Position numbers and translations under genes: made by a program. Of a stretch of DNA of 64,000 nucleotides, positions 1 through 64,000 are shown piece by piece. This DNA comes from a virus (taxonomy: Duplodnaviria > Caudoviricetes). Every line of letters begins with the position of its first letter. Positions within the stretch are counted from its first letter, which is position 1. The notes beneath the pieces are model-generated. The model saw only the letters and a list, made by a program, of their open reading frames with translations. It had not been told where the DNA came from and searched no databases. The stretch covers positions 12,589-76,588 of the IMG/VR virus record IMGVR_UViG_3300032259_000003. One strand, written 5' to 3'.

Positions 1-93
1 ATAGAAGTTACCGGTTGTAGTGGGGACTGATGCCCCACCTAGAACCGGGACTCCAAAGGAACTGATCCCATTAGGAAAGTTTGTGATTGTCAT
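1..93 (-). CDS. Partial CDS, probable virion protein downstream of the capsid gene
   Basis: ATG at 93 preceded by GGATAA. Reads MTITNFPNGISSFGVPVLGGASVPTTTGNFY and runs off the window. Confidence 0.6.
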   Translation of the reverse strand, partial: MTITNFPNGISSFGVPVLGGASVPTTTGNFY

Positions 94-107
94 ATTGTCA
101 TTATCCC

Positions 108-1004
108 TTAACTAGGATTCGAGCCAACAATCCAACGGAAATCAGACCAACCGAAGCTATAACGCATCCGTCCGCGATATTTGCGAATCAATGTGTCAAA
201 GCTGTCTTCGGCGGTAAATTCTGTACCGATACGGTTATACCATTTGAGGTATCGGCGTGACATTGCGCTGTCAACAACGAACCAGGCATTGGTATCGGTC
301 AAGTAAGGACTAACAATGGCGGTCAACCCTGAGTGTACGTTAACCGCATTGTTTGCTGATTCCGGTGTTAACTCAGAACCGGTCAATTCAAGCGCGGTTT
401 TGCGTAGCGCCCGTGGAACAATGAGATAATCCGGCATGACTGCAATCTCTTCGCCTAAGTCATCGCCCAAACTCATCAGCGTTGTAATTGCTGTTTCTAA
501 GTTTGTGCTATTGAGTGCAAGCGTTAAGTTGTTGTCCACTGATGTACTGTCAGATTTACTCCGTGGGTGGTCGTCAGCACAAAGGGCTTTAACATCATAC
601 CCTGTGGTTGAGAACGCATTATTGAATACACTGGCGCGATCTTTTGCGCGTTTGCGTCCGAAGGCGGTCCCCATGTTGGCGGCGCTGTCAAAAATAGCGT
701 TATACTGCATATCTTCAAGCATAACCTGTGTTATTTGGAAACCACGGACCCATTGTGTATGGGAGTATTCAACTTCGTAACCCTCATCAGCGGTATCATA
801 TACGATGCTGCCGTGTTGGTCGAAGTCTACCGGGTCACTAAACCCACCGACGCGTAAGTCCGTCTCTTTATTCTTGCTCGATTCTTGCACGTTGAATATC
901 GTTTCCAACATGTCCGTCGGTTGCGTGTAGTGGTCAAAAAATACCTCGTCTAATACTGGGTCCAAGTCTACCAAGGAGCCAAATTGTGATTCGTGTTGTA
1001 CCAT
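108..1004 (-). CDS. Major capsid protein (Mu gpT-like)
   Basis: 298 aa, AAGGAG RBS, follows scaffold and decoration genes. C-terminal PYLTDTNAWF...GRMRYSFGWSDFR resembles gpT-type capsids. Confidence 0.75.
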   Translation of the reverse strand: MVQHESQFGSLVDLDPVLDEVFFDHYTQPTDMLETIFNVQESSKNKETDLRVGGFSDPVDFDQHGSIVYDTADEGYEVEYSHTQWVRGFQITQVMLEDMQYNAIFDSAANMGTAFGRKRAKDRASVFNNAFSTTGYDVKALCADDHPRSKSDSTSVDNNLTLALNSTNLETAITTLMSLGDDLGEEIAVMPDYLIVPRALRKTALELTGSELTPESANNAVNVHSGLTAIVSPYLTDTNAWFVVDSAMSRRYLKWYNRIGTEFTAEDSFDTLIRKYRGRMRYSFGWSDFRWIVGSNPS

Positions 1005-1017
1005 GATCTAAGTCTCC

Positions 1018-1425
1018 TTAACTAGCGACTTGTGTATAGTGGGTAAGGTTCCACGTTACGTATGTGGGTTGGGTTGCTGTACTCGTTTGTACAACAAGAA
1101 CATCACTATTGCTATCATCTGTCACACCCATTGCACCCGACGCAAGGTCAAGCGCAGCATTGGCGGAACGAGCATTAGCATCAGCGACACTATAAACGGC
1201 GTAGGGGTTAACGATAACTTTACAGCTTAACCCGTCGTTGGTGTTGTCACAATCTTCAACAGCGACACCGGCAAATACAGCGTCATTACTAGCGCCCGCG
1301 TCAATTTCCGCGCCGTCAATTGAGACAACTTCGCCCGCGCTGATGACAGCGCCACTCTTTACTACAAATTCACGGATAATCGGAGCTGCTCCGGTTAAAT
1401 CGTATGCAAATGTAAAACCTGCCAT
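1018..1425 (-). CDS. Capsid decoration/cement-like protein
   Basis: 135 aa, Ala/Gly/Val-rich beta pattern (GAVISAGEVV...FAGVAVE), between scaffold and capsid genes. Confidence 0.5.
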   Translation of the reverse strand: MAGFTFAYDLTGAAPIIREFVVKSGAVISAGEVVSIDGAEIDAGASNDAVFAGVAVEDCDNTNDGLSCKVIVNPYAVYSVADANARSANAALDLASGAMGVTDDSNSDVLVVQTSTATQPTYVTWNLTHYTQVAS

Positions 1426-1463
1426 GATCTTTGTTTCCTTTCATAGTCAAAATCGGTCAATCC

Positions 1464-2024
1464 TTACCGCCGTAAGTAATTATTCCGTTTTGCCAACTCT
1501 CGAAGGCGCTTTTGTGCGTCGGTCAAATTACTATCTTCTGGCGGTTTGGGGTCGCCTACTGTGCCGGAGTCTGTCTTCGGCGGTGTAGGCTTTGAGAACA
1601 AACCGGCGCGTTTTGCATTGCGTACCCAGGTTAATTGGGCCGATGCGTCACCACTAGGGACTAAGCCGCGCATCACGTCATCAAGCGCTTCAAGTTCGGC
1701 TTCAAGTTCGGCCTGGTCGCGCTCTTGATATTTTGCGAGGGTTTCCGCTAGGTCTTTAGCGCGTTGTGCTTCTGGCTCTAGAGCTTCTATAATTTGCTTA
1801 TAGTTCCCTTCGGCCTCGAGCTTGGCGCGTTGCCGTTCCTGTTCTGCCTTTTCTAATGCCTCAAGTCGCTTCTGTAGCTCGTTTTTTTGGTCATTGACCT
1901 GTTTAAAGCGATCATACGGAATTGAATGCTGGACATTATTAACTGTGTTTTGCGTCTCATCAGACGGTGGCGTTACAGGCGTTTGCTCATTTGTTGCATT
2001 GGTGTTCTCTTCGCTCATTCTCAT
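1464..2024 (-). CDS. Capsid scaffolding protein
   Basis: Acidic low-complexity N-terminus, IPYDRFKQVN motif, coiled coil, Pro-rich tail. Position is typical of SPP1 gp11-like scaffolds. Confidence 0.72.
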   Translation of the reverse strand: MRMSEENTNATNEQTPVTPPSDETQNTVNNVQHSIPYDRFKQVNDQKNELQKRLEALEKAEQERQRAKLEAEGNYKQIIEALEPEAQRAKDLAETLAKYQERDQAELEAELEALDDVMRGLVPSGDASAQLTWVRNAKRAGLFSKPTPPKTDSGTVGDPKPPEDSNLTDAQKRLRELAKRNNYLRR

Positions 2025-2105
2025 TACTCCGATAGTTTACGGGGTCGCCCCTCGAATAAAAATTATTGTTACCATAACCTGGTAGGGAGTTGCACCCTAC
2101 TTATA

Positions 2106-2306
2106 CTACTCAGGTTTACTTTTTGTCTTACGTGTTACCTTGCGCGTGGGTTTTGGTTTTGCTGGCTCTTCTATTTTGTCACGGCTGAATATATAACCTT
2201 CGCCAGGTACATATTGCAACAATTGCCAACCATTCACCGCGCGACTATTCAAAAAATTCTCTAGCGGTTGGTCATTGGGTTTAGATAGTACGATGTATTC
2301 GGTCAT
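2106..2306 (-). CDS. Hypothetical protein
   Basis: 66 aa, ATGA-coupled to the upstream gene, Lys-rich tail. Confidence 0.55.
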   Translation of the reverse strand: MTEYIVLSKPNDQPLENFLNSRAVNGWQLLQYVPGEGYIFSRDKIEEPAKPKPTRKVTRKTKSKPE

Positions 2307-3373
2307 TGATTCCTCATATAATACTGTTGTGCCTGGGGTCCTAAAATACCCACTAGGCTATTCTCTTGTACAATGCTACCAAAAATAGGGTCATCCCCTT
2401 TTTTAACAAAGTCATTCAACGTTACCGCGCCATCTTGTAGGGCGTTAAAATTCGCACCGCCGGCTATTTTACGCTGTCGGTCCTCACTTTGTTTGTTGAA
2501 CCATATCCCCCCTGATTCAATGCTCCGCGGTCGTCCTTTGACTTCGGTTATAGAGATGCACCGCCCGCGCCTATGGTCGTCTACACGCTCTCCTAATGGG
2601 ATCTCGGTTCCGTGTAGCGCTATGCAAGTTAAGCATGTCCGCAGGTCAAGCGCCGCGATACGAATCACCCGACTTATAATGTCAGCATTGGCTACTTGGT
2701 GTAAGGCTTGACTATCACGTTGTGCGGTTAATACCAATGACCGTGTGAGTGAATCCGCCGCTGATATTGTTAGTGCGGGCTTATCCCCTATGCCTTGCAT
2801 CAAGTCAAACAACTGCATCACTGTTTCGCCCGGGTTAACACCCATAGCAAAATTGCGTATGATGGTATTCTCTACTACTTCATTGATATACCCACGATAC
2901 CCACTAAGCGATTCAACCCACGCATCACTATCTACATATTGCACGATACGCTGTAATGCTTCGGGGTCGGGTGTATTCCACACAATACCAAAGGTTTGCA
3001 GCGCATCATCGCTTAAATTGCCGAAGGCCAATTCCCGTGTAAGGATACCGGCCTGTTTTATGCCTACCGCTTGCAGGGCTTCGGCGCTACCATCAATCAG
3101 CGTCACCGAAGCTCGCAAAAAGTCATCAAGGTCACTCTGGAACATACGATAAACGGTATTATTAGGGTTCAATTGTTGCCCTAAACCCGCTAACCGTGCC
3201 GCCTCAACTTCTAAGGCTTGCAAACTCCGACCCATTGCACCGCGGTTCGCACCCACGCCAATAGCATCAAGCGTTTGACCAATGACTTTGTAATATTCAC
3301 GGTCTAATAACTCATCCACTAATTGCTTAGTGCGGTATATCGCATTTGGATCTATTGCAATGGGTTGTACCAT
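2303..3373 (-). CDS. Minor head/morphogenesis protein (SPP1 gp7/Mu F-like)
   Basis: Follows the portal region. Carries D.RTCLTCIALHG...DHRRGRC, resembling the gp7/F Cys/His motif. Confidence 0.68.
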   Translation of the reverse strand: MVQPIAIDPNAIYRTKQLVDELLDREYYKVIGQTLDAIGVGANRGAMGRSLQALEVEAARLAGLGQQLNPNNTVYRMFQSDLDDFLRASVTLIDGSAEALQAVGIKQAGILTRELAFGNLSDDALQTFGIVWNTPDPEALQRIVQYVDSDAWVESLSGYRGYINEVVENTIIRNFAMGVNPGETVMQLFDLMQGIGDKPALTISAADSLTRSLVLTAQRDSQALHQVANADIISRVIRIAALDLRTCLTCIALHGTEIPLGERVDDHRRGRCISITEVKGRPRSIESGGIWFNKQSEDRQRKIAGGANFNALQDGAVTLNDFVKKGDDPIFGSIVQENSLVGILGPQAQQYYMRNQ

Positions 3374-3802
3374 TTAGGTTACGTCCGCGGCATACTCGAC
3401 ACCGGTGTTAATGATCCCAATTTGTAGGGATGAACTAGATACCGCCACGCCTAACACGGTCGCGTATAATGTACCGGCGGCTACTGCGTCATCAATCGGC
3501 ATAATACCGCCGGGTGTGCCTGATAACACGTAGACCTTACCCGTTGATAGTGAGGCGCTTGCCCCAAGTGTGACAAATCCGCCGGTTTGAATTGTCCCCG
3601 GTTGGCCACTTGCGCCACTGGTTAGCGCGAATCCAATCACAGTATCCAGCCCCGCGTCACTTGCATCAGCAAGCTGTAACACGCCTGAGACAACACATAA
3701 GACTTTGCCCTGTGTGATAGTTGCGCCATAGTTATAATTGCTATTTTTGACCGCGCTTGTTCCAGGTAGGACTTCAGCGGCAGTAATTGATAAATCGGCC
3801 AT
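3374..3802 (-). CDS. Decoration-like structural protein (DUF2190-like), homologue of 33584-33985
   Basis: 142 aa with G.AL..GASG...VYVLSGTPG pattern; aligns by eye with 33584-33985. Confidence 0.45.
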   Translation of the reverse strand: MADLSITAAEVLPGTSAVKNSNYNYGATITQGKVLCVVSGVLQLADASDAGLDTVIGFALTSGASGQPGTIQTGGFVTLGASASLSTGKVYVLSGTPGGIMPIDDAVAAGTLYATVLGVAVSSSSLQIGIINTGVEYAADVT

Positions 3803-5319
3803 TAGTTTAGGTCTCCATTATTATTATTGGCTTCTAATTGTGGTGGTGCTAACGCGCCGAAGGGGTCCCCAATAGATCCCAACCGCGCGACTCGTGCCTG
3901 TGCTTCGGTGTCATTACCTTCTGTTAGTTCCTTAATCTTCTTATCGTCCCAACCAAATACCGGCGCGACAATCTTATAATACTCTTTTATTGGAAATGTT
4001 GGGTTGGCTGCCATCAATAGCGCGGCATTTTCTAATATCTCTTTGTCATTCCTAATTTCACCCTTGGCCCACTGTGCATTAAATGACTCATACGCCGGCG
4101 GTCGCTTCCCATATTGTGTCTCAACAATCCAGGCCATTTCTAAAACCTGTTCCCACGATGCACCGTAACTAATTTGGGCGCGTTTAATTCGCCCTAAAAG
4201 CGCGGCCTCGTTTTGCTTCTTGGCTTCGCCTGATTCATTGGCTCCGCCGCCGGGCTTGGGTGTTTTGGATACGGCATAAATTTGGTCAATGATCCATTCG
4301 CCTTGACTGATAAACGGGACAATGCCACCGGCCGCAAATTCTCCGGCTTCAATCTTCTCATCATTACTTGCAGGTTGCCCACCGGTTAAATTTAAAAACA
4401 TGCCTGGCGTGACCTTTGACGGGAATGTAAACCCACCGATACCATAACGTACCGGGAACGCGGTTAACTCACTTGTTGCGACCATGCTTACCATTGTGCG
4501 ATTGAGTGCGTCTTGTAACGGGATCGAGTCATCTATATCACTTCGCCCGTAATTATCATATCGTGTAGAATTGTTGCGGAAATGAACAACGGGAATAATA
4601 CCTAACGGGTTCGGTTGTATGTAGTCTATACCATCCTCTGTATATGGTGATAATTGATCGCCACCGTCTGATATGTAGCGGTGTATCGCGTCATTGGTAT
4701 AGGTATTGACGCGCATTGTATCGGCCGTTTGCCCGCCTTCGCTTGTAATGTGCCATATCTTTATGGCGATGGTTGGGTTCTTTGCATACGTGCTAGGATA
4801 TAACACCACCATGCCAGATATGCCATCATAGGCCGGCTCATGTACCCAATTGCAAAATTCCGCGCCGTCTTCAAAGTCAACAAAAAGGAATGTATCGCCA
4901 TCTCTTGATGTGCTTTCCGCAATCTGTAATTGTAATTGGTCTGCGCGGTTGCGCCTAAGTTGGTCATTGGCCCACTCGGCCGCCGCGTCGTTGTCTGCCT
5001 CAATACGTATTAACTCCAAACGGTCTACTTTGGTATCCACAATCATTGGCATAAGGTTTACATTAAACGGCGCGCTGTTTGGGTCATACTCATTGCTATC
5101 GCTCGATACACGGCGGCCAATGCTAGAGACGCGTAGCAATTGTCGCATCTCGTTAGTTAACCCTGCGTCGTGGTCTCCGTCGTAATATCTACGATAGCGG
5201 TGTATCCGGTTTCCGCGTTCCTGCTCGGTTTGCGCGAAAGCATCAAATGACATTTGGCTTTTATTTAAATTGTTTTGTACGGTCCCACGTAACGCCGATT
5301 GTAAAAGGTTGAGGCTCAT
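3802..5319 (-). CDS. Portal protein (SPP1 gp6-like)
   Basis: 505 aa directly after TerL. RYRRYYDG, IPVVHFRN and GRSDIDDSIPLQDALN are SPP1-type portal motifs. Confidence 0.8.
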   Translation of the reverse strand: MSLNLLQSALRGTVQNNLNKSQMSFDAFAQTEQERGNRIHRYRRYYDGDHDAGLTNEMRQLLRVSSIGRRVSSDSNEYDPNSAPFNVNLMPMIVDTKVDRLELIRIEADNDAAAEWANDQLRRNRADQLQLQIAESTSRDGDTFLFVDFEDGAEFCNWVHEPAYDGISGMVVLYPSTYAKNPTIAIKIWHITSEGGQTADTMRVNTYTNDAIHRYISDGGDQLSPYTEDGIDYIQPNPLGIIPVVHFRNNSTRYDNYGRSDIDDSIPLQDALNRTMVSMVATSELTAFPVRYGIGGFTFPSKVTPGMFLNLTGGQPASNDEKIEAGEFAAGGIVPFISQGEWIIDQIYAVSKTPKPGGGANESGEAKKQNEAALLGRIKRAQISYGASWEQVLEMAWIVETQYGKRPPAYESFNAQWAKGEIRNDKEILENAALLMAANPTFPIKEYYKIVAPVFGWDDKKIKELTEGNDTEAQARVARLGSIGDPFGALAPPQLEANNNNGDLN

Positions 5320-5328
5320 AATGTACCT

Positions 5329-6540
5329 TTACGCATAATTCGTAACAATAGGGGTGTAAACCCGTTTCTTTAGTAGTCGCGCGCGGTTGGCAAGTGCTAG
5401 GGCCATTACACAGTCATCGTGCAGTCCCGACGGCGCGGTGTACCGATAATTCCCGCTTGGCAGCGTCTCAACGGTGTAGGCTTGTAATTCACCTAATAAC
5501 ACCGGGTCGTTTAATATGCCAATGCTTTCTTGCTCCAAGTTTAACGCTAGGCTGTTGATAATCTCGGCTTTGCTCTGTTGTGTGGTTGTGAATCCCTTGA
5601 CCGGAAGCCCGCGCTTAACTAGCTCTTCGATGTTTGGGCCGCCGATGCTGTTCTCTTCGGCTAATATCATGTGTGGCTGATAGCGTTCAAACATAACCAT
5701 CAACCGGTTACGTTGCATAGTCCAGTCAATTTGATTGAACCGATCTATAGCGACCATGTGGCCGGTATCTTCGTCAATCGCTATGATAACCGTGTAATCG
5801 TTGGACCGTCCCCAATCAACACCGAATACAATTTTATCACTTGGCGCTGGTGCAGGTTGCAGACAGGCGTTTAAATTACGAAAGACCGCGCCGCCGTCTT
5901 CGAGAAACTCCGCCATGTATTCTTGCTGGAAGACCCGTTCCGGTGTGTTGCGCTTAATATCATTAATCTCGTTTGCATCTAATAACGGGTTATCATAGCT
6001 TGTATAATGCCAGGATTGCCAATCAGGTTCGTTTGGGTCAAGCCCGCGTTGGTAGAGCTTCCAAAAATAATTGCGACCGTTGGTGCTACTTAAAAATGTA
6101 GCGGTTCCTTTACTCTCTAATAACATCGGCCTAATTTGATACTCCCATAGCGTTTCAAGGTCACAGAACGCGGCCTCATCTATCGTCACATGTTCTATCC
6201 CAGTGCCGCGCTTAAAATTATTTGCGCCTAACATGCGAAGGCGACCACCGCCTGGGACTCGTATCTCTCGACGTGACTTATTAATATCGTCACGGCTTAC
6301 AAATTGCTCAAAAAATTGTACGAACTCATGCCAGGTGTCGGTCGTGTTATCAAAGGTTGGGTTAACCCACCACGTATTTTTTTTGTCATCCATAACACGG
6401 AGGATGTCGCCTAACTTCTCCGCCTCTGTTTTGCCAAAACGACGGCCGGCAGCTATTACATTAAATCGTGCCGTTGGCCTCACAAGATGCTTTTGGTTCA
6501 CGTGTGGCCGGATGGGTAGTCTCAGCTTAACCTCATTCAT
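5329..6540 (-). CDS. terL: Terminase large subunit
   Basis: Walker A AAGRRFGKT, Walker B TIDEAAF, nuclease motif FGVDWGRSNDYT, C-terminal HDDCVMALA. Confidence 0.92.
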   Translation of the reverse strand: MNEVKLRLPIRPHVNQKHLVRPTARFNVIAAGRRFGKTEAEKLGDILRVMDDKKNTWWVNPTFDNTTDTWHEFVQFFEQFVSRDDINKSRREIRVPGGGRLRMLGANNFKRGTGIEHVTIDEAAFCDLETLWEYQIRPMLLESKGTATFLSSTNGRNYFWKLYQRGLDPNEPDWQSWHYTSYDNPLLDANEINDIKRNTPERVFQQEYMAEFLEDGGAVFRNLNACLQPAPAPSDKIVFGVDWGRSNDYTVIIAIDEDTGHMVAIDRFNQIDWTMQRNRLMVMFERYQPHMILAEENSIGGPNIEELVKRGLPVKGFTTTQQSKAEIINSLALNLEQESIGILNDPVLLGELQAYTVETLPSGNYRYTAPSGLHDDCVMALALANRARLLKKRVYTPIVTNYA

Positions 6541-6928
6541 CGTCTGGGTATTCTAGTTTATAGACAACGGCTGACCCGTCAGGGCCGCTTATCTCTCGGC
6601 GCTCAACTTCTAAACCTAATATCTTATCTAGTCTCGATTGCGCTTTAATTGCCGCGGCCCAATCTTCTGCCTCAAGAGCTTGCTGGAATATTAAGTCATA
6701 TCGTGCGGCGGCTTGCCCGCGCTCGTGGTCGCGTTCCATTTTTAAGCGCTGACTCATGTACTTTCTAGCACGTGCGATGTATTTATCCATCATTGATTCA
6801 GATAGTTGCCACTCATCTAGACCATATTGCAATATTTCTTGCCGGTCATAACCTGCAATCTGTTTTTTGTATACCTCATTGACACGCTGTAACATAATCG
6901 CGTGTGTTGCTTTTGTGTTTTTTGGCAT
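6533..6928 (-). CDS. terS: Terminase small subunit
   Basis: Directly upstream of terL, helical/HTH N-terminus, C-terminal RREISGPDG. Homologue of 42541-42948. Probable start is the ATG at 6928. Confidence 0.7.
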   Translation of the reverse strand: MPKNTKATHAIMLQRVNEVYKKQIAGYDRQEILQYGLDEWQLSESMMDKYIARARKYMSQRLKMERDHERGQAAARYDLIFQQALEAEDWAAAIKAQSRLDKILGLEVERREISGPDGSAVVYKLEYPDDE

Positions 6929-6929
6929 A

Positions 6930-7670
6930 CTATCGTCCTGCAAGTTCTAAAAGTGCCGCGATAAGCGTACCTATTGCACCACCACCGGCCGCGGTTGCGC
7001 CGCCTTTGATGGCTATCTCTTTGGCGATGCTTTTGATGTTGTCAATACGAGCGCGCCGGGCTTCGATCTGTTGCTTGCGTTCCAATTCGCGGGCCGTCTC
7101 CCGTGACTCAATTTTGAGAAGTTCCGCTCTCATCTTATTAATATCAAGCTGAAGCGCTTTGACATTCTCTAACGTTTGTTGCGTCTCTTTATTATAACCG
7201 TCCAATTCAACGCGGAACATATTCATGCGACCAACTAACCCGGCATTATCCCCGTTGCCCTTTAAGACGTTAAGGATCTCTGGTACATTCTGCGATAACA
7301 TATTGTTGTTGGCTGCCAGGGTTGCTATTTGATCGCGTTGTTTTATATCAGTTTTGTCTAAGACCTCGATGGCTTTGGCGTTGGTACGAATATCGGCTTG
7401 TAACATCGCGTTTTGATCCGTAATTTTAGAGGATAACTCTTCAAATAAACCTTGCAACGTATGGAAGCCGTCGCTTAAAAATTTATCCACCACTTTAGAC
7501 GGCATATAGTCGTTAAGCGTATCGCTAATCATAGCTTGAACGGCGCTATGCGTGACTAGGTCCTTTTTGAAAGCTGCAAACTTTTTATCAAATAGGGCCT
7601 CAATTAATTCAATTGTAATTTCTTGCGTGTCCTTTTTAGGGGCCTCGATGTTATTGTTAGGTTCGTTCAT
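6930..7670 (-). CDS. Coiled-coil protein with Gly/Ala-rich hydrophobic C-terminus
   Basis: 246 aa; near-identical homologue at 43994-44734. C-terminal GGATAAGGGAIGTLIAALL is a possible membrane anchor. Confidence 0.7.
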   Translation of the reverse strand: MNEPNNNIEAPKKDTQEITIELIEALFDKKFAAFKKDLVTHSAVQAMISDTLNDYMPSKVVDKFLSDGFHTLQGLFEELSSKITDQNAMLQADIRTNAKAIEVLDKTDIKQRDQIATLAANNNMLSQNVPEILNVLKGNGDNAGLVGRMNMFRVELDGYNKETQQTLENVKALQLDINKMRAELLKIESRETARELERKQQIEARRARIDNIKSIAKEIAIKGGATAAGGGAIGTLIAALLELAGR

Positions 7671-7761
7671 TTGGACCCCGTGTTATAATTAACATAGTGT
7701 ATAACCTCATTTTATACGCTCATGGCTCCGGGTGTTTTTCCGTCACCGCGGGGCCTTCAAA

Positions 7762-8175
7762 TTATTGTAAATAAACACCACACGACGGATGGAAGATAAG
7801 CAAGCCGTTGATCGACGCGCCAATATCCCACCAAATGCCTGCATACACCAATACCGTATGATCGGCATAACTACCGCTTGACGCATACCAGACATTATCA
7901 ATGACATAGAACGAATAGGCGCGCCCGTAGTCATCAAAGGCGCGGTTCGTGCCGGCTTTCCAGTCCTGCCAGAGGGTGGTCACGTTGTAGCCGTCAACAG
8001 TAGGGCAGTATTCATAGGGCGCGGTCGGTGCTGGGACATACTCACACATCCATAACGTGCAATCGTCTTGAGCGTCCGTTACCAGAACCAATCCGAACAT
8101 TAGCAATAACACCCACGCTATCATCACGCGGCGCAGGGCGGCGTGTCCACTTGGGTCATCTATCCATCTATCCAT
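7762..8175 (-). CDS. Putative exported Cys-containing protein
   Basis: Signal-peptide-like RRVMIAWVLLLMFGLVLVTDA followed by a domain with 4 Cys. Homologue at 44825-45238. Confidence 0.65.
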   Translation of the reverse strand: MDRWIDDPSGHAALRRVMIAWVLLLMFGLVLVTDAQDDCTLWMCEYVPAPTAPYEYCPTVDGYNVTTLWQDWKAGTNRAFDDYGRAYSFYVIDNVWYASSGSYADHTVLVYAGIWWDIGASINGLLIFHPSCGVYLQ

Positions 8176-8992
8176 AACCGGCCAACTCCGATTCTAATGC
8201 CAGTTCAACCGTTATCAAATTACTGCCACCATCAGGCAGAACGCCGTCGAGTGCCAATTGTAAGGCCGCGATCTCATCAATCAGACGTTGTTTTTCTGCG
8301 ACGTGGTTAGCAATGCGTGTATTAATTCCATTGTCTGCACGAATAATGAGGTTAATTAAACCATTGTGACTATCACGTATGCCTTGCAGACAATCGACCT
8401 TCGGTGTTTTTACCTCAACATCATCCACAAACTCTCTAAAATTATTCGTATTCTCAAACGTGGTATCTACTTCAGTTACAATGTCCTCAACCACGCCAAT
8501 AAAAACAGCATCACGAATATCTTGTAGGTTATTCTTGAGTGCCACCAACTGCACACGGCTGGCTTCACGGTTGGCTCTATACCCATCCTTACGCGCGATG
8601 GTCGCCTCTGTACGGGCAATCAAGTTTTGCACACGGTTCAGTTTACGAACCACTTTGTGTTGGCGTCGTCGCTCATCGTTGGTGTTGGCGTTGGCGTTGC
8701 TCTCGTAGAGAATACCATCAACGGTTAAGTTGCCGTTTATATCACGGTCGTCAGGTAGTCCGGCGTAGGTATAAGTCGCGCCAATGGTGTCGTGCGTCGC
8801 TTGCGGTGCGTTGACTGTCACGACGCATGTATTGGTTCCCGATACGCTGGGTCGGTTGCCATCGGCTACTTGCATACTATCCCATGCTGGGACGAATATA
8901 CCGTCAATCTCAATGTCAGGGAGTGCGAGAAGATCAATTTGTATGCTGGGACGGTTGCCCGTCCATGTGCTTAGATACGCTTTTACTGTCAT
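8168..8992 (-). CDS. Coiled-coil protein, possible fibre shaft/adaptor
   Basis: 274 aa, beta-rich N-terminus followed by long heptad segments. Homologue at 45231-46055. Confidence 0.6.
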   Translation of the reverse strand: MTVKAYLSTWTGNRPSIQIDLLALPDIEIDGIFVPAWDSMQVADGNRPSVSGTNTCVVTVNAPQATHDTIGATYTYAGLPDDRDINGNLTVDGILYESNANANTNDERRRQHKVVRKLNRVQNLIARTEATIARKDGYRANREASRVQLVALKNNLQDIRDAVFIGVVEDIVTEVDTTFENTNNFREFVDDVEVKTPKVDCLQGIRDSHNGLINLIIRADNGINTRIANHVAEKQRLIDEIAALQLALDGVLPDGGSNLITVELALESELAGYG

Positions 8993-11900
8993 GACAACAC
9001 CGTCCCGACTGCATCCGTATAATCGCTTAGTCCATCTGCTGGGATACTCGTAATTTGTAGGTTGGTCGCATAGCCTTGCAGGTGTGACGTGTTGCTGGTA
9101 TTTAACGCGCCCACAACTGTATTGCCATCACTCAATGTAGTCCCAACCATATCATTGGTCAATACGACGGTATCGGTTGACGTGCCATTGATAAATAATT
9201 CAGCAGTTCCGCCACTGGCCGGTATATCAATCTCAACGAGATAGTTTACCGTAGCGGCGGCGGTGTCAAATGTCATTTGGTTGGTTGCACCGGCGGCGCG
9301 ATAATCGACAATCAACTGGCTGGCCGTTGTGCCAAAATAACCACTGATATAATTATCTGCATCCACGTAAATTAAAAACGCTTGGCATAATGTGGTGCTT
9401 ACCGTATTGGTCGCAGGTTGGACATAAAAACTATATCGCTTGTTATTCATGCTCAAGCTGGTTAATCCAATATTGAGATGTCCCGCGCTTGTGAAGTCTA
9501 TATATTGTTGGGCATTGGGCGCATATAATGCCGATACCGTTGCCGAGCTTAAGGTATCCGCTGAACCGCCACTACTCATCAGATTATTGCCATAGGAATT
9601 ATTGAGTTTGGTTAGTGTATACGTGTCACTGAGATGTTTATACCAGGTCGCGCCGTTTGCCGTTATCAGGTTTGATGCTCGCATAATATCGGTCACGCTT
9701 AGGGCTGATGTGGAATATGAGAATTGAGATAATTTGCCATCTAAGCCCCGGAAGAAACTCCCTTGTGACCCTGTGCCAATGCCAACGATTGAATACGTCC
9801 CTGTACTAAATGCACTTGGCGTTGTATCGGTGTCGGTTAACACGCCATCAACCCACAATTCATAAAGACCTGCACTAACAGAACAGCGCACGACATAATC
9901 ATGTAGGTCGGTGTCTGTTACGGTATAATTTACCAGCATTGAGTCGCTAGGATCTAAACGATAAAATTCAATCCTAGCAGAGCTATTATTCCGATAAAAC
10001 GTTATTTCATTAGACCCGTTTAGATAGAGTCGTGCTAGATACTCAATGTTCCCCGTTGTATTCGTGACGTTATCAAACGCCAGGCGGAAATAAAGGACAA
10101 ACTCATCAGCGTTAAAACTCGATGTAAATGTAGTTGTGTTTAAATTCAAATACCCCGTACTACCATCAAAATTTAACGCATATTGACCAATGCTGTCACG
10201 GACTGTTGATACTGTTAGGTTTGTTCCTGTAACCGTTGTGCCTGTCATATCATCCTCAAACGTCGCGTCTGGCTGTGGAACGAGTGCCAGAGTAGGTGAT
10301 AAAATGCTTTTGAGGTTCGCGTGATAGTTCTTGATAACCATCTCCGCCTGAATCATATCGTTCAGGCTCTCGGTTGCGAGCTGATGCAATTTGGCCATCC
10401 GTTGGAATGTTCCATACCATGCGTCATTTCCGCTGGTGGCTAAATCATTACCATAGATATAATTGCCTGTCCCTGTTGTGCGACCCCCTACGCCCGCCGT
10501 GTCGGTGCTTAATGTATTGGCCGTTGCGTTGGTGTATAGTTCGGCGGTGTCGGTTGCTTCGTCCATGCTTGCAATAACTAACGTGTTGTCACCTAATACA
10601 ATCCCACCGCTAGTCAATTTGGCTTGAAGGTCGGTGGTCACATAATTGACCTCATAATTTAAGCCCGTTGTGCTGGCAAGTTCTAACACATCATTGCTGG
10701 ATAGTTGTTTAAAAAATTTACCGGTTGAATTGCCACCTAGACTATAGGCGTTGCCCTCAAACATCCATGATCCTGAGTCGGTGTTTAATTCTGCGGCATA
10801 GGTTTGCAACAGTGAGCTATCACTCTCTGAGAATAAAAAGCGGTCGCCTTCGACAAGTCGGACTTCGTTAGGTGATAAGTCTCGGCCTGTTCCGAGGCGT
10901 TCCGTCAATGACCCGTTTTTAAAATACATATCGGCATTCAAATAATTCAGAACTTGAATGTCATTTGCAAACCGTTGTGTGTAAGTGTCGTATACCGTCA
11001 TATCAAAATTGTGCGTACCGGCTACAGTAGCATAGTATTTTGTGCCATATTCGGCTTCGGTGGCCAGGGTCACGGCAAGGCTGGCCGTTGTTGCACCATT
11101 TTTATATGCTGTTAGTGCTGTGCCTGCAAAAACAAACTTCAATAATGCACCATCAACCGCCGTTATTGTGCCGATCAATGTCGCGGTCGGGTCATACTCG
11201 TAGACCTCACACGCACCGGCTACCGTAAAACGAAGTTCCACCATCTCCGACACATTAACCGAATGCCGCAGGAATAGACTCGTAACGTCCGTTACGGGAT
11301 CGGCGTTGCTTGTAACCTCAACCGTGTAGTCGGATACGCCTAAGTCACTGACGGCAATGCTCGTAGTCCGCCCGCTGTATGACGCTTGACTCAACGAGTC
11401 GCCCGTAGGTGACAGGTTGTAGAGTGGTGCATCAGCCAACGTCACCGCTAACGCATCATATACCGCTTGCACTTGTGCTTGTGTCTTGGCGACGTTGTAG
11501 AAACCAACGGCATTTATTGCCATACCTTGCTTTAATGGTAATGACCCGTCATTCATTGCACCTATCGTTAACGATGTAAATGCACCACTGATTGACCCTG
11601 CATAGGTGTCGGTATCAGTTACAATACCGTCAGCATGAGGGATATATAAATTATAGGCTGTACTAGCCACTACGGGCGCAATAACAATTAACTCATTTTC
11701 AGGAACTCCGGTTGTAACAGTTGTAACGGTTGTGCCAGTTTGTATATGTGTCGTGGTTAATTGGTTCGCTGCGGTGTGTTGAATTTTAAATTGGTTGTTT
11801 GCGTCCGTATAAAAATGTACAATAGTTTCCGCGGTTGTATCATAAACGCCTAATTTAATGGCAATGATTGCGCTAAACGTGCCAACATCCAAACCTACTG

Positions 11901-12150
11901 CCGTTGGAACACTCGCATACCGCTCACCGTTCCCACGAAACGCCTTCCGCGCTCCGCTGTGGTTGCTGTACGCGGTGTAGTTATGGCCGCCCGTAATCGT
12001 GGCGGTACGTGCGGCTACCTGTTCGGTCATGGTTGCGCCGCTTGACCCGTCCGCGGTGTAGAGGGCTATTGCGCCGTCAAGCATAACATCAAACCACTGA
12101 GCGCCACCGGCCATTAATATAGGTATTGCATACGCTAAATTCCGTAACAT
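8989..12150 (-). CDS. Large multi-LamG (concanavalin-like) protein, putative fibre/receptor-binding protein
   Basis: 1053 aa, Thr/Ser/Ala-rich. LamG-type segments (ALNFDGSTGYL, LTIGAMNDGS...AVGFYN). Homologue at 46052-49603. Confidence 0.72.
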   Translation of the reverse strand: MLRNLAYAIPILMAGGAQWFDVMLDGAIALYTADGSSGATMTEQVAARTATITGGHNYTAYSNHSGARKAFRGNGERYASVPTAVGLDVGTFSAIIAIKLGVYDTTAETIVHFYTDANNQFKIQHTAANQLTTTHIQTGTTVTTVTTGVPENELIVIAPVVASTAYNLYIPHADGIVTDTDTYAGSISGAFTSLTIGAMNDGSLPLKQGMAINAVGFYNVAKTQAQVQAVYDALAVTLADAPLYNLSPTGDSLSQASYSGRTTSIAVSDLGVSDYTVEVTSNADPVTDVTSLFLRHSVNVSEMVELRFTVAGACEVYEYDPTATLIGTITAVDGALLKFVFAGTALTAYKNGATTASLAVTLATEAEYGTKYYATVAGTHNFDMTVYDTYTQRFANDIQVLNYLNADMYFKNGSLTERLGTGRDLSPNEVRLVEGDRFLFSESDSSLLQTYAAELNTDSGSWMFEGNAYSLGGNSTGKFFKQLSSNDVLELASTTGLNYEVNYVTTDLQAKLTSGGIVLGDNTLVIASMDEATDTAELYTNATANTLSTDTAGVGGRTTGTGNYIYGNDLATSGNDAWYGTFQRMAKLHQLATESLNDMIQAEMVIKNYHANLKSILSPTLALVPQPDATFEDDMTGTTVTGTNLTVSTVRDSIGQYALNFDGSTGYLNLNTTTFTSSFNADEFVLYFRLAFDNVTNTTGNIEYLARLYLNGSNEITFYRNNSSARIEFYRLDPSDSMLVNYTVTDTDLHDYVVRCSVSAGLYELWVDGVLTDTDTTPSAFSTGTYSIVGIGTGSQGSFFRGLDGKLSQFSYSTSALSVTDIMRASNLITANGATWYKHLSDTYTLTKLNNSYGNNLMSSGGSADTLSSATVSALYAPNAQQYIDFTSAGHLNIGLTSLSMNNKRYSFYVQPATNTVSTTLCQAFLIYVDADNYISGYFGTTASQLIVDYRAAGATNQMTFDTAAATVNYLVEIDIPASGGTAELFINGTSTDTVVLTNDMVGTTLSDGNTVVGALNTSNTSHLQGYATNLQITSIPADGLSDYTDAVGTVLS

Positions 12151-12170
12151 ACATACACCTGTAAGTTTAA

Positions 12171-12195
12171 AAGCCCTATAGGTTATATAGGGCTT
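12171..12195 (-). terminator. 10-bp perfect hairpin in the leader of the LamG gene (terminator/attenuator-like)
   Basis: AAGCCCTATA-ggtta-TATAGGGCTT, followed by TTAAAC on the minus strand. Conserved at 49624-49649. Confidence 0.55.
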
Positions 12196-12283
12196 CGCAA
12201 AGGAGGAGAGTAAATATATTTATGACTCTACTCCCATTATATCACATTTTACTTATAGTCATTCCGCTATTATTACAATAACA

Positions 12284-12679
12284 TTACAATGACAATTCAA
12301 TATCCGCTATCACTTCGCTTGCAAACTCTAAAATGCCTTTAACGTCGCGCCAGGTGTAATGACTTTTAAAGCGGATAGACATACATCGTGCAATGTCCGC
12401 CTGCAATTGTTGACCTCTCAATACACTACCCAGCATATATTTACGTTCCAACCGTAGCGCATAACGCTCTTCAACGCCTAGATAATTGCGATATGTGCGG
12501 TGTCGGTTCTCACTCGCATTGCTAAAGCGCCGCTTACCGAAGGCTTGAAAATTGATATTCTGAAATGCCGCGCGTTCTATTGCGAAGCTGTTATGTGTAT
12601 TGAGATGATACTCCGGCAGGGTGACAATATCATTTAATAGCGTTGGGTTGGCTCTAATGGCCTGTATAATATCGTTCAA
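12284..12679 (-). CDS. Putative late transcription regulator
   Basis: 131 aa, TTG start after AGGAG, C-terminal HTH-like segment, last gene before the late operon. Homologue at 49739-50134. Function inferred from position. Confidence 0.45.
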   Translation of the reverse strand: MNDIIQAIRANPTLLNDIVTLPEYHLNTHNSFAIERAAFQNINFQAFGKRRFSNASENRHRTYRNYLGVEERYALRLERKYMLGSVLRGQQLQADIARCMSIRFKSHYTWRDVKGILEFASEVIADIELSL

Positions 12680-12770
12680 ATGTAGCTCCTCTCTTATCTT
12701 ACATAGTATAACACATTATTGAATCGTTCCTTGTTTGGGTTAATTTGTGATAAACTTGGGATAACACACA

Positions 12771-12845
12771 ACCCACCTATACCCACCTATACCCACCTAC
12801 AACCATTAACACCCACCCGTACTTTTTTTGTGGAGTGGGTGTTAA
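12771..12845. repeat. ACCCACCTAT tandem repeat plus TTAACACCCAC/GTGGGTGTTAA inverted repeat
   Basis: Three 10-bp units and an 11-bp stem, seen directly. Equivalent region at about 50228-50302. Confidence 0.75.
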
Positions 12846-12859
12846 CACGGTAGGGTAGG

Positions 12860-13231
12860 TTAACCGGTTCGTTTTTGTTTGTGACGCTCGGCGCTCTCTT
12901 CGTGATACTCTAAAATTTTAAAATACTCATTGGCTAACGTGGTGCGGTCGTCAATCGCTCTATTTTTTGTTACCACACCATACACCACAACATCACGCAT
13001 TTTTTTAGTCCGTACGATCTGGTTCTTTTTACCGACAGCTTTGACCATACCGCGCGACCGCAACTCTTCCAGGCCGCGACGGCTCCGGTTGCCTTTACCC
13101 TGACTATACCGTTCTGACACATCGTACTGAGTCGCGTCGCCGTAACGAATAAAACCGGTTAATACCTCAATGCACCGCTGTAATTGCGCCATACGTGCGA
13201 CCCGTTGATTATAGTTAAATTCTCCGGCCAT
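12860..13231 (-). CDS. Hypothetical protein, winged-helix-like and basic
   Basis: 123 aa; near-identical homologue at 50317-50688. Confidence 0.65.
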   Translation of the reverse strand: MAGEFNYNQRVARMAQLQRCIEVLTGFIRYGDATQYDVSERYSQGKGNRSRRGLEELRSRGMVKAVGKKNQIVRTKKMRDVVVYGVVTKNRAIDDRTTLANEYFKILEYHEESAERHKQKRTG

Positions 13232-13482
13232 TAGTCGATCCCTTCCAGCGCGTCGCGCCCTAATGTATAATCGAGTTCATGTAAATAGAGTAGTGCATCT
13301 TGCCGCGCGTCGTCATCTTCAATTTGCCGTATAACCTCTGCCATAAAATCAATATGTTCTATTAGGTCATCCGATGTCATCTGTACGCAATTAATACACA
13401 ATCGCAAATCATGGTAGGCGTATAAATAGTTACCCTGCTCGATCTCGTGGTTGGCTTGTTGGATGTATCCGTCACGTGTCAT
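13231..13482 (-). CDS. Hypothetical protein
   Basis: 83 aa; homologue at 50688-50939. Confidence 0.7.
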   Translation of the reverse strand: MTRDGYIQQANHEIEQGNYLYAYHDLRLCINCVQMTSDDLIEHIDFMAEVIRQIEDDDARQDALLYLHELDYTLGRDALEGID

Positions 13483-14000
13483 GACCCCTTATCCTCTCCG
13501 TATAAAAACGTATTCAGCAAATCAATACTGCCTAACCCGACTTTGACATACAGGCTATCGGCGCTCTTTTTTGCAATCACTCTGGCGCGAAAGTCGGCAT
13601 ATGTCCCCCAAAAACAGCCCGTTTTAACCATCAGCATATCAGCATGTTCAACAGCATAGACCAGATCATCACGCGACGACATGCCAGCGATATAGAACAA
13701 ATGGATACCTTTCGCCCCATAGAAATTCGCACGTGTCAGATTCGCACGTGTCAGATCCGCGCCGGTCAAATGCGCGTGTGCCATATTTGCGTCTACCAGA
13801 TACGCGTGTGCCAGGTCCGCTTTTGACAGATCCGCACGTATCAGCTTCGCGCCTCTCAGATACGCCCGTGTCAGATTCGCACGTGTCAGATCCGCGCCTG
13901 TGAGATTCGCGCCTTTGAGATCCGCACGATAGAGATTCGCGCCTGAAAGATCCGCGCTCGGCTTAATATCGTATTCTTTACCATTAATTTCCTTTATCAT
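13479..14000 (-). CDS. Pentapeptide-repeat protein
   Basis: A(D/N)LxxA repeats plus a C-terminal domain shared with 24285-24941. Confidence 0.9.
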   Translation of the reverse strand: MIKEINGKEYDIKPSADLSGANLYRADLKGANLTGADLTRANLTRAYLRGAKLIRADLSKADLAHAYLVDANMAHAHLTGADLTRANLTRANFYGAKGIHLFYIAGMSSRDDLVYAVEHADMLMVKTGCFWGTYADFRARVIAKKSADSLYVKVGLGSIDLLNTFLYGEDKGS

Positions 14001-14215
14001 AATGCCTTATCCTTTCTTATAAAGCGCTTCCATTCCCCATTAGTAATCTCATCGCGTAACATCGACCACACATCACGCATATTATTTAGCGTAAATAATA
14101 AGCGGCTGACGGCTATCGGGTCATGTAGTCCGATATGGTCTCGCTCATCCCGGTACAACATGGCATAGGTCGCGTCCGGGTTAATCCAAATTGTACAAAA
14201 TTCATCAATATTCAT
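13997..14215 (-). CDS. Hypothetical protein
   Basis: 72 aa; homologue at 51130-51348. Confidence 0.7.
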   Translation of the reverse strand: MNIDEFCTIWINPDATYAMLYRDERDHIGLHDPIAVSRLLFTLNNMRDVWSMLRDEITNGEWKRFIRKDKAL

Positions 14216-14248
14216 AATGCTTATCCTTTGTAATTATTCTATGCTCTA

Positions 14249-14277
14249 ATGATAGCATACACTATTAGATAGTGCAA
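14249..14277 (-). promoter_or_regulatory. Sigma70-like promoter TTGCAC-N17-TATCAT
   Basis: Correct spacing; identical at 51382-51410. A TATGCT/AGCATA inverted repeat brackets the -10. Confidence 0.65.
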
Positions 14278-14622
14278 CTAACCCAAGTCTATAACCTTCA
14301 ACGCCTTTAAATTCACGCCGTTACACGTTCCCCTCGGATGGACTAAGTAGGCGTAACGCTCTCCGCCATAGTGGACTATGCGCGTTATCGTTGCCCCGTA
14401 ATATGCACATTGCCTAATTACGGTTAACCCAATAAACGGGTGCGCTTTTGGCGCAGGTAATAAACCAGCGATAACCGGCGCGGTCAATAGGGGGGGGTAT
14501 GTTTTTGGCGGCGTGGGTGCGATATTACACGGGCGCGCTTGCGGTGGCGTGACATATGTTAGCGCATCCGCAAAACTTAGAAATTTTGTGCGTGGTTGGG
14601 TGTTACTGTAACTTAAATTCAT
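14278..14622 (-). CDS. Hypothetical protein
   Basis: 114 aa; homologue at 52491-52835. Confidence 0.7.
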   Translation of the reverse strand: MNLSYSNTQPRTKFLSFADALTYVTPPQARPCNIAPTPPKTYPPLLTAPVIAGLLPAPKAHPFIGLTVIRQCAYYGATITRIVHYGGERYAYLVHPRGTCNGVNLKALKVIDLG

Positions 14623-14655
14623 GATACCTTATCCTTTTTTGAATAGTGCAACTAA

Positions 14656-15678
14656 TTAGAATAACGGCAATTGGTTGGCTTCCCAATCGGTAGCAATGCG
14701 CTTCTCTGCCATCGCTATATATTCCGGGTTAACCTCACATCCGATATAATGACGGTTTAGGCATTTAGCCACTAGCCCAACCGTTCCGGCTCCCATGAAT
14801 GGGTCAATAACTACATCGCCGCGTTTACTTCCGGCCTTGATGCAAATCTCGGGTAATTCAGGGGGGAACGTTGCAAAATGCGCACCTTTGTAGCCTTTTG
14901 TAGATATGTTCCACACAGAACGCTTGTTTGCAAGTGATGGATAATTATATTCATCTCCATTAGCGCGGGCTTGGTGCATCGTGTGTAAGGATTGTCCCTT
15001 GTATTCTAAATTCTTATGGTTGTCGCTTCGTCCTCTTTTGTACCGTTCATCCGTGTTTTCTTTTATCGGTGTTGCTATTGCATCCCTATCATAATAATAC
15101 TGTGCTGACTTCGACAATAAGAATATGTATTCATGCGCTTTGGTCGGTCTATCGGTTACGCTCTCCGGCATGGGATTCGGTTTATTCCAAACGTTATCCA
15201 TTCTTACCCACCACCCTGCATCCTGTAGCGCAATCGCTACACGGTGCGGAACTAGCATAAGGTCTTTATTCTTGAAACCCTGAGTTTTTAATGATCTTGT
15301 ATTTCGTGTTACAGATAACCCTTTTGGTATAATGTGTGCCTCTTCATTTTTCCCACCAATGGCAAGCGTTTGCGCTACTCCTTTACAATCTTTATGAGAG
15401 GAAAACGAATCACCCAAATTGAGCCAGAATACACCGTCAGGTTTTAATACCCGTCTCAATTCCTCGAATATCATAACCAGCTTATCAATGTATTCCTGTA
15501 AGGTTGGCTCAAGACCAAGCTGTCCGCCCACGCCATAATCACGAAGTCCATAGTAAGGGGGACTTGTAACGCAGCATTGCGCGTAATCCGACGGTAATGC
15601 CTTCAAGAAGTTTAGCGCGTCCATGTTGTAAATTTTGTCGTGTAACGTTTTTGTGTGGTGCATTGGTAGTAAATTCAT
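14656..15678 (-). CDS. DNA N4-cytosine/N6-adenine methyltransferase (beta class)
   Basis: Catalytic VTSPPY precedes the SAM-binding DPFMGAGT motif. Confidence 0.92.
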   Translation of the reverse strand: MNLLPMHHTKTLHDKIYNMDALNFLKALPSDYAQCCVTSPPYYGLRDYGVGGQLGLEPTLQEYIDKLVMIFEELRRVLKPDGVFWLNLGDSFSSHKDCKGVAQTLAIGGKNEEAHIIPKGLSVTRNTRSLKTQGFKNKDLMLVPHRVAIALQDAGWWVRMDNVWNKPNPMPESVTDRPTKAHEYIFLLSKSAQYYYDRDAIATPIKENTDERYKRGRSDNHKNLEYKGQSLHTMHQARANGDEYNYPSLANKRSVWNISTKGYKGAHFATFPPELPEICIKAGSKRGDVVIDPFMGAGTVGLVAKCLNRHYIGCEVNPEYIAMAEKRIATDWEANQLPLF

Positions 15679-17606
15679 GATACTTTATCCTTTAGTGATT
15701 GATGCCCGGCATATCCCGGAACAAAATAATATTTAGGGTTATATAGCCATGACTTATCGGGGTCGGTCTCGAATCGCAAGCGGTGCGGTATCATCTCCAT
15801 AGGGATACGTTTTACAATTTTGCCGTCTTCAAATGGCCGGTTGCCTACGCTGGCTTTTACAATATCGAGCCAAAAGCAAGGGGTCTCCTGCCATTGCTCA
15901 TCCTCGGACTGACTAAAGACCTGGTTAATCATATAACCGGTGTTGGCCTTATCGAATCGGATATAATTCGCGTCGGTTGCTCTTAGTGGTTTGCCGGCTT
16001 CTTTATCGGCTTGAGCGACTTTGTTAACCTGCGTGGACATGACGATATGCACATTATTCTGTATAGCGAATCGCTTCACATCCTCAAATGCTTGCTCGTA
16101 TCTATTGATGGCGGAGTCGCTTGGCTTGGCGTTTAATAGTTGCGCGTAATCAAAGAAGACGATCCATATACGCTGACCCTGAGCGCGTTTGCTCTCTAAT
16201 ACCAATTGCATATCGGCTAGGGTCTCGTCAAGCGTGTCCTTCATCTCGAAATAGTCCGTTTTGCCGGTCCAGGCTTGTATCCGCATACGCGCTTCTCCGA
16301 GTGCTTCCATGTGTAACGAGCTTAACTTACGGCCAACCTGCTTCACATTATCTTGCTTCGATCCGAGATAAGCAAAGTGGTCCATCAGTTCCGACAATGT
16401 GATAGCGCGCGGTTTATTATCCACTCTTGATATATAATTGCCGGCATGACGGACCAACGCGCGGCACATCATCTCCGTTTTGCTCCACTCCGGACCCCAC
16501 CATAGGACATTCTCCCCGCGCATGTTTAGCCCGTCTTTGATCGTCTCTAAAAATTGCGTTTTGCCGGTCCCTGTACCGCCACCAATTAAAGTGGTTTTGC
16601 CCGTAATAAAATATTTGATGGTTCCCTCGAATAAGTGTAGGGCGATGATAGGGTTTAGAATGTATCGTTCTACGATAGGCTTCTCTTCTAGCAATGTGAG
16701 GAAGATGCTATCTAAAATTGCGTCACTAGAATTTGCGCCACTCAAGACCGGGTCGGGTTCGGGCTTCGGGTTCTGTTCGTCTGATAATTTAAGCAATTGT
16801 TTGAGACTATCGCCCTCATATAACTTGCAATAGTCCGCTAGGTCGCCATGCTCCGACAGGGGCATATCCACCAATTCAATCATGGGTATTTGCGCTTTTA
16901 CCTTTTTGGATACCGCCGCGCCTTTGTCATCCTTATCATAGGCGTATAGTATCCGGCCTTGCCACTTCTCACTAAGTTCTGTGAGTAGTTCGGGTTTGAT
17001 AGCATGTTCTCCGCCGGTTTGAGCAAAGGCCGGTACACCGTGGTACTGTGCCGATATGGTGCTGATCTCTCCATTGCATAACACAATTACGCCTTTACCC
17101 ATGGCTATCGCTTTATCGAGCCAATACCAACACGCCTTATACCCTGGCGATGATATATACTTGTCTTTTTTGCTGCCGTCAGCATTTACAAGGTTATCAA
17201 GGAACCGATAACGTAGGCCTGTATCGGTCGGATACATGGCGGCTCTCCGGCCCTTATGGGTGCACAATTCCCATTTGGCCGCTTCTAATGCTTTGCCGGG
17301 TATGCCGTGATCCTGCCCTAGTGCATTAAGGTCGATATATTCTTTGGTTGTATCGGTCGCAGGGTGTAAACCGTGTTCGGGTGTCTCAATGCCTAACTTT
17401 TTGGCCAGGTCGTATAGGCTACCCTCATCTTCTCCGGCGTGATACTTAAATGCACCGTGTTCTCCGTCTAACGCGACCGTTATTTTAAATGACATGCTAT
17501 CTGACCCCGGCTTGGTTGGATGGTTACATATCCATTGTCCGTTTTGATATTTGAGTGGGCCGCGGCTCTCCAGGTTCGCTTTGATCTTATCCCAGGTTGT
17601 CATCAT
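15675..17606 (-). CDS. Primase-helicase fusion (TOPRIM + SF4/DnaB-like helicase)
   Basis: TOPRIM-like segment with AYDKDDKG, Walker A GGGTGTGKT, FFDYAQL, STQVNK. Confidence 0.85.
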   Translation of the reverse strand: MMTTWDKIKANLESRGPLKYQNGQWICNHPTKPGSDSMSFKITVALDGEHGAFKYHAGEDEGSLYDLAKKLGIETPEHGLHPATDTTKEYIDLNALGQDHGIPGKALEAAKWELCTHKGRRAAMYPTDTGLRYRFLDNLVNADGSKKDKYISSPGYKACWYWLDKAIAMGKGVIVLCNGEISTISAQYHGVPAFAQTGGEHAIKPELLTELSEKWQGRILYAYDKDDKGAAVSKKVKAQIPMIELVDMPLSEHGDLADYCKLYEGDSLKQLLKLSDEQNPKPEPDPVLSGANSSDAILDSIFLTLLEEKPIVERYILNPIIALHLFEGTIKYFITGKTTLIGGGTGTGKTQFLETIKDGLNMRGENVLWWGPEWSKTEMMCRALVRHAGNYISRVDNKPRAITLSELMDHFAYLGSKQDNVKQVGRKLSSLHMEALGEARMRIQAWTGKTDYFEMKDTLDETLADMQLVLESKRAQGQRIWIVFFDYAQLLNAKPSDSAINRYEQAFEDVKRFAIQNNVHIVMSTQVNKVAQADKEAGKPLRATDANYIRFDKANTGYMINQVFSQSEDEQWQETPCFWLDIVKASVGNRPFEDGKIVKRIPMEMIPHRLRFETDPDKSWLYNPKYYFVPGYAGHQSLKDKVS

Positions 17607-17818
17607 TGCCCTCTCAGGTTGGTTAGTTTGCGGTCAATATGTATCAGTTCGCGGTGTAGCGCGGTCAATACCTGGTTACATTCCCGCGCGGTTACGGGTA
17701 TGCCTTGAATGGTTTCCCGCTCTTCTCTGAGTATTTTCCACTCATCAATGAGGCGTTGTGTGTCAGTTTCCCATTGTTCGTAATAGAGAATTGTCGCCAT
17801 GTTATCATATGCACCCAT
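17603..17818 (-). CDS. Hypothetical protein
   Basis: 71 aa; C-terminus shared with 55984-56202. Confidence 0.65.
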   Translation of the reverse strand: MGAYDNMATILYYEQWETDTQRLIDEWKILREERETIQGIPVTARECNQVLTALHRELIHIDRKLTNLRGQ

Positions 17819-17823
17819 TGTCC

Positions 17824-18741
17824 TTATCCTGTCGCTAAAATTCGGTTACGGCGTTCAATCTCTTCTTGTGATAGTTTGGGCTTGCTTTTGTTCTCAGCAT
17901 AAAATTCGTGATAATGTTCCCCGAACTTGGTCGCGTCTCTCGGAATAGATACGTCGGGGTATTTTTTTGTATACCACACTTTGAACCGTTTTAGATGTTC
18001 CGCGGTACAGTCCGTGTTATTCGCCTTGTGGATACCACACACTACTTTTTTAACTTTGCCAATTCGCGCTCCAATGGTTTTACGTGTGTCTTTATCCATC
18101 GCGTCATACGACTCTATATTGTTATTCCATACGGTAGTCAATAACCAGTCAAATACTTCGTTGCGCTTACGTGGTGCTTTTGGTTCGGGCTTGGGGTCTT
18201 TACCGTTGCCGATGTCCGTTATGCTATCGGCTTGTTGGTCGGAGATGGATTGAGGAACATAGGGTAAAAGCCCCGCGTCGGATTTATCCGACATAGTATT
18301 TGTTTTTTCTTTCTTTACTACCTCTTTATTTTGTACCTCTTTATTTTGTAGTGTGGGGTTTTCCGTGTCCTGGGTTTCCGTAAACGGCTTTCCAGTCAGC
18401 GGCTTATAGTCTGGATTATCGGTCTTTACTTCATAAATGAGGTGGGGTGTGTAGCTCGTAATGCGTTTTGTTTTTTCATCAATGATTTTAGTACGTTCTT
18501 TGATGTAGCCAGCGCTTATCAGCTCTCGAAGGATACGACGGACTTTATCACGGCCACATTGCTGTTGTAAATCAGCTATAATAATGAGCCAATCACTAGG
18601 CTGACTCAATAAATAACCTAATAACCCGCGCGCCTCAAATGATAAAGTCCTATCTTGCAACATATCACGGCGTATCATTGCATAAGGGTTATCTTTATCG
18701 TGCTTTGCTTTTTTTAGTGTCTCGGTCTTTTTTGTGGTCAT
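17824..18741 (-). CDS. Replication initiator (N-terminal winged helix)
   Basis: LSFEARGLLGYLLS...GRDKVRRILRELISAGY HTH, internal repeats, located upstream of the primase-helicase. Confidence 0.75.
   Translation of the reverse strand: MTTKKTETLKKAKHDKDNPYAMIRRDMLQDRTLSFEARGLLGYLLSQPSDWLIIIADLQQQCGRDKVRRILRELISAGYIKERTKIIDEKTKRITSYTPHLIYEVKTDNPDYKPLTGKPFTETQDTENPTLQNKEVQNKEVVKKEKTNTMSDKSDAGLLPYVPQSISDQQADSITDIGNGKDPKPEPKAPRKRNEVFDWLLTTVWNNNIESYDAMDKDTRKTIGARIGKVKKVVCGIHKANNTDCTAEHLKRFKVWYTKKYPDVSIPRDATKFGEHYHEFYAENKSKPKLSQEEIERRNRILATG
18320..18410. repeat. Candidate origin: 15-bp tandem ACCTCTTTATTTTGT x2 plus GGNTTTCC-type iterons
   Basis: Repeats at 18320/18335 and 18357/18372/18386, inside the initiator gene as in lambda O. 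Confidence 0.5.
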
Positions 18742-18743
18742 GA

Positions 18744-19016
18744 CTATTCTTCTCCTTCAAAGTCTGATAAATACCCTGCCTCTGTCAATTCTTTGATAAT
18801 GCGTTTGGCGAAGATTTCCGAACTCTGACGCACGATGTCTGCATAACCAATAGGCTGGTCATCTGTCTGGCTCGCTAAATACACCAATACGCCAATCGCT
18901 TCAAATGATAGGCTCTCATCCTGTACTGTTTCCCGACTCAGGATAAAATAGGCTTTACTGGTTCCGTGTTGGTCGCGGATAATATTAACATCTTCGCTCT
19001 TTTTGTTCGTTGCCAT
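18744..19016 (-). CDS. Stand-alone winged-helix mini-protein, paralogue of the initiator N-terminus
   Basis: QDESLSFEAIGVLVYLASQ...KRIIKELTEAGYL aligns with QDRTLSFEARGLLGYLLSQ...RRILRELISAGYI of 17824-18741. Confidence 0.75.
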   Translation of the reverse strand: MATNKKSEDVNIIRDQHGTSKAYFILSRETVQDESLSFEAIGVLVYLASQTDDQPIGYADIVRQSSEIFAKRIIKELTEAGYLSDFEGEE

Positions 19017-19049
19017 AACTCAAATACTCCTTGAACTAGTAAGCCCTAG

Positions 19050-19078
19050 TTGCATAGAGTCGGGGTTTGTGTTACACT
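19050..19078 (+). promoter_or_regulatory. Antisense promoter TTGCAT-N17-TACACT
   Basis: Consensus spacing. The equivalent in unit B is TTGCAT-N17-TATACT at 57695-57723. Confidence 0.7.
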
Positions 19079-19084
19079 TGGGGT

Positions 19085-19145
19085 ACTTAAGCATATGCTT
19101 CCCTTCCCCGGCTCTACTTTTCGCGAAGTAGGGCTTTCACTTTTA
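19085..19145 (+). ncRNA. Predicted small antisense (counter-transcribed) RNA of the replication operon leader
   Basis: Promoter upstream. Stem-loop 1 (AAGC-atat-GCTT), then terminator hairpin 19111-19134 and a T-rich tract. Structure is conserved with different sequence in unit B. Confidence 0.6.
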
Positions 19146-19161
19146 TTTTGTTGTACCTCTC

Positions 19162-19190
19162 AGTATAACCGAAGTCCTTTTTTGACGCAA
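19162..19190 (-). promoter_or_regulatory. Replication operon promoter TTGCGT-N17-TATACT
   Basis: Consensus spacing; conserved at 57816-57844. Confidence 0.7.
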
Positions 19191-19203
19191 CTAGTTAATG
19201 GTG

Positions 19204-19974
19204 TTAGTTTTGGTCTACTGACTTAAAATAGTCGTTAATTCGCTTGAGTATCTTCTTTGCGTTGCGGTTCCCGTATACCTCGATAAGCCACGTCTCAGGA
19301 TGTTTGTTACTCTTAGATGGATTGCAACCTGTATAACCATTAAACCCGTGTCTATTACCACATAATGGGACCATATTCGTCACTACTGTACCCGGACATT
19401 CTACGCCTGATATTGATGTATCTATTGGTAGCCAATGATCCAATTCGTAGCCTGTGAATAGATCAAATGGCCGCTTACATACCGCGCAAGCGTGGTTAAA
19501 GTATTCGAGCATCGCCTTACAATGTTCATCGGTAAACGTATCAGGCAATGAGTTTTTGCGAGCGATATAACGTTGGTCGTGTACGCGCATCTTATCTCTA
19601 TTTTCTTGTCGATATTGACGCGCATACTCAGCATAGTATTCTTTATTTTCTTGATAGTGTTGACGCTTATACCCAGCATAGTATTCTTTATTCTCTTGAT
19701 AGTGTTGACGATTATATTCAGCGATAGCATCTTTATTCTCTTGTCGACGTTGACGATCATACTCAGCATAGTATTCTTTATTCTCTTGATAATATTGACG
19801 ACAACGCTTAGTGATAGCATCTTTATTCTCTTGATAATATTGACGCTTATGCTCAGCCTCACAAACTTTACACGAGCCCCTTAGCTTACCGGTCTTTTTG
19901 CTTCTAAGGCTATAATATTCAGTTGTCGCAGGCTTACACTCTCCGCATTTCTTGCATGCCTTGGTTTCAGTCAT
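19204..19974 (-). CDS. HNH endonuclease with N-terminal Cys motif and ~15-aa charged repeats
   Basis: CKKC/CKVC, about six RQ(Y/H)YQENK repeats, CAVC...LDHWLP...C...CN.SK. Absent from unit B. Confidence 0.85.
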   Translation of the reverse strand: MTETKACKKCGECKPATTEYYSLRSKKTGKLRGSCKVCEAEHKRQYYQENKDAITKRCRQYYQENKEYYAEYDRQRRQENKDAIAEYNRQHYQENKEYYAGYKRQHYQENKEYYAEYARQYRQENRDKMRVHDQRYIARKNSLPDTFTDEHCKAMLEYFNHACAVCKRPFDLFTGYELDHWLPIDTSISGVECPGTVVTNMVPLCGNRHGFNGYTGCNPSKSNKHPETWLIEVYGNRNAKKILKRINDYFKSVDQN

Positions 19975-20019
19975 GTTCGCTCCGTTTTAACTCGTTATGG
20001 TGTTAGTTTTGGTCTTCAT

Positions 20020-20232
20020 TTATTCATTCCCTTCCTCAAATAATGTCGCCGGGTCAACACCTAACACGTTACAGATAGCAATCATTTTACTAACCCGTAA
20101 CCACGCATCGCCGCGCTCCAGGTGGGATATGGTTTCCCGTCCATAACCTAGTTGGTCAGCAATGTCCTTTTGCGTGTAGCCGAGTGCTTTGCGTCGTTGT
20201 TTGAGTTTGGCAATGATGGCTTGCTCATTCAT
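20020..20232 (-). CDS. XRE-family HTH regulator
   Basis: LGYTQKDIADQLGYGRETISHLERG. Probable start is the ATG at 20232. Confidence 0.88.
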   Translation of the reverse strand: MNEQAIIAKLKQRRKALGYTQKDIADQLGYGRETISHLERGDAWLRVSKMIAICNVLGVDPATLFEEGNE

Positions 20233-20467
20233 GGTCTTCGCGTTCCTTCCATTGCTCATATGAATAATTCCAATCGCTTAATTTGCGCGTGTATTCGATA
20301 GTCTGCGGTGTAGGCTTTATTATATATTTGACATACCATTGGCCGTTAGAATAGAACAAGCTCCGCATGATGTAACGGCGGTCAAAATAGCGATATTCAA
20401 ACCCGTGTACAATTGGCAGCGGGGTCGGTCTACATTCCGAACATTCGCATAATTCGTTATGATTCAT
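20225..20467 (-). CDS. Hypothetical protein
   Basis: Homologue at 58305-58547. Probable start MNHNELCEC. Confidence 0.6.
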   Translation of the reverse strand: MNHNELCECSECRPTPLPIVHGFEYRYFDRRYIMRSLFYSNGQWYVKYIIKPTPQTIEYTRKLSDWNYSYEQWKEREDHE

Positions 20468-21143
20468 CGTTGGCCTCAACCTCATACACTTTTACGAGAT
20501 AGGTTTTGCTTGTGTCTAACCAACCAACAGAATCAGGAATGTCTATTATCTGCGCTCCCCCGTTCAAATCGTCTATTTCATTGGTTATAAACTCTGCAAC
20601 TAGCGTTGTCTTCGGCTTCGGTTCGTTGCCGCGTATGTTCACGGCAATGTATCGTTCCAACCAGGCGCAGGTCATAAAATTGTTACCCGCCGCTTTTAGC
20701 GCGTCAAGCGCGGTTTGCATCCCATACTCAGGATTATTGACAATACCATTTAGCGTTTTGAGATGTGAGTATTTAATGACGGTCGGTTCCCCGTCTTCGG
20801 TATACAGCAAAGGCCAACGGATGTTATCCGGCCATGTCCGCACCGTGTGTAGGTAACTTTGTAGTGTCGCCGGTTTTTTGCCGGTCATGTCCGCTATCAT
20901 TTTGATGTCATCTGGCGACGGGTTTAATAGGGCTAATATGTCGCCTATAGTCCATTGTGACAACTCGGCTTGTTCTAATAGGTTTTCGATTACCAATTGT
21001 GCCGATTCAGTTAAATAGTCGCCGGCGTTTTGTAATTGGTGCATCACGTCTCTATGGTGTTTTGGCGCGTGGTGGTGTGTTTGTACCTGAGTCACGTTAA
21101 ATTCGCTATTTTGCGCGTGTTGGGGTTCAATTTGGGTATTCAT
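20457..21143 (-). CDS. Hypothetical protein
   Basis: 228 aa; homologue at 58537-59217, differing mainly in a ~30-aa C-terminal segment. Confidence 0.7.
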   Translation of the reverse strand: MNTQIEPQHAQNSEFNVTQVQTHHHAPKHHRDVMHQLQNAGDYLTESAQLVIENLLEQAELSQWTIGDILALLNPSPDDIKMIADMTGKKPATLQSYLHTVRTWPDNIRWPLLYTEDGEPTVIKYSHLKTLNGIVNNPEYGMQTALDALKAAGNNFMTCAWLERYIAVNIRGNEPKPKTTLVAEFITNEIDDLNGGAQIIDIPDSVGWLDTSKTYLVKVYEVEANDES

Positions 21144-21421
21144 TCGTCGGTCGCTCCTATTATATTTAGTGCCTGGTCGATGCTATACACTTTTGGGACC
21201 TCATAACCGGTTTGCTCCAATATGTGAGCGTGTAATTTTTGCTGATAGGGAGTCAACCGTCCGCTTTTGTCTTTAACTTCCATTGCGTAGAGTCCGCCGC
21301 GATAGAATACATATAGGTCAATGTTGGTTTCAGCGACCACGACAGCCCCGACTTTTGTCAGGGCTTGAATTATCGCGGGTTCGTTTGCGTCTCGTTTTGC
21401 GGCGCGGCGGTGTTTACTCAT
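21140..21421 (-). CDS. VRR-NUC/PD-(D/E)xK nuclease (Holliday junction resolvase-like)
   Basis: RDANE...IDLYV...AMEVK...LTPYQ. Real start is MSKHRR at 21421, matching unit B. Confidence 0.8.
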   Translation of the reverse strand: MSKHRRAAKRDANEPAIIQALTKVGAVVVAETNIDLYVFYRGGLYAMEVKDKSGRLTPYQQKLHAHILEQTGYEVPKVYSIDQALNIIGATDE

Positions 21422-22091
21422 TCTCAACTTCTTTACGTGCGAGTAAATTAGCCTTGACGGTATCAAGCCCGTGCTCAATGGGTTCCGCACCAAATTCATC
21501 GGTGTATAACTTCATAGTATTAACGAGGTGGTTTTCGTGTTGGTATAGGAACCGTATATCAATATCATTTTTGATCTGTTCCCATAGTGCGCCCTTATTG
21601 GTCAAGCGTTTTTCTAGCATCGTTTGCTCCCAATTTTTTGGTTCTATGGGTGTTCCCTTTGTGTATTGGTTTTCTGAGTCGCTCCCGTCAATGTCCGTTT
21701 CGTCACGGTCACTGATAAGGAAGAGCTTCATTAAAAAATAGCGGTGTGCGTAGGTGGTCGCTTTTCCTATCGCCTTATCATCTAAGTAAGGGCCTTTATT
21801 GCCTTTGGCCTCGATGGGTATTGACTGCGCCCACTGCTGGACAATGACATTTTCCGGCTCGTCAGGGTCTATCAATGTAAACTCATAACTAACCAGGTAT
21901 AGCGTATCGGTTACGGTGATATTGGTCATGGCTGGCAGACAAACTAAGCCAATCTCTGACATATGTTTTCGAGCAACGGTTAGCATAGCGTCAGCTGACA
22001 CATAGCTATAGTTCTGATACGTGTTTGTTTTATCGTCTTTAACTGCACCAATGACACTCATAATTTGAACGATTTTACTTGCTACGGACAT
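21414..22091 (-). CDS. erf: ERF-family single-strand annealing protein
   Basis: NYSYVS and GKATTYAHRYFLMKLFLI..D..D.D are ERF signatures. Confidence 0.85.
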   Translation of the reverse strand: MSVASKIVQIMSVIGAVKDDKTNTYQNYSYVSADAMLTVARKHMSEIGLVCLPAMTNITVTDTLYLVSYEFTLIDPDEPENVIVQQWAQSIPIEAKGNKGPYLDDKAIGKATTYAHRYFLMKLFLISDRDETDIDGSDSENQYTKGTPIEPKNWEQTMLEKRLTNKGALWEQIKNDIDIRFLYQHENHLVNTMKLYTDEFGAEPIEHGLDTVKANLLARKEVENE

Positions 22092-22136
22092 GATCTTATC
22101 CTTATTCTAAAATGGAATTCCATTATTTTCTGGGGG

Positions 22137-22382
22137 TTACACATAGCTGTCGGGCATAATCTTATATATAGATTCTTCATTTGATCGCTGTTTGCAAATG
22201 TGCCGTGTTGTACCATTAATTTGAATACTCAGCATATTCGGGTAAACTTCAATTAACTCAATCCGATTTAACTCAATCCAAATTTCCCCAATTACGTCAG
22301 TTTCAGAGATGTAAAGATTGTGTCTTTCTGATCCGCTTTTGCCCTCATTGGAAGCGTATCCATGTATACATTTAACTATCAT
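22137..22382 (-). CDS. Hypothetical protein (present only in unit A)
   Basis: 81 aa between ssb and erf, flanked by a duplicated junction. Confidence 0.6.
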   Translation of the reverse strand: MIVKCIHGYASNEGKSGSERHNLYISETDVIGEIWIELNRIELIEVYPNMLSIQINGTTRHICKQRSNEESIYKIMPDSYV

Positions 22383-22399
22383 GTCGTTTTATCCTTATC

Positions 22400-22786
22400 C
22401 TAAAATGGGATTTCGCCACCATCAGCCGGTGGTAAACTTTGGGCCGTGTTGCCGTCGCTCTTGCCTAAAAACTGTACCGAAGTCGCGTTAAGGTCCAAAC
22501 TGGCTGCGGCTTCTCCGTTGTTGTTCATATAGGCGCGGGTGGAAACGTTACCGATTGCCATCACCTGAGAGCCTTTTTTAAGGTACGTGTTACACGCCTC
22601 AGCCGGTGGACCGAAGATGGCCACTCGATACCACGTTACGCGTTCCCGTTTCTCATTGGTCGTTTTGTCCGTCCAGGACTCCGAGACCGCTACGCTAAAA
22701 TTACAGACCGCTTTGCCGCTCTGCAAATATTTTAACTCCGGGTCGCCGCCCAAATTGCCTACAATAATTGTTTGATGGTAACTCAT
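22400..22786 (-). CDS. ssb: Single-stranded DNA-binding protein
   Basis: IVGNLGGDPELKY...FSVAV...TWYRV...LKKGSQV...EIPF. Start is MSYHQ at 22786. Confidence 0.93.
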   Translation of the reverse strand: MSYHQTIIVGNLGGDPELKYLQSGKAVCNFSVAVSESWTDKTTNEKRERVTWYRVAIFGPPAEACNTYLKKGSQVMAIGNVSTRAYMNNNGEAAASLDLNATSVQFLGKSDGNTAQSLPPADGGEIPF

Positions 22787-23028
22787 GATTGTTCCGTATC
22801 CTTCCATATCATACCGATGCCCTGTGAGATAATACCGTGTTGCGCGGCTTTGTCTTTGAACCATTCGTAAGCGGACCATTGCGCCGCGTTCATGCCTAAT
22901 TCATTCAAAATAGCGCGTATAGATACATGGTCGCTGGTTAGCTTGCGTATCATATCGCGCTCGGATATATCGGGGTGTTGCTTCATATAATTCTTCCATT
23001 GCTGGTTATACGTTGTTTTTTTTGGCAT
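22783..23028 (-). CDS. Hypothetical protein, first leftward early gene
   Basis: 81 aa, AGGAG RBS; homologue at 60477-60719. Confidence 0.7.
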   Translation of the reverse strand: MPKKTTYNQQWKNYMKQHPDISERDMIRKLTSDHVSIRAILNELGMNAAQWSAYEWFKDKAAQHGIISQGIGMIWKDTEQS

Positions 23029-23039
23029 ACTGGCTCCTA

Positions 23040-23150
23040 TTGACTATCAATATACAATATTGTATCATATCTATAGTGATAGTGCAATATAGAACAAATT
23101 AGAACACAGCATGAGAGACAGTTGACAAGATACGTAACATGTAGTATACT
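23040..23150. promoter_or_regulatory. Divergent early control region
   Basis: Leftward TTGCAC-N17-TACAAT (23087-23059), rightward TTGACT-N17-TATCAT (23040-23068) and TTGACA-N17-TATACT (23122-23150). 14-bp palindrome ATACAATATTGTAT at 23052-23065. Confidence 0.78.
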
Positions 23151-23181
23151 GTAGGTAAGATAAACGATAAAGGATAAGCAA

Positions 23182-23565
23182 ATGACTCAGACAATCCGCT
23201 ACTATAAAGACGAAACAACATGCAAAAACTGTGGCCGCCACATTAAAAATGTAGTTGAGGTAGACGGCGTAGAATATGGGATAGTTTGCTGTGATTTATT
23301 CATTGATAGCAAGTCAACAGTACGTAAAATTAAACGCTCCCAATTTGCTGACCTGGTTATGCAGCAGGAACGCGAAGAATTAAAAGCATTACGGTTTGCT
23401 TTACTCGACTATGCAATAGCAATATTACCAGACGTTTTTGGTAAGCCATCACCATTTTTTAACAAGACATCCACCGACTTAAATACATGGTTGGAAAAAC
23501 ATGGGGACCATAAAAATGCTTTAGGTGTTATCGCAATCTTGCAATCACGCCTCATTAAATACTAA
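23182..23565 (+). CDS. Hypothetical protein with Cys pairs (unit A only)
   Basis: 127 aa, CKNC and CC motifs, AAGGATAAG upstream. Confidence 0.7.
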   Translation: MTQTIRYYKDETTCKNCGRHIKNVVEVDGVEYGIVCCDLFIDSKSTVRKIKRSQFADLVMQQEREELKALRFALLDYAIAILPDVFGKPSPFFNKTSTDLNTWLEKHGDHKNALGVIAILQSRLIKY

Positions 23566-23641
23566 CCACCAACCCACGACAACAACCCAAGCCCGGCTAT
23601 GCTGGGATTTTGGGGTAACTGACGATAGAAAGGATAAGATA

Positions 23642-23977
23642 ATGGAACGTAGACGCAAATTATCACGCGCGGAATATGAGGCGCGGAAGAGCAAGGCGGG
23701 CTTATTCTGTCGTGTCTGGCAGCTTGAAGTCGGGGACGTGATAGAGGTCACAGAATTAGAGACATGGGAACATGAATTCGGGCGCTCTTCGGTACGCGTC
23801 GCCAAAAAACATACGATTTTAGCCGGTGACGATTTATTAACCCTCAAACCCGGTCAACAGTACGCGGACATTGCTATACTTGGCGGCCCAAAATATAAAG
23901 AATGGTGTATGGATCCCCTACGTCATGCCGATTACGTGCAATTCTCGAATAGATGGTTATGGAAAGAGGCTGAATAA
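23642..23977 (+). CDS. Hypothetical protein
   Basis: 111 aa from the ATG at 23642; homologue at 61397-61732. Confidence 0.72.
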   Translation: MERRRKLSRAEYEARKSKAGLFCRVWQLEVGDVIEVTELETWEHEFGRSSVRVAKKHTILAGDDLLTLKPGQQYADIAILGGPKYKEWCMDPLRHADYVQFSNRWLWKEAE

Positions 23978-24285
23978 TGAAAAGCTATATAGAATTTGCA
24001 ATGGTTCCAAAAGAAGAAGACCGCTCACTATGGAATGAATCGTGCCAGTTGTGTTTTGGTAAAGTCGATCTTGATAATGTGGATACTGATGATCTTGAGC
24101 AATGGCTACGCCATAGTATGCGTCATAGTGGTGTAAGCTCAAATGTAAATTTTACGGTTCGCACACAATCCCATTTTATCATGTTGATGCACGTATACGA
24201 TTATCTCAATTCGCTTGGCCTAATCAGTGGCATGATTATGACCCAAAATATGATAAATTTTAATGAATTGCGGGAGATAGAATAA
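23977..24285 (+). CDS. Hypothetical protein
   Basis: 102 aa, coupled to neighbours; identical at 61732-62040. Confidence 0.65.
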   Translation: MKSYIEFAMVPKEEDRSLWNESCQLCFGKVDLDNVDTDDLEQWLRHSMRHSGVSSNVNFTVRTQSHFIMLMHVYDYLNSLGLISGMIMTQNMINFNELREIE

Positions 24286-24941
24286 TGAAACAAAAAATTA
24301 ATGGTAAGACATACGATATTAAGCCGAACGCGGATCTATCAGGTGCGGATCTATCAGGTGCGTATCTATCAGGCGCGATTCTCACACGCGCGGATCTATC
24401 AGGCGCGGATCTCACAGGCGCGATTCTCACACGCGCGGATCTCTACCTGGCGAATCTATCAGGCGCGAATCTGGAACGTGCGTATCTATCAGGCGCGAAT
24501 CTCTATCGTGCGGATCTCACAGGCGCGGATCTCACAGGCGCGAATCTGGAACGTGCGTATCTATCAGGCGCGAATCTCACACGCGCGGATCTCACAGGCG
24601 CGGATCTCACAGGCGCGGATCTCACAGGCGCGAATCTCACAGGCGCGAATCTATCAGGCGCGGATCTCACAGGCGCGAATCTCTATCGTGCGAATTTCTA
24701 TGGTGCGAAAGGCATCCATTTGTTCTATATCGCGGGCATGTCTTCACGTAGTGATTACGTCTTTGCAGTAGAGCATACCGATATGCTGATGATTAAGGCC
24801 GGTTGCTTTTGGGGTACATACGCGGAGTTTCGCGCTAAAGTGATTGCAGAAAAAGGCGCGGATAGCATGTATGTTAGAGTCGGGTTAGTCGGTTTGGATG
24901 CATTGAACACATTCTTGTATGGGGAGGATAAGACATCATGA
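24285..24941 (+). CDS. Pentapeptide-repeat protein
   Basis: About 24 A(D/N/Y)L(S/T)GA units plus the shared C-terminal domain. Confidence 0.92.
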
Positions 24942-25195
24942 CACGAGTCAACAATAGTTACAACATCACCGTGTATGATAACGACAATTTGATGCTACAT
25001 CACGGCATTGAATTTTTGGACAACGAGACCGACGAACTAATTGAGGTTCGCAATTGGTCTTATATCAGTGAATGGCTTGACCTAAGCGAAGCATTTACGC
25101 CTAAAAATGAACATTGCGTAATTTACAATGTGGGCGCGATATTTAACGGTCGCGCGGTATACGGTCGTGACTATGCCATAGTGAGGTTATCATGA
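24938..25195 (+). CDS. Hypothetical protein
   Basis: 85 aa, ATGA-coupled. Confidence 0.65.
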   Translation: MTRVNNSYNITVYDNDNLMLHHGIEFLDNETDELIEVRNWSYISEWLDLSEAFTPKNEHCVIYNVGAIFNGRAVYGRDYAIVRLS

Positions 25196-25398
25196 CGGAA
25201 TTAGAACGCTTAGAGTTAAAGATTACGCCTGAGATAAAGGATACGTTAGGCTGGTTAAAAAAAGAGCTTAATTGTCGTTCCAATAGCGAAGTGGTTAGGC
25301 TGGCTATTGTCAAACTGGCGTTGGATAGCGGTATCAAATTAGAAGACGACACGCCGGCTTGGGGTAGTGGGTTGAATAGAGAGGATAAGCCATCATGA
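25192..25398 (+). CDS. Ribbon-helix-helix (CopG/Arc-like) DNA-binding protein
   Basis: RLELKITPEIKDTLGWLKKELNCRSNSEVVRLAI fits the strand-helix-helix pattern. Confidence 0.7.
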   Translation: MTELERLELKITPEIKDTLGWLKKELNCRSNSEVVRLAIVKLALDSGIKLEDDTPAWGSGLNREDKPS

Positions 25399-25607
25399 TA
25401 ATTAACCTCAAAACTGTAGCTCAAGAAGCTATTCAGCAATGTGATGACTTCCCAGGGTTGCCAATGTTGATGGCTATCAATGACACCCGTCACCGGTTAA
25501 CCGTTGCTGATAAATATACTCAGGAAGATGTGCTCTATCAGGTAGCACTAATGCGCGGCTCACGTCGGGGCAATTTAAACCGTAATTTTAGAATAGGGGA
25601 GTGGTAA
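25395..25607 (+). CDS. Hypothetical protein
   Basis: 70 aa, ATGA-coupled. Confidence 0.6.
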   Translation: MIINLKTVAQEAIQQCDDFPGLPMLMAINDTRHRLTVADKYTQEDVLYQVALMRGSRRGNLNRNFRIGEW

Positions 25608-25608
25608 A

Positions 25609-25881
25609 ATGAAGGCTGAAAAGGTTCTAATTCCAATCGGGATTGCAGAAGATCCGACCTGGTGCAGGGCAATTTCTATAAACAATGATATGACTGTTCT
25701 CGACGTTAGTCAAAAGTTGACCATCGGCAATTTGAAGAACAGTGTTGGAGAGCGCCTAATGACATTACTCCTAGACGGCTATATATTACGTGTCGTTAGT
25801 GATAAGACCAACATGTTTATCGAGGCGGTGCATGAAGATTACCTTTTAGCAAACTATGATGCACAACAAGAAGGAGAGTAA
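25609..25881 (+). CDS. Hypothetical protein
   Basis: 90 aa, GGAG RBS. Confidence 0.6.
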   Translation: MKAEKVLIPIGIAEDPTWCRAISINNDMTVLDVSQKLTIGNLKNSVGERLMTLLLDGYILRVVSDKTNMFIEAVHEDYLLANYDAQQEGE

Positions 25882-25886
25882 CTAGC

Positions 25887-26063
25887 ATGATCGAGTTAAA
25901 CGAAGAACAAGAAAACAAGTTTTTGATCGGTGTCGTTGAGGCGCGGGCCGCGTTGGTGGCAATATTGAATATCACGGCTGATGAAGAATATCGCGCGGAC
26001 CTGCGGCAGGTGATCGCCAGCATTACCGACTTGCAAGACAAATATTCACCGCTGCCATTCTGA
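25887..26063 (+). CDS. Hypothetical protein (58 aa, below the ORF-track cutoff)
   Basis: AAGGAG RBS; reads MIELNEEQENKFLIGVVEARAAL...SPLPF. Same at 63642-63818. Confidence 0.65.
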   Translation: MIELNEEQENKFLIGVVEARAALVAILNITADEEYRADLRQVIASITDLQDKYSPLPF

Positions 26064-26160
26064 TGCACATCTTATTCTGTTGTGGTCTGTGGTTGGTGGT
26101 ATCCTTTGCCGGGTCGCTATTGATAGCAAAGTTTATCAAGGTTGGCAAGGGATAAACGCA

Positions 26161-26196
26161 AAACGCGCGACTAGCTGGGTAGTAGTCGCGCGTTTT
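26161..26196 (+). terminator. Intrinsic terminator of the rightward operon
   Basis: 13-bp stem AAACGCGCGACTA/TAGTCGCGCGTTT followed by T. Copy at 63916-63951. Confidence 0.75.
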
Positions 26197-26260
26197 ATAG
26201 GATAAGGCGGGTAATGAATCCGCATTATCAGTCTAACAGATATTAACCTGATATGCAAAC

Positions 26261-26297
26261 GCAAAAAGCGCCGACTACGTTTAAATAGTCGGCGCTT
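26261..26297 (-). terminator. Intrinsic terminator after the lysin gene
   Basis: 12-bp stem AAGCGCCGACTA/TAGTCGGCGCTT followed by a T-run on the minus strand. Confidence 0.72.
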
Positions 26298-26342
26298 CCG
26301 ATGTGTAGCCTAGTCTAAATAACTAGAATTATAGTATAGCGT

Positions 26343-27914
26343 TTATTCGTTATTTTGCAAGTCGATCACGATAACTTTACCGATGGCCTGCTCCAATGTA
26401 TTATTCCAATTCCGAATTAATAGCGCGTAACCTTCGAGTAGCGCGGCGTGTGCTTCGGCTTCGGCTTGTGTTGCGAATCCCTGTTCAGGTAGGGGTAACG
26501 TGATAAACAGCTTGGTGTCGGGTTCCGGTTCGGGTTCCGCTGGCACATAGTCCGTTAGGGTTACATAGTCGCCATGAATCCAACCCAACAAGTTGAATAG
26601 TCCATCCTCAACCGTTACACTTGTATCGGTATCGAATCGGACCGGTAACCACGGGCCGTTTTGCTCTTCTCTCAATACGTAACCGTAACGCTGGTTAATG
26701 GCCAATATCGGCGGGTTGGTCGGGTCAGTGTTGGGTAACGCGCGGACATTCACCTTATAATTACCGTTGGGTGTGAATAGAGCAGGTTTCCATCGTGGGT
26801 CAGATAATTCTATCATTGGCTCCTCGTTTTCCGGTTCGTTATTCTCTCGTAGCAATTCAGACCACGTTATCATATAGTTGTGTAGTTCGGTATCGGCTCC
26901 AAAATTAAATGCGTCGATGGTATCCCAATTGTCACCAAAGGACCACATGAACGGCAAAAACCCTTCGACCCAATTATTATAATTCTTCTCGGCCCATATC
27001 CACTGCTCCCAAATGGCCAGCGAGAGTGTCCACTCTGGCCAATAGTATGCCCAAAGGTATTCATGAGAATAAGCGCCGCGCATCGTCCAATAGGGTAGGG
27101 GGACGCCATGCTGGTTCTCAAGAATATCATACATATTCGTGCCGTCGTTGGCCTTCACATCTGGGAACCGATCAAACCCAAATTCTGTAAATACAAACTT
27201 TACAGGGTCTAGCCCTAATCCAAATATGGCGCGGTGCTGTAACCAAGTCCAGCGGAATTGATGATAATAGTAAGGGATAAATTCCACGCGATAGTCGGGT
27301 AATATCCGCGCTTCGTCTTCGTTATCGAGGTATAACCATGTGTCAGGGTGTACCCGTTCCTTATAGCGCAGGTCATCAGCTAACCACCGCGCTTGTCCAA
27401 GTGGCAGTAAGAGCGCGGCATACTCATGATAGCCCAGTTTTAGCACATCGCTACGAGTCGATAAAACACGCAATAGATAATCATACGCGCCAGCTTGTAG
27501 ATGGTTCCTATCAATGCTACCGGCTGCAAAATTACCAATCACGCCCTTATAACCATTATCAGCTAGATGGATCGACACATCAGCCAACCAATTATTCCGG
27601 GCGCGGCACTCGGCCTCAGTCCCGACGTTTGGCTCGTTGAGGACATATTTCCATATATGCCGTCTACCATCCATCAAACCATTGGCATAATTAATCGGGT
27701 CTTCGTTACGCCACTGGTCCCCCTCTTTTGTGGAATAGGCGCGGTCAATAACATTTGTTTGGCCTTGTGTCTGACTGTAGATGGCTTCTGCTATGTCTAC
27801 ATTTGACATAACAAGCATCCAGGCCGGCCGGGTTTTGTCAATGTAATCTAAAAAATATTGAACATTGCCCAACCGTTGGCCATTGGCATTATATCCCCAC
27901 CGAAAGGTATTCAT
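26343..27914 (-). CDS. Putative endolysin: clan GH-A-like glycoside hydrolase plus SH3-like domain
   Basis: VLNEPN and FVFTEFGFD (acid/base and nucleophile-like motifs), then VNVRALP...GWIHGDYV. Last gene after the tail, next to a holin-like gene. Confidence 0.6.
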   Translation of the reverse strand: MNTFRWGYNANGQRLGNVQYFLDYIDKTRPAWMLVMSNVDIAEAIYSQTQGQTNVIDRAYSTKEGDQWRNEDPINYANGLMDGRRHIWKYVLNEPNVGTEAECRARNNWLADVSIHLADNGYKGVIGNFAAGSIDRNHLQAGAYDYLLRVLSTRSDVLKLGYHEYAALLLPLGQARWLADDLRYKERVHPDTWLYLDNEDEARILPDYRVEFIPYYYHQFRWTWLQHRAIFGLGLDPVKFVFTEFGFDRFPDVKANDGTNMYDILENQHGVPLPYWTMRGAYSHEYLWAYYWPEWTLSLAIWEQWIWAEKNYNNWVEGFLPFMWSFGDNWDTIDAFNFGADTELHNYMITWSELLRENNEPENEEPMIELSDPRWKPALFTPNGNYKVNVRALPNTDPTNPPILAINQRYGYVLREEQNGPWLPVRFDTDTSVTVEDGLFNLLGWIHGDYVTLTDYVPAEPEPEPDTKLFITLPLPEQGFATQAEAEAHAALLEGYALLIRNWNNTLEQAIGKVIVIDLQNNE

Positions 27915-28156
27915 TAACCTACGGTTTCAGTGGGTTCATCTTCGCCGCGTGACGGTCTCAAATTATTGAGCATACGCGCGAATCCTATTAGTATATCATC
28001 AATTGTGGTCTTCGTCTTCGATGCTAACCGTTGCGCTATATCAAGCAAGCGGTTGACTTCTTGTTTTGTTACGTGGCGCTCGACTTTTAGACCTGCAATC
28101 ATCACAATGAGAATGATAATCATTTGTGTGACCTGGTTAAATGTTTGTGAATCCAT
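27914..28156 (-). CDS. Holin-like small membrane protein
   Basis: 80 aa, one N-terminal hydrophobic helix, coupled to the lysin gene. Confidence 0.5.
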   Translation of the reverse strand: MDSQTFNQVTQMIIILIVMIAGLKVERHVTKQEVNRLLDIAQRLASKTKTTIDDILIGFARMLNNLRPSRGEDEPTETVG

Positions 28157-28157
28157 G

Positions 28158-28334
28158 TTATGCCTCTTTCATGAGATATAAGATAAGCTGTGACTGTAAC
28201 GTCACAATTTGCATTAACGTCTCGATCTTTGCTTGTTCGGTGTTTTGATCTTCAAGGGTTGCCATAGTCCGTTTGAGTTGCTGTAATGCCTTATGCTTTT
28301 TTTGCTCCGGGTGTTGTGGTTTAATTTGTACCAT
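28158..28334 (-). CDS. Hypothetical protein
   Basis: Probable start MVQIKPQH at 28334; the longer ORF-track start overlaps the previous gene. Confidence 0.5.
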   Translation of the reverse strand: MVQIKPQHPEQKKHKALQQLKRTMATLEDQNTEQAKIETLMQIVTLQSQLILYLMKEA

Positions 28335-28755
28335 AGTCACCCACTGAGATCGTATTGAATCCGCTATTATACGGCGCAACGGCGCGACATATATATATAT
28401 CATAATCGCCCGTCTCAGGCTCGAATAAATCAATCCGCGCTTGTCCGTTTTGGGTCGGTGCATCACCCCAGGCATATAACCCGGTATTACGCAATACCAC
28501 ATAGACAAAACGCGGTTCTGCTATATCGGCAATACACGCTAACCCGTCAGCATGAACCGGCAACGTGTCCCATTGCTCTATTGCGGTGTCTGCTATAGTT
28601 TGCTGTGCGTCGCTTGCGGTGTCTGCTAGGTGTACCGTTGTCATTGTCATATCACGCGATACCCCAATGAGTAGATCACCCAACAAATAAGGATTAGCAA
28701 GTATTTTATGCAATACCTTAACCACGGCTGGCTTAGGGTTTGATACACCTATCAT
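28321..28755 (-). CDS. Hypothetical tail-associated protein
   Basis: 144 aa, TAAATG-coupled within the tail module. Confidence 0.55.
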   Translation of the reverse strand: MIGVSNPKPAVVKVLHKILANPYLLGDLLIGVSRDMTMTTVHLADTASDAQQTIADTAIEQWDTLPVHADGLACIADIAEPRFVYVVLRNTGLYAWGDAPTQNGQARIDLFEPETGDYDIYICRAVAPYNSGFNTISVGDYGTN

Positions 28756-29274
28756 TTATCCCTCGAATACCCCAAACTGTGGGTGTAAGTCGTGGTTTGT
28801 CGTGCCGGCTCCGGCCCACATTTTTGCATCGCCACCGCTGGTCTTCCAATGTAATTGGACGGTCTGAACGCCGGCCGTGGGTGCTGGGATATGATAAAAG
28901 AAACTTGCATTGCCTGCGTCGCCGGCGGTGTCTACCGTAACTTCTACAATACCATCATCGCCACCAACATACGCGCTATTGAGGTAAATGTCAAAATAGG
29001 TACGGTCAGCACCGTTGGACGGGTGCGTAATAGACCCTGCAAACCAAACGAATAACGGTCCGCCGGTTGTGGTGATGGCAAGGCCAAAACCTGCATCAAC
29101 TAGTGTAAACGTAGAGCTTGATGTGCTAATATCCGCGCCGGCGTTGAGGTTGTAATATTCGACGCTGTTCGCCCGGTCGTATAGGTGGTTAAAATTATCG
29201 CGTACATAGGTGTTTAAGTCGGTCGACGTTAAAGTTTCCGCGGCCCATGTTTTTGGGCTTGTCCAGTCGGTCAT
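28756..29274 (-). CDS. Tail tip/short fibre-like protein
   Basis: W..PKTW...TLTSTDLNTYVRDN N-terminus typical of phage tail-end proteins, followed by a beta-rich body. Confidence 0.6.
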   Translation of the reverse strand: MTDWTSPKTWAAETLTSTDLNTYVRDNFNHLYDRANSVEYYNLNAGADISTSSSTFTLVDAGFGLAITTTGGPLFVWFAGSITHPSNGADRTYFDIYLNSAYVGGDDGIVEVTVDTAGDAGNASFFYHIPAPTAGVQTVQLHWKTSGGDAKMWAGAGTTNHDLHPQFGVFEG

Positions 29275-29288
29275 GTTGTATTGCTCCT

Positions 29289-30878
29289 TTAGTAGCTAAT
29301 TAGATCAGGACCATCAATTACACTCGTATCAATAACAAAATACGGTGTCGTGCTATTGCTTCGTAAATACCATGTGAGGTTATATAAACCGGTGGCTATG
29401 TTATACTGGTGATATTCTCCCAATATAACATACTCTGAGTCGTGATTGCTCCAGGACTCTTCTATTTGGACGACATCGCCTATCGTCAGCGGCATAATAT
29501 CCGCAAAATTATCATCTGTTATCACAAACATAACCGACTCAAACACGCGCCGCATATCCTTATGGCGCAATACGGCAAAACCTGTTATTCCTAAGGCCAA
29601 CGAGTCATTAGTAATATAGTTGGATCGAATATCAGGAAGCGGTGTCCAATTGTACTTGTACATACTCGCCGGGTCTTTATCAATAGCAATTTGTTCGTCA
29701 TACGCTGTAACGGCGGTCCCGCGTACCTGGAATGTGTCAATGGTAACGGTTCCGTCGGTGGTATTGTTAAAATAGACGGTTCCGCCGGCCCCTCTAAGGT
29801 CTGTGCCGTCAAATACATTCAGCGTCACGTCGTTGCTTGAGGAGTCCGTGATAATTATATCCGTTCCGGCTACGGGGTCAATCACATCAAGCGCCGCGGC
29901 AGGTCTGCTAAAGTCATCAGGGTCTCGATATTTAACCCGTATTGTCTTCTCTTCGCCGGTTCGCATCTCTAACGGTACACTATCCGAGCTAAAGATAACC
30001 GCGGCCGGTGTGCCGACCTTGCGCGGCGTATAATGCAGTCGGACCTCATTATATACAGGCGTGGTCACACTGTTGGCTTGCACATAGTCCGCGCCGGTCA
30101 CTGTTAAGCTGGTTGCTGTGGACTTATCATGGAATCGGTTATGGAAATGTAGTTTTCCATCGCGTGGCTGGTAAAAGAACCGTCCAAATGCTTCAGCCAT
30201 ACACATATCCGCAACAAATAATTGCATCATTTGTTGATCTATCCCGGTGCGGCTCTCATGAATAATATCTCCGACGTAGTCCATTGTGGTCAAGCCGGTC
30301 TCAAAATTACTTATTAACGGCACATGGGTGGCGATGTCATACAGCACATCAGTTCCGTCTATTTGGCTATGGTCAATCATAAAATAGCTTGACGTGTAAG
30401 GTAACGGTAACACGGCCGATTCTATCATCGTTGTCAGCGCGGCTGATGTCGTGACATTCTGCGTGACTAGTGGTTCATAATGCGCGCGTTGTACCCGTGG
30501 CATAGCACAAACACAATTAAGCAAAACGGTTTGTTCCCCATACTGTCCAGGCGCTTCTATGAGTTGCTGTGCAAAATAGGTGAATGTATAACTTAGCGCG
30601 GCGTATGTAACCGTCACACGAACCATAATGCCGGTATATAACTTATCGTAGAATAGCGCGGTTGGGTTCTCAAATGATAGTTGACCGTCGCTATTGTCTA
30701 GAACCAATTGGAGCGCGTTTACCGGGCTGACATGCGCGGCAACGTTGCTTTCCACTTGGCCGACATTGGTCCAGCCACTTGTGAAGGATAACGCGTCAAT
30801 TACACGGTCGCTTATATCAGCAAGTGGATGGCTAAAGGTTCCATCTCGATCTAGGTCAATTGTTACTTTTATATCCAT
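29289..30878 (-). CDS. Tail tip/baseplate hub protein
   Basis: 529 aa directly after the tape measure gene, beta-rich. Confidence 0.65.
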   Translation of the reverse strand: MDIKVTIDLDRDGTFSHPLADISDRVIDALSFTSGWTNVGQVESNVAAHVSPVNALQLVLDNSDGQLSFENPTALFYDKLYTGIMVRVTVTYAALSYTFTYFAQQLIEAPGQYGEQTVLLNCVCAMPRVQRAHYEPLVTQNVTTSAALTTMIESAVLPLPYTSSYFMIDHSQIDGTDVLYDIATHVPLISNFETGLTTMDYVGDIIHESRTGIDQQMMQLFVADMCMAEAFGRFFYQPRDGKLHFHNRFHDKSTATSLTVTGADYVQANSVTTPVYNEVRLHYTPRKVGTPAAVIFSSDSVPLEMRTGEEKTIRVKYRDPDDFSRPAAALDVIDPVAGTDIIITDSSSNDVTLNVFDGTDLRGAGGTVYFNNTTDGTVTIDTFQVRGTAVTAYDEQIAIDKDPASMYKYNWTPLPDIRSNYITNDSLALGITGFAVLRHKDMRRVFESVMFVITDDNFADIMPLTIGDVVQIEESWSNHDSEYVILGEYHQYNIATGLYNLTWYLRSNSTTPYFVIDTSVIDGPDLISY

Positions 30879-32887
30879 TATTCAGGTATTCGCCCCCCGT
30901 TATTATTGACGGCTGTCTTCATCTGTTCCCCAATTAATTTTTGGCCGTTGGGGTCGTTGTATTTGACATCTACCTCGACCGTCACCTTAGTTGTATATTC
31001 GCTTCCGCCGATAGACTCCAATACACCGCCAACCTCTTCAATATATGAGATGCTTTGGACTAAACTCTCATTTAATGGGGCCATTGATATGTCTTTAGAT
31101 TGTCCATCTAGGATGACTAGCGCGCCCTCTATTTCTCCGATGGTTTGAATGACTGATTGCGCTTGTGACTCTATCCCCGTGTCGCCCTCTTCGCCCTCAC
31201 CCCCCCCAAATAAATTGCCGAAGACATTACCGGCTAGTTCACCGGCTCCGGCAATATTAGACTCAAATGATGGATATTTGGTCTTGAGCAAGTCAAGCCC
31301 GGCCGTTCCGATGATTTGGTTATCCGTTTGGCCACTAGTTACACCGGATGTTATGGTTTTTTCTAACCCCTTTAAGGCTTCGGTGGCTGCTTCGACGCCT
31401 AACTTTTCCGCAATAGACGCGATAGCCGGCGCGAATTGTTCACTTGTTGCGAGACTTAATTCCGTCTCTCGGCCACTCGCAAGGTCAAATTCACGCTGGG
31501 TTGCTTTTTGTAGGTCTTCATCTTCGATATTGGATAGGACCTGATCTCCTAATTCACCCACACGACCGCCTGACGTTTGTCCCTGCATTTGTGCTAGGCT
31601 TATGCTATCTAAGTCAACCTTAATTGCGCTGGCTTCGTCTCGCATCCCTTTAAATTTGTTAAGCATTAATTCGCCCTTTGCAAGCTGGTCATCGTTAATG
31701 ATGCCTTGCTCGTTAAGGTCTTTCATTTCTGCAAATGTGGCTTCCATTAATGCAATTTGTTTATCTAATGCGCCAATGTCGGTTGCTTGCGTAAACTTAC
31801 CCTGTCCGGGCAATACTCCGCCGTTATTGGTTGTAAAATCCATTAGCGTACCAAAGTGGTTCCCCTGGTTCATTAACATGCGCATAGCTTCTTGCGATTG
31901 TTCACGGGTAAAGGTTGCAAGTTGTCGCTCGGCAATGGCGTTTTGGGTTGCGACCAGGTCAAAGTTAAATGTGCCTGTGGATGCACCAAAATTCCCGCTT
32001 CCAGTTGCACCGGCTAGGTTACGCTCGGCCATAGTATCTTGACCGGCGGCTATTCTTGCGCCAATATTGGTGGTCGGATCGGCTGCTAAATTTTGTAAGG
32101 CCAATTGTGTCATCATGGTATCTAATATGACCAATTGCGCACCGGCTTCTACCGCCTTTGCCACAAACATGCCAAGTTCGGCGGTTGCGTTTTCTACTGA
32201 TGTTCTGACTTTAGCAAAAGCGGTTTCTCCCACTGTGGCCGCGTCGCCTAACCGTTCAATGGCGGCCGCACCCTGTTCCATGACGGCCATCTTAAAGGCC
32301 TCTTCACGATTCAACGCTTGGCCTGACTCCAATAATTCCTCTATACGCTGTCGGACCTGACTCGACGCGATGCCAAAACTATCAAGACGCGCGACGGATT
32401 GATTAGCCAACATTAAACTAAAATTCTCGATGGCTTCTCCAGCGGACTCTGTCGGTTTCTTTAATTTGGTCGCCATGTCTATCAGTTGGTCAACCTCTTC
32501 GGCGCTATTGGCCAACCCCATGCGCATTAATTGACCGGCTCCCGCCATTAAGTCGAAGTCAGACACAACATTTCCGGTTGTAGCACGAAGGGTATTCAAT
32601 AGCTTATCCGCGTCTTTGACGCCGCCGGCCATGTTCTGGAATATCGAAGTAACGCCTTGTACCTCATTGCCTAACTTATTAAGGTCACCTATTGCGCCTG
32701 CAACTTGCATCAAGCCATAACCGGCAATCGCGCCCTGAACTTCTTTTCCTATGCCCCCCAAAAAACCACCGTCTTTAGAAACCTTTTTACCCGTTTTTAC
32801 GGTCTTGTCCATTTCGGCGTTAAATTTTTTAAGTTGTGGTGTCGCGGTATCGGTTGCGCTTAGGATCACATTAATACGGTTTGACAT
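30878..32887 (-). CDS. Tape measure protein
   Basis: 669 aa, INVILSATDTATPQL start, helical Ala/Gly-rich, follows the chaperone genes. Confidence 0.85.
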   Translation of the reverse strand: MSNRINVILSATDTATPQLKKFNAEMDKTVKTGKKVSKDGGFLGGIGKEVQGAIAGYGLMQVAGAIGDLNKLGNEVQGVTSIFQNMAGGVKDADKLLNTLRATTGNVVSDFDLMAGAGQLMRMGLANSAEEVDQLIDMATKLKKPTESAGEAIENFSLMLANQSVARLDSFGIASSQVRQRIEELLESGQALNREEAFKMAVMEQGAAAIERLGDAATVGETAFAKVRTSVENATAELGMFVAKAVEAGAQLVILDTMMTQLALQNLAADPTTNIGARIAAGQDTMAERNLAGATGSGNFGASTGTFNFDLVATQNAIAERQLATFTREQSQEAMRMLMNQGNHFGTLMDFTTNNGGVLPGQGKFTQATDIGALDKQIALMEATFAEMKDLNEQGIINDDQLAKGELMLNKFKGMRDEASAIKVDLDSISLAQMQGQTSGGRVGELGDQVLSNIEDEDLQKATQREFDLASGRETELSLATSEQFAPAIASIAEKLGVEAATEALKGLEKTITSGVTSGQTDNQIIGTAGLDLLKTKYPSFESNIAGAGELAGNVFGNLFGGGEGEEGDTGIESQAQSVIQTIGEIEGALVILDGQSKDISMAPLNESLVQSISYIEEVGGVLESIGGSEYTTKVTVEVDVKYNDPNGQKLIGEQMKTAVNNNGGRIPE

Positions 32888-32899
32888 GGCTATACCTTT

Positions 32900-33091
32900 T
32901 TATCCGTGTAGCGCTTCGCTCAATGTGGCGTAGGCTTCCGGGCTTAGTTTTTTGTCATCAGCTAGGGCTTTAATGAGGTCTGATATTCTTACGACGCGGT
33001 CCCGTTCTTGCTTGAATAATAACTTCTTATCCCAATCAGGCAGCTCTATGAATTGGCTTACAGGCATACGTAATTGTTTACAGACTCTCAT
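32900..33091 (-). CDS. Tail assembly chaperone, second (T-like) ORF
   Basis: Small ORF between the chaperone and tape measure genes, overlapping the end of 33078-33548. Confidence 0.6.
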   Translation of the reverse strand: MRVCKQLRMPVSQFIELPDWDKKLLFKQERDRVVRISDLIKALADDKKLSPEAYATLSEALHG

Positions 33092-33548
33092 TAGATTCAG
33101 ACTGTAGGCGCTGAAATCGTTGCGCGGCGCTCTCGGCGCTCACCCCTTTGCCTAGTGTCCAGTTACGCAACCCGACAATTAAAGCATTAAAGGTTAATAC
33201 GTCAATCGCTTGTAATTGTTCGGCCTTCTCAAGTAAGGTTTCGGGTTCATTCCCCCCCCAATCTATTCCTTCCCCACCTTCCAGGCTCTCGACAACACGC
33301 ATGGCATTGCGCATCACTTCGGCTTCTGCATCTAACCGCCGCTGAGTAGCAAGATCCTGGATATAGTCTTTAGGGTTTTTGGGGTCTTTAATTTTAGGCG
33401 CTTCATCAGCGACGACTTGTAAGCCTATCTCATTCCATCGCATATAGGACAATGGTTTAAGTTCATATTCAGCCACCTGATTGCCGTCATTGTCATGTAT
33501 CACGATAAAAAAGTTTTCGCCTTTATGCTCGCTTATTTTAAATGCCAT
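33078..33548 (-). CDS. Tail assembly chaperone (G-like)
   Basis: Acidic 156 aa protein between the major tail and tape measure genes. Confidence 0.62.
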   Translation of the reverse strand: MAFKISEHKGENFFIVIHDNDGNQVAEYELKPLSYMRWNEIGLQVVADEAPKIKDPKNPKDYIQDLATQRRLDAEAEVMRNAMRVVESLEGGEGIDWGGNEPETLLEKAEQLQAIDVLTFNALIVGLRNWTLGKGVSAESAAQRFQRLQSESNESL

Positions 33549-33583
33549 ACCTTATCCTTTATATAGAGGGGAGACCGCCCCTA

Positions 33584-33985
33584 TTAGGCGGTCAATCCTG
33601 TTACGTTAATATCAATTACTAGCGTTGTCGTTGCGGTCGCATATCCTACTTCACTGATATACTCACCGCCCGTTAAGTCTGATTGTAGCTCAATGTCACC
33701 TGCCGTGCCTGATACTACCAAGCGCGTTTTGGCTGTCAATCCACCGCCAACCGTTAAGGTTGTGCCATCGGTCGCCACTAACACATATTCACCGCTTGAC
33801 GCGGCGTGTAGGGCGATCCCATAAACTACAGCGGTTGCAGCAGCACCGGCGGCGGCTTCTTTGACTTTGTTGTTGTCGGTTGTGTCAATATACACGGCTG
33901 CATGTTTGCCAATAGTCCCACCTGCAATACGGACCGTTGGCTTTTTGTCGGGTGTTGCGACTCCTGAGAATGTTACAGTTGCCAT
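33584..33985 (-). CDS. Decoration-like structural protein (DUF2190-like), homologue of 3374-3802
   Basis: YGIALHAASSGE...VVSGTAGDI pattern. Confidence 0.5.
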   Translation of the reverse strand: MATVTFSGVATPDKKPTVRIAGGTIGKHAAVYIDTTDNNKVKEAAAGAAATAVVYGIALHAASSGEYVLVATDGTTLTVGGGLTAKTRLVVSGTAGDIELQSDLTGGEYISEVGYATATTTLVIDINVTGLTA

Positions 33986-33997
33986 TTATGCACCCCT

Positions 33998-34444
33998 TTA
34001 ACTTATTGTGGTTTCAGTGATTGCGCCGTCCACATTAAACGTAATGCTTAAGAGTTCGGGATCACCTGCGCCGGCGGTCTTATTTGTGATTTGTGCACCA
34101 CCACCTAGACGGGCCTCAAAGTCATATTGGATTGACCCGGCTACCGCGTCGGGGTTTTGAATACGGAACGAGCGCGCGCCGCCCTTACTGGTTGCATGTA
34201 GCAACATGGCGCGAATATAACCTGCAAACGAGGTTGCGCTTGTATCATTATAGTAATTGACCGTTACCGTTGCCATGATGCCACCTTCGGACGCGCTGGC
34301 CCAACGGCTTGCAAGACTAAAATAGGTTGCACCGTTAACGCTAGGGTCAATTGTGATAGTCTGAATATCATCACTAACGTTCTGTAAAGCGTCGGATGCG
34401 TTGTCAAACTGTACGATTGCACTATCTTGAATTATGATTGTCAT
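33998..34444 (-). CDS. Major tail tube protein
   Basis: 148 aa with a beta-rich tube-like pattern, after the tail terminator. Confidence 0.65.
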   Translation of the reverse strand: MTIIIQDSAIVQFDNASDALQNVSDDIQTITIDPSVNGATYFSLASRWASASEGGIMATVTVNYYNDTSATSFAGYIRAMLLHATSKGGARSFRIQNPDAVAGSIQYDFEARLGGGAQITNKTAGAGDPELLSITFNVDGAITETTIS

Positions 34445-34791
34445 TATTTGTCACCTTCCACCGCCGGTTTTGACGGCTTGCTTGTTTTTTTAGTTGCGAC
34501 AATATCAAACTCTACCAACCGAGCATAGTCTTCGTGTGTCGCGTCCACAATCTCGATAGCGTATCCTAGCAATAAGTTTAGATCCTTTTGGCTACGTTCA
34601 GCCAAGAATGACGGACGCCATAAAATAGGGGGTGGGGCTTGACGCACATTTTGCACCGCCTCACCCGTCGCTATTTCGGTCACACCATCATCAGGGTTAT
34701 ACTTTCCTTCGTCGGAGAAGTATGTGCCTGATAGGATTACTTCTTGTGATTCACGCCTAACGAGATTGGTCAATGCTTTATAGATTGTCAT
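34444..34791 (-). CDS. Hypothetical protein
   Basis: 115 aa, coupled within the neck/tail module. Confidence 0.6.
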   Translation of the reverse strand: MTIYKALTNLVRRESQEVILSGTYFSDEGKYNPDDGVTEIATGEAVQNVRQAPPPILWRPSFLAERSQKDLNLLLGYAIEIVDATHEDYARLVEFDIVATKKTSKPSKPAVEGDK

Positions 34792-35249
34792 GTAACCACC
34801 TCTTTAACTTGTACCATCATTAACACGCCATAGTATTCATTCTCTGACCCTTCGGGGTACTCGAATTGGTTCCACTCATAGTCTATATTCTCAATGGTAA
34901 CGTGTTGTAACCCAAGTTTGCGCTGTATCTTAAATGCGGTTACATAATTGCCAACGTAGGCGACCAATTCCGGTAAACTCGATTGTAACCGTGAATTGCT
35001 CCCAACCGGCTTATATAACATCAAGTCCGCGATATTCCAGGATACACTTACCACATTGCCGAGCGATATATATTCCATGTTTTTACCGTCGTTCTCCCCC
35101 AATTGCATGGGAAAGACCACACGAGCCGGTGTGCCCTTGATAGACAACTGTGGGTTATCTACATCGAATATCACCGGCGTTTTACTCAAAGTATTCACTT
35201 CTATCTGACTGATGGCGTTGATGATTTGTAGAATTTGACTCATAACCAT
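34788..35249 (-). CDS. Tail terminator/completion protein
   Basis: Position after the connector; TPARVVFP...YYGVLMMVQV pattern. Confidence 0.55.
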   Translation of the reverse strand: MVMSQILQIINAISQIEVNTLSKTPVIFDVDNPQLSIKGTPARVVFPMQLGENDGKNMEYISLGNVVSVSWNIADLMLYKPVGSNSRLQSSLPELVAYVGNYVTAFKIQRKLGLQHVTIENIDYEWNQFEYPEGSENEYYGVLMMVQVKEVVT

Positions 35250-35809
35250 TGAACCTTACGCTTGAATGGCTTAAGCAACATACACACATCATCCGGCATA
35301 TCTTTAGATACCGCTTGCGATTCGACCCGTAACCAGTGCAATACCAATTGCATACAGGCTAGGACTACATCACTTGGCGGTGTGATCGAATACCCCCAAT
35401 ACCCCTCTATACTAATCGCGCTCTCTGGTGACGTGTCATACTCCCATGATACATCGGAATCACTTTTTAATTCGATGCCATAAATAGGGGTATGGTTACG
35501 CGGTAACGTCACATAGTCCGTACCTGTAACCGTGGTTGCGTCACCGTTGGTGATAACGAGATCGGTTGTACTAGCAAGCCAATTGTCAAAATAGAGTTTA
35601 TCGTATTCATCGTCTGTGCTTGCTGTGCGAGCCGTGGGTGCATCGAATACCCGCGTGCTAACCGCGGATATTTCAAAGACATTGTTTGTATATGATTCTA
35701 TAGCCGATTGTGCCCGTGGTATCAATGCCGATATTTCCGCATCTTGCCCGGTGTCGCCAGGGTCATAGTCTCCATGTTGCCGTATTTGTGCGAGTGTCAC
35801 ATAAGCCAT
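35240..35809 (-). CDS. Head-tail connector (gp6-like)
   Basis: AYVTLAQIR...D.EISALI..A...IESYT...PSDVVLACMQLV.HW. Confidence 0.78.
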   Translation of the reverse strand: MAYVTLAQIRQHGDYDPGDTGQDAEISALIPRAQSAIESYTNNVFEISAVSTRVFDAPTARTASTDDEYDKLYFDNWLASTTDLVITNGDATTVTGTDYVTLPRNHTPIYGIELKSDSDVSWEYDTSPESAISIEGYWGYSITPPSDVVLACMQLVLHWLRVESQAVSKDMPDDVCMLLKPFKRKVQWL

Positions 35810-35823
35810 TAGGTTGTCCTATT

Positions 35824-36279
35824 TTACGCTATGATTTCCGTTACACTTGCAAGGTCCTGGGATGTAACATCGCTATAGTCTTCACGCCAACCGATTGCGA
35901 CCATACCCGCGTCACTGGTTGCGGTTCCAACTGTCATTGTACCCTCAATAAAATTGAGGCCCTGTGCAGCACACTCTTCGGCTGATACTTCGACAATATA
36001 TTGCTTGTCACTGCCATCGGTTCCGGCTTGTGTGACTTGTGTAATGCTTTTACCGGTTACGGCTGTCGCATGTGAACCGGCGTTTGTGGATGCACCACCT
36101 TTGACAATAAAGTCAAGTGTAGCACTCGATCCAAGTGTACCTGCGGCAACAATAAACATCACGCGATTCCATTTGTTCATGTCAATCTCATCACAAATAT
36201 ACGCGGCGGCGGTGTGTACGTCGGGGTCAATCGTGGCCACGACTCCTATACATTCTGTTAGTCTGATATTTTGAGGCAT
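35824..36279 (-). CDS. Head-associated structural protein
   Basis: 151 aa directly after the capsid gene, AAGGAG RBS. Confidence 0.55.
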   Translation of the reverse strand: MPQNIRLTECIGVVATIDPDVHTAAAYICDEIDMNKWNRVMFIVAAGTLGSSATLDFIVKGGASTNAGSHATAVTGKSITQVTQAGTDGSDKQYIVEVSAEECAAQGLNFIEGTMTVGTATSDAGMVAIGWREDYSDVTSQDLASVTEIIA

Positions 36280-36297
36280 TATATGTTACTCCTTATA

Positions 36298-38220
36298 CTA
36301 GTCGTTAAAGTAAACGAATGGGCTTACAGTAAACGACCCTTGAGGATCTGCTAAAGTAATGGCGTTATTCAGCCACGGCTTACCGTCTACACGTGCACCA
36401 TAGCGCCAGGTATCGTTCCCGTTGAGGAAGTCTACATGCTCCGAGAAGTCAATATAGAATCCGCCAAGTTCAAACAAGATATAACTTGCCAGGTCCGCAA
36501 GGATAACACATCCTGAGTTATTGGCCTGTGGCAGGTGTTCCGAGAAGATAATTGGACGGCCGTCGTGCACCATTGTCGGCCCTTGTGATGGGTTCGCGTT
36601 CCATACGCTCCCGCCGGTCCCGACTTCAAAGTTATAGATGTCTGGAAGGATGCTACGATGGGTCAACCATGCACCGCCACCGGTTCCGTTATCACTTGTC
36701 AAGCCTGCCATTGCTTTAAAACGGCTCGCCATTTCCGCAGCATCAGCATAAGCAAAAACATTGTCCGCGTCCGGTGTTACGGCTACGGCGGCGCTTGAAT
36801 TAAGGATACCTAACGGTTGTGCTGCACCGGTTCCGCGCAAAATACCTTTTTCTACTTTTTCGGTATAGGCGCGTACCATTAGGTTACGGAACAACGACTC
36901 AAGGCCGCTGACTTCTTGTGATAATTCACGGGATGCTTTTACATAACCGCTTGCATAGTCCGATACATTGTAAAGCAATTGGTCAAAAGCTGGTGTCTCT
37001 TCGGTGTAGGCACCACCTTCGGCGCGGATATTGGTTCCTACACCTGATTGTTCCGCTGATTCACCACCGCCGGCGGTTGGGGCTGTCGTAACGTCAAGGC
37101 TAGGATAGCGACCACTGCGGACGCTTACCGACTGACGGGTTACGCCGTTCACAATTGGGGATGACCGCAATACAGCTTGTAAAAGCGTGTTGCTAAATGC
37201 TTCCGGGATAAGATACCCACCGGCTGCCCCACTGTCACCACTTGCGGCTTTATAGTAGCCTGATTTATAAACGACTGCTAGACGTTCTTGATCGTTACGC
37301 CGTACCGCCATCATAAAGTCGCCTAATGACTTCACAGTCTCATCAGCCTTACCGCCGTCTTGGGTATAGTACCCGGACTTGCGAACCGTGGGGCTGTTCT
37401 CCATATGGTCTAGCAATTTGGCCATTGTGTCAGCCATGCCTTTAACTTCACCGCGGAATTCGGCTTGCTCACCTTCGAGCTTAGACATTGCGTCTTTGAT
37501 CTTTGCATCTACAACCTGCGATACGTCATCAGGCTGTACATTTTGGATATTCTCATCTTTATCCATTGTATTACTCCTACTTGATATTTGAACTAAAGAA
37601 CCGTCGTGACTGACTTCACTTTTTAACGCCTTCGCTTGTACAGCCTGCGCGTTCTCTTCGGTTTCCGCAGTCGTAACGGGTAACTCACGATAATTAATAG
37701 GCAACATCTCAATCGTTTTATACGTTGCCTTGTTGCGATAGTCCGCAGGGGTATGGGTTAAGCTCGCATCAGCCCCTAACGGCCATTTGGTGATCTCATA
37801 AATGCCACTTTTAACCTCAACCGACTTGACCAGGTGCGACGCGCTCCCACTTGACCAACCAATACTTTTCCCCTGGCTTGACCGGGCCTCAATGAGCGCA
37901 ATCACCATTGCGTCGTATTCGTTGGCCTCGTCAAGTAGCCCACTCACCCAAACACCTTTATCTTTTAAGGATAGTTCGGCCTTCATGCCGTGGTTGAGCT
38001 TGTGGTGCTTTAAGACCGGATCCATGCCGTGATTGAAATACATCGTGGCTTTGCCGTTTCCATCGTCAAGATCAAAATCGGTATCTTTAGTAAAATAATC
38101 CCCTACAAAATCGGCCTCATTAGGGTTCCCAAATAGCACAAGATACCCCTCGACCTGTCGCTTATTGTCGCCTATGGCCTTCATAGCCACGTCACTGCCA
38201 AGTGTAATTAAATTTGTCAT
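36298..38220 (-). CDS. HK97-type major capsid protein fused to an N-terminal prohead protease
   Basis: N-terminus EGYLVLFG...DFVGDYF...GWSSG...ASLTHTPA is protease-like. C-terminus GGYLIPE...GILRGTG...DLASY...RVDGKP is an HK97 capsid. Confidence 0.88.
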   Translation of the reverse strand: MTNLITLGSDVAMKAIGDNKRQVEGYLVLFGNPNEADFVGDYFTKDTDFDLDDGNGKATMYFNHGMDPVLKHHKLNHGMKAELSLKDKGVWVSGLLDEANEYDAMVIALIEARSSQGKSIGWSSGSASHLVKSVEVKSGIYEITKWPLGADASLTHTPADYRNKATYKTIEMLPINYRELPVTTAETEENAQAVQAKALKSEVSHDGSLVQISSRSNTMDKDENIQNVQPDDVSQVVDAKIKDAMSKLEGEQAEFRGEVKGMADTMAKLLDHMENSPTVRKSGYYTQDGGKADETVKSLGDFMMAVRRNDQERLAVVYKSGYYKAASGDSGAAGGYLIPEAFSNTLLQAVLRSSPIVNGVTRQSVSVRSGRYPSLDVTTAPTAGGGESAEQSGVGTNIRAEGGAYTEETPAFDQLLYNVSDYASGYVKASRELSQEVSGLESLFRNLMVRAYTEKVEKGILRGTGAAQPLGILNSSAAVAVTPDADNVFAYADAAEMASRFKAMAGLTSDNGTGGGAWLTHRSILPDIYNFEVGTGGSVWNANPSQGPTMVHDGRPIIFSEHLPQANNSGCVILADLASYILFELGGFYIDFSEHVDFLNGNDTWRYGARVDGKPWLNNAITLADPQGSFTVSPFVYFND

Positions 38221-38221
38221 C

Positions 38222-38605
38222 TTATATGCTCCGGTTTACTTCATTTTGGATAATTTCTACCACGCGGTTACGCTCTCGCCCTACTACCGACCGGACGGAA
38301 TGGCTACCCCAAACACGCCTAAAATATGGGTTGCCCTTTTGCTCTCCCTGGACATCATCGGCATATAGCGCGTTATTGCCTATCGTTTGAGTAAAGCCGG
38401 ATTTACTGGGTTTATTCGTCCAACGGTTTTTAAGGTTCCCGGTTCTAACGTAAGATACCCCGACCGGTTGGACCGGGTATTCTTGTAATTGGCCTTTTAA
38501 ATATAACGCGGCTACTGATAACCCACGTTTAGCGCCGTCCATACGCATTAATGACTTGGCCAAGTCTGGCACATCGCCACTGTCAATTTTTAACCTTATC
38601 TTCAT
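38222..38605 (-). CDS. HK97 gp10-like morphogenesis protein
   Basis: YVRTGNLKNRW...IGNNALYA motif. Confidence 0.6.
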   Translation of the reverse strand: MKIRLKIDSGDVPDLAKSLMRMDGAKRGLSVAALYLKGQLQEYPVQPVGVSYVRTGNLKNRWTNKPSKSGFTQTIGNNALYADDVQGEQKGNPYFRRVWGSHSVRSVVGRERNRVVEIIQNEVNRSI

Positions 38606-38718
38606 AGTCCACCTCTGGAAAGACGATAATATTATCCGGTGTTGACTCTATCATATCACTATTATCAAAATAAATATCTATCAACGCTTGAATATCACTA
38701 TTGATAAGATCGAATAGA

Positions 38719-39444
38719 TCACCCATTGTTTAATATCTCATTCTCGTATTCGTAGCGTATCCCACAGCGACAACGCATATGTGCCGGTGGGGCATAGTAT
38801 CCGATGCCTGATACAGGGTGTGCAAAATGTGCATCAAACCCAAAATTGCTCGCTTGTACACCATCCAACGGTTCGCAGATAGGGCATACTTTTTTGTCGC
38901 GCACCGTCAACCATACTTTGCGCATCATAACGCCCTGGTCGGTCAATTCATTGACAACTAATTTTTCCCCCTGCACCGCGGCTCGCGTAACCTCGGTTAC
39001 GGCTATGGCTTCACTATGTGCCGGGCCGTAGAGACGACTCACACGGTCTATCATCCCTTGCCGGTCAATCTTATTCTCATAATAATCAGCGACGGCTTGA
39101 CCGACGCTATTGCGCCGTGTATCAATTAGTTGCCCGGATAATGTGCCGCTATATTCACGCGCCCAAAGTGCGGCCCGTTCATTTATCAGATCGAAAGACA
39201 CACCACTAAAGCCGGTTTCCCGTACCATGTTCTCAACGCCGGCAATGAAGACAGACTCTAATTGAGGCGTTAATACTTGTTGGTAGTCAATAAGGATCTC
39301 TCTCCAAACATCATCCGTAAAATTATCTAGTTTTGGTGGGTCGCCAATTAACTTTAATAACTTGCGCCGTGTTCGTGCGTTGAGCTTACCAACTTCGGTC
39401 GCCATCGCGGCTTCTATCGCATCGCGGTCCTGTAAGACGGGCAT
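38719..39444 (-). CDS. Minor head/morphogenesis protein (Mu F/gp7-like)
   Basis: IAVTEVTRA...KVWLTVRDKKVCPIC..LDG...PPAHMRCRC. Confidence 0.85.
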   Translation of the reverse strand: MPVLQDRDAIEAAMATEVGKLNARTRRKLLKLIGDPPKLDNFTDDVWREILIDYQQVLTPQLESVFIAGVENMVRETGFSGVSFDLINERAALWAREYSGTLSGQLIDTRRNSVGQAVADYYENKIDRQGMIDRVSRLYGPAHSEAIAVTEVTRAAVQGEKLVVNELTDQGVMMRKVWLTVRDKKVCPICEPLDGVQASNFGFDAHFAHPVSGIGYYAPPAHMRCRCGIRYEYENEILNNG

Positions 39445-39764
39445 TATTTGAGCGCTCGCAAAGTACGTAATAGGTCTTCGTTGGCTCGATAGGTTGGGAT
39501 GGTGATATTGGCCTTGACCACATTAAAGAATGTTAATGGGTCAATGGTAGACCCACCCTTATTATAAGTTATCCCAATCTCATCTAAGACAGCATTTACA
39601 GCTTTGACCTTTGCCGCGCTTAGTTTTGGCGTTTTGCTATCGTTAAATAACGCGCTTAACACGGCGGCCGCGTCTTCGTCACCACCTACCAACAAGCTGA
39701 TAAGCCCGTCATAGGTGAGCTGGTTATGTTGTGCTACATATTCGAGTTGTGCCTTTACTGTCAT
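39444..39764 (-). CDS. Hypothetical protein
   Basis: 106 aa, coupled between the portal and minor head genes. Confidence 0.6.
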   Translation of the reverse strand: MTVKAQLEYVAQHNQLTYDGLISLLVGGDEDAAAVLSALFNDSKTPKLSAAKVKAVNAVLDEIGITYNKGGSTIDPLTFFNVVKANITIPTYRANEDLLRTLRALK

Positions 39765-41215
39765 TAGTACTCACTTTCTGCATGATGATCGGTTAGGTCT
39801 ATCGCGTGTTTGAATACATCGCTAATCTCGGACCTAATTTCTATCTCTGATAAATGGCCACGTATCGCGGCTTGTAATGACTCCGGTATAAGATGGGACT
39901 CAAAATTAACCTCGGCGTTACCTACCCGTTTAAAAGCTTTGGTCGCTTTGGTCTCCCATTGGTCTAAGTGGGTGGCAATGGATACCACCGGCTTAAATGA
40001 CCGGACCTCTATAATATCGTCTTCGGTCACAGACACGGCCGGTATATTGCCGTCTTCCATCTGTAGTGGTTCATCTTGCGTATCACTTATTGAACGGACC
40101 GCGGCCCATTGCTCTTCGTTGAGGTCATACCCTAATATCTCTAAGGCGGTAACGAGCGGTATCCCTACATTTACCAAATTAGCCAATGAATCCGACCGTT
40201 GTGCCTCGTCAGCCTGGAATAGGTCTAGCTCTTGTTCTCTAAACTCAAGTTGGATATTGATATTATGGTTTAAAAAGTACGGGTTAATCATACCCTCAAT
40301 CTTGCGGGCCAATGGGATGACTGTTTTTTGGTAAAAGTGTTTATTGTCTTCACGGGCCGTAGCATAATTCGCGGCTGATGAGAATAACAACGACTGCGGT
40401 ATTCCTAACGATGTACTTATATCTTCGCGCTTTTTGTCGGTCAATTCTCCGACGGCCAATTCCGACATGGGACTACCCAATGCATGGACTTTTGTCTCAG
40501 AACTAATAGGAAAAACCTCATGTGCTTTAGTCATGCCGGCGCTAAACATACGCTTGAATATGTTACTTGTTCGCTCTTGTTCGGCGGCTGGCATGGCCTC
40601 GAATCCTGGTATCTCGACCATTGTTGGGTTAATTGCACCACTATCAAAATATTTTTTGCCGTATGTATCAATGGCCATCAATAGACCGGCAGCCTTTAAC
40701 GCATTTTGCGCGGGCGATGTGCCGATGGCTATCTCATTCTCCCGTGATGGAATCCACGCATAACCTATCTCACCGCGCTTGAATGGGATCTCATTGGCTC
40801 CGAGTTTGCGCTTAAAACCGACTAGGCCATACTGTGAATCTGTCACCAATTCCATAGCGTCAGGATGGAACCGCCGCAATTCTTGACTCTTACCATACTT
40901 GTTATCCTCGATGATACAAAACATCGCGCCGGTTAATAAATAGTCGCCTACAACCTCATCTAAAAAGTTGCTCCATTGCACATTCACGGGTAAGGCTTCC
41001 AGGTCTTCCTCGTTACGCGGTAGCCCGTTAATGGCTTCAATAATGGTTTGAATAGCGCGGTATAGCCACGGAACCGCGTCATACAACTTATATATATCGC
41101 TTGTGGTGGCTGTGCCTAATACACTTTCCCACACATTGGCCGGAAATGCGTCAATCGGTAGGCTCTTAATCCCGTTGGCTGATGTGAGGGTAAATTGTCG
41201 CGTTGGTTTGGGCAT
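39764..41215 (-). CDS. Portal protein (HK97 family)
   Basis: VPWLYRAI, GTSPAQNA, YFDSGA.NP, ISTSLGIPQSLL...NYA. Confidence 0.88.
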   Translation of the reverse strand: MPKPTRQFTLTSANGIKSLPIDAFPANVWESVLGTATTSDIYKLYDAVPWLYRAIQTIIEAINGLPRNEEDLEALPVNVQWSNFLDEVVGDYLLTGAMFCIIEDNKYGKSQELRRFHPDAMELVTDSQYGLVGFKRKLGANEIPFKRGEIGYAWIPSRENEIAIGTSPAQNALKAAGLLMAIDTYGKKYFDSGAINPTMVEIPGFEAMPAAEQERTSNIFKRMFSAGMTKAHEVFPISSETKVHALGSPMSELAVGELTDKKREDISTSLGIPQSLLFSSAANYATAREDNKHFYQKTVIPLARKIEGMINPYFLNHNINIQLEFREQELDLFQADEAQRSDSLANLVNVGIPLVTALEILGYDLNEEQWAAVRSISDTQDEPLQMEDGNIPAVSVTEDDIIEVRSFKPVVSIATHLDQWETKATKAFKRVGNAEVNFESHLIPESLQAAIRGHLSEIEIRSEISDVFKHAIDLTDHHAESEY

Positions 41216-41227
41216 ATGATGATACCT

Positions 41228-42544
41228 TTATATAAAGAATTTTTTACGGGCGCGGTCGAGCGTTACGATAGCGTAGCGCATCGCATCCATGCCGTGGTCA
41301 TTGTCTTTGATGGGTTGCTCTTTGTTGGGTTTGCCGTCCACGCCTTCGGGGTAGCTATAGCTTGCTATCTCCTGAATGGTGGATGTTGGGCGGTTGGCCT
41401 CAACGAGTACACGGTCAATCTCTACTGTCGCGCCTTCCATGAAGAAGATGCGCGGCTTACCGTCGCCGACATCACGTAACCGAAGTTGCACCAATTCGAT
41501 GCCCGACTCAATGGATACCGTCTTGTCTACGTTCCCAGTGGGTATGCCGTGTCGGTTGAGGGTTGCGGCGTTCTCCGGGTCGTGGTCGGTGACGGTATAG
41601 TCAATGCGTTCCCCCTGCGATAGTGTTTTGATCTGTTGTGCATGGTCACTCACCAACCGTTGACTCATGTATATCTCTCGATAGAGATACAATCGGCCGT
41701 CGGGGTCAATCGCCCACCACTGACACACAAACGGGTTGGTATAACCGAAGTCAACCACACGGATACGTCGCCATGACTTGGGTATATCAAAGGGATCTAT
41801 AACGTGGCGCTCTCGGCGGTAGTCTTCATATACCGCGCCTTCGGCTCCGGCCCATTGCCCTAAATACCCACGCTTATGCCTTAACCCGGTCAAGCCTGAT
41901 AATATTTGACGGGTGCGTTCCCCCTGTACCGTCCATTGCTTTTTGCGTTGGTCAAATAGCGCAGGGTTGTGAATATGTAATTGTTCAAACATTTTAAGCT
42001 GTTCGCGTTTAAGTATCCAATGTTCGGGGTGTCCAGGGTTACAGTCACTCATCACCTGCGGGTAAGGTGCGTTCCCGGCACGTCCGGTGCATCGTCCTAG
42101 TGCCAACTCGTAAGCGTTTAAAGGTGTCTCTTCAAGCTGTACAAATAAAATAAAGTCAAATTCGCCTGATAATAACTTTTGTGGTTTATCTAAGCCAACT
42201 AATAATAGGTGTGACCCATTGCCGTATTCATAATGTGTCGGTCGTGTACCGCCATACTTTTTAATAGGGCTATTGGGTGCATCCAAATTAAAGCCGAGTA
42301 CCTTCTCTTCATAGGTGACTACGGCCGTTGACAATAGGCTTGCATAGGTGTTACGTGTAATAACCGCGCGTGACCGTGGGTATAACCATAGTAGCGCGTT
42401 GAGCTTATACAGGTTGGCCAGCGTTTTGCCTGTCTCATATGGACCAGACAAAATATATTCATGGCCTTTATATCCCCATGTCTCGGATGCACCACCATAA
42501 AATGTTATGCCATCGGTCGCTTGATGCTCAATTACGTAGCTCAT
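41228..42544 (-). CDS. terL: Terminase large subunit
   Basis: SGPYETGKT, DCNPGHPEHW, VVDFGYTNP, DHGMDAMRY. Confidence 0.92.
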   Translation of the reverse strand: MSYVIEHQATDGITFYGGASETWGYKGHEYILSGPYETGKTLANLYKLNALLWLYPRSRAVITRNTYASLLSTAVVTYEEKVLGFNLDAPNSPIKKYGGTRPTHYEYGNGSHLLLVGLDKPQKLLSGEFDFILFVQLEETPLNAYELALGRCTGRAGNAPYPQVMSDCNPGHPEHWILKREQLKMFEQLHIHNPALFDQRKKQWTVQGERTRQILSGLTGLRHKRGYLGQWAGAEGAVYEDYRRERHVIDPFDIPKSWRRIRVVDFGYTNPFVCQWWAIDPDGRLYLYREIYMSQRLVSDHAQQIKTLSQGERIDYTVTDHDPENAATLNRHGIPTGNVDKTVSIESGIELVQLRLRDVGDGKPRIFFMEGATVEIDRVLVEANRPTSTIQEIASYSYPEGVDGKPNKEQPIKDNDHGMDAMRYAIVTLDRARKKFFI

Positions 42545-42948
42545 AATTCGCTGACATCCATACCAGTCTTAATGACAATTGCACCGCCGTCAGTTCCGCT
42601 TATCTCTCGACGCTCGACTTCCAGCCCGTGGATCTTATCAATTCGCGCCTGCGCTTGTATCGCTGTTTTGTAGTCTTGCACCTTCAAGGCTTTTTGGAAT
42701 AGCATCTCATAGCGTTCCGTCGCCTGCCCTAGCTCACTATCTCGATCCATCTCTAAGCGCCGGTTAAAATACTTCCTTGCTTTAGCAATGTACTTATCCA
42801 TCATAGATTCGCCTATATCCCACTCTTCACGACCATGTTGTAGAATATCCTGACGGCTTGCACCTTTGAGTAGGAAAGTATAAACGTCATTTGTACGTTG
42901 TAATACTATTGTATCGCTTACGCGGCCTTTGGTCTTTTTGTTTGCCAT
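42541..42948 (-). CDS. terS: Terminase small subunit
   Basis: Upstream of terL; clear homologue of 6533-6928. Confidence 0.7.
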   Translation of the reverse strand: MANKKTKGRVSDTIVLQRTNDVYTFLLKGASRQDILQHGREEWDIGESMMDKYIAKARKYFNRRLEMDRDSELGQATERYEMLFQKALKVQDYKTAIQAQARIDKIHGLEVERREISGTDGGAIVIKTGMDVSEL

Positions 42949-43604
42949 TACTTGCCCCGTTTTTTGTCTAACATTACATTAAAATATTCACGAATATAGA
43001 AGTCGTAAACGTCGGGTGATGTGGTTAAATTATAGTTCTCTGTTCGTGGCTGCCAAGATAGGTTAGCGCTCCCGGTGATGGATACGGTTCTATCGTCAGG
43101 CGCTTTTAAACATATCGCTTTAAGGTGGTTCTTAAACGTGATAAACGGTTGTTTGTGTTTTTGCATCCCTAAAATTAATATGTTGGCCGCTTCGGGCTTG
43201 ACCCGTGGGAAATACGGATCTGACATAACCACCAACGATTGAAATCCGCCGGTGTCCAATAGGTCAATTAACCCGTGTGCGTGGTTGGGGTTCATTGACC
43301 ACGTGCTAATATGAGCTTGAATACCATCACCGCCTAACAAGTCAACCAAATGATATAGGAATGTACCTAGATCAAATGCCTCATCTTGTTCCGCCATAAT
43401 AGCCCGTGTGCCGGCTCCGTTGCCGATAACATATAGATCGGTATCAGGTGGCGGCAATGTTGGGATTAATTTAGATATGGCCTGACGCTTTAAGCCTGAG
43501 ATAAGGTGACGTTTGGCGACAGTCTTAGTTAATACTTTGGGCCTACCGAGTGTCTCACCGGTTTGTATCAGGTCTTCTTCCGTCAATAGATCATTTAGGC
43601 TCAT
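42948..43604 (-). CDS. Phospholipase D-like (HKD-type) nuclease domain protein
   Basis: NHLKAICL...ITGSANLS...ENY motif. Confidence 0.7.
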   Translation of the reverse strand: MSLNDLLTEEDLIQTGETLGRPKVLTKTVAKRHLISGLKRQAISKLIPTLPPPDTDLYVIGNGAGTRAIMAEQDEAFDLGTFLYHLVDLLGGDGIQAHISTWSMNPNHAHGLIDLLDTGGFQSLVVMSDPYFPRVKPEAANILILGMQKHKQPFITFKNHLKAICLKAPDDRTVSITGSANLSWQPRTENYNLTTSPDVYDFYIREYFNVMLDKKRGK

Positions 43605-43606
43605 GA

Positions 43607-43975
43607 CTAGCGGTTCAATAGCAATCTAATGGTACGGTCCGCGCTTAATTGGTTGGTGCTTGACTTGAGTTTGATGTAACGCGGAAAATTGTACGTGTCT
43701 GAGATATTCAAAAATACAAATCGGCTTGTCGATACGGTTAGTGTATATTCTATACCGGCCTTGTCGTAAATCGCGTTAAAAGTGGTATCGTCAAGACTAC
43801 CCTCAAAAGTAATATCCGCGGCGGTCCAGGCAGCCGGCATGACAAGCGCCGTAATATGCCAGTCTTGAAGGTCCGCGCTTGCCGTTAGGTCCGCGTCTTC
43901 GGATATATCAAACGTCACGTCAATGTAGGCTTCTTTAACACTGTTGATACTAACGATATTTGTATATGTGGCCAT
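43607..43975 (-). CDS. Hypothetical beta-rich protein (unit B only)
   Basis: 122 aa; MPAAWTAADITFEGSLD...RYIKL suggests a small jelly-roll fold. Confidence 0.6.
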   Translation of the reverse strand: MATYTNIVSINSVKEAYIDVTFDISEDADLTASADLQDWHITALVMPAAWTAADITFEGSLDDTTFNAIYDKAGIEYTLTVSTSRFVFLNISDTYNFPRYIKLKSSTNQLSADRTIRLLLNR

Positions 43976-43993
43976 AGCTCAATCCTTTAATTA

Positions 43994-44734
43994 TTAGCGT
44001 CCTGCGAGTTCTAAAAGTGCCGCGATAAGCGTTCCTATTGCACCACCACCGGCCGCGGTTGCGCCGCCTTTGATGGCTATCTCTTTGGCGATGCTTTTAA
44101 AGCTATCAATCCGAGCGCGGCGGGCTTCAACTTGTTGCTTGCGTTCCAATTCGCGGGCCGTCTCCCGTGACTCAATTTTGAGAAGTTCCGCCCTCATCTT
44201 ATTAATATCAAGCTGAAGCGCTTTGACATTCTCTAACGTTTGTTGTGTCTCTTTATTATACCCTTGCAATTCAACGCGGAACATATCCATGCGACCAACC
44301 AGCCCGGTATTATCCCCGTTGCCCTTCAAGACGTTAAGGATCTCCGGGACATTCTGCGATAACATATGGTTGTTGGCTGCCAGGGTTGCTATTTGATCGC
44401 GTTGTTTTATATCAGTTTTGTCTAAGACCTCGATGGCTTTAGCGTTGGTGCGAATATCGGCCTGCTGTTTTGCGTATTCGTCCAATATTTTTTGTGATAG
44501 ATCCTCGAATAAATTATGCAATGTAAAAAACCCGTCGCTAAAAATTTTATCAATTGTTTTAGACGGCATATAGTCGTTAAGCGTATCGCTAATCATAGCT
44601 TGAACGGCGCTATGTGTTACCAAGTCCTTTTTGATAGATGCAAACTTTTTATCAAATAGGGCTTCTATTAATTCAATTGTAATTTCTTGCGTGTTTTTTT
44701 TAGGGGCCTCGATGTTATTGTTAGGTTCGTTCAT
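43994..44734 (-). CDS. Coiled-coil protein with hydrophobic C-terminus
   Basis: Homologue of 6930-7670. Confidence 0.7.
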   Translation of the reverse strand: MNEPNNNIEAPKKNTQEITIELIEALFDKKFASIKKDLVTHSAVQAMISDTLNDYMPSKTIDKIFSDGFFTLHNLFEDLSQKILDEYAKQQADIRTNAKAIEVLDKTDIKQRDQIATLAANNHMLSQNVPEILNVLKGNGDNTGLVGRMDMFRVELQGYNKETQQTLENVKALQLDINKMRAELLKIESRETARELERKQQVEARRARIDSFKSIAKEIAIKGGATAAGGGAIGTLIAALLELAGR

Positions 44735-44824
44735 TTGGACCCCGTGTTATAATTAACATAGTGTATAACCTCATTTTATACGCTCATGGCTCCGGGTGTT
44801 TTTCCTCACCGCGGGGCCTTCAAA

Positions 44825-45238
44825 TTATTGTAAATAAACACCACACGACGGATGAAAGATAAGTAATCCGTTTATACTAGCGTTTATATCCCACCAAATG
44901 CCTGCATACACCAATACCGTATGATCGGCATAACTTCCGCTTGACGCATACCAGACACCATCAACGGCATAGAACGAATAGGCGCGCCCGTAGTCATCAA
45001 AGGCGCGGTTATTGCCGTCTTTCCAATCCTGCCAGAGGGAGGTCACGTTGTAGCCGTCAACAGTAGGGCAAAATTCATAGGGCGCGGTCGGTGCTGGGAC
45101 ATACTCACATATCCATAACGTGCAATCGTCTTGAGCGTCCGTTACCAGAACCAACCCGAACATAACCAATAATACCCATGCGATCATCACGCGGCGCAGG
45201 GCGGCGTGTCCGCTTGGGTCATCTATCCACCTATCCAT
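44825..45238 (-). CDS. Putative exported Cys-containing protein
   Basis: Homologue of 7762-8175. Confidence 0.65.
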   Translation of the reverse strand: MDRWIDDPSGHAALRRVMIAWVLLVMFGLVLVTDAQDDCTLWICEYVPAPTAPYEFCPTVDGYNVTSLWQDWKDGNNRAFDDYGRAYSFYAVDGVWYASSGSYADHTVLVYAGIWWDINASINGLLIFHPSCGVYLQ

Positions 45239-46055
45239 AACCGGCTAACTCCGATTCTAGTGCTAATTCAACCGTCACTAAATTACTGCCACCATCAGGC
45301 AGAACGCCGTCAAGTGCCAACTGCAACGCCGCTATTTCATCAATCAAACGCTGTTTTTCTGCGACGTGGTTCGCAATGCGTGTGTTAATCCCATTGTCTG
45401 CACGAATAATGAGGTTAATTAAACCATTGTGACTATCGCGGATGCCTTGCAGACAATCGGCCTTCGGTGTTTTTACCTCAACATCATCCACAAACTCACT
45501 AAAATTATTCGTGTTCTCAAACGTGGTATCTACTTCGGTTACAATGTCCTCAACCACGCCAATAAAAACAGCGTCACGAATATCTTGCAGGTTATTTTTG
45601 AGTGCCACCAATTGAACGCGGTTGGCTTCACGGTTGGCTCTAAACCCATCCTTACGCGCTATCGTCGCCTCTGTACGGGCAATCAAGTTTTGCACACGGT
45701 TCAGTTTACGAACCACTTTATGCCTGCGTCGTCGTTCGTCGTTGGTGTTGGCGTTGGAGTTGCTCTCGTAAAGAATACCATCAACGGTTAAGTTGCCGTT
45801 TATATCACGGTCGTCAGGTAGTCCAGCGTAGGTATACGTTAATTCTATTGTGTCGTGTGTGGCCTGTGGTGCGCTGACTGTCACGACGCAGGTATTGGTT
45901 CCCGATACGCTGGGTCGGTTGCCATCGGCTACTTGCATACTATCCCACGCAGGGACGAATATACCGTCAATCTCAATGTCAGGGAGTGCGAGTAGATCAA
46001 TTTGTATCGTTGGGCGGTTGCCCGTCCATGTGCTTAGATACGCTTTTACTGTCAT
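45231..46055 (-). CDS. Coiled-coil protein
   Basis: Homologue of 8168-8992. Confidence 0.6.
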   Translation of the reverse strand: MTVKAYLSTWTGNRPTIQIDLLALPDIEIDGIFVPAWDSMQVADGNRPSVSGTNTCVVTVSAPQATHDTIELTYTYAGLPDDRDINGNLTVDGILYESNSNANTNDERRRRHKVVRKLNRVQNLIARTEATIARKDGFRANREANRVQLVALKNNLQDIRDAVFIGVVEDIVTEVDTTFENTNNFSEFVDDVEVKTPKADCLQGIRDSHNGLINLIIRADNGINTRIANHVAEKQRLIDEIAALQLALDGVLPDGGSNLVTVELALESELAGYG

Positions 46056-49000
46056 GATAATACCGTCCCGACTGCATCCGTATAATCGCTTAGTCCATCC
46101 GCTGGGATACTCGTTATTTGTAGGTTAGTCGCATAGCCCTGTAGGTGTGACGTGTTGCTGGTATTTAACGCGCCCACAACAGTATTGCCATCACTCAATG
46201 CAGCCCCAACTATATCATTAGTCAAAACGACGGTATCGGTTGACGTGCCATTGATAAATAATTCAGCAGTTCCGCCACTGGTCGGTATGTCAATCTCAAC
46301 GAGATAGTTCACCGTAGCGGCGGCGGTGTCAAATGTCATTTGGTTGGTTGCACCGGCTGCACGATAATCAACAATCAATTGGCTGGCCGTTGTGCCAAAA
46401 TAACCACTAATATAATTATCTGCATCCACGTAAATTAAAAACGCTTGGCATAATGTGGTGCTTACCGTATTGGTCGCAGGTTGGACATAAAAACTATAGC
46501 GCTTGTCATTCATACTCAAGCTGGTTAATCCAATATTGAGATGTCCCGCGCTTGTGAAGTCTATATATTGTTGGCCATTGGGCGCGAATAATGCCGATAC
46601 CGTTGCCGAGCTTAAGGTATCCGCTGCACCGCCACTACTCATCAAGTTATTGCCGTAAGAATTATTGAGTTTGGCTAGCGTATACGTGTCACTGAGATGT
46701 TTATACCAGGTCGCCCCGTTTGCCGTTATCAGGTTTGATGCACGTAGCGCGGTCAGTTGGTCTATCGTCTGGTTAACGCTGATATAGGCGGTATAGATAT
46801 TTTTATCGTAACTTGTTGTACCACTACTAGAATTTGCTGCGCCGATAGCGGTTACATTGGCTGTGTAACCTGTGAAGGCAACAAACGCCGTTGCATCACT
46901 TGCTACAAGCTGGCCATTAATCGAGAGTTTTAAACCGTCACTATCAATCTTGATAGCAATCTGACATAAATCACCGTCACCTAATGATAAACCGGAGAGC
47001 GTATAACTCGCATTATGGGCGCTACCGTCGTCATAGCTTAGAACTAGCGCGGTTGTGCTGGTATATAGGTGTATAAAGTCGGTGCTATCGTTTTGAATGT
47101 ATAGAATAGAATTCACCGCGTCGGTTAAGTCGAGTTCAACGTCAAAGACAGCCGATAAACTACTTAAGGAAACGGGTAGGAAGCTCGCTATATCCGCATA
47201 ACCAATAACACCATATTGTCCCTTTGCTCCACGCACTGTGCCTAATGTGCCTGTTGTTGCTATCGCCGTATTCAATACATCATCGTAGAATGTACCGTCT
47301 GGGTTGGTAACAATCCCGACCGTTGGCGATACGAGGCTGTTTAAATTCGCATAATAATCCTTGATAACCATCTCCGCCTGAATCATATCGTTCAGGCTCT
47401 CGGTTGCCAGTTGGTGCAATTTGGCCATCCGTTTGAATGTTCCGTACCATGCGTCGTTTCCGCTGGTGGCTAAATCATTACCATAGATATAATTACCTGT
47501 GCCCGTTGTGCGACCACCAACGCCGGCGGTGTCGGTGCTTAATGTATTGGCCGTTGCATTAGTATATAGCTCGGCGGTGTCCGTCGCTTCGTTCATGCTT
47601 GCAATAACTAACGTGTTGTCACCTAATACAATCCCACCGCTAGTCAATTTGGCTTGAAGGTCGGTGGTTACATAATTGACCTCATAATTTAAGCCGGTGG
47701 TACTCGCAAGTTCTAACACGTCATTGCTGGATAGTTGTTTAAAAAATTTACCCGTTGAATTGCCACCTAGTCTATAGGCGTTGCCCTCAAATATCCATGA
47801 CCCCGTATCGGTGTTCAATTCTGCGACATAGGTCTGCAACAGTGAACTATCACTCTCTGAGAATAAAAAGCGGTCACCTTCGACAAGCCGGACTTCATTG
47901 GGAGATAAGTCCCGGCCTGTCCCGAGTCGTTCCGTCAATGATCCATTTTTAAAGTACATATCGGCATTTAAATAACTCAGGGCTTGAATGTCATTTGCAA
48001 ACCGTTGTGTGTAAGTGTCGTATACCGTCATATCAAAGTTATGCGTACCGGCTACAGTAGCATAATATTTAGTGCCGTATTCGGCTTCGGCGGCTAGGGT
48101 CACGGCAAGGCTAGCCGTTGTTGCGCCATTTTTATATGCTGTTAGTGCTGTGCCTGCAAAGACAAATTTTAATAATGCCCCATCGACAGCCGTTATCGTG
48201 CCGATCAATGTCGCGGTCGGGTCATACTCGTAGACCTCACATGCACCGGCTACCGTAAAACGAAGTTCCACCATCTCCGACACATTAACGGAGTGCCTAA
48301 AGAATAAGCTCGTAACGTCCGTTACGGGATCGCCGTTGCTTGTAACCTCAACCGTGTAGTCGGATACGCCTAATTCGTTAACTGCTATGGATGTGGTTCG
48401 TGCGCTGTATGATGCTTGACTCAGTAGGTCGCCTGTGGGTGACACGTTGTAGAGTGGTGCATCAGTGATTACACCTGTGTAGGTGACTTCTTGGAGTGAC
48501 CAATTGTCCAGAGTTACAATTTGACCTGCTGACATTGCGTTCATAGCAATAAATGTATTTGTCACGCTTTTTGCCCCAAAATAAATCTCATAAACCGTAG
48601 GGGTCGTTGTTATCGCCTGAACACTGTAACTTGCTCCATCATATACAACTATATTACATGCGCCTGTATTTACTGACGCGGTTACTTGATATTTATACAC
48701 CCTGCCTAGTGTCAGATCAGTAGACAAATCTGATGTGTTTCGTAAAAAATTATACGCGCCGCTAGGGTTATCATTGTATGTGATCTGTAGCGCATTCCCA
48801 ACATTGGCAATAGAATTTGTACCATATGCCAACCAACTATATATACCACTATCAAACGTTCCTGCGCCAGCATCTACCAAATCCGCACCGAGCTTCTTAC
48901 CCATCAGCGCGTCATAAATCGCTTGCACTTGTGCCTGTGTTTTTGATACGTTGTAAATTCCGACCGCGTGGAAATTCGTCCCAGCTAAAATCGGCAACGT

Positions 49001-49603
49001 GCCTGCGTTGGTTGCCCCAATGGTCAGTGCAGTATATGATCCAGTCATCGCACCATGAGCGTATGTTTTCGCGCCTGTCTCTGTGCCATCAGCATGGCAA
49101 ACTGTCCAGTTCGCGTCTGCGCCGTCCATCTCGTAGGCAATAACAATTGTCTCGTTCTCAGGTATGCCCGTAATTTGGTGAGATATTGTACCGCCTGCAT
49201 CATGAAATACATTTAACGTGTTCGCGGCGGTGTGACGGATGCTAAATGAGTTTGAAGCATCAATGTAACCGTGAAACAATGCCTCTGCTGTGCTATACGT
49301 GCCTAATGTGCCAACCCAAATAACCGTAAAATTCGATGATGATTTACCTATAGCCGTTGGAACAGTCCCACGATGCTCACCATTACCACGCAACGCCTTC
49401 CGCGCTCCGCTGTGGTTGCTGTAGGCGGTGTAGTTGTGACCACCTGTTATCGTCGCGGTACGTGCGGCTACCTGTTCGGTCATGGTTGCGCCGCTTGACC
49501 CGTCCGCGGTGTAGAGGGCTATTGCGTCGTCAAGCATAACATCAAACCACTGCGCGCCACCGGCCATCAATATAGGTATTGCAGAAGATAAATTCCGTAA
49601 CAT
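46052..49603 (-). CDS. Large multi-LamG protein with an extra carbohydrate-binding-like insert
   Basis: Homologue of 8989-12150. Start is MLRN at 49603 by comparison with unit A. Confidence 0.72.
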   Translation of the reverse strand: MLRNLSSAIPILMAGGAQWFDVMLDDAIALYTADGSSGATMTEQVAARTATITGGHNYTAYSNHSGARKALRGNGEHRGTVPTAIGKSSSNFTVIWVGTLGTYSTAEALFHGYIDASNSFSIRHTAANTLNVFHDAGGTISHQITGIPENETIVIAYEMDGADANWTVCHADGTETGAKTYAHGAMTGSYTALTIGATNAGTLPILAGTNFHAVGIYNVSKTQAQVQAIYDALMGKKLGADLVDAGAGTFDSGIYSWLAYGTNSIANVGNALQITYNDNPSGAYNFLRNTSDLSTDLTLGRVYKYQVTASVNTGACNIVVYDGASYSVQAITTTPTVYEIYFGAKSVTNTFIAMNAMSAGQIVTLDNWSLQEVTYTGVITDAPLYNVSPTGDLLSQASYSARTTSIAVNELGVSDYTVEVTSNGDPVTDVTSLFFRHSVNVSEMVELRFTVAGACEVYEYDPTATLIGTITAVDGALLKFVFAGTALTAYKNGATTASLAVTLAAEAEYGTKYYATVAGTHNFDMTVYDTYTQRFANDIQALSYLNADMYFKNGSLTERLGTGRDLSPNEVRLVEGDRFLFSESDSSLLQTYVAELNTDTGSWIFEGNAYRLGGNSTGKFFKQLSSNDVLELASTTGLNYEVNYVTTDLQAKLTSGGIVLGDNTLVIASMNEATDTAELYTNATANTLSTDTAGVGGRTTGTGNYIYGNDLATSGNDAWYGTFKRMAKLHQLATESLNDMIQAEMVIKDYYANLNSLVSPTVGIVTNPDGTFYDDVLNTAIATTGTLGTVRGAKGQYGVIGYADIASFLPVSLSSLSAVFDVELDLTDAVNSILYIQNDSTDFIHLYTSTTALVLSYDDGSAHNASYTLSGLSLGDGDLCQIAIKIDSDGLKLSINGQLVASDATAFVAFTGYTANVTAIGAANSSSGTTSYDKNIYTAYISVNQTIDQLTALRASNLITANGATWYKHLSDTYTLAKLNNSYGNNLMSSGGAADTLSSATVSALFAPNGQQYIDFTSAGHLNIGLTSLSMNDKRYSFYVQPATNTVSTTLCQAFLIYVDADNYISGYFGTTASQLIVDYRAAGATNQMTFDTAAATVNYLVEIDIPTSGGTAELFINGTSTDTVVLTNDIVGAALSDGNTVVGALNTSNTSHLQGYATNLQITSIPADGLSDYTDAVGTVLS

Positions 49604-49738
49604 ACATACACCTGTAAGTTTAAAAGCCCTATAGGGTTGTATAGGGCTTCGCAAAGGAGGAGAGTTAAATATATTTATGACTCTACTCTCATTATATCAC
49701 ATTTTACTTATAGCCATTCCGCTATTATTACAATAGCA

Positions 49739-50134
49739 TTACAATGACAATTCAATATCCGCTATCACTTCGCTGGCAAACTCTAAAATGCCTTTAACGT
49801 CGCGCCAGGTGTAATGACTTTTAAAACGAATAGACATACAGCGCGCGATGTCCGCCTGCAATTGTTGACCTCTTAATACACTACCCAGCATATATTTACG
49901 TTCCAACCGTAGCGCGTAACGCTCTTCAACGCCTAAATAATTGCGATATGTGCGGTGCCGGTTCTCACTCGCTGTTCCAAACCGTCGCTTGCCGAACGCT
50001 TGAAAATTGATATTCTGAAATGCCGCGCGTTCTATTGCAAAGCTGTTATGTGTATTAAGATGATACTCTGGCATCGTGACAATATCATTTAATAGCGTTG
50101 GGTTGGCTCTAATGGCCTGTATAATATCGTTCAA
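49739..50134 (-). CDS. Putative late transcription regulator
   Basis: Homologue of 12284-12679. Confidence 0.45.
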   Translation of the reverse strand: MNDIIQAIRANPTLLNDIVTMPEYHLNTHNSFAIERAAFQNINFQAFGKRRFGTASENRHRTYRNYLGVEERYALRLERKYMLGSVLRGQQLQADIARCMSIRFKSHYTWRDVKGILEFASEVIADIELSL

Positions 50135-50316
50135 ATTGTAAGCTCCTCTCTTATCTTACATAGTATAACACATTATTGAATCGTTCCTCATTTGGGTAAA
50201 TTTGCGATAAACTTGGGATAACACACAACCCCCCTATATCCCCCTATACCCCCCTTCAACCATTAACACCCCCCCCGTATTTTTTTGTAGAGTGGGTGTT
50301 AACACGGTAGGGTAGG

Positions 50317-50688
50317 TTAACCGGTTCGTTTTTGTTTGTGACGCTCGGCGCTCTCTTCGTGATACTCTAAAATTTTAAAATACTCATTGGCCAACGTGGT
50401 GCGGTCGTCAATCGCTCTATTTTTTGTTACTACACCATACACCACAACATCACGCATTTTTTTAGTCCGTACGATCTGGTTCTTTTTACCGACGGCTTTA
50501 ACCATCCCGCGCGTCCGTAATTCTTCCAGGCCCCGGCGGCTCCGGTTGCCTTTACCCTGACTATAGCGTTCTGACACATCGTACTGGGTCGCGTCACCGT
50601 AACGAATAAAACCGGTTAATACCTCAATGCACCGCTGTAATTGCGCCATACGTGCGACCCGTTGGTTATAGTTAAATTCTCCGGCCAT
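50317..50688 (-). CDS. Hypothetical winged-helix-like protein
   Basis: Homologue of 12860-13231. Confidence 0.65.
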   Translation of the reverse strand: MAGEFNYNQRVARMAQLQRCIEVLTGFIRYGDATQYDVSERYSQGKGNRSRRGLEELRTRGMVKAVGKKNQIVRTKKMRDVVVYGVVTKNRAIDDRTTLANEYFKILEYHEESAERHKQKRTG

Positions 50689-50939
50689 TAGTCCATCCCT
50701 TCCAGCGCATCGCGCCCTAATGTATAGTCGAGTTCATGTAAATAGAGTTGCGCATCTTGCCGCGCGTCGTCATCTTCAATTTGCATGACAACCCATGCTA
50801 AAAATTCGATATGCTCCACTACTTCGGCGGCGGTCATCTGTACGCAATTAATACACAAGCGCAAATCATGGTAAGCATATAAATAGTTGCCCTGCTCGAT
50901 CTCGTGGTTGGCCTGTTGGATGTATCCGTCACGTGTCAT
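50688..50939 (-). CDS. Hypothetical protein
   Basis: Homologue of 13231-13482. Confidence 0.7.
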   Translation of the reverse strand: MTRDGYIQQANHEIEQGNYLYAYHDLRLCINCVQMTAAEVVEHIEFLAWVVMQIEDDDARQDAQLYLHELDYTLGRDALEGMD

Positions 50940-51133
50940 GATCTTTTATCCATTTGGGCCTTTTGGATATTGATGAGGTCTGTCTCAAACATTTCAATAT
51001 ATTCAGTATCCCCTCTCATTCGAGCAAGGTACAACGCTAAACTAACAGTTATTCGCAACTCATTTAGTTTGTCTTTTGAGTGTCTACCATACACCCACCA
51101 AAACCCTATTTTATTCATTATTTGTTTCCTCAT
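50936..51133 (-). CDS. Hypothetical protein occupying the slot of the unit A pentapeptide gene
   Basis: 65 aa, ATGA-coupled on both sides. Confidence 0.6.
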   Translation of the reverse strand: MRKQIMNKIGFWWVYGRHSKDKLNELRITVSLALYLARMRGDTEYIEMFETDLINIQKAQMDKRS

Positions 51134-51348
51134 GATGCCTTATCCTTTCTTACAAAACGCTTCCATTCTCCATTGGTAATCTCATCGCGTGACATCGCCC
51201 ACACATCACGCATATTATTGAGCGCAAATAATAAGCGGCTGACGGTTGCCGGGCCATGTAGTGCGATATGGTCCCGTTCAGCGCGGTATAACATGGCATG
51301 GTCTTCGGTCGGGTTAATCCAAATTGTACAAAATTCATCAATATTCAT
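51130..51348 (-). CDS. Hypothetical protein
   Basis: Homologue of 13997-14215. Confidence 0.7.
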   Translation of the reverse strand: MNIDEFCTIWINPTEDHAMLYRAERDHIALHGPATVSRLLFALNNMRDVWAMSRDEITNGEWKRFVRKDKAS

Positions 51349-51381
51349 AATGCTTATCCTTTGTAATTATTCTATGCTCTA

Positions 51382-51410
51382 ATGATAGCATACACTATTA
51401 GATAGTGCAA
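51382..51410 (-). promoter_or_regulatory. Promoter TTGCAC-N17-TATCAT
   Basis: Identical to 14249-14277. Confidence 0.65.
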
Positions 51411-52136
51411 CTATTCCGCTAAGGCTTTTAGCATTGCTTCGGCTATTGGCAGAATACACTGTGGAACAACGGCGTTTCCTAGTGCCTCGACCCGATCACG
51501 GCGGTATTCTTTCCTGTCCGTAACGCGCGACGGTTCAAATTCGTGTTGTGGCACATTGCGCGGCGCAGGGAATTGATGCTCTGATAGGTTAACGCTGACG
51601 TCGGGTATCTCTATATCTGTGTAACCTATAGGGTATCCCATAAGTAGTTCACACCAATCGGGGTTAAGCGGGCGCGGCTTGGGGTGCGAATCTTCTATAA
51701 CTAGGCCGCGGAGGTGATTCCACTTCATATCATGATTGTGACTCTTTGACCCTAACGGTCCCGTTCCTTTGCGGTCTGATGTATCAAGCGTAGGCCAGTT
51801 TCGGCTCTCCATACTTACATATTGCGTCAAGCTCATCCCGAACCGTGTCCCTGTGGTTTTAGATTGGCGATACAATGCGCCGGTTTCGGTTTCCCCAAAC
51901 AATTCAGGGTCTACGGTTACGATACCTAAAGCGTCACTTGCTGTTGGATTGGGATAAAACGCAGAACCATCTCTTCCGTTGGTGTGGCGCACCAACGTCT
52001 GAAGCTCGGATATGTTGCCATTGTGCATCATACCCGCTTTTGATAACTTGCCTGAGTAGCTCTCTAAACTCATCGCCATCATTGAGGCTTGCAAAATGCG
52101 GTACATTTTCGAGAAATACCATTTTTGGCTTAACAT
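51411..52136 (-). CDS. C5 cytosine methyltransferase beta polypeptide (variable region plus motifs IX and X)
   Basis: LNPDWCELLMGYP (IX) and RVEALGNAVVPQ (X). Overlaps the alpha ORF in another frame; the exact start is uncertain. Confidence 0.8.
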   Translation of the reverse strand: MLSQKWYFSKMYRILQASMMAMSLESYSGKLSKAGMMHNGNISELQTLVRHTNGRDGSAFYPNPTASDALGIVTVDPELFGETETGALYRQSKTTGTRFGMSLTQYVSMESRNWPTLDTSDRKGTGPLGSKSHNHDMKWNHLRGLVIEDSHPKPRPLNPDWCELLMGYPIGYTDIEIPDVSVNLSEHQFPAPRNVPQHEFEPSRVTDRKEYRRDRVEALGNAVVPQCILPIAEAMLKALAE

Positions 52137-52494
52137 CTGTAATTATCCTCATCATCTCTGGAATTAAATAACGTTCATCATCTTGACCGGCTTTTTTACC
52201 TGCTATAGAAAAGGGCTGACATGGTTACGGGAAGCCTGCAACAATAACATCGGTTGTATTATCGTCTTGGCTTCCGTCGTCACCTCCTTTGTAGTAACGG
52301 CTTACCGCGTTGTCAATCATTTCTTTGTCAACATCATAAATATCTCTAAATTTAACCGTGTTTGGGAACCGCAAATTCAACACAGATTGACAATATTCGT
52401 TTATCTCAACCTGCCAAACAATATCAAACCCGGCCTCTTGAAACGCTAGATCAATTCCGCCAATACCTGTAAATAGTGAGCCTACTGTACTCAT
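51934..52494 (-). CDS. C5 cytosine methyltransferase alpha polypeptide (motifs I-VIII), interrupted by one in-frame TAA in motif IV (recoded or pseudogene)
   Basis: SLFTGIGG (I), GFP*PCQPFS (IV), FLENV (VI), APHQRKRWF (VIII), all in one frame. Confidence 0.85.
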
Positions 52495-52835
52495 GATAAA
52501 TCAACCACCTTCAACGCCTTTAAATTCACGCCGTTACACGTTCCCCTCGGATGGACTAAGTAGGCGTAACGATCTCCGCCATAGTCCACTATCCGCGTTA
52601 TCGTTGCGCCGTAATATGCACATTGCTTAATTACGGTTAACCCAATAAACGGGTGCGCTTTTGGCGCAGGTAATAAACCAGCGATAACCGGCGCGGTCAA
52701 TAGGGGGGGGTATGTTTTTGACGGCGTGGGTGCGATATTACACGGCCGCGCTTGTGGTGGCGTGACATATGTTAGCGCCTCTGCAAAACTTAGAAATTTT
52801 GTGCGTGGTTGGATGTTGCTGTAACTTAAATTCAT
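52491..52835 (-). CDS. Hypothetical protein
   Basis: Homologue of 14278-14622. Confidence 0.7.
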   Translation of the reverse strand: MNLSYSNIQPRTKFLSFAEALTYVTPPQARPCNIAPTPSKTYPPLLTAPVIAGLLPAPKAHPFIGLTVIKQCAYYGATITRIVDYGGDRYAYLVHPRGTCNGVNLKALKVVDLS

Positions 52836-52868
52836 GATACCTTATCCTTTTTTGAATAGTGCAACTAA

Positions 52869-53849
52869 TTAGAATAACGGCAATTGGTTGGCTTCCCAGT
52901 CGGTAGCAATGCGCTTCTCTGCCATCGCTATATATTCAGGGTTAACCTCACATCCGATATAATGGCGGTTTAGGCGTTTAGCCACTAGCCCAACCGTTCC
53001 GGCTCCCATGAATGGGTCAATAACTACATCGCCGCGTTTACTTCCGGCCTTGATGCAAATCTCGGGTAATTCAGGGGGGAACGTTGCAAAGTGTGCCTCA
53101 CTATATGGCCTGGTGGTTATTGTCCATACTGAACGTTTGTTACGTCCATTGGGATTCGCAAACCGTTTTCCCATGCGTTCTGTATCAACGGGAGGGATTC
53201 CAACCCCAATGTTATTAGGGTGCTTATGTGTTAATCCATATTCGACGCGCTTTAGAGAAACGGGTTTATGCGGCTCCCTTACCGCATCAAAATCATAATA
53301 ATACTGTGCTGACTTCGACAATAAGAATATGTATTCATGCGCTTTGGTCGGCCTATCGGTTACGCTCTCCGGCATGGGGTTGGGTTTATTCCAAACATTG
53401 TCCATGCGTACCCACCAGCCTGCATCTTGGAGCGCAATGGCGACACGGTGCGGAACTAGCATAAGGTCTTTGGGTTTTAGGGTTGTATTGAACTGTTTGG
53501 GGGGTTTAAACATACGTTCAATTCTCGTCCCCGTTTCAAGTGAATTTGTGCCACCGGTTTGGGTTGACCCTGCAAACGAATCCCCCAAATTGAGCCAGAA
53601 TACACCATCAGGTTTTAATACCCGTCGCAACTCCTCGAATATCATAACTAGCTTATCAATGTATTCCTGTAAGGTTGGCTCAAGACCAAGCTGTCCGTTT
53701 ACGCCATAATCACGAAGTCCATAATAAGGAGGGCTTGTAACGCAACATTGCGCGTAATCCGACGGTAATGCCTTCAAGAAGTTTAGCGCATCCATATTAT
53801 AAATTTTGTCGTGTAACGTTTTTGTGTGGTGCATTGGTAGTAAGTTCAT
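52869..53849 (-). CDS. DNA N4-cytosine/N6-adenine methyltransferase (beta class)
   Basis: VTSPPY and DPFMGAGT. Homologue of 14656-15678 with two replaced internal segments. Confidence 0.92.
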   Translation of the reverse strand: MNLLPMHHTKTLHDKIYNMDALNFLKALPSDYAQCCVTSPPYYGLRDYGVNGQLGLEPTLQEYIDKLVMIFEELRRVLKPDGVFWLNLGDSFAGSTQTGGTNSLETGTRIERMFKPPKQFNTTLKPKDLMLVPHRVAIALQDAGWWVRMDNVWNKPNPMPESVTDRPTKAHEYIFLLSKSAQYYYDFDAVREPHKPVSLKRVEYGLTHKHPNNIGVGIPPVDTERMGKRFANPNGRNKRSVWTITTRPYSEAHFATFPPELPEICIKAGSKRGDVVIDPFMGAGTVGLVAKRLNRHYIGCEVNPEYIAMAEKRIATDWEANQLPLF

Positions 53850-53855
53850 GATACT

Positions 53856-54062
53856 TTATCCTTTATCCTCTATTAAATAAGCTTCTTCGACTTCCCATTG
53901 ATATCTAGTCCATTCATTTCTATAATCCCACCACATTGAATCATCATAATCATCTTGAAGATCATCGCAAACTTTTTGCGCGGTGTCTCGATCTGTGTAC
54001 ACCTTGACAACTTCGGGGTAACAGTCACCCAATGTTTTGACAATAACATAAACGAGTTTCAT
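53856..54062 (-). CDS. Hypothetical acidic protein (unit B only)
   Basis: 68 aa, flanked by a 21-bp direct repeat. Confidence 0.7.
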   Translation of the reverse strand: MKLVYVIVKTLGDCYPEVVKVYTDRDTAQKVCDDLQDDYDDSMWWDYRNEWTRYQWEVEEAYLIEDKG

Positions 54063-55987
54063 GATACTTTATCCTTTAGTGATTGATGTCCGGCATATCC
54101 CGGAACAAAATAATATTTAGGGTTATATATCCATGCCTTGTCAGGGTCGGTCTCGAATCGCAGGCGGTGCGGTATCATCTCCATAGGGATACGTTTAACA
54201 ATTTTGCCGTCTTCAAATGGCCGATTGCCAACGCTAGCTTTTACAATATCGAGCCAAAAGCAAGGCGTCTCCTGCCATTGCTCATCCTCGGACTGACTAA
54301 AGACCTGGTTAATCATATAACCGGTGTTGGACTTATCGAATCGGATATAATTCGCGTCGGTTGCTTTTAACGGCTTACCGGCTTCTTTATCGGCTTGGGC
54401 GACTTTGTTTACCTGCGTGGACATGACGATATGCACATTGTTCTGTATAGCAAAGCGCTTCACGTCTTCAAATGCTTGCTCGTATCTATTGATGGCGGAG
54501 TCGCTCGGCTTGGCGTTTAATAGTTGCGCATAATCAAAGAAGACGATCCAGACACGCTGACCTTGAGCGCGTTTGCTCTCTAATACCATTTGCATATCGG
54601 CTAGGGTCTCATCAAGTGTATCCTTCATCTCGAAGTAGTCCGTTTTGCCGGCCCAGGTCTGTATTCTCATACGTGCTTCTCCGAGTGCTTCCATGTGTAA
54701 CGAGCTTAACTTGCGGCCAACCTGCTTCACATTATCTTGCTTCGATCCGAGATAAGCGAAGTGATCCATCAGTTCCGACAATGTAATGGCGCGCGGTTTA
54801 TTATCCACTCTCGATATATAATTCCCGGCGTGACGGACCAACGCGCGGCACATCATCTCTGTTTTACTCCATTCCGGCCCCCACCATAGGACATTTTCCC
54901 CGCGCATGTTTAGCCCGTCTTTGATCGTCTCTAAAAATTGCGTTTTGCCGGTCCCTGTGCCACCACCTATTAAGGTAGTTTTGCCGGTGATAAAGTATTT
55001 TATCGTGCCCTCGAATTTATGTAGAGCCGTGATAGGGTTTAGAATATACCGTTCTACGATAGGCTTCTCTTCTAGCAATGTGAGGAAGATACTATCTAAA
55101 ATTGCGTCACTAGAATTTGCGCCACTCAAGACCGGGTCGGGTTCGGGCTTCGGGTTCTGTTCGTCTGATAATTTAAGCAATTGCTGCAAGCTATCGCCCT
55201 CATATAACTTGCAATAGTCCGCTAGGTCGCCATGCTTCGATAAGGGCATATCCACCAATTCAATCATGGGAATTTGCGCTTTTACCTTTTTGGATACCGC
55301 CGTGCCTTTGTCATCTTTATCATAAGCGTATAGTATCCGGCCTTGCCACTTCTCACTAAGTTCTGTGAGTAGTTCGGGCTTGATGGCATGTTCTCCGCCG
55401 GTTTGAGCAAAGGCCGGTACACCGTGGTACTGTGCCGATATGGTGCTGATCTCTCCATTGCATAGAACAATTACGCCTTTACTCATGGCGATGGCTTTAT
55501 CGAGCCAATACCAACACGCCTTATACCCTGGCGATGATACGTATTTGTCTTTTTTGCTGCCATCAGCATTAACAAGGTTATCAAGGAACCGATAACGTAA
55601 GCCTGTATCAGTCGGATACCTGGCGGCTCTCCGGCCTTTATGGGTGCACAATTCCCATCCGGCCGCTTCTAATGCTTTGCCGGGTATGCTGTGATCCTGT
55701 CCTAGTGCATTAAGGTCGATATATTCTTTGGTTGTATCGGTCGCAGGGTGTAACCCGTGTTCGGGTGTATCAATGCCTAATTTTTTGGCCAGGTCGTATA
55801 AGCTCCCTTCATCGTCGCCGGCGTGATATTTATATGCGCCGTGTTCGCCGTCCGGTTGTACAGTTATCTTGAATGACATGCTATCTGACCCCGGCTTGGT
55901 TGGATGGTTACATATCCATTGTCCGTTTTGATATTTGAGTGGGCCGCGGCTCTCCAAATTCGCTTTGATCTTATCCCAGGTTGTCAT
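54059..55987 (-). CDS. Primase-helicase fusion
   Basis: Near-identical homologue of 15675-17606. Confidence 0.85.
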   Translation of the reverse strand: MTTWDKIKANLESRGPLKYQNGQWICNHPTKPGSDSMSFKITVQPDGEHGAYKYHAGDDEGSLYDLAKKLGIDTPEHGLHPATDTTKEYIDLNALGQDHSIPGKALEAAGWELCTHKGRRAARYPTDTGLRYRFLDNLVNADGSKKDKYVSSPGYKACWYWLDKAIAMSKGVIVLCNGEISTISAQYHGVPAFAQTGGEHAIKPELLTELSEKWQGRILYAYDKDDKGTAVSKKVKAQIPMIELVDMPLSKHGDLADYCKLYEGDSLQQLLKLSDEQNPKPEPDPVLSGANSSDAILDSIFLTLLEEKPIVERYILNPITALHKFEGTIKYFITGKTTLIGGGTGTGKTQFLETIKDGLNMRGENVLWWGPEWSKTEMMCRALVRHAGNYISRVDNKPRAITLSELMDHFAYLGSKQDNVKQVGRKLSSLHMEALGEARMRIQTWAGKTDYFEMKDTLDETLADMQMVLESKRAQGQRVWIVFFDYAQLLNAKPSDSAINRYEQAFEDVKRFAIQNNVHIVMSTQVNKVAQADKEAGKPLKATDANYIRFDKSNTGYMINQVFSQSEDEQWQETPCFWLDIVKASVGNRPFEDGKIVKRIPMEMIPHRLRFETDPDKAWIYNPKYYFVPGYAGHQSLKDKVS

Positions 55988-56202
55988 TCTTGCCCTCTCA
56001 GGTTGGTTAGTTTGCGGTCAATATGTATCAGTTCGCGGTGTAGTGCGGTCAATACCTGGTTACATTCTCGCATTGTCACGGGTATACCCTCAATCGTGGG
56101 ACGCTCCTCTTTAAGCTTCCCCCACTCATCAATAAGCCATAGGGTCTCCTTCTTCCAATGGTCATAATAAGATTCGTCGCCATTATTACCATATACATTC
56201 AT
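55984..56202 (-). CDS. Hypothetical protein
   Basis: C-terminus shared with 17603-17818. Confidence 0.65.
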   Translation of the reverse strand: MNVYGNNGDESYYDHWKKETLWLIDEWGKLKEERPTIEGIPVTMRECNQVLTALHRELIHIDRKLTNLRGQE

Positions 56203-56207
56203 TGTCC

Positions 56208-57224
56208 TTATCCTGTCGCTAATATCCGGTTACGGCGTTCAATCTCTTCTTGTGATAGTTTGGGCTTGCTTTTGTTTTGTAGCCTAACCCGTCCTACATA
56301 GTCCGATATAACGGAAGGACTTTGCATCAAACTAGCGGTCGGGTTCTTGGATCGGTACAATTGGACGGCTTTCTCTAATTCCGTGACGCTGACCATTTTC
56401 CCATAATGACCCTGCTCATTTTGGTTTATCTCATCAAAAAACCGCCACTCATCTTTGATCTTCTGCGTCTTCTTACCGCTTAACATGTGTGCAATGTCCC
56501 AGGCGCGGCCATTGGTTAACCCAAGTAATTTTGGAATCACCTTAAATAACTCATACGCATTGTCTTTTTGGGCTTTGACTTTTGTTATACCTTCGTCGGA
56601 TGGCTTCGGTTCGGGTTTTGGTTCGGGCTTGGGGTCTTTACCGTTGCCAATGTCCGTTATGCTATCGGCTTGTTGGTCGGAGATGGATTGAGGAACATAG
56701 GGTAAAAGCCGCGCGTCGGATTTATCCGACATAGTATTTTTCTTACTTATAGGGTTCTTATTAAAAGAGTTCTTATTAGTAGCTCTCTCTGAGCTAGGGG
56801 GGGTAGCTCTCTCTGAGCTAGGGGGTAGCTCTCTCTGAGCTAGGTCATGCTTAATCTGTTGCAAAACGGCTTGCTTTTGCGTCTCAGTTTCGGCTTTTGC
56901 ATAGTCCGTATTGTAGGAATATATCCGATTGAGTTGTATCAAGTTGGCTTTACCTTTGCCTTGACTTTTTACAGTGATAAAACCTAGCTTTTTGAGTCCA
57001 GTTATCGCCCGTTTAACGCTGGCGACGCTTGTATGCGTTTCTTTTGCAATGGTGGCCTGAGATTTGAAGTATTTTGATCCTTGCCGGCCGATAGTTTGCA
57101 CTACATTCGTATAGATAGCCAATTCGATAGGCGAAGTTTCCCGTTGTACAATGATAGGGATACGAGCGTAATAGTATAAAACTTCGTCGGTTCCATCTAA
57201 TTCGTATGATTGATTCGTTGCCAT
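56208..57224 (-). CDS. Replication initiator (HTH N-terminus)
   Basis: KSQATIAKETHTSVASVKRAITGLKKLGFI HTH, internal iterons. Shares linker and C-terminus with 17824-18741. Confidence 0.78.
   Translation of the reverse strand: MATNQSYELDGTDEVLYYYARIPIIVQRETSPIELAIYTNVVQTIGRQGSKYFKSQATIAKETHTSVASVKRAITGLKKLGFITVKSQGKGKANLIQLNRIYSYNTDYAKAETETQKQAVLQQIKHDLAQRELPPSSERATPPSSERATNKNSFNKNPISKKNTMSDKSDARLLPYVPQSISDQQADSITDIGNGKDPKPEPKPEPKPSDEGITKVKAQKDNAYELFKVIPKLLGLTNGRAWDIAHMLSGKKTQKIKDEWRFFDEINQNEQGHYGKMVSVTELEKAVQLYRSKNPTASLMQSPSVISDYVGRVRLQNKSKPKLSQEEIERRNRILATG
56779..56844. repeat. Three palindromic iterons GTAGCTCTCTCTGAGCTAG (candidate origin)
   Basis: 19-bp unit at 56779, 56803 and 56825, each containing TAGCTC-N5-GAGCTA. 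Confidence 0.8.
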
Positions 57225-57226
57225 GA

Positions 57227-57661
57227 CTATTCTTCTCCTTCAAGGTCTGATGATTCTTCTACATCGGTTATTCCCTTCGTAAGATGTTCGGTGACGGTAT
57301 CTATAAACTGGGTCTTGCCGGTTCCTGTGCTACAGGATATCAAGGTTAACTTACCCGTGATAAAACCGGTCACACTCTCGCCATGCCCGTTTAATGGTAT
57401 TACGCCGTCACTTTTTTTTATCTCTGATAATTCCTTCTTTAGTGCTTCATTTTCTGCTAGTGTTCGCTCAAAACATTCTAGGATAACGTCAACAATATCA
57501 GGTTGTGTACTCCTGAGATTATGTCGTTTTTTAAATTCATGTAGGCTTTCTATATCATTGAGTAGCTCATCCAGCACGTCCAACGTCTGAACCATGTCGT
57601 TAAACTTGCTTTGAATGTCGCCATTCTTGTACTGTTTGGTATTACGGTGTTTGTCATACAT
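57227..57661 (-). CDS. Small protein carrying an isolated helicase Walker A-like segment
   Basis: FITGKLTLISCSTGTGKTQFIDT aligns with helicase FITGKTTLIGGGTGTGKTQFLET. Confidence 0.7.
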   Translation of the reverse strand: MYDKHRNTKQYKNGDIQSKFNDMVQTLDVLDELLNDIESLHEFKKRHNLRSTQPDIVDVILECFERTLAENEALKKELSEIKKSDGVIPLNGHGESVTGFITGKLTLISCSTGTGKTQFIDTVTEHLTKGITDVEESSDLEGEE

Positions 57662-57694
57662 AACTCAAATACTCCTTGAACTAAGAGGCTCTGG

Positions 57695-57723
57695 TTGCAT
57701 GGAATAGGGGGTTGTGTTATACT
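57695..57723 (+). promoter_or_regulatory. Antisense promoter TTGCAT-N17-TATACT
   Basis: Equivalent to 19050-19078. Confidence 0.72.
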
Positions 57724-57728
57724 TGGGG

Positions 57729-57800
57729 TACATATGAGAATATTCTCTGCGTTACCCCTATCCCGGCTTTGTGTTTGCGCACAGAGCCTTCACTTTTTAT
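57729..57800 (+). ncRNA. Predicted small antisense RNA (unit B variant)
   Basis: Stem-loop 1 (GAGA-atat-TCTC core), terminator hairpin 57765-57788 and a T-rich tract. Confidence 0.6.
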
Positions 57801-57815
57801 TTTGTTGTACCTCTC

Positions 57816-57844
57816 AGTATAACCTAAGTCCTTTTTTGACGCAA
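57816..57844 (-). promoter_or_regulatory. Replication operon promoter TTGCGT-N17-TATACT
   Basis: Equivalent to 19162-19190. Confidence 0.7.
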
Positions 57845-57857
57845 CTATCTAATGGTG

Positions 57858-58067
57858 TTAGTTTTGGTCTTCAAACAAACTCGCAGGGTCAACACCTAAC
57901 ACGTTGCAGATAGCAATCATTTTACTAACCCGTAACCACGCATCACCGCGTTCCAGTTGGGATATGGTTTCCCGTCCATAGCCTAGTTGGTCCGCAATGT
58001 CCTTTTGCGTGTATCCGAGCGCTTTGCGCCGTTGTTTGAGTTTGGCAATGATGGTTTGCTCATTCAT
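57858..58067 (-). CDS. XRE-family HTH regulator
   Basis: Homologue of 20020-20232. Confidence 0.88.
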   Translation of the reverse strand: MNEQTIIAKLKQRRKALGYTQKDIADQLGYGRETISQLERGDAWLRVSKMIAICNVLGVDPASLFEDQN

Positions 58068-58312
58068 TCGCTATCCTCAAATAATGTCGCAGTTGAGCCC
58101 GTTGCCTCGTAAAATTCCCATACTTCCAGAATATGCTGAAACCCGTCAATCATTTGTTGTAGTTCTTGTTTGTTGATTACAAAACTAATCCCTAGCATTG
58201 GTGCACCGTCCCCCGTTGGGTGAATGTCAACCTTGACATATTCTCTTGTTAGCGGTCCTCGAACGCTCAGTTTCATCTTGTTAATATTGACAATGATGGC
58301 TTGCTCATTCAT
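58064..58312 (-). CDS. Hypothetical protein (unit B only) starting with a copy of the XRE gene's first codons
   Basis: MNEQAII... start at 58312; 22-bp repeat with 58046-58067. Confidence 0.6.
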   Translation of the reverse strand: MNEQAIIVNINKMKLSVRGPLTREYVKVDIHPTGDGAPMLGISFVINKQELQQMIDGFQHILEVWEFYEATGSTATLFEDSE

Positions 58313-58547
58313 CGTCTTCACGTTCCTTCCATTGCTCATATGAATGATTCCAATCACTCAATTTGCGCGTGTATTCGATAGTCTGCGGTGTAGGCTGTAT
58401 TATGTATTTAACATGCCATTGGCCGTACCAATAGAACAAACTCCGTATGATGTAACGCACGTTAGAATCGCGATATTCAAACCCGTGTACGATTGGCAAC
58501 GGGGTCGGTCTACATTCCGAACATTCGCATAATTCGTTATGATTCAT
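58305..58547 (-). CDS. Hypothetical protein
   Basis: Homologue of 20225-20467. Confidence 0.6.
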   Translation of the reverse strand: MNHNELCECSECRPTPLPIVHGFEYRDSNVRYIIRSLFYWYGQWHVKYIIQPTPQTIEYTRKLSDWNHSYEQWKEREDDE

Positions 58548-59217
58548 TATTGGCCTCAACTTCATACACTTTTACAAGATAGGTTTTGTACGGGGTAAAC
58601 ATGCCTTCGTTGTCCATTATTTGGAATAGACCTGATGCATAGTTCCCTCTAAAGGATGTTGTTAATTCACGCAATAACTTTGTCTTCGGCTTCGGTTCGT
58701 TACCGCGTATGTTCACGGCAATGTATCGTTCCAACCAGGCACAGGTCATAAAATTGTCACCGGCTGCCTTTAGCGCGTCAAGCGCGGTTTGCAAACCATA
58801 TTCAGGATCATTGACAATGCCATTGAGCGTTTTAAGATGCGAGTATTTAATGACGGTCGGTTCTCCGTCTTCGGTATACAGCAACGGCCAACGGATGTTA
58901 TCAGGCCATGTCCGCGATGTGTGTAGGTAGCTTTGTAGTGTCGCTGGTTTTTTGCCGGTCATGTCCGCTATCATTTTGATGTCATCTGGCGATGGATCCA
59001 ATAGGTTTAATGTGTCGCCTATAGTCCATTGCGACAATTCGGCCTGTTCTAACAAATTCTCAATGACCAATTGCGCCGATTCAGTTAAATAGTCGCCGGC
59101 GTTTTGTAATTGGTGCATCACGTCTCTATGGTGTTTTGGCGTGTGGTGGTGTGTTTGTACCTGCGTCGGGGTTAATTCGCTATTTTGCGCGTTTTGGGAT
59201 TCAATTTGGGTATTCAT
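58537..59217 (-). CDS. Hypothetical protein
   Basis: Homologue of 20457-21143. Confidence 0.7.
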   Translation of the reverse strand: MNTQIESQNAQNSELTPTQVQTHHHTPKHHRDVMHQLQNAGDYLTESAQLVIENLLEQAELSQWTIGDTLNLLDPSPDDIKMIADMTGKKPATLQSYLHTSRTWPDNIRWPLLYTEDGEPTVIKYSHLKTLNGIVNDPEYGLQTALDALKAAGDNFMTCAWLERYIAVNIRGNEPKPKTKLLRELTTSFRGNYASGLFQIMDNEGMFTPYKTYLVKVYEVEANNES

Positions 59218-59495
59218 TCGTCGGTTGCTCCTATTATGTTTAGTGCCTGGTCGACGTTATAAACTTTTGGGACCTCATAACCGGTTTGCTCCAATATTTG
59301 GGCGTGTAATTTTCGCTGATAGGGAGTCAACCGTCCGCCTTTGTCTTTGACTTCCATCGCGTAGAGTTCGCCACGATAGAATACATATAGATCAATGTTC
59401 GTTTCAGCGACCACGACAGCCCCGACTTGAGTCAGGGCTTGAATTATCGCGGTCTCGTTTGCGTCTCGTTTTGCGGCGCGGCGGTGTTTACTCAT
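59214..59495 (-). CDS. VRR-NUC nuclease
   Basis: Homologue of 21140-21421. Confidence 0.8.
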   Translation of the reverse strand: MSKHRRAAKRDANETAIIQALTQVGAVVVAETNIDLYVFYRGELYAMEVKDKGGRLTPYQRKLHAQILEQTGYEVPKVYNVDQALNIIGATDE

Positions 59496-60078
59496 TCACG
59501 ACCTCTTTACGTGCGAGTAAATTAGCCTTGACGGTATCAAACCCGTGTTCGATGGGTTCAGCTCCAAATTCATCGGTGTATAACTTCATAGTATTAACGA
59601 GGTGGTTTTCGTGTTGGTATAGGAACCGTATATCAATATCATTTTTGATATGTTCCCATAGTGCACCCTTATTGGTCAATCGTTTTTCTAGCATCGTTTG
59701 CTCCCAATTTTTTGGTTCTATGGGTGCATCCGCTAAATAGTCGCCTTCGTCCATGTCGTGGAACGCGAACTGTGTTCCATAACCGGCATGAGCCAACGCG
59801 CGGCCAATAGCGGCGGTTTCGGCTTTCTCAATTTCACGACCGGCCCATTTTTGGCCTTTGCCCTCTCTAACGGTTGCGTGTCCCGTGGCTAGTGCTTTAC
59901 CGTCAACTAATACCCACGCCTTTGCTATAATGAGGCTGCCAACCGCTTGTATCTCTGTCTCGATAATGCCGGTCGGTGCTTCTTGACGGAACATTAAAAT
60001 TCGACCGTTAACTTGCAGGTAGTCCTTACCTGATAATTTTATCATGTAGGGTTGTAAATATTCGGGTACGATTGCCAT
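59488..60078 (-). CDS. Rad52/Sak-like single-strand annealing protein
   Basis: YLQVNGRILMF...EKAETAAIGRALAHAGYG. Occupies the erf slot and shares its C-terminal ~79 aa. Confidence 0.6.
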   Translation of the reverse strand: MAIVPEYLQPYMIKLSGKDYLQVNGRILMFRQEAPTGIIETEIQAVGSLIIAKAWVLVDGKALATGHATVREGKGQKWAGREIEKAETAAIGRALAHAGYGTQFAFHDMDEGDYLADAPIEPKNWEQTMLEKRLTNKGALWEHIKNDIDIRFLYQHENHLVNTMKLYTDEFGAEPIEHGFDTVKANLLARKEVVNE

Positions 60079-60093
60079 TGTCTTATCCTTATC

Positions 60094-60480
60094 CTAAAAT
60101 GGGATTTCGCCACCATTAGCCGGTGGTAAACTTTGGGCCGTGTTGCCGTCGCTCTTACTCAAAAATTGTACCGAAGTCGCGTTAAGGTCCAAACTGGCCG
60201 CGGCTTCTCCGTTGTTATTCATATAGGCGCGTGTGGATACGTTGCCGATAGCCATCACCTGCGAGCCTTTTTTTAGATAGGTGTTGCAGGCTTCCGCCGG
60301 TGGCCCGAAGATCGCCACACGATACCATGTTACGCGTTCCCGTTTCTCATTGCTTGCCTTGTCCGTCCAGGACTCAGAGACGGCCACACTAAAATTACAA
60401 ACCGCTTTGCCGCTCTGCAAATACTTTAATTCAGGGTCGCCCCCTAAATTCCCTACAATGATTGTTTGGTGGTAGCTCAT
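60094..60480 (-). CDS. ssb: Single-stranded DNA-binding protein
   Basis: Homologue of 22400-22786. Confidence 0.93.
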   Translation of the reverse strand: MSYHQTIIVGNLGGDPELKYLQSGKAVCNFSVAVSESWTDKASNEKRERVTWYRVAIFGPPAEACNTYLKKGSQVMAIGNVSTRAYMNNNGEAAASLDLNATSVQFLSKSDGNTAQSLPPANGGEIPF

Positions 60481-60719
60481 ACGTTTGTATCCTTCCATAT
60501 CATACCGATGCCCTGTGAGATAATACCGTGTTGCGCGGCCTTGTCTTTGAACCACTCATAAGCGGAATATTGGGCGCTATTCATACCCAACTCATTCAAA
60601 ATAGCGCGTATAGATACATGGTCGCTGGTCAATTTGCGTATCATGTCGCGCTCGGATACATCCGGGTGTTGCTTGAGGTAATTCTTCCATTGCTGGCTGT
60701 ACGTTTGTTTTTTTGGCAT
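60477..60719 (-). CDS. Hypothetical protein
   Basis: Homologue of 22783-23028. Confidence 0.7.
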   Translation of the reverse strand: MPKKQTYSQQWKNYLKQHPDVSERDMIRKLTSDHVSIRAILNELGMNSAQYSAYEWFKDKAAQHGIISQGIGMIWKDTNV

Positions 60720-60730
60720 ACTGCCTCCTA

Positions 60731-60841
60731 TTGACTATCAATATACAATATTGTATCATATCTATAGTGATATTGCAATATAGAACAAATTAGAACACTA
60801 CATTAGAGACAGTTGACAAGATACGTAACATGCTGTATACT
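60731..60841. promoter_or_regulatory. Divergent early control region
   Basis: Leftward TTGCAA-N17-TACAAT, rightward TTGACA-N17-TATACT (60813-60841), and the same 14-bp palindrome as unit A. Confidence 0.78.
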
Positions 60842-60905
60842 GTAGGTATAAATAGGAGAAATTCTTCTCCAAACTAGCGCGAAAGCGCAGAAAGGTCTAA
60901 CGACC

Positions 60906-61319
60906 ATGACAACCTTACAAGCATTACCAATCTCAATCACTTACAAGTCTGCAAAGGCTTTTGACCAAATGGTCGGGAAAATTGCGCGGTCGTTGGGTGT
61001 TCAATCGCGGACAAATCGCCTTCGTGCCGAGGCTCTAATGCAAGTTTGGGGCGATTATTCTACTATTGATACAGTGGAATCAACCGGGTTGTATCTTAGT
61101 AAAAACTTTTCTCCGAACCTTCGTCGAGCGGTTTATGCAATTCAGTATGCAAATAACACTGGCCGCTTGCATACTTCAGCACAAACTATGATTGATAACT
61201 TGAGTGGTTATCAATACGCTAAAATGGTCATTAAGTTTGCCTTAATTGGCACAAACATTAATGACATCGTTCACTATCTTAATGGTAAGCAAGGGTTAGC
61301 TCTACCGGTGGCAAGTTAA
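60906..61319 (+). CDS. Hypothetical protein (unit B only; replaces 23182-23565)
   Basis: 137 aa, first rightward gene. Confidence 0.65.
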   Translation: MTTLQALPISITYKSAKAFDQMVGKIARSLGVQSRTNRLRAEALMQVWGDYSTIDTVESTGLYLSKNFSPNLRRAVYAIQYANNTGRLHTSAQTMIDNLSGYQYAKMVIKFALIGTNINDIVHYLNGKQGLALPVAS

Positions 61320-61396
61320 CCCACCAACCCACGACAACAACCCAAGCCCGGCTATGCTGGGATTTTGGGGTAACTGACGATAGAAAGGATAAGATA

Positions 61397-61732
61397 ATGG
61401 AACGTAGACGCAAATTATCACGCGCGGAATATGAGGCGCGGAAAAGCAAGGCCGGCTTATTCTGCCGTGTCTGGCAGCTCGAAGTTGGCGATGTGATCGA
61501 GGTTACAGAATTAGAGACCTGGGAACATGCTTATGGACGGTCATCGGTACGTGTTGCCAAAAAACATACGATTTTAGCCGGTGACGATTTATTAACCCTC
61601 AAACCCGGTCAACAGTACGCGGACATTGCTATACTTGGCGGCCCAAAATATAAAGAATGGTGTATGGATCCCCTACGTCATGCCGATTACGTGCAATTCT
61701 CGAATAGATGGTTATGGAAAGAGGCTGAATAA
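61397..61732 (+). CDS. Hypothetical protein
   Basis: Homologue of 23642-23977. Confidence 0.72.
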   Translation: MERRRKLSRAEYEARKSKAGLFCRVWQLEVGDVIEVTELETWEHAYGRSSVRVAKKHTILAGDDLLTLKPGQQYADIAILGGPKYKEWCMDPLRHADYVQFSNRWLWKEAE

Positions 61733-62040
61733 TGAAAAGCTATATAGAATTTGCAATGGTTCCAAAAGAAGAAGACCGCTCACTATGGAATGAATCGTGC
61801 CAGTTGTGTTTTGGTAAAGTCGATCTTGATAATGTGGATACTGATGATCTTGAGCAATGGCTACGCCATAGTATGCGTCATAGTGGTGTAAGCTCAAATG
61901 TAAATTTTACGGTTCGCACACAATCCCATTTTATCATGTTGATGCACGTATACGATTATCTCAATTCGCTTGGCCTAATCAGTGGCATGATTATGACCCA
62001 AAATATGATAAATTTTAATGAATTGCGGGAGATAGAATAA
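61732..62040 (+). CDS. Hypothetical protein
   Basis: Identical to 23977-24285. Confidence 0.65.
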   Translation: MKSYIEFAMVPKEEDRSLWNESCQLCFGKVDLDNVDTDDLEQWLRHSMRHSGVSSNVNFTVRTQSHFIMLMHVYDYLNSLGLISGMIMTQNMINFNELREIE

Positions 62041-62696
62041 TGAAACAAAAAATTAATGGTAAGACATACGATATTAAGCCGAACGCGGATCTATCAGGTG
62101 CGGATCTATCAGGTGCGTATCTATCAGGCGCGATTCTCACACGCGCGGATCTATCAGGCGCGGATCTCACAGGCGCGATTCTCACACGCGCGGATCTCTA
62201 CCTGGCGAATCTATCAGGCGCGAATCTGGAACGTGCGTATCTATCAGGCGCGAATCTCTATCGTGCGGATCTCACAGGCGCGGATCTCACAGGCGCGAAT
62301 CTGGAACGTGCGTATCTATCAGGCGCGAATCTCACACGCGCGGATCTCACAGGCGCGGATCTCACAGGCGCGGATCTCACAGGCGCGAATCTCACAGGCG
62401 CGAATCTATCAGGCGCGGATCTCACAGGCGCGAATCTCTATCGTGCGAATTTCTATGGTGCGAAAGGCATCCATTTGTTCTATATCGCGGGCATGTCTTC
62501 ACGTAGTGATTACGTCTTTGCAGTAGAGCATACCGATATGCTGATGATTAAGGCCGGTTGCTTTTGGGGTACATACGCGGAGTTTCGCGCTAAAGTGATT
62601 GCAGAAAAAGGCGCGGATAGCATGTATGTTAGAGTCGGGTTAGTCGGTTTGGATGCATTGAACACATTCTTGTATGGGGAGGATAAGACATCATGA
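62040..62696 (+). CDS. Pentapeptide-repeat protein
   Basis: Identical to 24285-24941. Confidence 0.92.
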
Positions 62697-62950
62697 CACG
62701 AGTCAACAATAGTTACAACATCACCGTGTATGATAACGACAATTTGATGCTACATCACGGCATTGAATTTTTGGACAACGAGACCGACGAACTAATTGAG
62801 GTTCGCAATTGGTCTTATATCAGTGAATGGCTTGACCTAAGCGAAGCATTTACGCCTAAAAATGAACATTGCGTAATTTACAATGTGGGCGCGATATTTA
62901 ACGGTCGCGCGGTATACGGTCGTGACTATGCCATAGTGAGGTTATCATGA
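62693..62950 (+). CDS. Hypothetical protein
   Basis: Identical to 24938-25195. Confidence 0.65.
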   Translation: MTRVNNSYNITVYDNDNLMLHHGIEFLDNETDELIEVRNWSYISEWLDLSEAFTPKNEHCVIYNVGAIFNGRAVYGRDYAIVRLS

Positions 62951-63153
62951 CGGAATTAGAACGCTTAGAGTTAAAGATTACGCCTGAGATAAAGGATACG
63001 TTAGGCTGGTTAAAAAAAGAGCTTAATTGTCGTTCCAATAGCGAAGTGGTTAGGCTGGCTATTGTCAAACTGGCGTTGGATAGCGGTATCAAATTAGAAG
63101 ACGACACGCCGGCTTGGGGTAGTGGGTTGAATAGAGAGGATAAGCCATCATGA
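62947..63153 (+). CDS. Ribbon-helix-helix protein
   Basis: Identical to 25192-25398. Confidence 0.7.
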   Translation: MTELERLELKITPEIKDTLGWLKKELNCRSNSEVVRLAIVKLALDSGIKLEDDTPAWGSGLNREDKPS

Positions 63154-63362
63154 TAATTAACCTCAAAACTGTAGCTCAAGAAGCTATTCAGCAATGTGAT
63201 GACTTCCCAGGGTTGCCAATGTTGATGGCTATCAATGACACCCGTCACCGGTTAACCGTTGCTGATAAATATACTCAGGAAGATGTGCTCTATCAGGTAG
63301 CACTAATGCGCGGCTCACGTCGGGGCAATTTAAACCGTAATTTTAGAATAGGGGAGTGGTAA
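63150..63362 (+). CDS. Hypothetical protein
   Basis: Identical to 25395-25607. Confidence 0.6.
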   Translation: MIINLKTVAQEAIQQCDDFPGLPMLMAINDTRHRLTVADKYTQEDVLYQVALMRGSRRGNLNRNFRIGEW

Positions 63363-63363
63363 A

Positions 63364-63636
63364 ATGAAGGCTGAAAAGGTTCTAATTCCAATCGGGATTG
63401 CAGAAGATCCGACCTGGTGCAGGGCAATTTCTATAAACAATGATATGACTGTTCTCGACGTTAGTCAAAAGTTGACCATCGGCAATTTGAAGAACAGTGT
63501 TGGAGAGCGCCTAATGACATTACTCCTAGACGGCTATATATTACGTGTCGTTAGTGATAAGACCAACATGTTTATCGAGGCGGTGCATGAAGATTACCTT
63601 TTAGCAAACTATGATGCACAACAAGAAGGAGAGTAA
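63364..63636 (+). CDS. Hypothetical protein
   Basis: Identical to 25609-25881. Confidence 0.6.
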   Translation: MKAEKVLIPIGIAEDPTWCRAISINNDMTVLDVSQKLTIGNLKNSVGERLMTLLLDGYILRVVSDKTNMFIEAVHEDYLLANYDAQQEGE

Positions 63637-63641
63637 CTAGC

Positions 63642-63818
63642 ATGATCGAGTTAAACGAAGAACAAGAAAACAAGTTTTTGATCGGTGTCGTTGAGGCGCG
63701 GGCCGCGTTGGTGGCAATATTGAATATCACGGCTGATGAAGAATATCGCGCGGACCTGCGGCAGGTGATCGCCAGCATTACCGACTTGCAAGACAAATAT
63801 TCACCGCTGCCATTCTGA
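63642..63818 (+). CDS. Hypothetical protein (58 aa)
   Basis: Copy of 25887-26063. Confidence 0.65.
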   Translation: MIELNEEQENKFLIGVVEARAALVAILNITADEEYRADLRQVIASITDLQDKYSPLPF

Positions 63819-63915
63819 TGCACATCTTATTCTGTTGTGGTCTGTGGTTGGTGGTATCCTTTGCCGGGTCGCTATTGATAGCAAAGTTTATCAAGGTTGG
63901 CAAGGGATAAACGCA

Positions 63916-63951
63916 AAACGCGCGACTAGCTGGGTAGTAGTCGCGCGTTTT
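63916..63951 (+). terminator. Intrinsic terminator
   Basis: Copy of 26161-26196. Confidence 0.75.
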
Positions 63952-64000
63952 ATAGGATAAGGCGGGTAATGAATCCGCATTATCAGTCTAACAGATATTA

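Follow-up and report, generated by a model that had tools for sequence, protein, structure and literature searches.

A predicted antisense RNA cassette facing the leader of the replication genes in two tandem units of an uncultured phage

The 64-kb window analyzed here comes from an IMG/VR virus record of 76.6 kb, in which two related phage units of ~37.7 kb, A and B, are arranged in tandem. Every gene of unit A lies on the minus strand, and its replication genes begin with a small winged-helix ORF, followed by genes for a replication-initiator-like protein, a 71-aa product and a primase-helicase (Table 1). The 187-nt gap ahead of these genes (19017-19203), bounded upstream by an endonuclease VII/HNH-like ORF, is the subject of this report. 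The closest relatives of the primase-helicase are at most 45% identical and all of them are metagenomic; a neighboring protein of 228 aa has a single distant homologue, on a 1.7-kb contig. An earlier note on this DNA, made from the sequence alone, had described a phage without a recognizable integrase, and this still stands, as neither a tyrosine nor a serine integrase is encoded in the 76.6-kb record. There is no ParA-type or actin-type partition gene in the record either, so that it does not establish a plasmid-prophage lifestyle.

Table 1. Features of the replication-gene leaders and their surroundings in units A and B (positions in the window; predicted features are named as such).
Feature	Position	Strand	Remarks
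Unit A
Primase-helicase, 643 aa	15675-17606	-	Replication gene of unit A
71-aa ORF	between the 305-aa gene and the primase-helicase gene	-	Replication gene of unit A
Replication-initiator-like protein, 305 aa	17824-18741	-	Downstream of the 90-aa ORF
Winged-helix ORF, 90 aa	18744-19016	-	First replication gene; winged-helix and initiator-like PHROG matches
Start codon ATG of the 90-aa gene	19016-19014	-	Read in the sequence
Ribosome site AAGGAG	19032-19027	-	Serves the 90-aa gene
Leader of the replication mRNA, ~139 nt	19017-19155	-	Structured; minimum free energy fold has both long-range helices (outer and inner), z -2.0
Outer helix, 3' strand	19041-19048	-	Partner 19129-19136; 8 Watson-Crick pairs; also found as an inverted repeat
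Inner helix, 3' strand	19055-19065	-	Partner 19106-19116; 11 pairs, including a T.G as read on the plus strand; includes the anti-SD ACUCU
Antisense promoter TTGCAT-N17-TACACT	19050-19078	+	TGT ahead of the -10 box (extended -10)
Predicted countertranscript, ~62 nt	19085-19146	+	Small hairpin, C-rich linker, terminator hairpin; fold -15.9 kcal/mol, z -3.35
Small hairpin H1 (AAGC-AUAU-GCUU)	19089-19100	+	12-nt palindrome
Terminator hairpin	19110-19135	+	T-rich tail 19136-19150; called by the terminator scan; 11-pair fold with 3 G.U
Sense promoter TTGCGT-N17-TATACT	19190-19162	-	Hexamers identical in unit B; predicted start near 19155
Endonuclease VII/HNH-like ORF, 256 aa	19204-19974	-	Upstream flank of the gap
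Unit B
Start codon ATG of the 144-aa first gene	57661-57659	-
Ribosome site	57677-57672	-
Leader	57662-57809	-	Outer helix 57686-57693 with 57782-57789; inner helix 57701-57710 with 57755-57764
Antisense promoter TTGCAT-N17-TATACT	57695-57723	+	With TGT
Predicted countertranscript, ~69 nt	57730-57798	+	H1 and terminator hairpin; fold of -18.5 kcal/mol with z -3.9
H1	57736-57747	+	Part of the predicted countertranscript
Terminator hairpin	57765-57788	+	Called by the terminator scan
Sense promoter TTGCGT-N17-TATACT	57816-57844	-

All of the motifs that the earlier note had described in this gap (promoters, ribosome-binding site, terminator, long-range stems and the pairing of an anti-SD segment with the ribosome site) were found in place. 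The two promoter motifs face each other, and a search of the 64 kb with the pattern TTGCRT-N16-18-TAYACT gives four matches where 0.13 would be expected, these being both promoters of the A and B twins. Their -35 boxes are weak, agreeing with TTGACA at three of six positions only, and because of this a generic promoter scan misses both promoters. The strongest early promoter, near 23123, likewise has TATACT as its -10 box.

The RNA predicted from the plus-strand promoter is complementary to about the first 65-70 nt of the leader. Its start lies ~50 nt upstream of the ribosome site, which the predicted RNA does not reach, so that direct occlusion of the site is unlikely. At its other end the U-tract past the terminator hairpin is interrupted (UUUCACUUUUAUUUU), and the predicted 3' end at ~19146-19150 does not overlap the upstream ORF, which ends at 19204; the same is true in unit B, with the 3' end at ~57798-57803 and the end of the upstream ORF at 57858. 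Two further uses of the gap were considered and rejected. The plus-strand ORFs that run across it (19050-19226, 58 aa; 57695-57913, 72 aa) begin at the -35 box and have no ribosome site, and they show no protein-level conservation, the middle third being unrelated as protein. An origin with iterons was dismissed as well; there are no direct repeats in the gap, and candidate iterons are found instead within the initiator gene of unit B.

The corresponding gap of unit B (57662-57857) is homologous to that of unit A with 80% identity, and the pair is informative for the way in which the differences are distributed. A and B are almost identical in the flanks, in the two promoters and around the ribosome site, and the differences concentrate in the helices. 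The surroundings are not the same in the two units: the first replication genes behind the cassette of unit B are others than in A, coding for 144 aa and 338 aa, and in unit A the upstream HTH gene is separated from the cassette by an inserted HNH gene, the cassette itself having remained intact.

Covariation was counted pair by pair and rests on two sequences, A and B. The terminator hairpin has three two-sided changes and four one-sided ones, all of the latter by way of G.U; H1 has two two-sided changes and no one-sided change, with its AUAU loop kept; and in the outer helix three two-sided changes account for all of its differences. Together these three helices carry eight two-sided compensatory changes, and not one pair is broken on the plus strand. 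The inner helix retains 10-11 pairs in a shifted register, with one non-standard pair per unit (in A, on the minus strand). Compared with shuffled sequences, the predicted plus-strand RNAs fold with z of -3.4 (A) and -3.9 (B), and the leaders with z of -2.0 and -4.1, respectively.

The wobble pairs of the terminator hairpin have different consequences on the plus and minus strands. Three such pairs in A (in the 11-pair fold) and two in B are valid on the plus strand only; four G.U in the 10 aligned columns were verified to be mismatches on the minus strand, with the third of A following from the complement rule. The hairpin has therefore been selected as a plus-strand RNA, and by the same mismatches the local hairpin of the sense leader is weakened relative to the outer helix, all pairs of which are Watson-Crick.

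Several searches were made for a known RNA family in the gap and for homologous leaders. Rfam models run over 18000-20500 with E up to 10 left the gap unmatched, the only two matches being chance ones outside of it; blastn of the gap against phage records returned no match; exact-pattern scans of viral, genome and metagenome contigs found no homologous leader; and neither did a metagenome search anchored on the upstream HTH protein. We therefore turned to contigs that encode a distant primase-helicase (29-42% identity) and inspected the gap ahead of their replication genes, 14 of them being evaluable. One of these relatives, L004, carries an Alp7A-like gene.

The arrangement seen in units A and B recurs in seven to eight of the 14 evaluable relatives, with no conservation of the sequence itself. 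The order is that of a sense promoter, an inverted antisense terminator, ~40 nt, an inverted antisense promoter, the ribosome site and the first replication gene. Predicted antisense RNAs of 64, 62, 68 and 63 nt are found in L004, L005, L008 and L009, and the layout is present also in L013, L015 (~90 nt) and L020 (~72 nt); it is weaker in L014, and absent or unclear in L007, L010, L011, L017, L018 and L019. The -35 hexamer TTGCAT occupies the equivalent place in L005 and L009, and in L005, L008 and L009 the predicted antisense RNA does not overlap the upstream ORF. Shuffled sequences yield ~0.1-0.4 terminator-like sites per 360-600 nt, both strands summed, so the recurrence of an antisense terminator at one position is far beyond chance. 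A caveat is that the antisense strand is T-rich throughout (AT skew -0.1 to -0.23), which raises the background of terminator-like sites there, and weak antisense sites of this kind occur elsewhere too, several of them within ORFs. The terminator scan called nothing in the sense orientation, either in the two leaders of A and B or in the gaps of the relatives; on these grounds transcription attenuation was rejected as a mechanism.

It is very unlikely, we consider, that there is no regulatory antisense RNA at all, with hairpins that serve the sense leader only (in its stability or processing) or are DNA palindromes for protein binding or an origin, and with plus-strand signals that are coincidental. 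The weak -35 boxes and the interrupted U-tract would fit such an explanation, as would H1, which in each unit is a 12-nt palindrome without mismatch at the DNA level, given that the half-sites of a dimeric protein would change in parallel. Against it, the terminator hairpin tolerates G.U on the plus strand only; four helices of unrelated sequence covary, unlike one repeated half-site; the gap is without iterons; and seven to eight relatives of unrelated sequence have an antisense terminator that follows a promoter at a distance of 60-90 nt. The gap thus very probably encodes an antisense RNA gene of ~60 bases that faces the leader of the replication mRNA, judging from sequence features. A small antisense RNA gene within the replication leader had been proposed in the earlier note, and it is supported by the plus-strand wobbles, the compensatory changes in unit B and the cassettes of distant relatives.

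The antisense promoter might matter more than its product. Polymerases that start from it could collide with sense transcription into the replication genes, or occlude it, in the manner of lambda pR and pO, and the small RNA would then be mostly a by-product, or be needed only to end transcription before the sense promoter. In lambda, the convergent pO lowers transcription from pR, and the oop RNA barely affects the O-P mRNA (PMC3985674). The relatives conserve the layout and the RNA length but no leader fold; the switch computed in silico is not general; and the antisense terminator ends no more than ~10 nt from the sense start in A, B and L005 (in L004, by eye). Promoter interference would not, however, need the five two-sided changes that preserve H1 and the sense-strand outer helix, and the two transcription units share just ~70 bp. 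It is a possible explanation, though an unlikely one.

If the countertranscript is the active component, the next consideration is what it does to the leader. The outer helix joins an arm of the first hairpin with a site 8 nt upstream of AAGGAG, in a nested arrangement with no pseudoknot. With this helix enforced, the probability of AAGGAG being unpaired was computed as 0.60 in A and 0.59 in B; with its 3' strand barred from upstream pairing, it was 0.21 and 0.20, respectively. The ensemble energy gap between the ON and OFF states is 1.6 kcal/mol in A, where ON is favored, and 2.0 kcal/mol in B, where OFF is favored. A two-state leader had been postulated in the earlier note, and in these computations the outer helix does open the ribosome site as it forms and close it when blocked, in A as well as in B; both leaders look like bistable switches in the models, with the outer helix as activator. 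The segment that covers the ribosome site is not the same in the two units. In A it is ACUCU of the inner stem together with its neighbors. ACUCU, the complement of 19056-19060, is able to base-pair with GGAGU at the ribosome site, and in the fold with the antisense target masked the inner-stem strand is paired there. The role given to this anti-SD holds for A and fails for B, in which CCUCUU beside the 3' strand of the outer helix pairs with the ribosome site.

The effect of antisense binding on ribosome-site access was computed by masking the antisense target in the leader. In A the unpaired probability of AAGGAG fell from 0.60 to 0.22, and in L008 it fell from 0.41 to 0.12; there was no such drop in B (0.22 to 0.19) or L005 (0.81 to 0.80). 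The unconstrained ensemble of unit B already hides the ribosome site (0.22). A general release of an anti-SD across the relatives was not supported: whether or not the target is masked, the site is open in L005 and closed in L004, and the translational switch is therefore not general in the family. The computed pairing of leader and countertranscript has a gain of -84 and -87 kcal/mol for the cognate combinations compared to -12 to -15 kcal/mol for the non-cognate ones; by this measure A and B would be separate specificity types.

A duplex of this kind may also lead to a different outcome, with the ~60 bp cut by RNase III or a similar enzyme, so that the replication mRNA is destabilized, or processed and stabilized, with no translational switch. 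The 62-69 bp of full complementarity speak for such antisense-triggered decay, and so does the composite of outer and inner helix (~19 bp), which would resemble phage RNase III processing sites such as those of T7 and lambda. There is also a precedent in lambda, where the action of OOP on cII works via RNase III (PMC3985674). Decay leaves unexplained why the 3' strand of the outer helix, beside the ribosome site, covaries, and we regard it as quite unlikely, with the qualification that computation cannot separate it from a translational switch.

Leader-peptide coupling, as with Tap of R1 or RepY of IncI and IncB plasmids, would be at work if the countertranscript covered and blocked the start of a leader frame whose translation passes through the ribosome site of the replication gene. 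Such a frame is present, with 24 codons in A (19094-19020) and 22 in B; it is open in the same register in both units, its TGA stop lies 3 nt ahead of the ATG, in A there is an AAGGG (read by eye) 6 nt ahead of its AUG, and R1 and IncI1/IncB provide precedents (PMC8053102). On the other hand, B has no credible ribosome site for the frame, about seven of the eight codon differences between A and B alter the residue and track the RNA stems, 22 codons would be open by chance with a probability of ~0.35, and by eye no equivalent frame leads to the start codon in L004, L005, L008 or L009. We hold this coupling to be highly improbable.

The reading that we prefer, with a countertranscript that controls the fold of the leader, can be set out as follows. 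The gap would be a convergent-promoter cassette, in which the sense promoter gives rise to the replication mRNA with its leader of ~140 nt, and the opposite-strand promoter within the leader to an untranslated countertranscript of ~62 nt (A) or ~69 nt (B) that would stop at an intrinsic terminator just before the sense start. In the ON state, the 5' arm of the first hairpin would pair with a sequence that ends 8 nt before the ribosome site, forming an outer helix that stacks on the inner one and leaves AAGGAG accessible; in the OFF state, that arm would be unavailable and the released 3' strands would fold over the ribosome site. By capturing the 5' arm of the nascent leader, the countertranscript would lock the OFF fold and reduce translation of the first replication gene and of the genes coupled to it. 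We put the chances of this lock, and of the ensuing cut in translation of the first replication gene, at about even. The motifs, folds and compensatory changes, and the conserved layout, come from sequence and computation; we infer that the RNAs are made, that they pair in the cell, that the effect is on translation and not on transcription or decay, and likewise what the cassette does in the biology of the phage.

Several characterized systems can be compared with the cassette. The RNAII of plasmid pMV158 acts close to the translation start of repB. The predicted RNA is similar to it as a very short, terminator-ended countertranscript on an initiator mRNA, and dissimilar in that the antisense start here is ~50 nt upstream of the ribosome site. 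RNAII is reported to be a countertranscript of ~50 nt, consisting of a 5' tail followed by a terminator hairpin, and to inhibit the translation of repB, the initiator gene (PMC4485353). The plasmids pT181, pIP501 and pAMbeta1 likewise direct a small countertranscript to the 5' part of a rep leader with alternative folds, but they need a sense terminator induced by the antisense RNA, which neither the leaders of A and B nor the gaps of the relatives have.

In lambda, OOP is a 77-nt terminator-ended RNA, and the convergent pO, placed directly before gene O, tunes both replication and the transcription from pR (PMC3985674). The similarity to lambda pO-oop-tO is that of a short terminator-ended RNA (here a predicted ~62-69 nt) directly upstream of an initiator gene and facing the early transcript. 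However, OOP overlaps and represses the upstream cII, whereas the RNA predicted here ends 50-60 nt before the upstream ORF in A and B, is contained entirely within the leader of the replication genes that follow and has a dedicated sense promoter adjoining its 3' end; OOP and the cassette show no similarity in sequence or by Rfam.

The logic of the leader has a closer counterpart in the IncIalpha/IncB and R1 plasmids, where a countertranscript binds a stem-loop of the rep leader and thereby prevents an activator interaction close to the rep ribosome site, the translation of a leader peptide, or both (PMC8053102). In IncIalpha/IncB and in CopA/CopT-Tap of R1, a target stem-loop far from the ribosome site must pair beside that site for translation to occur, and the two-state result computed here would follow this logic. 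The activator would be different, as an 8-bp nested helix with a hairpin arm takes the place of the loop-to-distal pseudoknot of IncIalpha/IncB; also unlike these systems and R1, the leader peptide is doubtful, the setting is a phage primase-helicase module and not a theta plasmid, and there is no homology. By its position, then, the cassette compares best with lambda pO/oop, and by its modeled logic with IncI/IncB or R1.

The principle is not new, since lambda pO/oop and the plasmid countertranscripts already cover the concept; on the modeled features the cassette may be taken as a credible further case of the countertranscript kind, in an uncultured phage clade. Copy-number or immunity control of replication, as put forward in the earlier note, may be the function. 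With a regulator encoded by the phage DNA itself, the loop would cap initiator synthesis as genome copies increase, and control would be particular to each type, A or B, through the sequence of the stems. It is also conceivable, if unlikely, that the variable stems are the specificity determinants of a replication-level immunity or incompatibility, the countertranscript silencing initiator translation only on genomes with the cognate leader. If that were true, a resident or first-arriving phage would keep superinfecting phages of its own type from replicating, and sister types with a different leader and initiator, such as A and B, could co-replicate in one cell; this would be an RNA-only, replication-directed exclusion in a phage clade without an integrase or a recognizable repressor.

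The A and B pair amounts to a natural compensatory-mutation experiment, in a cassette of just ~190 bp. If the cassette is real, it would represent an uncatalogued family of small regulatory RNAs, with no match in Rfam, at the entry to the replication module in uncultured phages whose clade is sparsely sampled, and would mean that phages with primase-helicase modules, like plasmids, regulate the synthesis of their initiator by countertranscript feedback.

In unit B, one of the two related phage units in tandem, the antisense promoter (57694-57723) and the sense promoter (57816-57845) of the leader cassette, in which a predicted antisense RNA lies inside the leader of the replication mRNA, are inverted copies of each other (70%; GTTGCRT ... 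GTTATACT). This suggests a single promoter type placed face to face. The leader also holds a small open frame (see table) that keeps an identical register in units A and B, reads through AAGGAG and in both ends at a TGA 3 nt ahead of the ATG of the replication gene; its geometry resembles that of Tap/RepY, though the frame itself is poorly supported.

Upstream of the unit A cassette, an endonuclease VII/HNH-like gene is flanked by a 19-nt direct repeat, ATGGTGTTAGTTTTGGTCT, at 19198-19216 and 19997-20015. Unit B lacks this gene, and there the HTH gene directly adjoins the leader cassette. The unit A gene looks like a free-standing homing-endonuclease insertion, one that appears to have replaced the HTH gene's final codons and adopted its DQN-stop ending.

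Downstream of the leader in unit A, the first gene (90 aa, 18744-19016) and the N-terminus of the neighbouring 305-aa initiator (17824-18741) match the same winged-helix PHROGs, 11718, 27492 and 270, so the first gene duplicates the initiator's DNA-binding domain as a stand-alone protein. The 144-aa first gene of unit B is unrelated to it; the first genes of both units terminate in -EGEE. Within the unit B initiator gene, three tandem repeats of 22-24 nt each (GTAGCTCTCTCTGAGCTAGG...) encode a repeated PPSSERAT, and are candidate iterons or a candidate origin, a possible parallel to lambda O, where these likewise lie within the initiator gene; no counterpart of the repeats was found in unit A.

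Features of the two units and of the accessory block
Feature	Position	Strand	Location
Small leader frame, 24 codons	19094-19020	minus	unit A
Small leader frame, 22 codons	57733-57665	minus	unit B
Endonuclease VII/HNH-like ORF	19204-19974		unit A
Tandem repeats	56779-56848		unit B initiator gene
Pentapeptide-repeat protein, 218 aa	24285-24941		rightward accessory block

Pentapeptide-repeat proteins are frequent in cyanobacteria, and the one encoded in the window may hint at the host. Among contigs with distant primase-helicase relatives, L017 carries two near-identical hairpin-plus-T-run motifs (4522-4552 and 4570-4600), 48 nt apart in the 840-nt gap preceding the primase-helicase, which could be origin repeats or tandem antisense terminators. 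L013 has a second gap (2974-3193) with a sense terminator-like hairpin, a strong antisense terminator (3120-3090) and candidate antisense promoters; this gap is possibly another small-RNA cassette, preceding a different early gene. The distant relative L004, which also bears the antisense cassette, encodes an Alp7A/ALP_N actin-like segregation protein (13031-14092), hinting that some members of the clade are plasmid prophages.

What the first reader, a model, noticed from the sequence alone, without database searches (positions are those of the whole stretch)
52219..52236. Stop codon inside the C5 methyltransferase active-site motif, with stop-hop geometry (CCG-TAA-CCA)
Seen: the minus strand reads GGC TTC CCG TAA CCA TGT CAG CCC TTT TCT = G F P * P C Q P F S, and the frame stays open through motifs VI-VIII. 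Relative to the canonical GFPCQ this is a 6-nt insertion that places a stop between two proline codons, immediately before the catalytic Cys. Established: bypassing needs matched take-off and landing codons flanking a stop (T4 gene 60, short stop-hops), and one tRNAPro can read both CCA and CCG. A hop would restore GFPCQ exactly, whereas readthrough would add two residues to the catalytic loop. A perfect SD-like AAAGGAGGTGA lies about 50 nt upstream within the CDS (52280-52290). Inference: this is either programmed low-level expression of a methylase or a recent inactivating insertion/excision footprint. The precise fit favours testing the first idea but does not prove it.
Basis: partly seen in the sequence, partly recalled or inferred. 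Interest (0 to 1): 0.78.

Follow-up and report, generated by a model that had tools for sequence, protein, structure and literature searches.

The report
Conserved stop-hop insert in phage methylase
A phage DNA-methylase gene carries a stop codon plus one proline codon wedged into its catalytic motif, and the same six-base insert is kept in at least 42 distinct related genes that otherwise stay under selection, so ribosomes most likely hop over it, a decoding trick not yet reported for any natural gene.

Summary
The minus strand at 52236..52219 reads GGC TTC CCG TAA CCA TGT (G F P stop P C). Independent contigs of the probable source run reproduce it at depth 34, with no other allele.

It is not a private lesion. 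An unbiased pattern (G F P, any codon, P C Q P F S) found 63 sites in methylase genes in three public collections, and the extra codon was a stop in all of them (TGA 28, TAA 20, TAG 15). The codon after the stop is only CCN, CTR or TCA, the set that can pair with a tRNA-Pro anticodon if G-U pairs are allowed. The take-off codon avoids CCC. The frame after the stop is under purifying selection. Simple nonsense and one-codon controls gave no methylase hits.

About half of the relatives carry an HNH nuclease domain just upstream, as in T4 gene 60 with MobA. The window has none.

It is not decay.

The best reading is a six-base hop by peptidyl-tRNA-Pro that restores GFPCQ. No RNA or protein data exist. 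Earlier notes of this scan report the same insert on other DNA.

The parts
52228..52494 (-). Alpha ORF, segment 1: ATG 52494-52492 through motifs I-III to G-F-P of motif IV. The take-off Pro codon CCG is at 52230-52228.
   Evidence: ORF list. Pfam PF00145 E 2.4e-13. Alignment A1. pN/pS 0.27 against the syntenic relative L199.
52222..52227 (-). The six inserted bases TAACCA: stop codon TAA (52227-52225) plus the landing codon CCA (52224-52222).
   Evidence: Sequence. Absent from 12 homologues. The same kind of insert, a stop plus a YYN codon, occurs in 42 distinct genes.
51934..52221 (-). Alpha ORF, segment 2, same frame: catalytic Cys TGT 52221-52219, QPFS, motif VI (ENV) and motif VIII (QRKRWF). 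It ends at TGA 51936-51934, nine codons after motif VIII.
   Evidence: Translation. Pfam PF00145 E 4.3e-28. pN/pS 0.47 in this frame against 1.28 and 0.73 in the other frames, measured against L199.
51411..52136 (-). Beta ORF in the +1 frame (241 codons from ATG 52136-52134): target-recognition region (YPNPTASD...), motif IX (LNPDWCELLMGYPIGYT) and motif X (LGNAVVPQ). It overlaps the end of alpha by about 200 nt.
   Evidence: ORF list. Colinear with motifs IX to X of the single-frame relative P0118, E 2e-16. 54% identical over 126 aa to the nested +1-frame ORF of L199. pN/pS is 0.39 for the recognition region and motif IX and 0.17 for motif X.
52146..52150 (-). GAGGA, 9 nt upstream of the first ATG of the beta ORF: a possible ribosome-binding site for beta.
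   Evidence: Read from the sequence. L199 has GAGGTG about 7 nt before the ATG at the same position. Only two sequences were compared, so this is an inference.
52280..52290 (-). It lies in an insertion of about 20 residues private to this gene, between motifs III and IV. It is probably not part of the mechanism.
   Evidence: Sequence. The stretch is absent from all aligned homologues. It lies 53 nt from the stop.
14281..14293 (-). Empty site in the other phage copy on the same record: 13 nt stand where the whole methylase gene stands in this copy.
   Evidence: Self-comparison. A contig joint skipping 51413..52507 with these 13 letters has depth 18 in run X1 and 2.8 in run X2.

Best explanation
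The gene at 51411-52494 (minus strand) encodes a two-polypeptide cytosine-5 DNA methylase. The alpha ORF carries motifs I-VIII. An overlapping +1-frame beta ORF carries the recognition region and motifs IX and X. The alpha ORF holds a six-base insert, a stop codon plus a proline codon, exactly between the Pro and Cys codons of catalytic motif IV. The proposed mechanism has four steps. A ribosome with peptidyl-tRNA-Pro on CCG meets TAA in its A site. Release after proline, with C as the next base, is slow. The tRNA lets go of CCG and re-pairs with CCA six bases on. Decoding resumes at TGT, so the product reads GFPCQ as in every normal enzyme. Ribosomes that fail to hop release a harmless 89-residue fragment. 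In relatives the insert usually travels with an HNH nuclease domain placed about 20-30 codons upstream. By analogy with T4 gene 60 and MobA, the insert probably arose, or is kept, because it breaks the nuclease's target in the conserved motif IV DNA without changing the protein. Shown: the insert is real, recurrent, constrained at codon level and followed by selected coding sequence. Inferred: the hop itself, its efficiency, the link to nuclease immunity and the separate translation of beta.
For: (1) In G-F-P-X-P-C-Q-P-F-S sites inside methylase genes, X is a stop in 63 of 63 cases (TGA 28, TAA 20, TAG 15). The 5 hits with a sense codon lie outside methylase genes.
(2) With the next codon left free, 25 viral loci show only CCN, CTA/CTG or TCA, that is YYN, and never a purine at position 1 or 2. 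YYN is the set that pairs with the two G's of any tRNA-Pro anticodon if G-U pairs are allowed. Pro, Leu and Ser share no chemistry.
(3) Take-off codons are CCG 23, CCT 16, CCA 8 and CCC 1, against CCC 45 of 110 in genes without the insert (Fisher 8e-8). Within the insert-bearing genes CCC is 13 of 48 at the next Pro codon (p 8e-4).
(4) dN/dS of the 84-89 codons after the insert is 0.07-0.7 in the methylase frame, mostly below 0.5. This holds for close pairs inside clades where all members carry the insert: L052/L046 0.11, L006/L068 0.07, L033/L012 0.08.
(5) There are 42 distinct genes (under 85% core identity). Inside clusters the insert changes (TGA-CCA against TAG-CTG, CCA against CTA, CCA against CCC) yet remains a stop plus YYN.
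(6) Controls: a one-codon stop insertion gave 0 loci, and nonsense at the neighbouring Gln codon gave 2 loci, both outside methylase genes.
(7) The same stop codon ends other long ORFs in 40 of 41 loci, and TAA ends 66 of 106 ORFs of this phage, which has no tRNA gene. A changed genetic code is therefore excluded.
(8) An HNH-type insert lies within 3 kb in 42 of 77 insert-bearing loci and in 0 of 114 controls.
(9) Window copy: no other lesion. It shares every column that is invariant in alignment A1, which includes the window's own row. It is under selection in the expected frame in all four segments against L199.
(10) Literature: proline before a stop hampers release (PMC3985003). Synthetic stop-hops work in E. 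coli, but 'no occurrences are known' in nature (PMC5009743). The gene 60 bypass insert blocks MobA nicking (bioRxiv 10.1101/2022.08.31.505936).
Against: There is no RNA, peptide or methylation evidence for any member. The window's gene is the only insert-bearing member of its own clade, where the best insert-bearing relative is 46% identical. Persistence of the insert under selection therefore cannot be shown for this lineage, and a recent gain followed by silence is possible. The methylase is dispensable, because the co-occurring variant lacks it. No HNH gene is present in this phage. No stimulatory RNA structure was found at the site (fold z-score 0.0). Landing on CTR or TCA requires a G-U pair at codon position 1 or 2, which is tolerated in P-site re-pairing in other systems but is untested here. 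The dN/dS pairs are not independent, and some insert gains may be recent, so part of the signal could predate the insert. The codon-bias tests ignore phylogeny.
Confidence: 0.6

Rival explanations
1. Stop-codon readthrough. A near-cognate tRNA reads the stop at low frequency, giving an enzyme with two extra residues (GFP-X-P-CQ) in the catalytic loop.
For: Any of the three stops is used. Proline before the stop and C after it make a leaky context (PMC3985003 for proline; the effect of the following base is from memory). The review PMC5009743 notes that readthrough and a stop-hop differ only by two residues in the product.
Against: Readthrough places no demand on the following codon, yet that codon is limited to YYN and encodes unrelated residues (Pro, Leu, Ser). 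It does not predict avoidance of CCC at the preceding codon. If a loop longer by two residues were active, sense codons at the stop position should be found, and 0 of 63 are. No member of the family with an uninterrupted motif has a longer loop.
Confidence: 0.12
2. The window's copy is a dead or dying gene. The six bases act as a plain terminator, for example a nuclease-immunity scar acquired recently, and nothing downstream is made.
For: The methylase is absent from the co-occurring variant. The window's gene sits alone among relatives without the insert. No HNH gene is present and no expression data exist. Some insert-bearing relatives do show truncations.
Against: There is no second lesion. 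The frame change after motif VIII is shared with the family, and the +1 frame is intact over 241 codons while the zero frame there has at least 8 stops. That pattern is expected for a gene under selection and not for a decaying one. A random inactivating hit would very rarely have exactly this form and place. Ordinary nonsense lesions in this motif were not found in viral contigs.
Confidence: 0.18
3. Termination and restart. The stop ends a first polypeptide (motifs I-IV) and a second one starting at PCQ is made by re-initiation, so that three pieces assemble.
For: The family already splits the enzyme into pieces coded in different frames. Fragments of C5 methylases can complement each other (PMC3404938).
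Against: There is no in-frame start codon after the stop. The next codons are YYN then TGY. Only the few CTG cases could start, and the ATG/GTG formed by CCR-TG is out of frame and opens only 8 codons in the window. A cut between the Pro and the catalytic Cys has no precedent.
Confidence: 0.05
4. Sequencing or assembly artefact, or a phage with a changed genetic code.
For: The record is a chimeric join of two variants. No raw reads could be laid, only contigs.
Against: A second assembler gives the same 1153-nt contig at depth 34. About 105 other ORFs are intact. The same insert occurs in dozens of unrelated projects with different stops. TAA is the phage's main terminator and the phage has no tRNA gene.
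Confidence: 0.02

Closest known systems
Synthetic 'stop-hops' in E. coli (Weiss, Dunn, Atkins and Gesteland 1987, as described in the review PMC5009743)
   Same: Matched codons flank a stop, so nine bases specify one amino acid. The peptidyl-tRNA leaves the first codon and re-pairs with the second, and a slow-to-decode A-site codon is what allows it.
   Different: Those were artificial constructs with efficiencies of about one per cent (figure from memory). The review states that no natural occurrence is known. Here the arrangement is natural, conserved in at least 42 distinct genes, uses proline codons, and tolerates landing codons with a G-U pair.
Phage T4 gene 60 50-nt translational bypass with the MobA HNH homing endonuclease (bioRxiv 10.1101/2022.08.31.505936; PMC5009743)
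   Same: A non-coding insert lies in a conserved phage gene. A stop follows the take-off codon, and take-off and landing codons are read by one tRNA. It is associated with an HNH nuclease whose target the insert disrupts. Some lineages keep the bypass after losing the nuclease, as the window does.
   Different: The gap is 6 nt, not 50. No take-off stem-loop, nascent-peptide signal or internal SD is evident. The host gene is a methylase, not a topoisomerase. The HNH is an in-frame domain inside the gene rather than a separate ORF. There is no sequence homology.
M.AquI and M.EcoHK31I, two-polypeptide C5 methylases (PMC3404938, PMC2836561)
   Same: In M.AquI the alpha chain has motifs I-VIII and the beta chain IX-X, which is the window's layout. 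In M.EcoHK31I the beta chain (motif IX) is coded inside the alpha gene in another frame, which is the layout of most relatives (59 of 92 controls and 23 of 41 insert-bearing genes).
   Different: Neither published enzyme has a stop inside motif IV. Separate translation of beta is not shown here. Homology to those two enzymes was not tested.

Membership tests
Cytosine-5 DNA methyltransferase (Pfam PF00145) | Motifs I (FxGxGG), IV (PCQ with the catalytic Cys), VI (ENV) and VIII (QxRxR) | tested here: met
   PF00145 matches at E 2.4e-13 and 4.3e-28 on the two alpha segments. The motifs align with 12 homologues. Motif IV is interrupted by the six bases.
Cytosine-5 DNA methyltransferase (Pfam PF00145) | Motifs IX and X after a variable recognition region | tested here: met
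   They are present, but in the +1 frame (ORF 52136..51411). They align to P0118 motifs IX-X at E 2e-16. Pfam itself did not reach E 0.01 on this piece.
Two-polypeptide C5 methylase (M.AquI type) | Alpha with motifs I-VIII and beta with IX-X, on overlapping ORFs in different frames | tested here: met
   ORF layout. The frame of selection switches to +1 after motif VIII throughout the family.
Two-polypeptide C5 methylase (M.AquI type) | The two chains are made separately and associate to give activity | not testable with these tools
   There is only a possible RBS (GAGGA 52150-52146) before ATG 52136. This needs expression and an activity assay.
Programmed translational bypassing / stop-hop | Take-off and landing codons readable by one tRNA, with a stop directly after the take-off codon | tested here: met
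   CCG-TAA-CCA in the window. In 64 unique genes the take-off codon is CCN and the landing codon is YYN.
Programmed translational bypassing / stop-hop | The interrupted gene is kept under purifying selection on both sides in lineages that carry the gap | tested here: met
   Met for the family. Inconclusive for the window's own lineage, because its nearest relative L199 lacks the insert.
Programmed translational bypassing / stop-hop | A protein product that lacks the residues of the gap | not testable with these tools
   No proteome is available and no RNA run holds the sequence.
Programmed translational bypassing / stop-hop | Dedicated stimulators as in gene 60 (take-off stem-loop, nascent peptide, SD in the gap) | tested here: not met
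The fold of the 91-nt site has z-score 0.0. SD-like scores upstream do not differ from controls. These features define gene 60, not short stop-hops.
Homing-endonuclease cassette with bypass (MobA type) | An HNH nuclease gene or domain next to the bypass insert | tested here: not met
   There is no PF01844 match, and the relatives' HNH insert finds nothing better than E 0.31 by tblastn in the 76.6-kb record. It is met in 42 of 77 related loci and in 0 of 114 controls.
Pseudogene | Further disabling lesions and relaxed selection | tested here: not met
   There is no other stop or frameshift within the frames used. The gene shares every column invariant in alignment A1, which includes its own row. 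pN/pS is 0.17-0.47 per segment against L199.

The most novel reading that the evidence does not exclude
Phage cytosine methylases use a natural, programmed six-base ribosome hop by peptidyl-tRNA-Pro over a stop codon placed inside their catalytic motif. The insert evolved repeatedly (at least 10 gains or losses on the tree) as a protein-silent way to destroy the DNA target of an HNH homing nuclease that rides in the same gene. It can outlive the nuclease, as in this window. This would be the first natural stop-hop and a second, independent example of the gene 60/MobA principle.
Probability: 0.5. Interest if true: 0.9.

Novelty: new variant of a known kind. Interest (0 to 1): 0.8.

Why it matters
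The 2016 review of recoding states that in-frame stop-hopping has been shown only with synthetic constructs and that no natural case is known (PMC5009743). Outside yeast mitochondria, the T4 gene 60 cassette is still the only well-studied case of programmed bypassing. A six-base hop conserved in dozens of phage genes would give a simple natural system for studying how a peptidyl-tRNA leaves and re-finds its codon. It would show that homing nucleases can drive the evolution of recoding more than once. It would also mean that gene callers wrongly split or discard many active methylase genes. In addition, this methylase family is commonly coded in two frames, which annotation misses too.

Tried and rejected
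(1) My first reading was a pseudogene with two lesions, the stop and a frameshift after motif VIII. I withdrew it because the +1 frame after motif VIII is the selected frame in the whole family, including genes without the insert.
(2) Close relatives were sought by megablast against GenBank phages, by tblastn of the helicase-primase and by the search for related loci with the C-terminal piece. Nothing was found, so the phage is unlike known isolates.
(3) Suppressor tRNA or a changed genetic code: no tRNA gene, and TAA is the main stop.
(4) RNA evidence: no RNA holder is listed for this stretch.
(5) Complex prediction with alpha segment 1, alpha segment 2 and beta gave no verdict. The score was 0.86, but a control with chain 2 replaced scored 0.85. 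This is not evidence either way.
(6) RNA structure at the site is no better than shuffles.
(7) A C-terminal motif regex used as a measure of decay was too crude for the diverse controls.
(8) Dual coding of the motif IV-VIII core in the +1 frame: dN/dS there is intermediate (0.3-1.2). This is not decisive.
(9) Conversion-tract test: the residues flanking the insert in the window are those of its own clade (AGFP..., DDERYLIPEM). No imported patch is visible.
(10) Literature searches for a published natural stop-hop or an interrupted methylase motif found none in the held library.

Full report
OBSERVATION. On the minus strand the window reads GGC TTC CCG TAA CCA TGT CAG CCC TTT TCT at 52236..52207. 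This is G F P stop P C Q P F S. Pfam's C5 DNA-methylase model matches both sides of the stop, at E 2.4e-13 for the 89-residue piece and 4.3e-28 for the next 96 residues. Twelve aligned homologues all read GF-PCQ with no extra codons, so six bases have been inserted between the Pro and the catalytic Cys codon. About 105 other ORFs of the 76.6-kb record are intact and tightly packed. TAA is the commonest terminator (66 of 106), and there is no tRNA gene. The insert is therefore real, and it is a stop codon in this phage.

THE INSERT IS A FAMILY FEATURE. I scanned public collections with a pattern that leaves the extra codon free: GGN TTY CCN NNN CCN TGY CAR CCN TTY TC. Viral contigs gave 11 loci, genomes 5 and metagenomes 51. 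Counting the window, 63 of the 68 sites lie in methylase genes, and in all 63 the free codon is a stop (TGA 28, TAA 20, TAG 15). The five sites with a sense codon sit in short open stretches with no methylase motifs and are chance matches. Most of the genes are open for 200-500 codons after the stop.

A second scan fixed a stop (or TGG) and left the following codon free. It gave 25 viral loci. That codon is CCN in 11, CTA or CTG in 11 and TCA in 3, and TGG never appears in place of the stop. Two controls came back empty. A one-codon stop insertion gave no locus. A nonsense codon at the neighbouring Gln position gave two loci, and neither is a methylase gene. In 40 of 41 loci of 5 kb or more, the stop type used in the insert also ends other long ORFs, so a changed genetic code is not the answer. 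Clustering gives 42 distinct genes at under 85% core identity. Within clusters the insert itself varies (TGA-CCA against TAG-CTG, CCA against CTA, CCA against CCC) but always stays a stop plus a YYN codon.

TRANSLATION CONTINUES PAST THE STOP. For the 84-89 codons after the insert (motif IV to VIII), dN/dS in the methylase frame is 0.07-0.7, mostly below 0.5. This includes close pairs inside clades whose members all carry the insert: L052/L046 0.11, L006/L068 0.07, L033/L012 0.08 and L011/L013 0.11. The pairs are not independent, and some gains may be recent. Even so, the signal appears in every clade examined.

WHY A HOP RATHER THAN READTHROUGH.
- The landing codons CCN, CTR and TCA have pyrimidines at positions 1 and 2. 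This is exactly the set that can pair with the two G's of a tRNA-Pro anticodon if G-U pairs are allowed. Pro, Leu and Ser have nothing in common as residues next to a catalytic cysteine (my inference).
- The take-off codon is biased. The counts are CCG 23, CCT 16, CCA 8 and CCC 1, against CCC 45 of 110 in genes without the insert (Fisher 8e-8). Inside the insert-bearing genes, CCC is 13 of 48 at the next Pro codon (p 8e-4). From memory, CCC is read mainly by the GGG isoacceptor, which could not re-pair with the CCA or CCG landing codons that predominate.
- Proline before a stop hampers release (PMC3985003).
- No methylase gene has a sense codon at the stop position, although a tolerated longer loop should allow one.
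- A hop yields GFPCQ exactly.

The review PMC5009743 describes such stop-hops in synthetic constructs and says that no natural occurrence is known. My searches of the held library found no later report.

LINK TO A HOMING NUCLEASE. Many insert-bearing genes carry an in-frame HTH plus HNH domain between motif III and motif IV. A profile built from that domain finds a match within 3 kb in 42 of 77 insert-bearing loci and in 0 of 114 controls. On a tree of the conserved core, the insert needs at least 17 changes of state, 10 of them forced by well-supported branches. This resembles T4 gene 60, where the 50-nt bypass insert disrupts the MobA target and some phages keep the bypass after losing the nuclease (bioRxiv 10.1101/2022.08.31.505936). 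The window's phage has no HNH gene. Nuclease immunity is an inference and was not tested.

THE 'FRAMESHIFT' AFTER MOTIF VIII. The zero frame ends nine codons after QRKRWFCV (TGA 51936-51934). The recognition region, motif IX and motif X lie in the +1 frame (ORF 52136..51411). I first took this for a second lesion. It is not.
- Across the family, dN/dS after motif VIII is 0.1-0.5 in most pairs in the +1 frame. It is near or above 1 in the other two frames.
- Motif IX lies in the +1 frame with motif X in the zero frame in 23 of 41 insert-bearing genes and 59 of 92 controls.
- This is the layout of M.EcoHK31I, whose beta chain is coded inside the alpha gene in another frame (PMC2836561).
- The window has the rarer layout of M.AquI, with alpha carrying motifs I-VIII and beta IX-X (PMC3404938).
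- Its nearest syntenic relative, L199, has the methylase after a homologous 114-residue gene. L199 has no insert but carries the same recognition region and motif IX in its +1 frame: 54% identity over 126 residues, with pN/pS 0.39 there and above 1.1 in the other frames.
- In the window the zero frame after motif VIII has at least eight stops, while the +1 frame is intact over 241 codons. That is what selection on a beta chain predicts and what decay does not.
- P0118 shows that single-frame relatives also exist, and the window's beta aligns with its motifs IX-X at E 2e-16.

THE WINDOW'S OWN COPY. Its core is 54-62% identical to proteins without the insert and at most 46% identical to other insert-bearing genes. 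In the tree it sits in a supported clade of 42 genes without the insert plus itself. Those 42 come from a protein database that cannot hold interrupted genes, so this picture is biased. Even so, the DNA scans found no closer insert-bearing relative. The residues flanking the insert are those of its own clade, so no imported patch is visible. The insert was therefore probably gained on this lineage. How long it has been kept cannot be measured.

The methylase is an optional gene. The record is a head-to-tail join of two related genomes of about 37.7 kb, and the other copy has 13 nt in place of the gene. Contigs show both forms in the sample, at depth 34 with the gene and 18 without. Neither looks like part of a mechanism.

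VERDICT. Rough odds for this copy are: hop 0.6, silent or dying gene 0.18, readthrough 0.12, restart 0.05, artefact 0.02. Earlier notes of this scan describe the same insert on other DNA. I re-derived the main points independently, including the stop-only rule, the landing codons, the selection after the insert and the HNH link. New here are the take-off codon bias, the empty controls and the two-frame architecture that explains the apparent frameshift.

Noticed in passing
whole record; window 1-64000 (G000 12589-76588): The 76.6-kb IMG/VR record is a head-to-tail join of two related phage genomes of about 37.7 kb, 90-99% identical in blocks. It is probably two co-occurring strains joined by the assembler, or a tandem pair. 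The estimate of 100% completeness hides this.
   Followed up: partly
loci L004-L198; window 51411-52136: Most phage methylases with the GFPCQPFS motif, with or without the insert, code the recognition region and motif IX in the +1 frame nested inside the main ORF, like M.EcoHK31I. The annotated single ORF reads an Arg/Lys-rich stretch there, with dN/dS near or above 1 in most pairs. Database proteins such as P0003 therefore probably misrepresent the middle of the enzyme.
   Followed up: partly
L010 against L036; L056 against L049: Near-identical gene pairs differ in whether motif X lies in the zero frame or the +1 frame. This is a recent indel between motifs IX and X that moves motif X from the alpha chain to the beta chain.
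   Followed up: no
insert-bearing loci, from about 31 codons before the insert to the end of the recognition region: The +1 frame is open across the insert and across the whole motif IV-VIII core in many genes (230-300 codons). Its dN/dS there is intermediate (0.3-1.2). Whether the beta chain starts upstream of the insert, or this is a by-product of the conserved main frame, is unresolved. In the window the +1 frame opens only 26 codons after the insert.
   Followed up: partly
L004, L005, L009, L010, L014, L017, L072, L082 and others: An HTH plus HNH domain of about 130 residues is inserted in frame between motif III and motif IV of the methylase. The window has a private insertion of about 20 residues at the same spot.
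   Followed up: partly
window 24329-24709, 62084-62464 and, inverted, 13475-13990: Arrays of short, imperfect tandem repeats (steps of about 15 and 45 nt, 75-88% alike) appear once per genome copy, with a related array in inverted orientation. They were seen only in the self-comparison.
   Followed up: no
window 52869-53849 (-): The neighbouring N6/N4 DNA methylase (326 aa, PF01555 E 6e-54) is intact, and its SPPY catalytic motif is uninterrupted. Earlier scan notes report similar stop inserts in the DPPY motif of such enzymes elsewhere.
   Followed up: partly
L078, after motif VIII: The zero frame has five stops over about 60 codons and then reopens with a typical C-terminal motif. This may be another frame arrangement or an inserted stretch.
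   Followed up: no

Follow-up and report, generated by a model that had tools for sequence, protein, structure and literature searches.

What does a phage keep in the non-coding DNA that precedes its replication genes? We examined a gap (positions 57662-57857) between an XRE-family HTH gene and replication-initiator genes, in a region where all genes lie on the minus strand. The window analyzed is a stretch of 64,000 nucleotides of a tailed-phage genome record (IMG/VR record IMGVR_UViG_3300032259_000003, positions 12,589 to 76,588). The gap is probably a plasmid-style antisense (countertranscript) control cassette, as predicted from paired promoters, a strand-specific terminator and leader helices. 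A preliminary description had seen here a leader with RNA structure and, convergent with it, a gene for a small antisense RNA. Every sequence element it listed is present where it was placed, and this part of its reading is supported at the sequence level; its overall interpretation is only partly supported.

Two versions of a replication locus

The record joins two sister phage genomes, here called units A and B, each with a predicted leader and antisense cassette before its replication genes. The counterpart gap in unit A (19017-19203) has the same layout as that of unit B. Both units come from the same single sample. Their head-to-tail join passes through a shared block that is 99-100% identical, and the contig ends also fall within this block; the tandem may therefore be an assembly path. 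Logan contigs are too fragmented to speak for or against the A-B junction. The DNA around the replicon set is 89-96% identical between A and B, whereas the set itself (antisense/leader stems, first gene, initiator and iteron-like repeats) differs. Because the initiator proteins and the iteron-like repeats differ as well, A and B look like different replicon types from their sequences.

In unit B, the XRE-family HTH gene (69 aa; 57858..58067, minus strand; Pfam HTH_3 E=8e-16; PHROG transcriptional regulator and CII-like families) immediately precedes the leader promoter, in the place taken by CopR in pIP501 or by a CII/Cro-like regulator. Unit A has an HNH gene between the HTH gene and the promoter. 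The genes downstream of the leader are replication initiators and a primase-helicase. The first encodes a 144-aa protein (57227..57661, minus strand) with no family match in Pfam or PHROG. It is followed by a 338-aa winged-helix, O-like/DnaD-like replication initiator (56208..57224, minus strand; PHROG replication-initiation families), whose gene contains an iteron array (56779-56848) identified by repeat analysis, and by a 642-aa primase-helicase (54059..55987, minus strand; Pfam DnaB_C and Toprim_2; PHROG primase/helicase). PHROG replication-initiation, O-like and DnaD-like matches were obtained for the 338-aa, 305-aa and 90-aa proteins. Given a primase-helicase and an initiator with iterons, we rejected the idea that the gap serves as an RNA primer or RNA-based origin.

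Opposing promoters and a predicted antisense RNA

The inferred sense promoter, TTGCGT-17-TATACT (57816..57844, minus strand), was read from the sequence and is identical in unit A (19162-19190). It would start transcription at about 57808-57810 and produce a leader RNA of ~148-150 nt (57662..57809, minus strand; fold z-score -3.8) that runs to the start codon of the first replication-operon gene; the unit A leader spans 19017-19154 (minus strand). Facing it is a candidate antisense promoter, TTGCAT-17-TATACT (57695..57723, plus strand), with the counterpart TTGCAT-17-TACACT in unit A (19050-19078). The -35, -10 and start region of this second promoter are conserved islands between A and B, whereas its spacer and flanks are variable. 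Together the two promoters form an inverted repeat with the common sequence GTTGCRT-N16-TTATACT. Both have weak -35 hexamers that match the consensus at only 3/6 positions, which is why a promoter scan lists neither. The preliminary description held that promoter boxes, ribosome-binding site and flanks are kept between the units, and this holds: 57/61 nucleotides of the sense promoter and 5' leader are the same, as is the whole ribosome-site block (20/20). The Shine-Dalgarno sequence AAGGAG of the first replication-operon gene (57672..57677, minus strand) lies within 25 nt that A and B share without a difference. Identity falls to 40/62 in the 5' variable block of the leader.

The antisense promoter is predicted to yield an RNA of ~68 nt (57730..57800, plus strand; fold z-score -3.4) with a short 5' tail, a weak stem-loop 1, a C-rich linker and a terminator hairpin. 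An independent terminator scan identified this hairpin as intrinsic (57765..57788, plus strand), followed by TTCACTTTTTATTTT; the T-tract is interrupted (TTCACTTTTT) and ends near 57806. In unit A the antisense gene (19050..19145, plus strand) would produce an RNA of ~60 nt (~19085-19145), and the same independent scan found its terminator at 19110-19135 (plus strand). Thus, in both units a plus-strand terminator occurs amid genes encoded exclusively on the minus strand. The hairpin is far more stable on the plus than on the minus strand (-13.0 vs -7.5 kcal/mol in A, -14.1 vs -9.0 kcal/mol in B), because its plus-strand G.U pairs turn into C.A mismatches on the other strand, which argues for selection within a plus-strand RNA. 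The antisense RNA is predicted to stop 50 nt or more before the HTH gene, whose stop codon lies at 57858-57860, with the sense promoter between that codon and the end of the antisense T-tract; its complementarity is to the non-coding leader only. The locus combines the sequence features of the countertranscript class, namely an opposite-strand promoter in the rep leader, an intrinsic terminator and a replication initiator downstream.

Two other uses of this DNA were considered and rejected. The plus-strand open reading frames (57695-57913 and 19050-19226) are not credible protein genes, as the TTG start is the -35 hexamer, a ribosome site is lacking and the frame crosses the terminator. Terminator action on the minus strand was discarded because no U-tract follows the hairpin there, and the terminator scan found no minus-strand (sense) terminator in 57400-58200 or 18700-19500.

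Facing promoters with start sites ~80 nt apart and an extended common sequence could also act on each other directly, by polymerase collision over the ~75-bp overlap as proposed for lambda pR/pO, with the RNA being secondary. Precedents come from lambda, in which pO activity and not the level of OOP RNA affects replication (PMC3985674), and from pIP501, in which repression of the rep promoter raises antisense output through relief of convergent transcription (PMC5703833). Interference alone, however, leaves the retention of a strong plus-strand-specific terminator hairpin unexplained, and equally the covariation of leader segments outside the overlap with segments inside it (see below). We consider it quite unlikely as the main mechanism.

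The symmetric elements, 12-nt palindromes and inverted repeats, might instead be DNA sites, that is, operators for the XRE-HTH protein, the first-gene product or the initiator, in which case the changes between A and B would reflect altered protein specificity. Stem-loop 1 is formed by a perfect 12-nt palindrome, GAGAATATTCTC (GAGA-ATAT-TCTC; 57736..57747), that is unique in the window, and unit A has another, AAGCATATGCTT (AAGC-ATAT-GCTT; 19089-19100), in the same place. As RNA, each would form a hairpin of only 4 bp. Since stem-loop 1 combines so short a helix with a perfect DNA palindrome, it may be a protein site, and the DNA-binding proteins encoded downstream do differ between the units. 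Each palindrome occurs only once, though, with no second operator copy, the arms of the long-range helices described below are separated by 45-95 nt, more than a dimer operator would span, and the terminator hairpin, with its strand asymmetry, speaks for RNA. As a general account this is very improbable; limited to stem-loop 1, it can be combined with the countertranscript explanation.

Long-range helices in the leader

Two long-range helices can connect the 5' half of the leader with the region near the ribosome site. The 5' arm of the outer stem, AGGCUCUG (57782..57789, minus strand; plus-strand letters CAGAGCCT), doubles as the 5' arm of the local hairpin, and outer stem and local hairpin are mutually exclusive as a result. 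Its 3' arm, CAGAGCCU (57686..57693, minus strand; plus-strand letters AGGCTCTG), lies upstream of the antisense promoter and outside the antisense RNA. The inner stem joins GGGAUAGGGG (57755..57764, minus strand), within the antisense target, to CCCCUAUUCC (57701..57710, minus strand), which is located in the spacer of the antisense promoter and contains the candidate anti-Shine-Dalgarno sequence UAUUCC. The equivalent minus-strand arms in unit A are 19129-19136 / 19041-19048 (outer) and 19106-19116 / 19055-19065 (inner). The outer stem consists of 8 Watson-Crick pairs in both units. The inner stem has 10 pairs in B, including one G.U on the sense strand, and 11 positions in A, including one C.A mismatch on the sense strand.

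The preliminary description had proposed that the paired regions changed together, with compensatory substitutions, and this was borne out. Columns for the comparison were set by conserved anchors; MAFFT places the variable 5' block wrongly. In the outer stem, A and B differ by 3 double compensatory changes, with 5 pairs invariant, and in the inner stem by 3 double and 2 one-sided changes, none of them disruptive. Together, the two helices carry 6 double compensatory and 2 one-sided changes with 0 broken pairs, a covariation signal that rests on two sequences only, A and B. At three positions, a 5' nucleotide has changed between the units together with the two partners it can pair with. In a random 10-mer control, an 8-bp match to the 5' part arose with P = 0.001-0.0016 per unit, and a random-sequence control for the inner-stem extension gave P = 0.002-0.004 per unit. 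Helix covariation is thus beyond chance, and as the 3' arms lie outside the antisense RNA, we assign it to the sense leader.

Folding of the unit B leader gives two near-isoenergetic states (-41.6 and -38.4 kcal/mol), separated by 3.2 kcal/mol; the gap is 1.4 kcal/mol in unit A. The ribosome site could pair through ACUCU:GGAGU in A and through CUCUU:AAGGAG or UAUUCC:GGAGUA in B. The last of these was the anti-Shine-Dalgarno pairing put forward originally. It can form, but in B a different pairing is favored, with -13.3 kcal/mol for CUCUU:AAGGAG vs -10.6 kcal/mol for UAUUCC:GGAGUA. When the antisense target was blocked in folding, accessibility of the ribosome site dropped from 0.56 to 0.21 in unit A, reproducing the proposed anti-Shine-Dalgarno switch, but only from 0.24 to 0.21 in unit B, in which the minimum-energy fold already hides the site. 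The same calculation for distant relatives gave mixed accessibility effects.

From these features we infer the following sequence of events. The promoter just past the XRE-HTH gene would make the leader of ~150 nt, while the convergent promoter within the leader would make an antisense RNA of ~60-70 nt that ends at its own terminator before the sense promoter. Both long-range helices have their 5' arms in the 5' half of the leader, to which this RNA would pair; the 3' arms, adjacent to the ribosome site and able to base-pair with it, would thereby be released. More genome copies and more antisense RNA would then mean less translation of the first replication gene and hence a reduced supply of initiator. 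That the freed 3' arms hide the ribosome site is suggested by the folding models for unit A only.

An alternative route from antisense RNA to ribosome site is leader-peptide coupling, as in R1 CopA/tap-repA or I-complex repY-repZ. Here, ribosomes translating a leader ORF of 22-24 codons would pass the 3' arms and the ribosome site and so open the first-gene site, and the antisense RNA would block the start of this ORF. Unit B has a possible 22-codon ORF (57665..57733, minus strand) with its ATG under the antisense RNA's 5' end and its TGA 3 nt before the main ATG; the equivalent in unit A has 24 codons (19020-19094, minus strand). Both are ATG-initiated and in the same frame (19094->19020 in A, 57733->57665 in B), with the start codon 2-10 nt from the predicted antisense 5' end and the TGA in the conserved block, and in A a purine-rich GGGAAGGGAAG occurs just before the start. 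Yet in B no good ribosome site precedes the ATG, open frames of ~23 codons are not unusual by chance alone, and the two ORFs are not independent because the frame consists mostly of shared conserved sequence. Nor was a comparable ATG ORF found in distant relatives, and we regard coupling as unlikely. A type I toxin was rejected because the leader peptide is hydrophilic.

Parallels, distribution and specificity

Antisense control of replication initiators is textbook for plasmids. To our knowledge, it is poorly documented in tailed phages outside lambda OOP. The predicted cassette would represent plasmid-style control in an undescribed, uncultured phage lineage, and not a new category of mechanism. 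One counterpart is RNAI (~83 nt) of pSK41 from the staphylococcal RepA_N plasmids, whose binding has been proposed to refold the leader and sequester the ribosome site (PMC5703833). The RNA predicted here is likewise small (~60-68 nt), with two stem-loops, a single-stranded spacer and complementarity to the leader well upstream of the translation start. It differs in its setting, a tailed phage, and in the initiator, which is an O-like/DnaD-like winged-helix protein with no RepA_N match in a Pfam scan; there is no sequence or Rfam similarity, and antisense-induced sequestration was seen by folding only in unit A. In pIP501/Inc18, CopR and RNAIII act on repR in a comparable arrangement, where a small XRE-HTH gene directly precedes the rep promoter and the rep leader encodes a convergent antisense RNA (PMC5703833). 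However, pIP501 uses transcription attenuation, whereas no sense-strand terminator was found in the leader here, and in unit A the HNH gene intervenes between the HTH gene and the promoter. A pT181/pIP501-type attenuator, with a terminator-like hairpin and U-tract downstream of the antisense target, was found in neither the A nor the B leader.

Among phages, lambda OOP/pO resembles this locus in that a short antisense RNA, made from a promoter of its own and ended by its own terminator, lies between CII/Cro-like and O-like genes, with iterons within the O-like initiator coding region. Links have been reported between lambda pO/oop and both replication control and the exclusion of phages that share its replicon type (PMC3985674, PMC3349717). 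OOP, however, overlaps and targets the 3' end of cII, whereas the antisense RNA here reaches no HTH gene and its target is a leader from an internal promoter; there is no sequence similarity. R1 CopA/CopT with tap and I-complex RNAI with repY likewise combine a rep leader that encodes an antisense RNA with long-range leader pairing that affects the rep ribosome site and sequence variants that define specificity groups; the possible short ORF ending by the rep start is a further parallel. They differ in that the leader ORF here is weakly supported, no pseudoknot activator was identified and no relevant Rfam match was obtained at E<=10. The P1/P7 c4 and P4 CI RNAs arise by processing of sense transcripts and regulate antirepressor or early operons. 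They too are small phage RNAs in which target complementarity differs between sister phages and sets specificity, whereas the present element is a convergent countertranscript on a replication leader, with no Rfam C4 match. No Rfam family matched the window at the gathering score and none of relevance matched either leader at E<=10; the families without a match include CopA RF00042, plasmid ctRNA families, RNAI, C4 and sar.

DNA or close protein relatives were absent from phage records, IMG/VR, metagenome contigs, GTDB genomes and a set of 5.8 billion proteins; the nearest protein relatives of the phage lineage are ~43% identical. The leader had no blastn match among 50,697 phage records. Exact-pattern scans of IMG/VR with four conserved blocks returned nothing, or chance matches in an unrelated coding region (L004-L006), and two pattern scans of metagenome contigs returned nothing. 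Single-protein locus searches with the primase-helicase returned nothing, and a homologue search with the 338-aa initiator recovered only itself, the unit A protein and one distant match. The main sequencing run containing this DNA is probably the source sample. A second, aquatic sequencing run contains low-depth fragments of the 144-aa gene only, with the leader outside its coverage, and no RNA runs were listed among the sequencing runs matching this DNA.

The layout does recur at a greater distance. A triad of sense promoter, antisense terminator and antisense promoter precedes the initiator genes in six independent distant relatives (L007, L009 (= L025), L010, L011, L012 and L029; primase-helicase 32-43% identical), and also occurs in L013, there at an operon start. 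It is absent from L008, L014 and L026. The triad sequences of the relatives are unalignable to the window. A gap-restricted terminator scan of more distant relatives found antisense terminators in 12/57 gaps and sense terminators in 5/57; a scan of the upstream regions of ~50 relatives with 6-bp stems is noisy. Antisense terminators are enriched mainly among the nearest relatives and are not universal. Recurrence of the cassette in six more relatives, unalignable to a lineage itself ~43% from its nearest protein relatives, suggests from sequence a widespread but unnamed regulatory layout.

As the paired segments, initiators and iteron-like repeats all differ, each unit probably answers mainly to its own antisense RNA. 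This is modeled from duplex energies: predicted antisense/leader duplexes have net values of -81 and -85 kcal/mol for cognate pairs and -10 and -12 kcal/mol for cross pairs. The preliminary description had gone further, taking the diverged antisense/target pairs as incompatibility-type determinants selected to let A and B replicate side by side in one cell. The weak cross duplexes, the origin of A and B in one sample and the difference of the whole replicon set within neighboring DNA of 89-96% identity all fit this idea, and plasmid families diversify likewise (PMC5703833, PMC10724649). In I-complex plasmids, however, incompatibility is set by loops and not stems (PMC10724649), and the antisense loops here are nearly alike between A and B (AUAU in both; UCGC vs UUGC), and the units show no difference in the 5' leader or the antisense 3' tail. 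Integrase, ParA, ParB and actin-like segregation genes were not found in the record, which thus gives no sign of the plasmid or lysogenic state that would make incompatibility relevant, and the A-B join may be an assembly path through the 99-100% block. We regard selection for coexistence in one cell as doubtful.

Whatever its origin, the A/B pair is a natural experiment in which nearly isogenic genomes differ in the paired nucleotides of the leader. It provides ready-made compensatory mutants with which both the working of the predicted switch and the evolution of its specificity can be tested. One speculative and rather unlikely extension of the countertranscript explanation is that the antisense/leader pair, initiator and iterons form a fast-evolving "replication immunity type" in phages, probably of Chloroflexota, with no recognizable lysogeny genes. 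The antisense RNA would cap the phage's own replication and shut down co-infecting kin of the same type, and three-way compensatory change (5' arm, local partner and distal partner) would make types that escape the brake. If true, this would explain how two sister genomes whose specificities are swapped come to coexist in one sediment sample at similar depth.

A probable antisense RNA gene ahead of the replication genes

The genes surrounding the cassette of unit B are all encoded on the minus strand, and positions 57661-57844 occupy most of a 196-nt intergenic gap. Upstream of the gap lies a gene for a 69-aa XRE-family HTH protein (57858-58067, minus; Pfam HTH_3, E=8e-16). Downstream, a 144-aa ORF (57227-57661, minus) is followed on the same strand by genes for a 338-aa winged-helix initiator with O-like/DnaD-like PHROG matches and a 642-aa primase-helicase (Pfam/PHROG). 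Read from the sequence, the minus strand of the gap carries a sense promoter (TTGCGT-17-TATACT, 57844-57816), an A-rich 5' leader, the paired segments listed in the preliminary description, a ribosome site (AAGGAG, 57677-57672) and the ATG start codon at 57661. The plus strand carries a convergent promoter (TTGCAT-17-TATACT, 57695-57723) and a terminator hairpin followed by TTCACTTTTTATTTT (57765-57788), which a terminator scan matched independently. These plus-strand signals define a predicted antisense RNA of ~68 nt that would start near 57730. Unit A has an equivalent arrangement (19017-19203), in which the scan finds the plus-strand terminator at 19110-19135.

Folded as plus-strand RNA, the terminator hairpin has an energy of -13.0 kcal/mol in A and -14.1 kcal/mol in B; for the minus strand the values are only -7.5 (A) and -9.0 (B), because G.U pairs turn into C.A mismatches. 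Since the terminator lies on a strand without genes, and the promoter is correctly spaced with hexamers in conserved islands, a small antisense RNA gene is the best explanation of the plus-strand signals. In both units, antisense RNA and sense leader alike are more stable than shuffled controls (fold z-scores -2.0 to -4.1). Perfect 12-nt palindromes in both units give RNA hairpins of 4 bp only, and may be protein sites instead. The convergent promoters (57694-57723 and 57816-57845) form a 30-nt imperfect inverted repeat sharing GTTGCRT-N16-TTATACT; TTGCAT-like -35 boxes recur in L007 and L010, two loci with distant relatives of the primase-helicase, and the shared promoter sequence may reflect host promoter preference.

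In unit A, an endonuclease VII/HNH-like gene (19198-20018, 256 aa) is an insertion that separates the XRE-HTH gene from the leader promoter. It is flanked by a 22-nt direct repeat that occurs once in unit B, where the gene is missing, and it looks like a free-standing homing-endonuclease insertion. Within it, imperfect tandem repeats (19594-19857, start offsets 90 and 135 nt) encode repeated YYQENKEYYAEY-like segments.

Paired changes between the two cassettes

Units A and B were aligned on the conserved anchors GUGAA, GUACCCC, AUGCAAC and UAGUUCAAGG. Every stem quoted in the preliminary description is found in the sequence, and its claim that the paired regions had changed together held for both long-range helices. 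The outer helix has eight Watson-Crick pairs in each unit, five of them invariant and three with double compensatory changes (A-U to G-C, C-G to U-A and A-U to G-C). The inner helix has four invariant G-C pairs; its other alignable columns comprise one unchanged G-C, three double compensatory changes and two one-sided changes (A-U to G.U, and a C.A mismatch in A that becomes U-A in B), and no pair of either helix is broken between the units. Random 10-mers of leader composition seldom find an 8-bp match at any position of the 5' part (P = 0.0011 for A, 0.0016 for B), and random extensions of the inner arm seldom reach the observed pairing (P = 0.004 and 0.002).

The 3' arms of the helices lie within the antisense promoter spacer and just upstream of the antisense -35, and thus outside the antisense RNA. 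For this reason, pairing within the sense leader would be the only explanation for 3' arms that track the 5' arms. The promoter boxes, ribosome site and flanks are kept, as had been proposed: identity is 57/61 across the promoter and 5' leader and 20/20 in the ribosome-site block. It is 26/31 in the block with the antisense -10, start region and inner 3' arm (23/25, by our own count, for the -10/start part alone, GUACCCC...CCCC), and complete for AUGCAAC, the antisense -35 as read on the sense strand, but only 40/62, plus an indel, in the 5' variable block. Judged from these blocks, divergence is concentrated in the predicted paired segments rather than even, as it would be after a simple module swap.

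Three 5' nucleotides of B (57788, 57785 and 57782) have two alternative partners: a local one, within the hairpin complementary to the antisense terminator, and a distal one, in the outer helix. At two of the three, both partners changed along with the 5' nucleotide. At the remaining one, the change involved the 5' base and its distal partner but not the local partner, which is A in both units, and a C.A mismatch was thereby converted to U-A. The particular value of the cassette is this natural pair of compensatory variants.

Leader folding and possible modes of control

By analogy, the cassette would work like the countertranscript systems of plasmids. An Rfam search assigned it to no family. 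The target position and proposed refolding are like those of pSK41 RNAI, and pIP501 likewise has an XRE-HTH gene with a convergent antisense RNA downstream of it. The cassette sits where lambda OOP does, with a CII/Cro-like gene on one side and, on the other, the gene of an O-like initiator that carries its own iterons (PMC3349717, PMC3985674), but it lacks the defining features of the OOP type, as it does those of the attenuation type. Attenuation as in pT181 or pIP501 is unlikely, because the terminator scan found no sense-strand terminator at either cassette.

The predicted antisense RNA could base-pair with the 5' half of the leader, in which both 5' arms lie. Each leader has two nearly isoenergetic states: in A, outer plus inner helices (-37.4 kcal/mol) and a local hairpin state (-36.0); in B, outer plus inner helices (-38.4) and a local hairpin with the inner helix (-41.6). 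When the antisense target was treated as sequestered, the mean unpaired probability over the ribosome site fell from 0.56 to 0.21 in A, where the freed ACUCU pairs with GGAGU. It did not change in B (0.24 to 0.21), because the minimum-energy fold pairs the site with CUCUU from the outset; relatives gave mixed results. The anti-SD pairing previously suggested for B (UAUUCC with GGAGUA) can form, but is 2.7 kcal/mol less favourable than the preferred fold.

Taken together, it seems moderately probable that an antisense RNA controls expression of the replication genes by way of the leader. Of the possible modes, we tentatively rank first the pSK41 model, in which leader refolding conceals the ribosome site (PMC5703833). 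There are two alternative variants. The leader could act by translational coupling, in an arrangement like that of R1 tap or I-complex repY: both units have an ATG ORF of 22-24 codons whose start is covered by the 5' end of the antisense RNA and whose stop codon precedes the main ATG by 3 nt, but in B the ORF has a weak ribosome site, and relatives lack it. The convergent promoters might also interfere with each other, as proposed for lambda pR/pO (PMC3985674).

Replicon types, relatives and record layout

Predicted net duplex gains are -81 (antisense A with leader A) and -85 kcal/mol (B with B) for cognate pairs, against -10 and -12 for cross pairs. The initiators are 42% identical over only 56% of their length, and the first genes under the leaders are unrelated. 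The B initiator gene contains an iteron-like array (56779-56848; GTAGCTCTCTCTGAGCTAGGGGGG, in three units of 22-24 nt that each contain an inverted repeat), which differs from that of A (18308-18350; 2.9 units of 15 nt); as in lambda O, these arrays are probably origins inside the initiator gene. Since all of these differ, A and B look like different replicon types. The preliminary description had gone further, reading the diverged antisense/target pairs as incompatibility determinants that let both phages replicate in one cell, and several points argue against giving the stems this role. The antisense loops are near-alike (AUAU in both; UCGC vs UUGC), and the two units share the same leader 5' end and the same antisense 3' tail; compatibility of I-complex plasmids is decided by single nucleotides in loops rather than by stems (PMC10724649). 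There is also no sign in the record of a plasmid or lysogenic state, or of A and B sharing a cell.

No homologue of the leader sequence was found in any collection searched, and the nearest primase-helicase outside the record is 43% identical. We therefore examined the 150-240-nt gap directly upstream of initiator genes on contigs of distant primase-helicase relatives. A sense promoter, an antisense-strand terminator and, 60-95 nt further on, an antisense promoter occur in this order in six of them (L007, L009, L010, L011, L012 and L029; L009 and L025 are one lineage, counted once), and at the operon start in L013. Shuffles predict 0.1-1.8 terminators per 500-1500 nt on both strands, or ~0.1 for a 200-nt gap when a single strand is counted; occurrence of the putative triad in six independent lineages as well as in the window would thus be well beyond chance. 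It was absent from L008, L014 and L026, and among ~50 more distant loci an antisense terminator was recognisable in 12 of 57 gaps (a sense terminator in five). The layout is therefore common in the lineage but not universal. L013 has two successive triads (1134-1309 and 1819-1961), the second within a called 122-aa gene that is possibly a miscall.

The window covers bases 12589-76588 of a 76,588-nt IMG/VR virus record, which self-comparison resolves into two related ~38 kb phage genomes arranged head-to-tail. Common blocks are 89-96% identical, and one 2.7-kb block 99.3%. The record opens with 105 nt that are an exact match to both later copies of this block, which places the contig ends within it and gives the overall order shared block - A - shared block - B - shared block. 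Such a tandem could be a real hetero-concatemer or an assembler path through two circular genomes with a common block, and contigs from the source sample are too fragmented to tell these apart. Over the full record (1-76588), the block that joins A to B has 99-100% identity, and the two genomes may have been linked by assembly without being one molecule.

No integrase, ParA, ParB or actin-like segregation gene was found in the record. L007, whose primase-helicase is 40% identical, encodes an ALP_N/Alp7A-like actin segregation gene (12031-13092) of a kind missing from the record, and some members of the lineage may thus be phage-plasmids. Among prokaryote genomes, the nearest primase-helicase relatives come almost throughout from Chloroflexota MAGs, a possible clue to the host and no more; the primase-domain relatives L015-L024 include Anaerolineales, Aggregatilineales and Chloroflexia.
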